The notes beneath the pieces were generated by a model. That model made no database searches. It was not told the origin of the DNA and saw only the letters and a list, made by a program, of their open reading frames with translations. A DNA stretch of 27,583 bases from an uncultured Actinomycetes bacterium (GTDB lineage Bacteria > Actinomycetota > Thermoleophilia > RBG-16-64-13), in assembly GCA_963706025.1 (NCBI GenBank), contig CAVPLM010000023.1, positions 1 through 27,583 on the forward strand. The letters are read 5' to 3'. Made by a program: the position numbers and the translations under genes. Of the stretch, positions 1 to 27,583 are shown one piece after another. How positions within the stretch are numbered: the stretch's first letter is position 1; each line of letters begins with the position of its first letter.

Positions 1-1
1 G

Positions 2-120
2 AAACCACCGAGACGTTGCATGGAGACCCCCGTCCATTCTGGTCCCTACTCGGGGCTCAGATGCGACCGCGACAAGTGGGACGAGATGTTGGACCGGCTC
101 TGGCGGGCAGGGAAGCTGGT
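2..120 (+). CDS. Probable C-terminal end of an aldehyde:ferredoxin oxidoreductase (AOR/YdhV) family protein, partial at window edge
   Basis: Frame from nt 2 reads KPPRRCMETPVHSGPYSGLRCDRDKWDEMLDRLWRAGKL, resembling the AOR C-terminal 'P.R..E.P..GP..G...D...W..MLD' pattern. The usual 'YY..RGW' segment is missing and no stop codon is seen. Confidence 0.45.
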
Positions 121-1044
121 TGCAGATGAGCTGGAGTCGCCGGCATCCAACGCCACCGACCGTAGGCCGCGGGCGCTCGTCAGAGGCGCGCGGGCGATCT
201 GGCCTCGGGCGTCGCGTTTCGCCTGGTTCGCGCCGGGTTCTCGGTGGTGATGACCGAGATCGCCCGGCCCACGCTGGTGCGCCGCGCCGTCGCCTTTGGC
301 GAAGCGGTGTGGGAGGGCCGGGTGGAGGTCGAAGGCCTCCCGGGGATGCTCGCCCAGGACGCGATCGATGTACACCGGATACTGCGGAGTGGGGCGATCC
401 CGGTGATCGTCGATCCCGAAGCGGCTATCCGCTTCGATTTCCGTCCCGATCTGCTCGGTGGATGCCATCATGGCCAAGCGCAATCTGGGCACCCGTACGA
501 GCGACGCGCCGGCGGTCGTGGCGCTCGGTCCGGGTTTCGTGGCTGGCAGGGATGCGCACGCGGTCGTCGAGACTATGCGTCGGCCCTACCCTGGGCCGGG
601 TGATCACCGAGGGGGAGGGCCCTTCCCGACACCGGTGTTCCCGGAGAGCGGGTGGCTTCGCCGAAGAGCGGGTCCTGCGCTCCCCCTGTACCGGGGTGTT
701 CACCGGGCTGAGAGGGATCGGCGATCGGGTAAGCCAAGGGCGAGCCCGTGGGGCTGGTAGACGGGACCGCGGTCACAGCCGGGCTGGACGGCAGGCTCCG
801 CGGGATCCTCCGTTCGGGGAGCGTGGTAGGCCCCGGCTTCAAACTGGGGAAGATGCTCGATCCGTGCGCCGCCCGGGAACACTGCTTCCTCATCTCGGAC
901 AAGGCGTTGGCGGTGGCCGGCGGAGTGCTCGAGGCCGCATGTGCCCTGCTGGGGAACCTCCCCTCGGGATCTCGGATTCGCGGCCGGTCCGTGGGTACGT
1001 GTGAAGGCGTGAGGGCTGCTAGAGCGGCGCCCGACGGCTCGTAG
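120..1044 (+). CDS. yqeB: Selenium-dependent molybdenum hydroxylase system protein YqeB (EF2563 family), multiply frameshifted
   Basis: Stitching frames gives LVRGAGDLASGVAFRLVRAGFSVVMTEIARPTLVRRAVAF..DAIMAKRNLGT..VALGPGFVAGRDAHAVVETMRGPTLGRVITEG..ERVLRSP..G.LRG..CFLISDKALAVAGGVLEA. Indels near 190, 456, 580, 617, 650 and 740. Start uncertain. Confidence 0.85.
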
Positions 1045-1070
1045 GAACGGGACTGAGAGCGGGGCTCCAG

Positions 1071-1904
1071 GTGCAGGTCTTCACGCATGACAAGTTGACG
1101 GAGGCTCTCTCGCTCGGCCGACGGGAGTTGATAGCTCTGGTGGGGGGCGGGGGAAAGACGGGCTGTCTCCGCCTTCTCGCCCAGGAACTCTCCGGGTGGA
1201 GCCCACGGGTGCTTGCGACCACTACTACGGCGATGTTTGTCAAGGATCTGGAGGATCTCGGACCGGTGCTGGTCAGAGTCCGACCTTCGTGTTCTCCGAA
1301 CGCGGCTCCGGGCTGCGCTCGCCACCGCCGGTCTTGTCTGTGCCGTCCAGAGCGTCGACCGGGACGGCAAAGCCGCCGGCTTGCCGGTCGAATGGGTAGA
1401 CGATGTATGGGCGGCGGGGCTAGCGGATCACTTGGTGAGCGAGGCGGACGGAAGCCGGGGGATGTCCCTCAAGGCCTTCGGGGCCCACGAGCCGCAGGTG
1501 CCCCTCGGTGCGACCCTGATCGTGCAGGTCGCCGGGTTGGACGTGCTGGGTGCTCCCCTCGAAGAGCCGTACGTCCACAGGGCGGAGTTGCTTGCGCGGG
1601 CCTTGGGCGTCGAGGAAGGGGGAGATCGTTACCACGGATCTGTTCGCGGCCGCGCTGCGGGAGCAGCTTCGCGTGCTCCGCGGGTGCTGGCCGGGGGCCC
1701 GGGTGCGTCACTCTACTCAACAAGGCCGAGGAACCAAGCGCACGGACGCGGGGTCTCGAAGTGGCCGAGGAGATGCTGATGGAAACGCAGGGGGAGGACG
1801 GACGGGGCCCAATTCCGGAGGCGGTCGTCGTGGGCAGTCTGCGGGAGCGGGACTTCACACGGATCTCGCGAGCAGGGTGCGCTAGTGAGCGCGAGGGCCG
1901 GTGA
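1071..1904 (+). CDS. yqeC: Selenium cofactor biosynthesis protein YqeC, frameshifted
   Basis: ALVGGGGKT P-loop, VLATTTT, EADGSRGMSLKAFGAHEPQVP, VAGLDVLG and LLNKAE motifs spread over three frames (shifts near 1275, 1620, 1700). Lies between yqeB and a mocA-like gene. Confidence 0.85.
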   Translation: MQVFTHDKLTEALSLGRRELIALVGGGGKTGCLRLLAQELSGWSPRVLATTTTAMFVKDLEDLGPVLVRVRPSCSPNAAPGCARHRRSCLCRPERRPGRQSRRLAGRMGRRCMGGGASGSLGERGGRKPGDVPQGLRGPRAAGAPRCDPDRAGRRVGRAGCSPRRAVRPQGGVACAGLGRRGRGRSLPRICSRPRCGSSFACSAGAGRGPGCVTLLNKAEEPSARTRGLEVAEEMLMETQGEDGRGPIPEAVVVGSLRERDFTRISRAGCASEREGR

Positions 1905-2559
1905 ATCGGGATCCCAGAAGAGGGATGTGCGTGTCTCCGCCATCGTCCTGGCGGCCGGCCAGGCGACCCGCATGGGCGGGCAGAAGCTCCTCCTTCCCTT
2001 GAGGGAGCGGGCTTTGGTGGAGTGGGTCGCCGACGCCGCGCTCGGCGCCGGAGTGTCCGAGACCATCGTGGTCGTGGGGCACGAGGCAGAGGCAGTGGGC
2101 GCGATTCTGAGGGACAGACCGGTTAGGATCGTTCTCAACCCAGACTATGCCGCCGGCATGAGCGCTTCCCTCCGCGCCGGCGTTCGAACAGTCCGGCCGG
2201 ATTGCGATGCCGCGGTCTTTCTTCTAGGCGACCAACCCTTTGTGACCTCAGTGCTGATCGACCAGCTCATCGAGGTCTTTGCGGACGAGAACGCCTTGAT
2301 CGTGCGGACCTCCGTAGGCGGCCGTCCCGGTCACCCGGTGCTGATGGGAAGGGCACTGTTCCCTGAGATACTCGAGCAGCGGGGCGACGTGGGCGGGCGG
2401 GAGATAGCCGAGCGTCATCGGGAGCGGCAGATCCTGGTACCGCTGGACGATGAGAGGATGGCCGTCGACGTGGACACCGCTGAAGGTTTTCGGGCGGCTT
2501 CGTCGGCGCATGTGAGAATATGCCGAGATCGAGCAAAGGGGGTGGGGGACAAGGGTTGA
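1885..2559 (+). CDS. mocA: Molybdenum cofactor cytidylyltransferase (MocA/YgfJ, MobA-like NTP transferase)
   Basis: Intact 224-aa ORF with IVLAAGQATRMGGQKLLL, NPDYAAGMSASL, LGDQP, GHPV, GDVGGR and DVDT motifs. yqeB-yqeC-mocA synteny. Confidence 0.85.
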   Translation: MSARAGESGSQKRDVRVSAIVLAAGQATRMGGQKLLLPLRERALVEWVADAALGAGVSETIVVVGHEAEAVGAILRDRPVRIVLNPDYAAGMSASLRAGVRTVRPDCDAAVFLLGDQPFVTSVLIDQLIEVFADENALIVRTSVGGRPGHPVLMGRALFPEILEQRGDVGGREIAERHRERQILVPLDDERMAVDVDTAEGFRAASSAHVRICRDRAKGVGDKG

Positions 2560-2577
2560 GGACGGAAGCTGCGAGCC

Positions 2578-2594
2578 AGCATCATAACGATGCT
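2578..2594. promoter_or_regulatory. Candidate operator palindrome upstream of the ABC binding-protein gene
   Basis: AGCATC-ATAAC-GATGCT, a perfect 6-bp inverted repeat in an AT-richer intergenic stretch 48 nt before the ATG. Confidence 0.3.
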
Positions 2595-2641
2595 CCAGTT
2601 GAGGCAACGATAACAGCCAGTCACAAATTCAGAGGGGACAC

Positions 2642-4068
2642 ATGTCCGAAGCAGTAAGCCGTAGGGATTTTTGAAGATAGCAGGCGTGGCAGGTGCCGCG
2701 ATCGGCGTGGGCGCCGGTCTTGGCGGCCTTGTTGCAGCGTGCGGCGGGGAAGAGACGACGACTACTACCGCGGGGGCAGCCACCACTACAACCGCGGCGG
2801 GGGCCACCACTACCACTGGGGCAGCTGCAACCACTACCAGTGTCACCGCGGCCGTCGAGATGGGCCGCGAGATCAAACTGGGCTTCGTGACCCCGCAGAC
2901 AGGGCCCCTCGCGTCTTTCGGCGCTGCCGACAAGTACTGCCTCGAGCACTTCAACGAAGTGATCGGCGATGGAGTGGTGTGCGGGGACGGAAAGATGCAC
3001 AAGATCACGACCCTGCTCGTGGATAGCCAGTCCAACTCGAACCGTTCGGCGCAGGTCGCGGGCGACCTGATCTCAAACGACAAGGTGGACATCCTGATGG
3101 CCGCCTCAAGTGGCGACAACGTGGTACCGGTATCCGACCAGGCCGAAGCCTACGAGGTACCTTGTATAAGCTGCGACACTCCCTGGCAGGCTTGGTTCAT
3201 GGGCCGTGGAGGCGATCCGAAGGTCGGCTTCAAGTGGACCTATCACGCCTTCTGGGGGCAGGAGGACAACTTCGGCATCTACTTCGACCTGTGGTCCCAG
3301 GTGCCCAACAACAAGATTGTCGGCGTGCTCTGGCCGAACGACGTGGACGGCAATAACTACCGGTCCCAGTGGCCCGGTCCGTTGGAGAAGCAGGGGTACA
3401 CGGTCGTCGACGGCGGCTCCTTCCAGGACGGGACTGAGGACTACACGTCCGTCATCGACAAGTTCAAGAAATCCGGAGCAGAGATCATCTCTGGGGTCAT
3501 GAGCCCGCCTGACTTCACCAACTTCTGGAAGCAGTGCAAGCAGCAGGCCTTTACGCCGAAGATCGCCGGCGTGGGCAAAGCTCTGCTCTTCCCGCAGACC
3601 GGGGACGCGCTCGGCGACATCGGCGAGAACTTGTGTACCACCGTGTGGTGGCATCCGACCTATCCCTTCGCCTCGCCGCTGACCGGCGAGACGTGCCAGC
3701 AGTTCGCCGACAACTACACGGCCAAGACCACCAAACAGTGGACCCAGCCGCTGCTGCACTTCTTGGTCTTTGAGTGGGCTGTCGACGTGCTCAAGCGCAC
3801 CACCAACGTCGACGACAAGAACGTGATCATCGATGCCGTCACCAAGACCAACATGCAGACGATCTGCGGTCCGCTTGACTTCACGCAGCCTGTCGGCGCC
3901 GAAGGCGGCACCCGTCCGGTGCCGAACGTCGTGCGCACGCCGCTCTCAGGCGGCCAGTGGAGGCCCTCCGAGAAGTGGACTTTTGACTTGGTCCAGTGCA
4001 GCAACGCCGGTTGGCCGATGATCCCCATCACCAGCAAACTCCTGCCTCTGCCGGGCGCGGCCGCGTAG
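2642..4068 (+). CDS. ABC transporter substrate-binding lipoprotein (LivJ-like periplasmic binding protein type 1) with Tat signal
   Basis: RBS AGAGGGG then ATG at 2642: MSEAVSRRDF-[one-base loss in the T run at 2668-2672]-LKIAGVAG..LVAAC (twin-Arg motif plus lipobox). Then a Thr/Ala linker and IKLGFVTPQTGPLASFG..DSQS..VGVLWPNDVDG. Confidence 0.9.
2755..2853 (+). repeat. Low-complexity Thr/Ala linker with about four 24-nt (8-aa) degenerate units
   Basis: TTTTTAGAA-TTTTAAGA-TTTTGAAA-TTTSVTAA directly after the lipobox; codons are diversified. Confidence 0.75.
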
Positions 4069-4110
4069 ATCTCGGGTCGGTTCGGTCCTTCGGGACGGAG
4101 GTAGAGGGGT

Positions 4111-4139
4111 GGGCCCCGTCTTTGGGTGAGACGGGGCCC
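4111..4139 (+). terminator. GC-rich stem-loop after the binding-protein gene (terminator or mRNA stabiliser)
   Basis: GGGCCCCGTCT-ttgggtg-AGACGGGGCCC, a perfect 11-bp stem with no U tract. Confidence 0.55.
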
Positions 4140-4275
4140 GCGCCGTCCTCAGAGCGCGCAACATTTCCTGCGCGCACCCCTCCCCAACTCGGCTCGGGTT
4201 CCGAAAGGCATCCGGCCTTGGTGCTATCGCGGCCATGGACGGCGGGTCATACCGTCTGGACTTGGGGGCAGGTGA

Positions 4276-4645
4276 TTGGGCGCGCTTGAGACCTACCTGA
4301 GCGATGTACGGGATACGAGGCTGTCGGGGGAGGGTGTCTCCGAGCTGTCGTACTATCCGGCGCTGCGCGATCTGCTGGAGGACGTCGGAGGCGGGCTGAA
4401 GCCCAAGGTCCGCTGCTTCATGAACCTCAAGAACCGTGGGGCCGGCCTACCTGATGGGGGCCTGTTCACGGGCGATCAGGTGCGAAGCCGCAAGGCGGAC
4501 CAAAAGCGGCGGCCCGGCGACCGACGGGACCCGGCCCCGACCGGGGACACGCTGCAACTCATCCAGTTCGCCGGCCAGAAGCCCGCTCGCGGAGCCATCG
4601 AGGTGAAGGCCCAGAGCGCCGATATCGACGCCATGCTCGCAGCCT
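4276..4645 (+). pseudogene. N-terminal nuclease fragment of a Type ISP/IIG-like restriction-modification enzyme
   Basis: LETYLSDV..SELSYYPALRDLLE.VG..LKPKVRC..L.NRGAGLPDGGLFT.DQ..PARGAIEVK (PD..ExK nuclease motif). Similarity stops after about 120 aa; no methyltransferase follows. Confidence 0.65.
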
Positions 4646-4697
4646 ACTGCTGTCCGACGCAACTGCTACGATTGCGCAAAGGGGAAGGGGGCCATAA

Positions 4698-5586
4698 ATG
4701 CGTCAGTTCGGTGGTACGTGGAGCGAAACGAAGCTCGACTGCGTCGAGCGCTACGTGACTGCGTACCTCGGGGATGTTGATGCTTTCGCAGGTCGCGGCA
4801 AGCAGGCTCTGAAGAATGCCTCGGATGCGACTGCTGACGCCGTGGAACTGGACTCTTTCTTCGGTGACGAAGAGGAGCGGGCTGACGCCAAGGAGTTTCT
4901 CGTTGGCTCGGCGGTCCGTGCCCTTGCCGGCATCATCGAAATCGACCAGATCATTCGACCGCTTCGTCTTCATGGACGCAGACGAGGCGTCTTGCCAGGA
5001 ACTCGAGTCACTCATCTCGGCTGATTTCCCTCAGCTGCGGCACGCGGTGAGCATACTCTGCCACGATGCGAACGGCGCTCTTGATGAGTACGTGGCGCAC
5101 AATAACCGGGCCAGCGTGCGAGCGGTGGTCTTTCTTGATCCATTCGGTCTGGAGGCCAGCTGAAAAACCATTGGGCACCTCGCCAGCACGGGCCGCTTGC
5201 GACGTGTGGTATCTGTTCCCCCTAGGGGGTGTCATGCCATGATGACCAACAACGGGCAGGTGCCTGACGCGTGGAGGCGACGGCTGGATCGGGTCTTGGG
5301 GACGCCCGATTGGTACCGTGAGTTCTACCGCGCCAGCGGGCGGCAGTCGTTGCTTGAAGACGAGCAGGGCGGCGTGCTGAAAGACGCGTCGACCCGACAT
5401 GTCGTCGACTACATCCGGCAGCGTCTGCAGGCCGTCTTCCCCGCGGTATCGAATGCCGGGATACTGAGGAACGGCAAGAGTGCTCCACTCTTCGCGTTGG
5501 TCTTGGGTGTTTCGAGCCGAAGCCACGCTGCTCAGAGGGCCGCACTCAACATAGCGAACCACCTCGTGAGGGACCTGGGGCAGTGG
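4698..5586 (+). pseudogene. tcmP: Three-Cys-motif partner protein TcmP (TIGR04474-like), disrupted
   Basis: FGGTWSETKL, DAFAGRG, GSAVRAL, DAN, FLDPFG, DVWYLFP, LGTPDW and LRNGKSAPLFAL motifs. Frameshifts near 4928, 5195 and 5235; in-frame TGA at 5161-5163 where Trp is expected. Candidate extended -10 TGCTACGAT and G-rich RBS upstream. Confidence 0.8.
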
Positions 5587-6307
5587 TGCGCCACGACGAT
5601 AGCGTGGACAGAGGTGAGTTGGAACCCTGTGACGGGCTGTTCCAAGGTGTCTCCGGGTTGCCTCAACTGCTATGCGGAGCGAATGGCGAAACGGCTTCAG
5701 GCGATGGGACAGCCCAACTGTCGTGACGGGTTCGCTGTGCGCACGCACGATCACATGCTTGAGGTGCCGTCCTCATGGGCGAGACCCCGGATGGTCTTTG
5801 TGAACTCCATGGGCGACCTCTTTCACGAAGAAGTTCCCATCGACTTCATCAAACGTGTGTTTGAGGTGATGGAGCGTACCCCTCGGCACACCTACCAACT
5901 GCTTACGAAGCGCGCACCGCGGCTTACAGAGGTCGCTCCATTGCTCGCGTGGCCCGATAACGTTTGGATGGGGGTCACCGTTGAGGACAATGAGCGCCTG
6001 AGCCGAGTGGAACGACTTCGCAAAATCCCATCGACGGTGAAGTTCCTATTTACTGAGCCACTTCTTGGACCGCTGCCCGACCTAAACCTGGGCGGGATCG
6101 ACTGGGTGATTGTTGGTGGTGAGTCTGGCCCTCGAGCGCGGCGGATGCAGCAGGAATGGGTTTGCTCCATACGAGATGCGTGCGTCGACAGAGATGTACC
6201 ATTCCTTTTCAAACAATGGGGCGGTGTGCGCCAAGAGGCAGACTGGCCGGACGCTGGAAGGCCACATCTGGGATCAAATGCCGCGTGCAGTGGTGACTGC
6301 GGCCTAG
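5587..6307 (+). CDS. DUF5131 / phage Gp37-Gp68 family radical-SAM-like protein (start codon lost, frameshift near 3' end)
   Basis: IAWTEVSWNPVTGCSKVSPGCLNCYAE (Cx6Cx2C), FVNSMGDLFHE, YQLLTKR, EPLLGPL, WVIVGGESG and FKQWGG. A shift near 6230 restores ..GRTLEGHIWDQMP, ending at TAG 6305-6307. Confidence 0.88.
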
Positions 6308-6452
6308 CTACTGGATGAAGCGTCGAAGATGCCCAAGTCCGGGGCGGGAATCGCCGCGCGGAGAGAGCTGGCGCCTGCGGACATCCAGAGGTCGAGTTTG
6401 GTGAAGCCGGGTAGACCGGAGGGTGCTTGTCGGGCACGCAGCAGGAATGACA

Positions 6453-6890
6453 ATGACCGATCGTGAGCATCATCAGCAGTTGTTCACCGCGGAGCTCCAG
6501 TTCCGTCTCGCGTCTGCGGTCCGGCTCGCCGTAGCCGAGAACCGTCGGCCGGCTCGATCTCCCCGTGGAGTGGGTTCACGGCGAGCATTGAGTGAGCTAC
6601 GACGAGATTGCTCTGCGGCAGGATTAGGCGGACTTCGCAGCATTCTTCCTTCAGCAGTCGGCCGCATACCTGATGGCCGTCGCAGTGAAGGATGCCGTCC
6701 CCCGGCTGTCGTGCCGAATCCCAAGGCGTCTTCAGACTCCGATGCAAAGGCCGCCTATCAGATCGCACGGCTCATCCGAAACGCGTTTGCCCACGCGCCT
6801 TTCTTGCCGACGTGGTGGATCAATACCGACCGTCGAGACACCATCTTCGTCATTCCCGACCTGATCAGACTCGATACGACGCTCTTGGTG
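6453..6890 (+). pseudogene. Hypothetical helical protein with HEPN-like RxxxxH motif, disrupted
   Basis: Reconstructed MTDREHHQQLFTAELQFRLASAVRLAV..LDLPVEWVHGEH*VSYDEIALRQD*ADFAAFFLQQSAAYLMAVAVKDA..AAYQIARLIRNAFAHAPF. Stops at 6589 and 6625, two frameshifts, 3' end truncated. Confidence 0.5.
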
Positions 6891-7418
6891 GCGGAGCCAA
6901 GTCTTACGGCGAGCGGCTCTTCACCTTCCCGCGCATCGGAGAGCTGGGGCACGCGGACGCGGTGAAGGCCCTGGTGATTCCAGCCGAGGAACGCGGGGTC
7001 GCCTACGAAACGGCGGCGGTCCAACACATGGTCGGGTACGCCGAGGGCTATCCCTACTTCCTCCAAGAGTACGGGAGCATCGTCTGGGATTACTCGGCCG
7101 CGTCGCCGATCACGCTTGCTGATGCCTTGGCCGCTCAACCACTCGTGGAGGAGAAGTTTGGACAAGACTTCTTCCGGGTTCGCATAGAGCGAGCGACGCA
7201 GCTCGAGCGTCAGTACATGAAAGCCACGGCCGAATGTCGGTCAGGTGCGCACACCGGCGGGAGAGGTGGCGGAGAGACTCGGAAAGACGGCCCAGCAAGC
7301 GGCGCCAACAAGGGCGCGGCTCATCGAAAAGGGCTTGCTGTTTGCGCCCTCCCATGGCTCAGCGGCGTTTACGGTGCCACAATTCGATCGCTATCTGCTG
7401 CGCTCTACCCCATCATAA
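6890..7418 (+). pseudogene. C-terminal half of an AAA-family ATPase with winged-helix tail; N-terminal P-loop missing
   Basis: AKSYGERLFTFPRIGEL, GYPYFLQEYG..W and FFRVRIERAT..ERQYM; after a shift near 7260, EVAERLGK..APTRARLIEKGLLFAPSHG..AFTVPQFDRYL, ending at TAA 7416-7418. Confidence 0.75.
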
Positions 7419-7527
7419 TTGCGTCGCGAGCGGCCCCAGTCGGATCGCCGGGGGCCCCTGTGTTTGGATGTGGCCGGCGAGGGTGATCGGGACCGCGAGC
7501 GGACCGGCAGGTGTTCGAGAGGTTGTT

Positions 7528-7695
7528 ATGCGGGTCACCCAGTCCGGCAGCGACAAGCGGGCTGCTCCCGACCCGGACCACGTGGAGACGAACCCTCAGG
7601 ATGCGAGCGAGCTCGGTGTCGCTTCTGACAACGGCGTCGAAGTGCACTCGCGCAGGGGTGCTGTACGTGTTAGGGTCAAGGTGGCTGAGGGTGTT
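7528..7695 (+). pseudogene. Remnant of a molybdopterin dinucleotide-binding domain (C-terminal domain of DMSO reductase-family enzymes)
   Basis: HVETNPQDASELGVASDNGVEVHSRRGAVRVRVKVAEGV fits the 'VEINP.DA..LGI..GD.V.V.SRRG' pattern; isolated and degenerate. Confidence 0.6.
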
Positions 7696-7732
7696 GGACG
7701 CGGCCGGGCAAGGCGAGATGACGGAGGATGCG

Positions 7733-8445
7733 ATGGCAGACGATGAGTGGCAGGACGAACGTACTCCCAGTCTGGTGAAGATAAACGCCAAACCCGCACC
7801 ACTCGAGGTCGATCTGGCCCGCACGGCCGTCATCGTGGTCGACATGCAGAATGCCTTCCTGAGCGCGGGGGGGATGTTCGACCAAGCCGGTTACGATATT
7901 CCCGGGCCCCGGAGACCATCCGGCGAAACGCTGAGCTTCTCCCCGTTCTGCGTGAGGCAGGGGTCAAGGTCGTCTACATCATGATGAGCTACACCGCGGA
8001 CTACTCCGACGCCGGCGGTCCGCACTCGCCCAACTGGCACAAGGAGTTGGGTCTGGTCTTGATGCAGGATCGCCCTGAGACCTGGGGCAAGTACGTCACC
8101 CAGGGCACCTGGGATGAGGAGATCGTGGAGGATATCGCCCCCTGCCCGGGCGATGTGGTCGTACGCAAGCAGCGCTACAGCGGTTTCGCCTGCACGAATC
8201 TGGACATGGTGCTGAAGACGTTCGGCGTCCGCTACTGCCTCTACACTGGGGTGGCTACAAACGTCTGCGTGGAGACGACCCTGCGGGACGGGTTCCTACT
8301 CGACTACTGGCCCATCCTGGTCGCGGACGCGTGCGACAACTCCGGACCCGATCACAACCGGTTAGCGACGGAGTGGAACGTGGAGCACGCCTTCGGCTGG
8401 GTCACCAGTACCCGGGACGTGCTCAAGGCGCTGAGCGAGCCCTAG
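7733..8445 (+). CDS. rutB: Isochorismatase-family cysteine hydrolase, RutB-like (ureidoacrylate amidohydrolase), one frameshift near 7900
   Basis: GGAGG RBS at 7723-7727. TAVIVVDMQNAF, GGPHSPNWHK, GTWD, KQRYSGF, TGVATNVCVETTLRDGF and NVEHAFGWV motifs; Asp-Lys-Cys triad present. Confidence 0.75.
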
Positions 8446-8476
8446 AGTCAAAGGAATCGAGGGAAAGGGGAAGACG

Positions 8477-8761
8477 ATGCCGTACGTGCTCATACAGCAC
8501 CAGGTGAAAGACTACGCAACGTTCGAAAATGTGTTTCTGGACGACGGCGAGCGTCGGCGGCGTAGCGGCTGCAAGGGCGGAAGACTCCTTAGGAATGCCG
8601 GCGACCCAAACAATCTCATCGCCATCTTCGAATGGGACGGACTGGAACGGGCGAACGAGTTCGCAAACGGGCTGGAGCTCCACGAGGCCATGGAATGGGC
8701 CTCGGCAGGGACCACATCCACCGTCACGGTGCTGGAGGAGGTCCTCGAGGTCGACGCCTAG
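8477..8761 (+). CDS. Small dimeric alpha/beta-barrel (ABM/cyclase-like) protein
   Basis: 94-aa ORF with G-rich RBS; 'H.VKDY..F..VF......R...G......RN..DPN......EWD' pattern. Confidence 0.65.
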   Translation: MPYVLIQHQVKDYATFENVFLDDGERRRRSGCKGGRLLRNAGDPNNLIAIFEWDGLERANEFANGLELHEAMEWASAGTTSTVTVLEEVLEVDA

Positions 8762-8776
8762 GTAGCGACCGCCGCC

Positions 8777-8785
8777 TGGTATGCT
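8777..8785 (+). promoter_or_regulatory. Candidate extended -10 promoter for fba
   Basis: TGGTATGCT (TGn-TAnnnT) 58 nt upstream of the ATG. Confidence 0.4.
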
Positions 8786-8842
8786 GGGCGCGGTTCGTCC
8801 GGGGCGTCGCCCGACATGGAGAAACGCGGATAGGGGCTGCAG

Positions 8843-9791
8843 ATGATAGTCACAACCAAGGCGCTGTTCCAGGTCGCCTACGGCAAGTTCGCCGTCGGCG
8901 CCTACAACATCAATAACATGGAGCAGACCCTGGGTCTGTTCCGGGCAACCTGGAGTCCCAGGCCCCGTTTATAATCCAGATCTCGCGTGGCGCCCGTTCC
9001 TACGCCGACAAGCGCATGCTGGAAGCCATGATCAAGGCCGCCGATGAGATCTTCCCCGACGCCGTCTTCGCCGTGCATCTCGACCACGGCGACTTGGCCA
9101 CGGCGCTCGACTGCATCGAGAGCGGGTTCTACTCCTCGGTCATGATCGACGCCTCCCACGAACCCCTGGACGAGAATATCCGCATCACCCGCGAAGTGGT
9201 CGACGCCGCCCACGCCCGCGGCATCTCGGTGGAAGCCGAGCTGGGGCAGCTCGGAGGAGTGGAGGAGCACGTGCAGGTGGACGAGAAGAACGCCCACCTC
9301 ACCGATCCGGCCGAAGCCGAGGTGTTCGTGCGGGAATCGGGGTGCGACTCCCTAGCCGTCGCCATCGGGACCAGCCACGGGGCCTACAAGTTCAGCGGCC
9401 ATCAGGGCCTGCACCTGGATGTCGCCGCCGAGATCCAGAAGCGCCTCCCCGGTTTTCCACTGGTCATGCATGGATCGAGCTCGGTGCCGCAAGAAGAGAT
9501 CGAGCGCATCAACGCCGCCGGGGGCTCCATCAAGGGAGCCAAAGGGGTGGACGAGGACGAGTTCGCCAAGGCGGTTCCACTGGGGGTGACCAAGGTCAAC
9601 ATCGATACCGATGGCCGCTTGGTCTGGACCCGGGTTCACCGGGAATTCTTCCGGGACCATCCCGAGAAGTTCGACCTGCGGGACCCCGGTAAGCTCTTCG
9701 TGGCCGAATACGCGGCCTTCATCGCTCAAAGAACCAGAAGTTGGGCTCGGCCGGCGCTCTGCCGGCGGTGCGAAAGGCGGTGACAGGATAG
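8843..9791 (+). CDS. fba: Class II fructose-1,6-bisphosphate aldolase, frameshifts near 8944 and 9729
   Basis: MIVTTKALFQVAYGKFAVGAYNINNME, VHLDHG, SVMIDAS, VEAELG, LAVAIGTSHGAYKF, LVMHGSS and KVNIDTD. Corrected tail KLGSAGALPAVRKAVTG, ending at TAG 9789-9791. Confidence 0.93.
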
Positions 9792-9850
9792 ATCTCGATC
9801 ACCGCTCCTTCGGTAAGGCGTCCTTCATCGGCCGGGGAGATAGGGATAGC

Positions 9851-11764
9851 ATGGAGACTCTGACCGGCCAGCTGTTCGCTCAGGTCGTGCAGTCGGGCGC
9901 CTACGCCGTGGCGCGAGCACAGGATGCGCTCGACCGGATCAACGTGTTCCCGGTGGCCGATGCCGACACCGGGGCCAACCTTGCCGCAACGCTGAGCGCG
10001 GCCGCGGCTGGGCTGGGACGGAATCCGCCGACGGCAGTGGGTGCCGCGGCACGCGTAGCCGCCGACGCGGCGCTGATCGGGGCGCGGGGCAATTCCGGAG
10101 CCATTTTCGCCCAGTTCCTGCATGGACTGGCGGAGGGACTGCACCTCAAGAAGGGTGTAGCCACGGGCGAGTTTGCGCTGGCCGCCATCATCGGCGTCGA
10201 TGCCGCTTATTCAGCCGTTCAGAATCCGCGCGAAGGGACCATTCTGTCGGTCCTCCGCGCCTGGGCCAGCGATATGAATGCCCAAGCCCCCGGTCTGCCG
10301 GATTTCGGCGTACTCATGGACCGCGCGCTCGAGGCGGCCCGCGTTGCTCTTGCAGCTACCCCGAGCCAACTAGAGGTACTTGCGCGGAACAAGGTGGTCG
10401 ACGCCGGCGGACAAGGCTTCGTGTACTTCCTCGAAGGCATGCTCCATCCTTTGGGAAGCCGTCTCGGTTCGGACGTGAGCATGCTGGAGTCCCTTACGTT
10501 CGCCGCCGCCTACGAGCAGCTATCCGGGATCTCGGGTGCTCACGGGGGTGGGTTCGTCGCCAGCGGCTCCGGACGGGCTCGGGGACTGGACGCGGAGGCG
10601 ATCGACGAACGGTTCCGCTACTGTACCGAAGCGTTGCTCGGAGGGGAGCGTCTCGATCGGGAGCTCATTCAGCGGGCCATCGGGAGTCTGGGCGAGTCCC
10701 TGGTGGTCGCGGGCGGCGGGACCCATATGCGAGTCCATCTCCACACGAACCAGCCTGCCTTGTTCCGGAGCGCTCTCGAGGGATTCGGGACGCTGGAAAG
10801 CTTCAAGATCGACGACATGGTGCTGCAGCAGGCTACGGCCAGGGCCGCCACTATCGCTCTCGTCACCGACTCCACCTTCGATCTTCCTGAGGCGGCGCAG
10901 CTCCGCTTTGGCACGGTGATGGTGCCGCTGACCGTGACGATCGGAGGCAGGACGTATCTCGACCGGGTTGAACTCGGCTCCAGCGACTTCTACCGTCTGG
11001 TGCGCCAGACCGGCGAATTGCCGCGCACCTCCCAGCCGAATCGCGCCGATTTCCGCCGAGTCTATGAAGCGTTGTTGAAGGACCACGAGGGCGTGGTCTC
11101 TATCCACCTCTCCAAGCGGGTGTCCGGGACCTACCAGTCTGCTCTTGGAGCGGCCGCCGACGTGGATGTGTCTCGAGTGCGGGTGGTGGATGCGCGCCAC
11201 CTCTCGGTGGGCCTGGGACTGGTGGTGGAAGCGGCCGGTGAGGCCATCCAGGGCGGTGAATCGCTCGACGGCGTGGTGGCGGCTGCGGAAGCCGCCGCCC
11301 GGAATACCAGGGTATACGGTGCCACGCCTTCGCTCGATTTCGCCGTGAAGGGTGGGCGCGTCAACTCCAAAGTGGCCTACATGGCCGGCTTGATCAGGCT
11401 GAAGCCGGTGATCCTGTTCGACGAAGAGGGAGGGGTCCACGCCAACGGCGGCCATCTCGGCTATGCGCGGACCATCCGAGGCATCGCCCGGCGGGCCGCC
11501 GAGTTCGCGAACGGCCGGCCTGCTCGGGTGGCCATAACCCACGCGGATTCGCCCGAATCCGCGGCGTACCTCCTCCAGCAGCTGCACAGACGTTTCGGAC
11601 AGCAGCAGGACATCCCCATGATGGAGTGTGGGGCGGTCCTCTCCACCCATACCGGTCTGGGAGCGGTGGCGGTCGCGGTACGCCGTCTGTCGGCCGACGC
11701 CGCGCCGAGCCGGTCTTCGCCGCCCGAGTCGCGCGAAGACGGCGAGCAACGAGGGTCCCGATGA
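9851..11764 (+). CDS. DAK2-domain / DegV fusion protein (fatty acid kinase FakA-FakB-like fusion)
   Basis: N-terminal INVFPVADADTGANL, GARGNSG, PREGTILSV, VVDAGGQG, YCTE and VHLHTN. C-terminal DegV motifs IALVTDSTFDL, PRTSQP, SGTYQSA, KGGRV, LKPVI and STHTGLG. Confidence 0.9.
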   Translation: METLTGQLFAQVVQSGAYAVARAQDALDRINVFPVADADTGANLAATLSAAAAGLGRNPPTAVGAAARVAADAALIGARGNSGAIFAQFLHGLAEGLHLKKGVATGEFALAAIIGVDAAYSAVQNPREGTILSVLRAWASDMNAQAPGLPDFGVLMDRALEAARVALAATPSQLEVLARNKVVDAGGQGFVYFLEGMLHPLGSRLGSDVSMLESLTFAAAYEQLSGISGAHGGGFVASGSGRARGLDAEAIDERFRYCTEALLGGERLDRELIQRAIGSLGESLVVAGGGTHMRVHLHTNQPALFRSALEGFGTLESFKIDDMVLQQATARAATIALVTDSTFDLPEAAQLRFGTVMVPLTVTIGGRTYLDRVELGSSDFYRLVRQTGELPRTSQPNRADFRRVYEALLKDHEGVVSIHLSKRVSGTYQSALGAAADVDVSRVRVVDARHLSVGLGLVVEAAGEAIQGGESLDGVVAAAEAAARNTRVYGATPSLDFAVKGGRVNSKVAYMAGLIRLKPVILFDEEGGVHANGGHLGYARTIRGIARRAAEFANGRPARVAITHADSPESAAYLLQQLHRRFGQQQDIPMMECGAVLSTHTGLGAVAVAVRRLSADAAPSRSSPPESREDGEQRGSR

Positions 11765-11829
11765 ACCTGCCGGTCGCGATGGAAGCCACTCTGGGCGTCC
11801 TGGTTGTCTAAACCGCGCAAGGGCTAGGA

Positions 11830-11858
11830 CGCACGACGCGTGCGATACGTGGTATTTT
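11830..11858 (+). promoter_or_regulatory. Candidate pckG promoter (extended -10) with adjacent palindrome
   Basis: TGGTATTTT at 11850-11858, 7 nt before the structured leader; CGCACG-ACG-CGTGCG inverted repeat at 11830-11844. Confidence 0.45.
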
Positions 11859-11864
11859 CTCCCC

Positions 11865-11986
11865 GGCAGACTGGCGGAGGATGGCGCGTACCCATCAGCC
11901 GCGCTGTGAGGCCGGCTGTGACACTCGGATAGAGCGTTAGCCGGCTTCGCCTATTCCTAGGCGCTAATACGACCGCTAAGGCAGAC
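11865..11986 (+). ncRNA. Candidate structured cis-regulatory leader RNA upstream of pckG
   Basis: Closing helix UGGCGG (11872-77) / CCGCUA (11973-78) encloses hairpins GAUGG/CCAUC, GAGGCCGGCU/AGCCGGCUUC and GCCUA/UAGGC. Flanked by GGCAGAC and UAAUACGA; ends 2 nt before the RBS AAGGAG. Confidence 0.55.
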
Positions 11987-11999
11987 GGAAGGAGATAGG

Positions 12000-13817
12000 A
12001 TGGCGGCCGCGATCGACGCCCTGACTAAGAACGGGGAACTGCTGGCCTGGCTGCATGACGTGGTCGAGCTGTGCAGACCAGACAACGTCTACGCCTGTGA
12101 CGGCTCGCAGGACGACTACGAGCACATGTGCGAACTGCTCGTCAAGCAGGGAACGTTCACCCGGTTGAACGACTCCCTGCGGCCCAACTGCTACCTGGCC
12201 CGTTCGCACCCCAGCGACGTCGCTCGGGTCGAGGACCGCACCTACATCTGCACCAAGAATCAGGCGGATGCCGGTCCGACCAACAACTGGGCCCCCGCGG
12301 GAGAGATGAAACGCAAGATGATCCGTCTCTTCCAGCGCACGATGGAGGGGCGGACGCTGTACATCATCCCGTTCTCCATGGGACCCATCGGCTCACCCTT
12401 CTCCAAGATAGGCATCGAGGTGACCGACTCCCCCTACGTGGTCGCCAACATGATGATCATGACCCGCACCGGCATCGAGGTCCTCGAAGCGCTGGGCGAG
12501 TGCGGCAAGTTCATCCCCTGCCTGCATTCCGTGGGAGCGCCGCTGTCCCCGTTCCAGGGTGACGTGCCCTGGCCCTGCGAGCGCGATCCCAAGCACAAGT
12601 TCATCGTGCATTTCCCCGAAGACCCTTCTATCTGGTCTTACGGGTCAGGCTACGGCGGCAACGCCTTGCTCGGCAAAAAATGCCTGGCGCTACGCATCGC
12701 CTCGACCGAGGCTCACAAGGAGGGCTGGCTGGCCGAGCACATGTTGATCCTCGCTCTCACCTCTCCCGAGGGCAAGACCCACTACATCGCCGGGGCGTTC
12801 CCGAGCGCCTGCGGCAAGACCAATCTGGCGATGATGCGGCCCACGCTCCCCGGCTGGAAAGTGACCACCGTCGGAGACGACATCGCTTGGATGCGGATCG
12901 GGGACGACGGGCGTCTGTGGGCGGTCAATCCAGAGACGGGCTTCTTCGGCGTGGCGCCGGGGACTTCCCACGACTCGAATCCCAACGCGATGGAGACGTT
13001 CACCAAGAACACCATCTTCACCAACACCGGCCTCACCGACGATGGTGACGTGTGGTGGGAGGACATGGGAGTCGAGGCCCCGGCTCACCTCATCGACTGG
13101 GAGGGCGACGACTGGACCCCGGACTCGGGCCGGAAGGCGGCTCATCCCAACTCGCGCTTCACCGCCCCCGCCTCCCAGTGCCCGGTCATCGACCCCAGGT
13201 GGCAGGACCCGGCGGGCGTACCCATATCGGCCATCCTGTTCGGGGGCCGGCGGGCGAGCACCATCCCTCTGGTGAACGAGGCTTTCGACTGGGAGCACGG
13301 CGTGTTCATGGGCTCGGCCGCCGGCTCCGAGACCACCGCCGCCAATCTGAGCAAGACCGGGGTACTGCGGCACGACCCGTTCGCCATGCTGCCGTTCTGT
13401 GGCTATAACATGGGCGACTACTTCGCCCAGTGGCTGTCCATGGCCGAGCGCACGGACCCCGCCAAGCTGCCGCGCATCTTCTTCGTCAACTGGTTCCGCA
13501 AGGGCGAGGACGGACACTGGCTATGGCCGGGATACGGCGAGAACAGCCGCGTGCTCGAGTGGATCTTCGAGCGCGTGGAAGGGCAAGGCGAAGCGGTGAA
13601 GACCCCCATCGGCAACCTGCCGACGCCCGAGGCGCTCGATCTGTCCGGCCTAGACCTGCCGGCCGACGACCTGCGCAGACTTCTAGAGGTCGACATCGAG
13701 GGCTGGAAGAAGGAAGCGGCCGGCTTGTCCGAATACTACGATGAATTCGGGGATCGTCTGCCCCAGGTTCTCTGGAAGCAACTCGAGGCCCTGCAAGACC
13801 GTCTGGGCGCGAGGTGA
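12000..13817 (+). CDS. pckG: Phosphoenolpyruvate carboxykinase (GTP)
   Basis: Intact 605 aa with [69 protein letters not shown] and [11 protein letters not shown]. Confidence 0.98.
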
Positions 13818-15121
13818 GCATGGACCCCTTGGCCGTTGAGCTCAATCAGATCATCGAACAGCAAGCTCCCGCAGTGATGCGGCTCCTCTCCGACATGGGC
13901 AAAGAACTGTACTTCCCCAAAGGGATCTTGACCCAATCGGCCGAGGCCAATCAGAAAGCCACACGTTACAACGCCACCATCGGCGAAGCCCGGGAGCTGC
14001 AGCATTCAATGGCGCTCCCGGCCATCATGCGCCATCTGGCCGACCTGGGCCCGGACGCGGTGCTGCCATACGCCCCGTCGTTCGGGCGGGCCGATCTGCG
14101 GGCTGCATGGCGAGAAGAGATCAAGGAGAAGAACCCGTCGCTAGGTGACACCCCCATCAGCCTGCCCGTGGTCACCGCCGGCATCACTCACGGGCTCAGC
14201 ACTGTGGGTGACATGTTCGCCGATCCGGGTGATCTTCTGCTGCTTCCCGACCAGTTGTGGGAGAACTACCAGCTGATCTTTGGGGTCAAGCGGAACGCGC
14301 AGGTGGCGTTCTACCCGCTGCTCGACCTCGACGAAGGTTTCGATATCGTCGGTTTCAGGCGGGTGTTGGGCGAAAACAGCGATCGCGGCAAGCTGCTTGT
14401 GCTCTTCAGCTTCCCGAACAACCCCACCGGGTATTCCATCACTCCGGCCGAAGCTGAAGCCATCCGGGGCGCGCTGGTCGAGATTGCCGAGGGTGGCTGC
14501 GACGTGGTGGCGATATGTGACGATGCCTATTTCGGTCTCTTCTACGACGAGAAGGTGATGAAGGAGTCGTTGTTCACGCGGCTTGCCTCGGCTCATCCCC
14601 GCATCCTCGCCGTGAAGCTGGACGGAGCCTCCAAGGAGGATTTCGCCTGGGGTCTCAGGGTGGCGTTCATCACCTACGGGATGGCCGGCGGAGCAGGTGC
14701 ATACGAGGCCCTGGAGAGGAAGACCGGGGGCTGCATAAGGGCGACCATCTCCAATTCCCCCAACATCTCACAGCAGTTGGTGTTGAAGGCGATGGCCGAT
14801 CCTGGCTACCGGGCGCAGAAGGAAGAGAAGTTCGCTGTTCTCCAACGCCGGGCGACCAAGGTCGGGGAAGTGCTGGCGGAGCCCCGGTTCGCAGCGGCCT
14901 GGAGGGCGTACCCCTTCAATTCCGGCTACTTCATGTGCCTGCGCCTCAACGAGCTGGACGCCGAGGCCTACCGGGTGCGACTACTGAATGAGTACGGAGT
15001 GGGTGTGATATCTCTGAACAGCACCGACATCCGTATCGCCTTCTCGTGCGTCGACGAGGTAGACATCGCGGACCTGTTCGATGTGATGCTCACCTGCGCT
15101 CTGGAGATGCAGAACGGGTAG
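13814..15121 (+). CDS. PLP-dependent class I/II aminotransferase, probable aspartate aminotransferase
   Basis: [14 protein letters not shown] and [13 protein letters not shown] (PLP Lys). GTGA start/stop overlap with pckG. Confidence 0.9.
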
Positions 15122-15194
15122 GCGGAGCCGCTGATCAGGGCCTGGTCCTAGTTGGCACGCATCTAGAGAGGAACCAGTCGAGCACGGGGGGAAC

Positions 15195-15575
15195 ATGGCA
15201 AAGACCAAGGGTCAGGTCGAAGCGGAGATCAGCGACGCCATCGTCAAGTTCGAGCTCGACTACATGGGCCGCGGGCCGGAAGAGGCCCGCACCTATATCG
15301 TCGAAGACCTCGTCATTGTCCGTCTGCGAGGCGTGCTCACCCCGGCTGAGCGCCAACTGGGAGGGGCAGACGGGACCCCCCAGGGCCGTACTCTCGTCAA
15401 GGAGATCAGACGCGAGTTGATCGAGAAGGCCAGACCTCTCCTGGAGACCATCATCAAGGACGTCACCGGGCAGGAGGTCCGCAGCTTGCATACCGACATC
15501 AGTACCATCTTCGGGGAGCGCATCATCGTGTTCTCGCTGGCGGGCCCGGTGCGCCTGACCGCCGGCAACCACTGA
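15195..15575 (+). CDS. DUF2294 / MpsC family protein
   Basis: KTKGQVEAEIS.AI.KFE..YMGRGP, IVRLRGVLTPAE, GR.LVK..R..L and SLHTDIST..GERIIVF. Confidence 0.9.
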   Translation: MAKTKGQVEAEISDAIVKFELDYMGRGPEEARTYIVEDLVIVRLRGVLTPAERQLGGADGTPQGRTLVKEIRRELIEKARPLLETIIKDVTGQEVRSLHTDISTIFGERIIVFSLAGPVRLTAGNH

Positions 15576-15615
15576 CCCGCGGTGCACGGGAGGTCGGCGA
15601 ACGGGGGCGGCGGCA

Positions 15616-16365
15616 ATGGGCGGTGTCTTCATCCGTTTCTACGCTGAGCTCGGCGATCTGCTGCCTCCAGAGCGTCGCGGCCGCGAATTCGAGCATCCCT
15701 ACCCTTCGGGTGGTGCGGTCAAGGACCTTATCGAGGGCCTGGGGGTGCCGCACACCGAGGTCGACCTGATCCTGGTGGAAGGACGGTCTGTCGGTTTCTC
15801 TCACCCGGTCGAGGACGGCGAGCACGTGAGCGTGTACCCGGTGTTCGAGGCGCTGGACGTCGCCCCTGTGACTCGGGTGCGGGCGCGCCCGCTGCGCCGG
15901 GTCTGTTTCGCGGCCGACGTGCACCTGGGCAAGCTGGCAGGCTACCTGCGGCTGGCAGGCTTCGACACGCGATATCGCAACGACTGGTCCGACGACGAGC
16001 TCGTCGAGACCGCCGTCGGCGAGCACCGGATCATCCTGACCCGGGATCGAAGACTGCTGATGCGAGCAGCGGTGACTCATGGCTACCTCGTACGGCAGAC
16101 GTACCCCCGACGGCAGCTGCCAGAAGTACTGGAGCGGTTCGACCTGTGGGGGTCCCTCCGGCCGTTGGCGCGCTGCTCGCTGTGCAACGGCCTCGTGGAA
16201 GCGGTAGAGAAGGCCGATGTCATCGACGGGCTCCCGCCGCTCACGGTGCGCCACTACGAGGAGTTTTGGCGATGCACCGGTTGCGGCCAGCTCTACTGGA
16301 AGGGCGCGCACTATCGGTCGCTGGAGCGGCTGCTCGCCCGAGAGGCGCCTCCGGCCGACACCTAG
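15616..16365 (+). CDS. Mut7-C ubiquitin-like / PIN-fold RNase domain protein with Zn ribbon
   Basis: RFYAEL.D.L, VKDLIE.LGVPHTEVDLILV, VSVYPVFE, F.ADVHLGKLA.YLR..GFD, LTRDR.LL, RCSLCNG and CTGCGQLYWKGAH. Confidence 0.92.
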   Translation: MGGVFIRFYAELGDLLPPERRGREFEHPYPSGGAVKDLIEGLGVPHTEVDLILVEGRSVGFSHPVEDGEHVSVYPVFEALDVAPVTRVRARPLRRVCFAADVHLGKLAGYLRLAGFDTRYRNDWSDDELVETAVGEHRIILTRDRRLLMRAAVTHGYLVRQTYPRRQLPEVLERFDLWGSLRPLARCSLCNGLVEAVEKADVIDGLPPLTVRHYEEFWRCTGCGQLYWKGAHYRSLERLLAREAPPADT

Positions 16366-16381
16366 CGACCGGCACGCCTGT

Positions 16382-17767
16382 TCAACGCATCTCCTGGCCG
16401 GCGACGGCAGCTGCTTCGTCACCTTCCGGCTGCATGGAGGCCGGTATGCCGCCCGGCCGCCAGCGAGCGAAGAGAGGCACTCCTATGAGGGCTACCGCCC
16501 CCATGGCCGCGATACCTGCGGCGGTGGCATTCGAGCCACTGGCGGCGCTGCTCGCTATGGGCGAGAGGGCCGCGCCCAGCCCCTGAGACACCCGCTGCAC
16601 GGCTCCGAAGAGACCGAAGGCCAACGCCTGGTAGTCGGAGCGGAAGTTCTCGGCATACGCCCCACGCACCGTCGGGACCAGAGCTCCTGAGAACAAGCCA
16701 TGCAGGCAGGCGCATAGCACCACTAGGCTCAGCGACGACACCAGGCTGAAGGCGAAGGCGTTGAGAGCCCACATGGTCAGCCCTACCATGATGATGAGCT
16801 TCACGAGACGGCGGTCGGGGCGGAGCAACGCTACGAAACCCGCTCCTGCGGCAGAAGAAAGCACAACCCCCAGAAGCACCGCCCAGAGTTGCATCCCCTC
16901 CAGATCGGTGAGCGCCTGGATGTGCAGGGTCAGATAGAGACTGAGTCCCATGATGGCCGAGTTGAGAGCGAAATAGCCGGCGAGGAACCAGCCCGCACGG
17001 TACTCGTGGGCGGACTGCTGCCATAGTGCCTTCATGCGGTGGTGCAGCTTCCCCTGGGGGATCTCCACAGCATCGGACTTCTTCTGCCACAACCGCTTCG
17101 CGAATATGCTCGGGATGGTGCATAGGAAGAAGACGAGCGCCGCTGGGATGAGGGCGTAGCCCTGCCCGCTGATGCCTTCGATCAGCTTGCCGGAGATGAA
17201 GAGCTGGATGACGCCGACTCCGACTACTCCGCCGAGGAAACTGAGACCCATGCCCAGTGACGAGACGCTGACCACGTTGGCGCCCCCGGCCGCGCTGAGC
17301 ATAGAGGCGTTGTAGATGAGGCTCGATAGTTGGAAGAAGTAGTTCGCGATCATGGCGGAGAGCAGCACGCCCACCACGGCCAGAGTCTCGGTGCGAGGCA
17401 GGATGTTGAGCGTGGCCAAGAGGACCACGGCTATAACCACCGAGACCACGAACCATTTGCGGCGAGTGCGCTTCTCGTCTGCGCTCACGCCGATGTAGGG
17501 GCCGCTCAGTCCTATGGCCCAGGACGAGGCGGCGGAGGCCAGGCCGAAGGCCACGGCAGGCACTCCCAGATCGTTGACCATCCACGGGGTGAGGTAATAG
17601 GGGATGGCGAACTCCACCGAGGTGTTGCCGAAATCGTAGGTATACCAGGCTAAGCGCGTGCGCCTGGCTGAACCGCCCTCGTCGGATGCTACCGTCGTGG
17701 GCGTCTGTGCGTCGGGTGTCTGTTCGGCGGGATCCACAGTCGCACTAGTGTACCTTTGGTTGGCCAA
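16382..17767 (-). CDS. MFS transporter (UMF1/Atg22-like)
   Basis: AWYTYDFGNT N-terminal motif, about 12 hydrophobic segments, G..AD....R.K loop; 461 aa. Start uncertain. Confidence 0.85.
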   Translation of the reverse strand: MANQRYTSATVDPAEQTPDAQTPTTVASDEGGSARRTRLAWYTYDFGNTSVEFAIPYYLTPWMVNDLGVPAVAFGLASAASSWAIGLSGPYIGVSADEKRTRRKWFVVSVVIAVVLLATLNILPRTETLAVVGVLLSAMIANYFFQLSSLIYNASMLSAAGGANVVSVSSLGMGLSFLGGVVGVGVIQLFISGKLIEGISGQGYALIPAALVFFLCTIPSIFAKRLWQKKSDAVEIPQGKLHHRMKALWQQSAHEYRAGWFLAGYFALNSAIMGLSLYLTLHIQALTDLEGMQLWAVLLGVVLSSAAGAGFVALLRPDRRLVKLIIMVGLTMWALNAFAFSLVSSLSLVVLCACLHGLFSGALVPTVRGAYAENFRSDYQALAFGLFGAVQRVSQGLGAALSPIASSAASGSNATAAGIAAMGAVALIGVPLFARWRPGGIPASMQPEGDEAAAVAGQEMR

Positions 17768-17862
17768 AACCTGGGCGGTGGTCTAACCTTGTGCCTCCGG
17801 CGCCGGCGTCTCGGGCGACGGCAGAGGTAAGCACAACGGGATCGCGAGGGTGATAGGGACCT

Positions 17863-18402
17863 ATGAGCGGCGCTGCCAGCGGAAACGACGCCTTAGAGGC
17901 AAGCACCACCCCTCTGTTCCGGGAGGTGCAGAGATTCCGCCACTGGTTCTTCTGGCTCCCCATCCTGATCGTCACCGTCGTCATCTGGTATCAGTTCGGG
18001 CTGCAGATCATCGTCGGCCGTCCCCCCGGGACGGAGCCGATACCTGATTGGGCGGCCTGGATCTTGACCCTGGTGTTCGGCATAGGCTTCCCGATCTTCG
18101 CTGCGATCGTGCGCCTGGTCACGGAGGTCAGGCCGGGGACGTTGTCAATAAGGTTGGTGCCCTTCCGATCGAAGGCGATCTCTATCGGCGAGATCAAGTC
18201 CGCCGAAGCACGCGAGTATTCGCCCATGGGGGAGTTCGGCGGCTGGGGGATCCGCCTCGGTCGAGACGGATCAAGAGCCTACAACGCCTACGGCAAGAGA
18301 GGCGTCCAGTTGGTGCTCTCAGGCGGCATGCGCGTCCTGGTCGGGACGCAGCGCGAGGACGAGTTGATCGCCGCGCTGCGCCTGGCCGGTGCCAAGGTCT
18401 AG
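17863..18402 (+). CDS. DUF6141-like membrane protein
   Basis: LFREVQRFR, two transmembrane segments, REYSP.GEFGGWGIR, AYNAYG.RGVQL and LVGTQ. Confidence 0.75.
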   Translation: MSGAASGNDALEASTTPLFREVQRFRHWFFWLPILIVTVVIWYQFGLQIIVGRPPGTEPIPDWAAWILTLVFGIGFPIFAAIVRLVTEVRPGTLSIRLVPFRSKAISIGEIKSAEAREYSPMGEFGGWGIRLGRDGSRAYNAYGKRGVQLVLSGGMRVLVGTQREDELIAALRLAGAKV

Positions 18403-18433
18403 GCGACAAGACCGGTAGGTCGGGGAACTGGCG

Positions 18434-19387
18434 ATGAGGATCGTGGTGGCACTCGGGGGGAACGCCCTTCTCAAGCGAGGGGAGCCGCTTACTGAGCAGA
18501 ACCAGCGTGAGAACGTCAAGGCGGCGGCCAAGGCCCTGGCGCCTCTGGCGCGCGAGCACAGCCTAATAATCACCCATGGCAACGGGCCTCAAGTGGGTCT
18601 GCTCGCCCTCGAGGCGGCAGCCTACACGGGAGTGGAGCCCTACACTCTGGACGTGCTGAGCGCCGAGTCGGAGGGTATGATCGGCTATATGATCGAGCAG
18701 GAGCTGGGTAACATCCTGCCCGAGGACGTGCCGTTCGCCACGATCCTCACCCAAGTGGAGGTCGATCCTGCCGACCCGGCTTTCCAGAAACCCACGAAGC
18801 CCATCGGCCCCGAGTACACGCGGGAAGAAGCCGAACGCCTTGCCCGTGAGCACGGCTGGACTGTGGGCCCGGACAACAACCTTTACCGCAGACTGGTAGC
18901 TTCGCCGCGGCCAAAGCGGATCTTCGAGATCAGAGTGGTCGAGTGGTTAGTGGAGCGGGGAGTGGTGGTGATCTGCACCGGGGGAGGAGGGATCCCGACC
19001 ATGTTGACCCCGGACGGCGTGCTTGTAGGAGTGGAGGCGGTCATCGACAAGGACCACGCGGGCGCGCTCTTGGCTGGGTCGCTGGGCGCGGGAATCTTCC
19101 TGATGCTCACGGATGCCGAGAACGTGTGGCAGGACTGGGGAACGGCGGACGCGCGGGCCATACGGAGGGCGTCGCCCGAGGCGCTGGAGAAGCTTCAGTT
19201 CGCCGCTGGTTCCATGGGCCCCAAGGTGGAGGCGGCCTGTGACTTCGCTCGGGCCACGGGCGGCCGCGCCGGTGTCGGCGCTCTGGAGGATGCGGTAGCC
19301 ATCGTCGAGGGGCGGGCGGGCACACTGGTATCGATCGAGTTCGAGGGCATCGAGTACTGGCCTTCGCTCTTTCACCAGCCGGAATAG
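18434..19387 (+). CDS. arcC: Carbamate kinase
   Basis: [47 protein letters not shown] and [10 protein letters not shown]. Confidence 0.97.
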
Positions 19388-19415
19388 CGGCAGGTCCGGC
19401 GAGGTCGACGCGTCT

Positions 19416-20672
19416 TTGGTCAACGGCTATTTCATCGCGGCACTGAGCGGGCTGATCGTCGTCGAAGCGATCGGCTGGATCGGTGAGTGGCTCAACCTGC
19501 GCGCTGTCGGGTCAACGCTGCCCAAGGAGTTCGCCGAGGTCTACGACGCCGGGGAATACCGGCGTTCACAGGAATACACGAGGACGAAGACACGCTTCGG
19601 TCTGGTGGCCTCGCTGTTCGACCTGGCGGTGCTGCTCGGGTTCTGGCTGGCGGGCGGTTTCGGCTGGCTTGACGAGGTGGTGCGTTCCTTCGGGCTCGGC
19701 CCCGTTTGGACCGGGCTGATCTTCCTGCTGATCCTCGCTGTGGCCAAGGGTCTCCTCGACCTTCCCTTTCAGGTCTGGGGGGTGTTCGTTGTCGAAGAGA
19801 AGTACGGCTTCAACCGCACCAAACCTCGCACGTTCGTCCTAGATCTCCTGAAGGGCCTGGCCGTAGCGCTCGTTCTGGGCGTTCCTCTGCTGATCGGATT
19901 CCTGGCTCTGTTCGAGTACGGGGGGGACCTGGCCTGGATCTATGCCTGGGCGGCCGTGATCGCGTTCTCGTTCATCATGCAGATCCTGGCCCCGACCCTC
20001 ATCATGCCGCTCTTCAACAAGTTCACTCCCCTCGAGGATGGCGAACTCAAGGACGAGATCTTTGCATACGCGGAACGGGTCCGGTTTCCCCTGAAGGGGG
20101 TGTTCTCCATCGATGCCTCCCGGCGCACGACCAAAGGGAACGCTTTCTTTACCGGATTCGGGAGAAGCAAGCGCATCGCCCTCTTCGATACTCTGATCCA
20201 ACGACACCCGGTGGGGGAGGTCGTGGCCGTTCTGGCTCATGAGGTAGGCCACTACAAGAAGCGGCATGTACTGATGGGGACTATAGTCTCCGCGCTGGAG
20301 ACGGGCCTTTTTCTGGGGTTGTTTGCTCTGCTCCTGGAGGAGAACGGTCTTTTCGAGGCCTTCGGAGTGGAGTCGCCCTCCGTGTATGCGGGGGTGATCT
20401 TTGTGGCCATTCTCCTTATGCCGCTCGAATTGGTGCTCTCTGTCGGTACTTCGGCGCTCTCCCGGCACCACGAGCGCCAGGCCGATTCCTTCGCCGCGAG
20501 CACGAGCGGTCGCGGCGATCTCCTGGCCTCAGGCCTGAAGCGGCTGTCAAAGGACAGCCTATCCAATCTCACTCCGCATCCTTTCTACGTGTTTCTCAAT
20601 TACTCGCATCCGCCCGTGCTTGAGAGAGTGAGGGTACTGGAGCCAGGGCTGGAGTCGGATCCCGCCGCGTGA
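19416..20672 (+). CDS. M48 family Zn metalloprotease (Ste24-like)
   Basis: EEKYGFNRT, PLFNKFTPL, NAFFTGFG..KRIALFDTL, HEVGH (HExxH), E..AD and YSHPP..ER. Confidence 0.95.
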   Translation: MVNGYFIAALSGLIVVEAIGWIGEWLNLRAVGSTLPKEFAEVYDAGEYRRSQEYTRTKTRFGLVASLFDLAVLLGFWLAGGFGWLDEVVRSFGLGPVWTGLIFLLILAVAKGLLDLPFQVWGVFVVEEKYGFNRTKPRTFVLDLLKGLAVALVLGVPLLIGFLALFEYGGDLAWIYAWAAVIAFSFIMQILAPTLIMPLFNKFTPLEDGELKDEIFAYAERVRFPLKGVFSIDASRRTTKGNAFFTGFGRSKRIALFDTLIQRHPVGEVVAVLAHEVGHYKKRHVLMGTIVSALETGLFLGLFALLLEENGLFEAFGVESPSVYAGVIFVAILLMPLELVLSVGTSALSRHHERQADSFAASTSGRGDLLASGLKRLSKDSLSNLTPHPFYVFLNYSHPPVLERVRVLEPGLESDPAA

Positions 20673-21631
20673 CGCGCTCGTCCGGACTGCTTCGTGTCGG
20701 CCTGGCCGCGGTCATCTGGGGTTCTATCCCCATCTTCGTGCGCATGGTGGACGCGTCACCGTTCGTGCTCGTGTTCTGGCGGGTGGCGTTCGCCGCAGCG
20801 GCTGTCCTGGTCTACCTGCTTTTTACGGGGAAGGTGAGAGACCTGGGCCGCCTGAAGTGGCGGACGGTCGGGGCGCTTCTGGCCGTGGGGGCCCTCATCG
20901 CGGTGAACTGGATACTCTTTCTTGGCGCGCTCTCGATGACCCAGGTGGCCGTAGCCGAACTGCTGGGGTATGTGGGACCGGTGTTTGTGGCCGCCCTCGC
21001 GCCGCTGATATCTCGTGAGCCTCACGATAGGCGGATAGCGCTGCCCCTCATGCTGGCCCTCGGCGGCACAGCGGTCATAGTCGGGCTCGGAGATCTCTCC
21101 GTCCAGGGGGGCCACAGCCTCTTGGGCGCGGGCATGGCCTTCTGCTCGGCGCTCACCTACGCGGCGCTCATGCTCACCGGCAAGCGGCTCTTGCGCAACG
21201 TCACGGCTCCGGTCCTCGCGTTTGGCGAATACGCCTTCGCTACGATCCTTCTGTTGCCGGCCGTGCTACTGCTCCCGGGACCATCGGCAGCCTCGGAGTG
21301 GGGGGCTCTCGCGATCCTCGGGGTCGTACACACTGCTTTCGCCATACTCGTCTTCTTCTCCGGCCTCAAGCACGTGCGCGCCGATCACGCCGCCGTGTTC
21401 ACCTATGCCGAACCGGTGACGGCCGTCATCTTCGCGGCCGTGTTCCTCTCGGAGCCCCTCAGTTGGACCACGTTGGTCGGGGGTGCGGGGGTGGTCGCCG
21501 CTGGGATCTTGGTCGCGCGCATGACGCCGACCACCGGTATGGAGGCGCCAGGCGTCTCCGAGGCGCTAGAATCATCTGTGACGGATGGAGCGACGGTTGA
21601 GTCCCAGGATCTGGACAGGAGTGAGGCATGA
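20669..21631 (+). CDS. EamA/DMT family transporter
   Basis: About 10 transmembrane segments in two EamA repeats; IWG, R...A and EPV.A motifs. GTGA overlap upstream, ATGA overlap downstream. Confidence 0.9.
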   Translation: MTRSSGLLRVGLAAVIWGSIPIFVRMVDASPFVLVFWRVAFAAAAVLVYLLFTGKVRDLGRLKWRTVGALLAVGALIAVNWILFLGALSMTQVAVAELLGYVGPVFVAALAPLISREPHDRRIALPLMLALGGTAVIVGLGDLSVQGGHSLLGAGMAFCSALTYAALMLTGKRLLRNVTAPVLAFGEYAFATILLLPAVLLLPGPSAASEWGALAILGVVHTAFAILVFFSGLKHVRADHAAVFTYAEPVTAVIFAAVFLSEPLSWTTLVGGAGVVAAGILVARMTPTTGMEAPGVSEALESSVTDGATVESQDLDRSEA

Positions 21632-22539
21632 GGATCGCGCTTATCGGGCAGGCGGCTTTTGGAGAGAAGGTGCTTGAGGCTCTGCTCGGCGGGGGGGAGG
21701 ACGTTGCGGTGGTCTACATGCCTCCCGATTCTCCGGGCGGCAAGGGCAACTCCTTCAAGGAACTGGCGGAAGGGAACGGGATCGCCGTGCGGCAGCCGAC
21801 CAGGATGCGTGAGCCCGAAGTCTTCGAGGATTACAAGAGCTTCGCCGCCGAACTGAACGTCATGGCGTTCGTCACCGACATCGTGCCGCTCACGATCCTC
21901 AACCATCCGGGGCTCGGCACCATCCAGTACCATCCGTCTTTGCTGCCCCGGCATCGGGGAGCCAGCGCCATCAACTGGGCTGTAATTAACGGGGAGACGA
22001 AGACCGGTCTCTCGGTCTTCTGGCCGGATGAAGGCCTGGACACCGGGCCCCTCCTGTTACAGAAGGAAGTCACGATCGAGCCGGATGACACCCTGGGAAC
22101 GGTCTATTTCGGCAAGCTGTTCCCTCTCGGCGTGGAGGCTCTGCTCGAGTCGGTGCGGCTCGTCAAGGCCGGCAAGGCCCCGAGAATCCCTCAGGATCTG
22201 ACCCAAGGTGAGTACGAGCCGATCTGCAAGCGCATGACCATCGACTGGATGTACCCCGTGGGCATCGTCTACAACGTCATCCGGGGCTGCAACCCCTCAC
22301 CGGGGGCGGCCACCGTCTGGCAGGGGAACCCGCTGAAGATCTTCGACTGCGAGAGGCGCGCTGTCAGCGGTCCCGAGCCCCCGGGTACCATCACGGAGGT
22401 CGCGGACGAGGGTTTCCTGGTCGCGGCCAACGGCGGCAGCATCTTCGTCAAGCGCGTCCAGCCGGCCGGCGACGGGAAGGTGGCCGCGGCCGATTTCACC
22501 ATGTCGGCCGGGCTCAAAGTGGGGGACATGCTGGGCTAG
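21628..22539 (+). CDS. Formyltransferase-family protein (Fmt-like fold, closest in motifs to the 10-formyl-THF dehydrogenase hydrolase domain)
   Basis: MRIALIGQAAFG, IQYHPSLLPRHRGASAINW and FWPDEGLDTG; C-terminal IRGCNPSPGA. Confidence 0.85.
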   Translation: MRIALIGQAAFGEKVLEALLGGGEDVAVVYMPPDSPGGKGNSFKELAEGNGIAVRQPTRMREPEVFEDYKSFAAELNVMAFVTDIVPLTILNHPGLGTIQYHPSLLPRHRGASAINWAVINGETKTGLSVFWPDEGLDTGPLLLQKEVTIEPDDTLGTVYFGKLFPLGVEALLESVRLVKAGKAPRIPQDLTQGEYEPICKRMTIDWMYPVGIVYNVIRGCNPSPGAATVWQGNPLKIFDCERRAVSGPEPPGTITEVADEGFLVAANGGSIFVKRVQPAGDGKVAAADFTMSAGLKVGDMLG

Positions 22540-22585
22540 CGGCCGGACCGACACGCTGGTCCTGCGATAGGAGCGGAGCATCATC

Positions 22586-23052
22586 ATGGACGAGGAACCA
22601 CATTTCCTGGAGCTGCTCATCGAACACGAATCGGCGGTCGGGCGGCTCTACGAGGTCTTCGCCTCGCTGTCTCCGGATCGCGAGGAGTTCTGGCGCTCAC
22701 TAGCGACAGCCGAGCAGATGCACGCCGAGAAGCTTGGAGAGCTTGACTCCGTGCCTTCCGTAGACAGGTGGTTGTCGCACGACAGCGGGTTTAGACCTCA
22801 GGCGATCAAGTCGTCGATCGGGTATGTAGAGAGCCAGATAGAGAGGGCTCAGGAGGGGAGACTCAGCTCGCTGCAGGCGCTCTCGATCGCCAAGGATCTC
22901 GAAAACGCCCTCATCGAGGAACAGTTCTCTCGAATGAGCGACTCGATCCACGCGGAGGCCAGCCCGATCCTGAGGAGCTTGCGGCGGAGACAGAGACCCA
23001 CCGCAAGATACTCGCCGAAGCGCTGGAAGCCGAAAGACGCTTGCGTCTGTAG
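22586..23052 (+). CDS. Ferritin-like / rubrerythrin-family four-helix protein, frameshift near 22973
   Basis: E......Y, FW..LA..E..H and LE; corrected tail EELAAETETHRKILAEALEAERRLRL, ending at TAG 23050-23052. Confidence 0.7.
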
Positions 23053-23338
23053 CGCGCTGTCCTCGGGTGACGTCCGTGCGCGTTCGGTATACCAGTCATT
23101 TCCCGCGTGCACTTCTGCTCAGCAGGCCTCTGGAAGTGGACAGAAGCTGATCGACTCACAATCGTCATAGGGAGCCTTGCTTTGGAGATCGCGTTCGGCA
23201 TCTTCGTCGTCCTCCACGGTCTAGTCCACCTGCTGTATGCCGGGCATAGCGCGAGGTGGTTCGAGCTCAAACCGGGTATGGACTGGCCGGAGGGGTCGTG
23301 GGCACTCGCGAGATCGATCGGGAACGGTTCGGCCCGCA

Positions 23339-24326
23339 CTAGATGATTGATTCCACGCCACTAACAGTAATCGACGAGAGCCCGGCTGGGACGACCAAGC
23401 TCGTAGTTGAGGCTGATGCAGGCCGCGAGACACAAGAAGCGCTGCAAGACCCGCTCTTTGAGGCCGGCCAGGGTGCGGGCCCCGTGCCGTTCCAGGGTGA
23501 GGATGTCTTTGCAGGTCCAGAAGATCGACTCGATGCGCTGACGGATGGGAGCAAGATGGAGGCCCTTCCCGGCCTCGTCTTTGCGCTTCGGACGGACATG
23601 GGTCGCCGCAAGGTTCTCGCAAGAAGAGGTGAACTCCCGGCCGGCATAGCCCTTGTCGGAGAGAAGGATCTCCCCGCCTTTTCGCTCACAACGCCCCAGG
23701 AGTTCGAGCCCCACCTCTCGTTCATCGCGCTTGGGCGAGGCGAGAACGAGCGCCCGGGGGGTGCCGTCAGAGGCGAAGATGGCGTGCAGGCGCACTCCCC
23801 AGAAGTAGCGGGAGTGAGAAGCGCAGTATCCGTAGTCACAGATATCCGAAAGAGCGGAGCGAAGAGCCGTCTCCCGGCTCCGCCCGCACTCGATGGGGGT
23901 GGAGTCGATGAGCAGGAGATCGTCGTAGAACCCCGGGCTCTTGGCGGCAAAGATGGGAAGGAGCCAGGCAAGGACCGGGGCGAGGCGACGCCTGCGCTTG
24001 AAGTAGCCGGCCTGTGTGGGAAGTTCGGGGAAGAGATGGGAAAGCTGCCGGCGGGCCGCGGCCAGAAACCGGCGGTCAGAAGGAATCCCCAGGATGGCCT
24101 GGGCCACGCAGAGGGTGACGATCTCGGCGTCAGTCGTCTGTCGTCGCGCGTTTCTCTTCGGCTCTGGCAAAAGATCATCGGACGTGCAATAAACGACGGT
24201 GCAGAGGGTGTCGAGGTCGGCGTCCATCGTAGCCTCCAAGCAGACGATGTTCTTGACACCGTCGGCTTTGGCCCCTCTGCCTCGAATCCCTTCTTACCTG
24301 CCATTTTCGTGGAATCAATCATCTAG
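23339..24326. mobile_element. IS982-like insertion sequence of about 980 bp, inserted at CTAG
   Basis: Perfect 19-bp inverted repeats CTAGATGATTGATTCCACG (23339-23357) and CGTGGAATCAATCATCTAG (24308-24326), including the duplicated palindromic CTAG/TA target. Confidence 0.92.
23361..24227 (-). CDS. IS982-family DDE transposase
   Basis: GGAGG RBS then MDADLDTLCTVVY..DD; TDAEIVTL, LIDSTPIEC..SRET, YGYCASHSRYFWG.RLH, SDKGY and RQRIESIF.T.K..L.LERHGAR. Intact. Confidence 0.9.
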   Translation of the reverse strand: MDADLDTLCTVVYCTSDDLLPEPKRNARRQTTDAEIVTLCVAQAILGIPSDRRFLAAARRQLSHLFPELPTQAGYFKRRRRLAPVLAWLLPIFAAKSPGFYDDLLLIDSTPIECGRSRETALRSALSDICDYGYCASHSRYFWGVRLHAIFASDGTPRALVLASPKRDEREVGLELLGRCERKGGEILLSDKGYAGREFTSSCENLAATHVRPKRKDEAGKGLHLAPIRQRIESIFWTCKDILTLERHGARTLAGLKERVLQRFLCLAACISLNYELGRPSRALVDYC

Positions 24327-24599
24327 GGCGACCGTGGCCTTGGTGTTGGCCACCCTCGGATTCGTTGTGGGCGGAGTCGGGATCCTCGCGGGCTGGGACT
24401 GGGTGCGTTCGCTGGTTGCCGGTGCTGCCATATTCTCAGCTCTGCTCTTCGCTCTCATGTGGAACGGGAAGCGAGAGAAGCTTGATGGGCAGGGAGCGGT
24501 CGGTTTCCTCATCGATGTGGCGATCTTGATCGTGACAGTCGGCTTCCAGTGGCCATAGTGAGGCAGGAGGTCGAGCAGCCGCTTACGGGGGTCTGGCCG

Positions 24600-24827
24600 G
24601 CGTCTCCCGGGAAGAGCCCGCGTCCGCAAGGGGGTCTGGGCGCGAAGGTCGCCGGGAACGGAGACACGGGGCCATCCGGTCCACCCGAGACCGCCGATCC
24701 ACGCGACGTACCTTTGTGCGACAAGCGCGGCTTCGAAGTACGCCTGGAGGCGCCACTCTCTGCTGGCGACAGCTGTATCCGGTGCGTGGTGAGGGACTCG
24801 GCACGGCGAACCACCAGGGCCGGGTAA
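24600..24827 (+). pseudogene. Possible degraded C-terminal half of a GNAT acetyltransferase
   Basis: PQGGLGAKV (acetyl-CoA-binding Q/RxxGxG-like) followed by ETADPRDVPLCDKRGFEV (compare 'LET....N..LY...GF.V'). Confidence 0.4.
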
Positions 24828-24897
24828 CTGCGGGCGTGCAGCGACCGCCGCGGGGCGAGGCTTATGGCCGGTAAGTACGAGACTGGGAGGGATCACG

Positions 24898-25817
24898 ATG
24901 GTCGCAGGAGGATCAAAGGAGGCAAGAATCAAGGGGAAACAGATTCACGGTTATGGTGTTCTAGTCGTCCTGCTGATTCTCTCACTCACCGCCTTCGCCT
25001 GTGGAGCTTCCGGCGATGGCGATGGGCAAAGCGAGACGACGCAATCATCGGTCTCAGGATCCACCGAGTCGAGCGGGTCCGGGTCGTCGGCGGTGACAGT
25101 GGCCAGACGACTACTTCGCAATCCCAAGGTGAGCAGACAACGGTTCCGGCTGGTTCCACCACGACCGCGGCCTCGGTGGGCGATCTAACCAGCTACCGTA
25201 TCCATACCACCTGGCGGGATGGCAGCCGTGAGGGACCGGTCAAGACCGAATGGGACACGGCCTATATCGCTGATCCGCTCGCCGTCCACCACAAGGCTGA
25301 AGGGGACGTCGACATGGAGATGGTCTTGGTCGGGGAGACCCTGTGGACCAGATTCATGGACCTGCCCTGGCAGAAGGTGGACTTGCCCGAGGGAGAGACG
25401 CCTGACTGGGCGAGCATGCTCTCGGAGGCAGAATCGCTGGTGGATGTCGAGGAACAGACGCCCGTAGAGGATGGTATTCAGTGGCTGATGGGACAGCCGG
25501 AAGTCAAGATCGTCGAGGGCAGCCTGACTTCCGCAGGCAAGGAGACCGTCAATGGAGTCGCCTGTAGGCGGTACACCGTGGACTCGATCTACACCTACAA
25601 CGTGGAATACCAGGTGCCCTTGACGGCCAAGGCCACCATCACCGAGAGCACTCAGGGTGAGATCTGGGTGGCCGACCAAGGGGGCTGGTCTCCGTTCGTG
25701 GTGCGCGCGCAGCTCTTGCAGACCACGACCACCCAGGTGGAAGGGGGTCCCTCGGGCACTGAGACCGTGTACATCGAGGAGGACGTCACCGACATCAATT
25801 CGTCCGGTATCGTGTAG
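24898..25817 (+). CDS. Putative lipoprotein with Ser/Thr-rich linker and beta-rich (LppX/LolA-like) domain, frameshift near 25088
   Basis: Signal VLVVLLILSLTAFAC (lipobox), S/T/G-rich linker, then SYRIHTTW..MEMVLVGETLW..GKETVNGVACRRY..GEIWVA..DVTDIN, ending at TAG 25815-25817. Confidence 0.65.
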
Positions 25818-26045
25818 AGCCTCCTGAGTAGCGCGAAGTCCCGGAGTCATCCACGCCGATGCCCACGCGGCCGGCACATGCCGCTTCGCGTGCAGGAAGT
25901 CGTTCCCGGCGCTCCGCAAGCGTACGACCGACCGGCAAATCGACCTGACACCCGGCGGCGTCGAGCGAATGGGAAGTCGGGGCGGAGAAGGGCGGCGGGT
26001 TCAGGTTGTTCGCGGGACTCTGGTCGTGGTTGATTGAGGAGGCCC

Positions 26046-27515
26046 ATGGAAGGCTCGAAACAAGACCAACGGGCTCTGCAACGTGAGGCGGCCGGTCGCG
26101 CCGCTGGAGACCTCTGTTTCATGGACGCGAAAGAGCTCGCCGCTCTAATCCGGACTGGGAGGTATCGGCGCGCGAAGTCATGGCCGCGCATCTCGAGCGG
26201 ATCGAACTAGTCAACCCGAAGATCAATGCGATCGTCGCCAAACTTGACGACGAGGAATGCCTGGCTCTGGCCGACACGGCCGATCGGCGGGCCGCAAGGG
26301 GAGAGGTGCTGGGGCCGCTCCACGGACTGCCGATCGCCTTCAAGGACCTCCAACCTGCCGTAGGCTTTCCGTTCACGCGCGGTTCCACCATCTACAAAGA
26401 CGAGATGCCGGCAGAGGATTCCGTGCTAGTCGAGCGGTTGCGGAGAGCGGGAGCGATACCGATCGGAAAGACGAACACTCCCGAGTTCGGGATGGGCTCG
26501 CACACCTACAACAAGGTGTACGGCACGACCGTCAACCCTTACGACCACACCAAGAGCGCCGGAGGTTCGAGTGGCGGAGCCGGCGCGGCGCTCGCGACCG
26601 GCATGCTGCCCATCGCCGATGGTAGCGACCTGGGGGGGTCTCTCAGAAACCCGGGAAATTTCAACAATATCGTGGGAATGCGACCCACCGTGGGATTGGT
26701 CCCGTCGGCGCCGGATCCGATGCCGCTGCTGGGTTTTGGTGTCAACGGCCCAATGGGACACACAGTCGCCGACACGGCTTTTCTGCTGGGTGTCATGGTC
26801 GGCGCAGATCCCCGCGACCCCGGGTGTTTCCCCTCCGATCCCTCGGCGTTCCTCGGGACCCTGGACCGCGACTTCCGGGCGAAGCGTGTCGCCTGGTGCC
26901 CCGACTTGGGCGGCCTACCACTCGACCCCGGCGTGCGCGCAGTGCTTGGTGCGCAGAGGAGCACGTTCGGGGCGCTGGGTTGCGTCATTGAGGACGCTTG
27001 TCCTGATCTCAGCGGAGCGGACTCGATCTTTCTCACCGTCCGCAGGTTTCGGAGCGCCGCGGTGTACGGACCATTGCTGGCGGAGTTCCGTGAACATCTG
27101 AAGCCGGAAGCAGTTGAAGAGATCGAACAAGGGCTCGCACTTACGCGTGCCGACGTCGATCGAGCGATGGTCCAGCACGGTCAACTGCTGGAGCGGATGC
27201 GCCGCTTCGAGCAGGAGTACGAATTCATGCTGTGCGCGGTGAACCAGCTGCCGCCGTTCGAGGCTACGCTGGACTGGCCCAAGGCCATTGATGGACAGAA
27301 GATGGAGCATTACATCGCGTGGATGAAGTCTGCCTACTGGATCACCACGACCTTCGGCTGGCTGATCTCAGTCCCGGCAGGTTTCAACTCCGATGGATTG
27401 CCGTTAGAATTCGGTATCGTCGGTCGCCATCGAGCGGATTTCTCCGTGCTTCAAATGGCTTATGCCTTCGAGCAGTCGAACGGGATTCGGGAGGAGACGT
27501 CCACCGATCGCGTGA
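26046..27515 (+). CDS. Amidase signature family protein, frameshifts near 26160 and 27479 (absent from the ORF track)
   Basis: GAGGAGG RBS then ATG at 26046. GPLHGLPIAFKD, GKTNTPEFG, NPYD..AGGSSGG and GSDLGGSLRNP (Ser-cisSer-Lys triad). Corrected tail TGFGRRRPPIA, ending at TGA 27513-27515. Confidence 0.92.
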
Positions 27516-27583
27516 GTCCTGAGAGGAGTGCAATGCCGGTGCGGCTCCAAGGAAGGCGCGGTGAGGGCTCCTTGACTTCCCTC

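Follow-up and report, generated by a model that had tools for sequence, protein, structure and literature searches.

On comparative sequence evidence, the leader of approximately 135 bases that precedes the PEP carboxykinase gene (pckG) in the window, the 27,583-nucleotide stretch of DNA analysed here, is a conserved RNA, a conclusion that derives from the comparison of homologous leaders rather than from the folding of a single sequence. We suggest that it represents a new cis-regulatory RNA motif, which falls outside the RNA families described so far and probably serves to switch pckG on or off. The explanation we tentatively favor, with a rough probability of 0.45, is that the leader is a lineage-restricted cis-regulatory RNA of the pckG-aminotransferase operon, acting as an attenuator-type conformational switch.

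The sequence at 11865-11999 is as described in an earlier sequence-only reading of this DNA, and its claim of a structured and conserved leader, with a promoter-proximal start near 11865 and belonging to the pckG operon, is supported. An extended -10 element, TGGTATTTT (11850-11858, + strand), is conserved in the aligned upstream regions of homologues, where it is followed by 6-8 non-conserved bases; in the window there are six such bases, with the leader beginning 7 nt after the -10. A classical -35/-10 scan called no promoter, which fits a promoter relying on the extended -10, and transcription is predicted from this arrangement to start at approximately 11865, about 7 nt past the element. 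An inverted repeat, ATAC-GTG-GTAT (11845..11855, no strand assigned), overlaps the -10 and recurs in homologous promoters. The sequence GATAC(G/A)TGGTAT is present in most of these, including that of G019, where the RNA structure has been lost, and the repeat could serve a DNA-binding regulator as its operator. The leader starts with GGCAGACTGGCGGA at 11865 and its 3′ part, terminating in TAATACGACCGCTAA, ends at 11979. Downstream lie a near-invariant Shine-Dalgarno (SD) sequence, GGAAGGAG (11987-11994, + strand), which is predicted to be ~70% unpaired in either conformer, and the pckG ATG at 12000.

The pckG gene (12000..13817, + strand) encodes a GTP-dependent PEP carboxykinase (PF00821, PF17297; NCBIfam NF003253, 960 bits) and shares a 4-nt overlap with a gene coding for a class I/II aminotransferase (13814..15121, + strand; PF00155; NF006388). 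The latter follows pckG in 17/18 loci, and these two genes are the only constant operon partners of the leader. An MpsC/DUF2294 protein (15195..15575, + strand; PF10057, E 2.1e-35) is an optional member of the cluster, as is a Mut7-C RNase-domain protein with a ubiquitin-like N-terminus (15616..16365, + strand; PF01927, PF14451), which is encoded in 13/18 loci, including those of the leaderless G007 and G058. These family matches confirm the GTP-PEPCK and MpsC assignments previously made for the downstream genes.

A covariance model of the leader (R1) matches 34 of the 61 genomes in the order to which the window belongs (E<=0.01), once per genome, with three contigs of G000 carrying one motif locus each. 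The 31 stronger and five weaker R1 matches are all located directly 5′ of pckG. Within this order, the motif is present in 33/41 genomes bearing pckG and in 1/20 genomes with no pckG match, namely G004, in which only an internally deleted remnant of pckG is left, while the -10 and leader are conserved upstream of pckG in eight of the nineteen genera. In the genome from which the window derives, the motif is matched only at the three pckG loci; a further match on contig C11 of G000 (E 0.57) was regarded as noise. Among 125 genomes sampled from other families of the class a single one was matched (G155, 29.5 bits), and this match was rejected as a chance occurrence, lacking the P2 hairpin described below and lying inside a 615-aa open frame. 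The core model R2 identified no motif in 148 genomes sampled from the phylum, while among metagenomic pckG relatives, for which 80 of 596 confirmed loci were scored, the motif was found in one locus (L169), which added no further diversity. The pattern GGCAGACYGGCGG-N(75-105)-ACGACCGC occurs in at least 116 stretches of the genome contigs; among the matches listed, only four (L049, L086, L110 and L121) are real according to model R1, and the remaining listed ones are chance matches in G/C-rich DNA.

The three hairpins previously proposed for the window leader (11880-11896; 11908-11948, with a 10-bp base; 11949-11962) are all present in its minimum-free-energy fold. Folded alone, this leader reaches -54.1 kcal/mol, while its shuffled versions average -48.3 (z -1.46), and 20/200 shuffles fold as well or better, placing the single-sequence fold within chance. 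The alignments comprise 35 distinct leaders, all from one order, and this relatedness inflates the shuffle tests. In the model-fitted alignment, paired cells make up 86.3%, both sides change in 14 pairs (62 cells) and the covariation score is reached by 0/500 shuffles, while in an unfitted MAFFT alignment the covariation of helix H1 is reached by 0/500 shuffles and that of P2 and the P3 base together by 3/500. Covariation is located in the hairpin tips, the basal G/C-rich strands being nearly invariant, and conservation is found mainly in stems and less in junctions. A pair in the P3 base (51:106 in alignment A5) is G-U in 19/35 sequences, which assigns the structure to the + strand. As such, the leader is a conserved and structured 5′ UTR element with covariation, as is expected of a riboswitch.

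From its 5′ end, the leader is composed of the following elements, all on the + strand. The tail GGCAGA (11865..11870), the start of GGCAGAC, is unpaired in most models, and conservation is 90% or more at its positions C3, A4, G5 and A6 in the 35 leaders, with C7 invariant. It is followed by a G-rich strand, S1 (CUGGCGG; 11871..11877), with three mutually exclusive candidate partners, and by the P2 hairpin (GGAUGG...CCAUC; 11880..11896), which forms in the minimum-free-energy fold and includes a covarying pair (20:35 in alignment A5) that is G-C in 21, A-U in seven and G-U in four sequences and has switched four times from one standard pair to another along the pckG tree. A mid C-rich strand, S2 (CCGCGCUG; 11899..11906), is the partner of S1 in H1. 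The P3 hairpin (11908..11948) consists of a near-invariant G/C base of 10 bp (AGGCCGGC/GCCGGCUU) and a tip that varies, and it contains a bulged A. Pairing in the base reaches 95.3% across the 35 leaders, and the tip stays a hairpin despite sequence change (mean z -1.35; z < -1 in 21/35), helices 4 and 5 of the model-fitted alignment showing double changes. After P3 there is a U-rich tract (UUCGCCUAUUCC in the window; 11946..11957), which is richer in U in relatives, and the P4 hairpin (11949..11962), variable in both sequence and length, for which the model-fitted alignment provides covariation (helix 6; 71.2% paired, both-side changes in 3/5 pairs). A 3′ C-rich strand, S3 (ACGACCGCUA; 11969..11978), in which C109, C110 and G111 each reach 90% conservation or more, can pair with S1 or with the start region AUGGCGG. 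The AU-rich UAAU singled out in the sequence-only reading is not conserved; only ACGACCGC is.

The basal strands have two or three partners each, with pairing potentials of 79-91%, and their near-invariance is expected if one strand must suit several partners. Pairing of S1 with S2 (H1) is possible in 85.4% of cells, with its covariation reached by 0/500 shuffles, while pairing of S1 with S3 (H2) is possible in 91.4% of cells (65/500 shuffles), the terminal pair of the latter being seen as U-G, C-G, G-C and U-A. The closing helix proposed from the window sequence, UGGCGG (11872-11877) with CCGCUA (11973-11978), can thus form, but it is near-invariant, its covariation does not exceed that of shuffles, and the local H1 is the better supported pairing for the same 5′ strand. 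A third pairing, between S1 and UCCACCGG, reaches 78.9% (194/500 shuffles) and contains a universal C.A mismatch. At S1 position 8, the pairs with the three candidate partners pass from one standard type to another 6, 7 and 6 times on a tree from which G004, with its internally deleted pckG, was left out, and these similar counts mean that covariation does not choose among the three. Furthermore, S2 together with 11895-11898 has a possible partner in the 5′ half of P3 (columns 35-40 with 51-56), which in the window brings 11895-11900 together with 11910-11915 with one A.C mismatch. This pairing is possible in 91.4% of cells and shows no covariation (71/500); in alignment A5 one of its pairs is broken in 12/35 leaders, and in G042 two mismatches lie at its center. 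Similarly, S3 can pair with the start region (columns 201-206) in 88.9% of cells, again with no covariation (127/500). Anecdotal compensations in the latter pairing can be observed in G066 and G067.

Under constrained folding, the S1:S2 conformer is the more stable in 27/33 leaders, by a mean of 5.4 kcal/mol. The predicted exposure of the SD sequence is equal between the conformers (0.68 vs 0.71) and that of the start codon differs slightly (0.47 vs 0.60); with exposure near-equal in both, the computation yields no clear ON and OFF states, and it gives no support to purely translational control.

P3 with its U-rich tail is terminator-like in 26/35 leaders and weakly so in the window. The mean folding energy of P3 is -23.1 kcal/mol across the 35 leaders, and the 12 nt after it contain on average 6.2 U (52%), compared to 13% U in the part of the leader that precedes it, with six or more U in 26/35 leaders. 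The tract in the window contains five U in 12 nt, two of which directly follow the stem, and the run is interrupted. A consensus terminator scan did not call P3 and its U-tract in the window. Given the U-rich tract after P3, the lack of a terminator stated in the sequence-only reading is nevertheless questionable.

We suggest the following mechanism for the attenuator-type switch. Transcription would start approximately 7 nt after the extended -10 and produce a leader holding four G/C-rich segments with mutually exclusive pairings. S1 (11871-11877) would pair either with S2 (11899-11906), thereby closing P2, or with the CCGCUA of S3 (11973-11978), while S2 and its 5′ neighbor would alternatively bind the 5′ half of P3 and so act as an antiterminator. 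P3 (11908-11948) would otherwise form a stable G/C hairpin followed by the U-rich tract. An effector signaling gluconeogenic demand, which could about equally well be a small molecule or a protein, would tip the balance among these pairings. The switch would then act in one of two ways: transcription would end prematurely or pause at P3, or S3 would mask the start region AUGGCGG. Natural variants fit such a switch: the g7 leaders without P4 and S3 (G042, G048 and G009), which represent one evolutionary event, have a mid strand, CGCCAU, that is complementary to the AUGGCG of the start, and G019 kept the promoter, S3 and RBS after losing S1-P3. The comparison of leaders shows their conservation, the exclusive link with pckG, pairing in the RNA of the + strand and the presence of alternative partners; the transcription start, the use of the alternatives, the output and the effector are inferred from these.

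Several other explanations of the leader were weighed against this switch. In a classical metabolite riboswitch, S1:S3 would close a four-way junction with P2, P3 and P4, the junction strands AG, AGCCGCG...GA and ACGA would form the ligand pocket, and the ligand, on binding, would fix this fold and set pckG translation. The size, position and gene specificity of the leader are riboswitch-like, ACGACCGC is conserved though distant from the core, and the closing helix is formable with a terminal pair that varies. As no Rfam family matches, this would be a new class, with the leader comprising the aptamer and platform of a sensor that reads the guanine-nucleotide state or a metabolite of the PEP-pyruvate-oxaloacetate node. 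Its ligand would be found among amino acids, guanine nucleotides or metabolites of the PEP-oxaloacetate node and would not be CO2; PEP, oxaloacetate/aspartate or GTP/GDP, for example, may set PEPCK synthesis in this manner. We consider such a riboswitch unlikely, and the proposal of a new class equally so, given that the competing H1 outperforms the closing helix in the shuffle tests, that the conserved positions are mainly in stems and not junctions, and that forcing this fold leaves the predicted SD exposure unchanged. Natural variants also argue against it: the three g7 leaders lack both P4 and S3 yet keep S1-P3, while three g14 leaders (G016, G071 and G068) are missing the 5′ half of P2. 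Moreover, with one gene in one order there is no regulon from which a ligand could be inferred. It is rather less probable again that the leader is a constitutive structural 5′ UTR, which stabilizes the pckG mRNA or boosts its translation without switching, for instance with the U-rich tract as a ribosome standby/S1 site and the hairpins blocking 5′ exonucleolytic decay. This would suit an SD sequence predicted to be mostly unpaired in every model (0.68-0.71), a stable ground state of H1/P2 and P3 hairpins in 27/33 leaders and a U-rich single-stranded tract upstream of the ribosome binding site (RBS). It would also suit the presence of a functioning pckG without the leader in g15, g5 and G019, the last of which has lost S1-P3 while retaining the promoter, S3 and RBS. 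However, hairpins with such a role need only their shape, yet the basal strands, GGCAGAC and ACGACCGC are near-invariant in eight genera; a 6-nt unpaired 5′ end would offer poor protection, and the several mutually complementary strands would be left unexplained.

Conservation at the DNA level, with operators lying in the first transcribed bases, or simple neutral persistence in closely related genomes is very improbable. While the carriers all belong to one order, the palindrome overlaps the -10 and the invariant basal segments carry no pairing information, compensatory changes are found in P2, H1, distal P3 and P4, the G-U pairs are strand-specific, and neither the 6-8 nt spacer nor the DNA upstream of the promoter is conserved in these genomes. 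The leader identity between genera of 68-80% appears similar to that of the PckG protein, a comparison made at the protein level. Scarcely credible, lastly, is the hypothesis of the sequence-only reading that CO2 or bicarbonate is sensed by the leader itself, or that the MpsC protein binds the leader as its operator in an autoregulatory RNA-protein system. CO2 is a substrate or product of PEPCK, PF10057 is confined to the three pckG loci in the genome of the window, and MpsC is encoded only beside the leader, in 8/14 leader-bearing loci sampled compared to 0/4 leaderless ones, counts that are small and drawn from related genomes. The expected co-occurrence breaks down, however, as MpsC is missing from 6/14 leader-bearing operons, including that of G001 from the same genus as the window, and PF10057 is absent altogether from 5/5 MpsC-less leader-bearing genomes searched (completeness 89-96%), which argues against MpsC as the binding partner. 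A CO2/bicarbonate regulon is likewise not supported, as the motif precedes pckG and no other carbon-handling gene, DabA/MpsB (PF10070) has no match in the genome of the window (92% complete) and icd-II, carA and ZTP are not matched in Rfam. A PDB sequence search with MpsC returned nothing below E 0.96. Fan et al. (2019; PMC6689103) describe mpsC as dispensable for, and not part of, MpsAB function in S. aureus and as not collocated with mpsAB outside the staphylococci. On these sequence comparisons the hypothesis fails, with nothing apparent that connects the leader with CO2 or the MpsC protein.

To our knowledge, PEPCK expression in the bacteria studied is under the control of protein regulators, and we know of no riboswitch for the PEP-pyruvate-oxaloacetate node. 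None was found for this node in the literature searched, and neither that literature nor Rfam 15 describes a dedicated conserved RNA element before pckG. If the leader is a switch, it would provide a handle on the control of gluconeogenesis in abundant uncultured soil and wetland actinobacteria. Were the effector a metabolite, the known ligands of riboswitches would be joined by one from central carbon metabolism, and a new riboswitch class would place an RNA sensor directly on the decision between glycolysis and gluconeogenesis. The narrow distribution of the leader limits its general importance; it is short, single-copy and provided with natural deletion variants, and as such is easy to test.

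Among known RNA families, a cmscan against 4,227 families of Rfam 15 gave no match at the gathering score on the window, none at E<=10 on 11700-12100 and none at E<=1 on 16 homologous loci, which excludes icd-II and carA, to which the leader ends had been likened, as well as ZTP. According to the sequence-only reading, the icd-II and carA motifs precede CO2-handling enzymes. Like these orphan motifs, the leader is a structured 5′ UTR of ~100 nt with covarying hairpins, is associated with an enzyme of carbon metabolism and is so far ligandless; unlike them, it has no Rfam match and is limited to one order and one gene. The ZTP (pfl) riboswitch (Rfam RF01750) may resemble the leader in having G/C-rich conserved strands near both ends with possible distant pairing, and occurs in a purine/folate gene context, that of the leader being pckG; the leader differs from it in having no Rfam match even at E<=10. 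With autoregulatory mRNA leaders to which a protein of their own operon binds, such as those of ribosomal protein genes, it shares a strict link to one gene, a single copy in each genome and a conserved primary sequence in paired regions, although no RNA-binding protein is invariably encoded with the pckG leader. In comparison to trp- and pyr-type attenuators, the leader has neither a leader peptide nor a known binding protein, its U-tract in the window is weak and interrupted, its 2:3 pairing shows no covariation and is imperfect in 12/35 leaders, and its putative terminator is followed by S3 as an extra conserved strand. It resembles these attenuators in its potential 1:2, 2:3 and 3:4 alternatives, in the G/C-rich 3:4 hairpin followed by a U-rich tract, and in the sequence conservation of its pairing strands.

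The structured leader (11865-11999) is located directly 5' of pckG (12000-13817), which encodes a GTP-dependent PEP carboxykinase, and its 5' neighbour is a single ORF of 717 aa (9611-11764) in which DAK2/FakA-like domains are fused to a DegV (FakB-like) domain. The features listed in the sequence-only reading, namely the -10, the leader ends, three hairpins, the RBS and the ATG, are all present between 11764 and 12000. An extended -10 (TGGTATTTT; 11850-11858) is followed after six bases by the leader 5' end, at the start of GGCAGACTGGCGG (11865), the hairpins P2 (11880-11896), P3 (11908-11948) and P4 (11949-11962), the 3' strand ACGACCGCTA (11969-11978) and the RBS GGAAGGAG (11987-11994), with the pckG ATG at 12000. 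Downstream, pckG overlaps by 4 nt with an aminotransferase gene (13814-15121; PF00155, NCBIfam NF006388), followed by genes coding for an MpsC/DUF2294 protein (15195-15575; PF10057; e-value: 2.1e-35) and a Mut7-C RNase-domain protein (15616-16365). A class II fructose-bisphosphate aldolase is encoded at 9016-9783. In several relatives, a different-looking gene is found directly 5' of the pckG leader; judged from its C-terminal peptide, it may encode an aldolase of the same class.

Taken as a single sequence, the 135-nt leader has no exceptional fold, its -54.1 kcal/mol (z -1.46) being equalled or bettered by 20 of 200 shuffles. BLASTN comparison with 41 related genomes identified the leader in nine, with alignments that begin at the promoter (query 62-66), extend into pckG and leave the DNA farther 5' unaligned. 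Judged by this comparison, the leader is more than a chance arrangement. A covariance model of 115 positions (R1), built from nine leaders, matched 29 of the 61 genomes of the family at E<=0.001 and 34 at E<=0.01, the order comprising the same 61 genomes. A pckG start immediately follows all 31 stronger matches and the five weaker ones that were retrieved. The motif is present in 33 of the 41 pckG-bearing genomes, and is absent from G019, G007, four genomes of genus g15, G072 and G063, the last with a weak pckG match (29% identity). In genera g15 and g5, pckG has no leader and its upstream DNA is A/T-rich. Among the 20 genomes lacking a pckG match, the motif occurs only in G004, before an internally deleted pckG remnant (L260, contig C55) in which residues ~5-102 are joined to ~479-605, with leader and aminotransferase kept. 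The pckG matches of L129, L130, L136, L144, L149, L150 and other loci are broken across frames, which probably reflects assembly indel errors rather than real pseudogenes.

The motif is found once per genome, except in the assembly of the window, which has three copies (contigs C23, C28 and C5). Its leader-bearing pckG loci share 98% and 89% identity, it has three MpsC copies and its contamination figure is 7.3%, which makes it probable that several related strains or species were binned together. Outside the order, one of 125 genomes in a class sample matched; this candidate, which lacks P2 and falls within a 615-aa open frame, was rejected. A core model (R2) covering the 5' G-rich strand S1 to P3, run on a phylum sample of 151 genomes, matched only the window's assembly and one other order member (0/148 outside the family), and the motif was found at one of 80 metagenomic pckG loci, taken from 596 confirmed loci. 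The exact-pattern genome scan proposed in the sequence-only reading proved unspecific, returning at least 116 stretches, with four real by R1 among the matches listed. No Rfam 15 family (4227 models) reached its gathering score anywhere in the window; searches of 11700-12100 at E<=10 and of 16 homologous loci at E<=1 were likewise empty, and the suggested likeness to icd-II, carA or ZTP motifs was thus not confirmed. A full-text literature search on pck/PEPCK and riboswitch subjects returned no description of an RNA element before pck genes. These comparisons mark the leader as a genuine and hitherto undescribed cis-regulatory RNA motif, specific to pckG and to one order of Actinomycetota.

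Within the leader, consensus scans gave no -35/-10 promoter and no terminator call. Across the upstream regions of the matches, conservation covers the -10 and the sequence from GGCAGAC onward and skips the 6-8 nt that separate them, as would be seen with a promoter whose transcript starts at ~11865, the start that we infer. An inverted repeat, ATAC-N3-GTAT (11845-11855), overlaps the extended -10 (GATACRTGGTAT) and occupies the same place in L129-L154 and L007, while a loosely conserved CACAC(R)G is located ~25-30 nt 5' of it. Both elements are retained in G019 despite the loss of its RNA structure, which suggests that a separate DNA-binding regulator acts at the pckG promoter. A perfect small hairpin, CGCACG-ACG-CGTGCG (11830-11844), is found just 5' of the promoter in the closest relatives only and may mark where transcription of the upstream gene ends; an overlapping stem (11837-11851) was flagged by a terminator scan.

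Pairing was evaluated in a MAFFT alignment (A5) of 35 distinct leaders, from leader start to ATG+24. In P2 and the P3 base, 89.5% of cells are paired and covariation was equalled in 3/500 shuffles; the whole R1 structure gave 86.3% and 0/500, on a model-fitted alignment that favours the model. In the model-fitted alignment, both-side changes affect 14 pairs and 62 cells, with double changes concentrated in distal P3 and P4. The P2 pair 20:35 is G-C in 21, A-U in seven and G-U in four sequences; on a 34-taxon pckG tree, it changes among standard pairs four times. The base of P3 hardly varies, and the occurrence of G-U at one of its pairs in 19/35 sequences fixes the structure to the + strand. 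The distal part of P3 varies in sequence yet keeps a hairpin when folded in isolation (mean z -1.35; z < -1 in 21/35). Four conserved contexts share the trinucleotide GAC: the 5' end (CAGAC; 11869-11871), P3 (GUGAC/GCGAC; 11922-11924), the 3' strand (ACGAC; 11971-11973) and the stretch just 5' of the RBS (CAGAC/CGAC; 11984-11986). This trinucleotide could represent a repeated protein-binding word, or chance.

The basal strands have several candidate partners. The closing helix drawn in the sequence-only reading, H2, between S1 (11872-11877) and the 3' C-rich strand S3 (11973-11978), can form (91.4% of cells paired), but is nearly invariant, with covariation not above shuffles (65/500). The helix H1, between S1 and the mid C-rich strand S2 (11899-11906), encloses P2 and reached 85.4% and 0/500, with double changes at three pairs and in 12 cells; it stands out in genus g7, with CUGCGCGG and CCGCGCAG as its strands. 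Pairing of S1 with UCCACCGG (78.9%; 194/500) is the sole S1 register possible in three g14 leaders lacking the 5' half of P2, and includes a C.A mismatch in 35/35 leaders. Both mismatched bases (A5 columns 13 and 34; 11875 and 11894) are invariant, and, speculatively, an A+.C wobble there would make this helix pH-sensitive. The mid strand may further pair with the 5' half of P3 (91.4%; 71/500), and for S3 the start-region AUGGCGG is another possible partner (88.9%; 127/500). On the tree, the variable S1 position 8 changes among standard pairs six, seven and six times with three candidate partners, and with counts this similar covariation cannot pick the partner of S1.

P3 is a stable hairpin (mean energy -23.1 kcal/mol), and the 12 nt after it are 52% U, versus 13% in the leader 5' of P3. 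At least six of these 12 nt are U in 26/35 leaders; the window has five, in an interrupted run. When either conformer was forced in the folding of 33 leaders, H1 was more stable in 27, by a mean of 5.4 kcal/mol. Predicted exposure of the SD is alike in the H1 and H2 conformers (0.68 and 0.71) and that of the start codon differs slightly (0.47 and 0.60), so that, on these models, the output step could be either attenuation at P3 or a masked start region. A natural deletion variant, G019 (L007), lacks S1, P2, P3 and P4 in the ~60 nt 5' of pckG and retains the promoter, ACGACCGCUAA and the RBS, its promoter being joined almost directly to ...CACGACCGCTAA, RBS and ATG. Three g7 genomes forming one clade on the tree (G042, G048 and G009; L152, L156 and L160) lack P4 and S3 (the ACGACCGC strand), and their mid strand carries CGCCAU (CCGCGCCAUU), complementary to the start-region AUGGCG, a suggestive match that represents a single event.

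The leader had been proposed to sense CO2/bicarbonate or to be bound by MpsC. Gene order was read in 18 loci extended downstream, 14 leader-bearing and four leaderless. The aminotransferase comes after pckG in 17 of these, while MpsC is located between aminotransferase and Mut7-C in eight of the leader-bearing loci and is absent from the other six, including G001 of the window's own genus, and from all four leaderless loci. PF10057 was found nowhere in the five MpsC-less, leader-bearing genomes examined (completeness 89-96%); the leader thus persists without any MpsC, which argues against MpsC as its partner. In the window's genome (92% complete), PF10057 occurs only within the three pckG loci and DabA/MpsB (PF10070) was not found. 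The motif precedes no other inorganic-carbon gene in this genome or the 61 genomes of the order, and CO2 or MpsC control is accordingly rated the least probable explanation, at the margin of plausibility. According to Fan et al. (2019; PMC6689103), deleting mpsC causes no phenotype, complementation does not require the gene, and outside staphylococci it is not found next to mpsAB. The DUF2294/MpsC genes of this lineage (15195-15575, and the same position in eight relatives) were all found within the pckG-aminotransferase-Mut7-C cluster. Here, the protein may serve the operon instead of bicarbonate transport. A sequence search identified no relative of solved structure for MpsC.

The best reading, to which we assign a probability of about 45%, is that the leader would act as an attenuator-like conformational switch answering some effector. 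A junction-type metabolite riboswitch, as originally drawn, would be closed by S1:S3, and the near-invariance of that helix, with covariation no better than in shuffles, makes it an unlikely alternative. Slightly less likely again is a constitutive leader that stabilises the transcript or enhances expression, and conservation that acts on DNA or is neutral appears highly improbable. The interest of the leader lies mainly in its position, as an RNA sensor here would sit on a gluconeogenic branch point. For the attenuator-like switch, the combination of covarying tips with invariant, mutually complementary basal strands is what would be expected, by analogy with attenuators, if a strand has to serve two or more partners.
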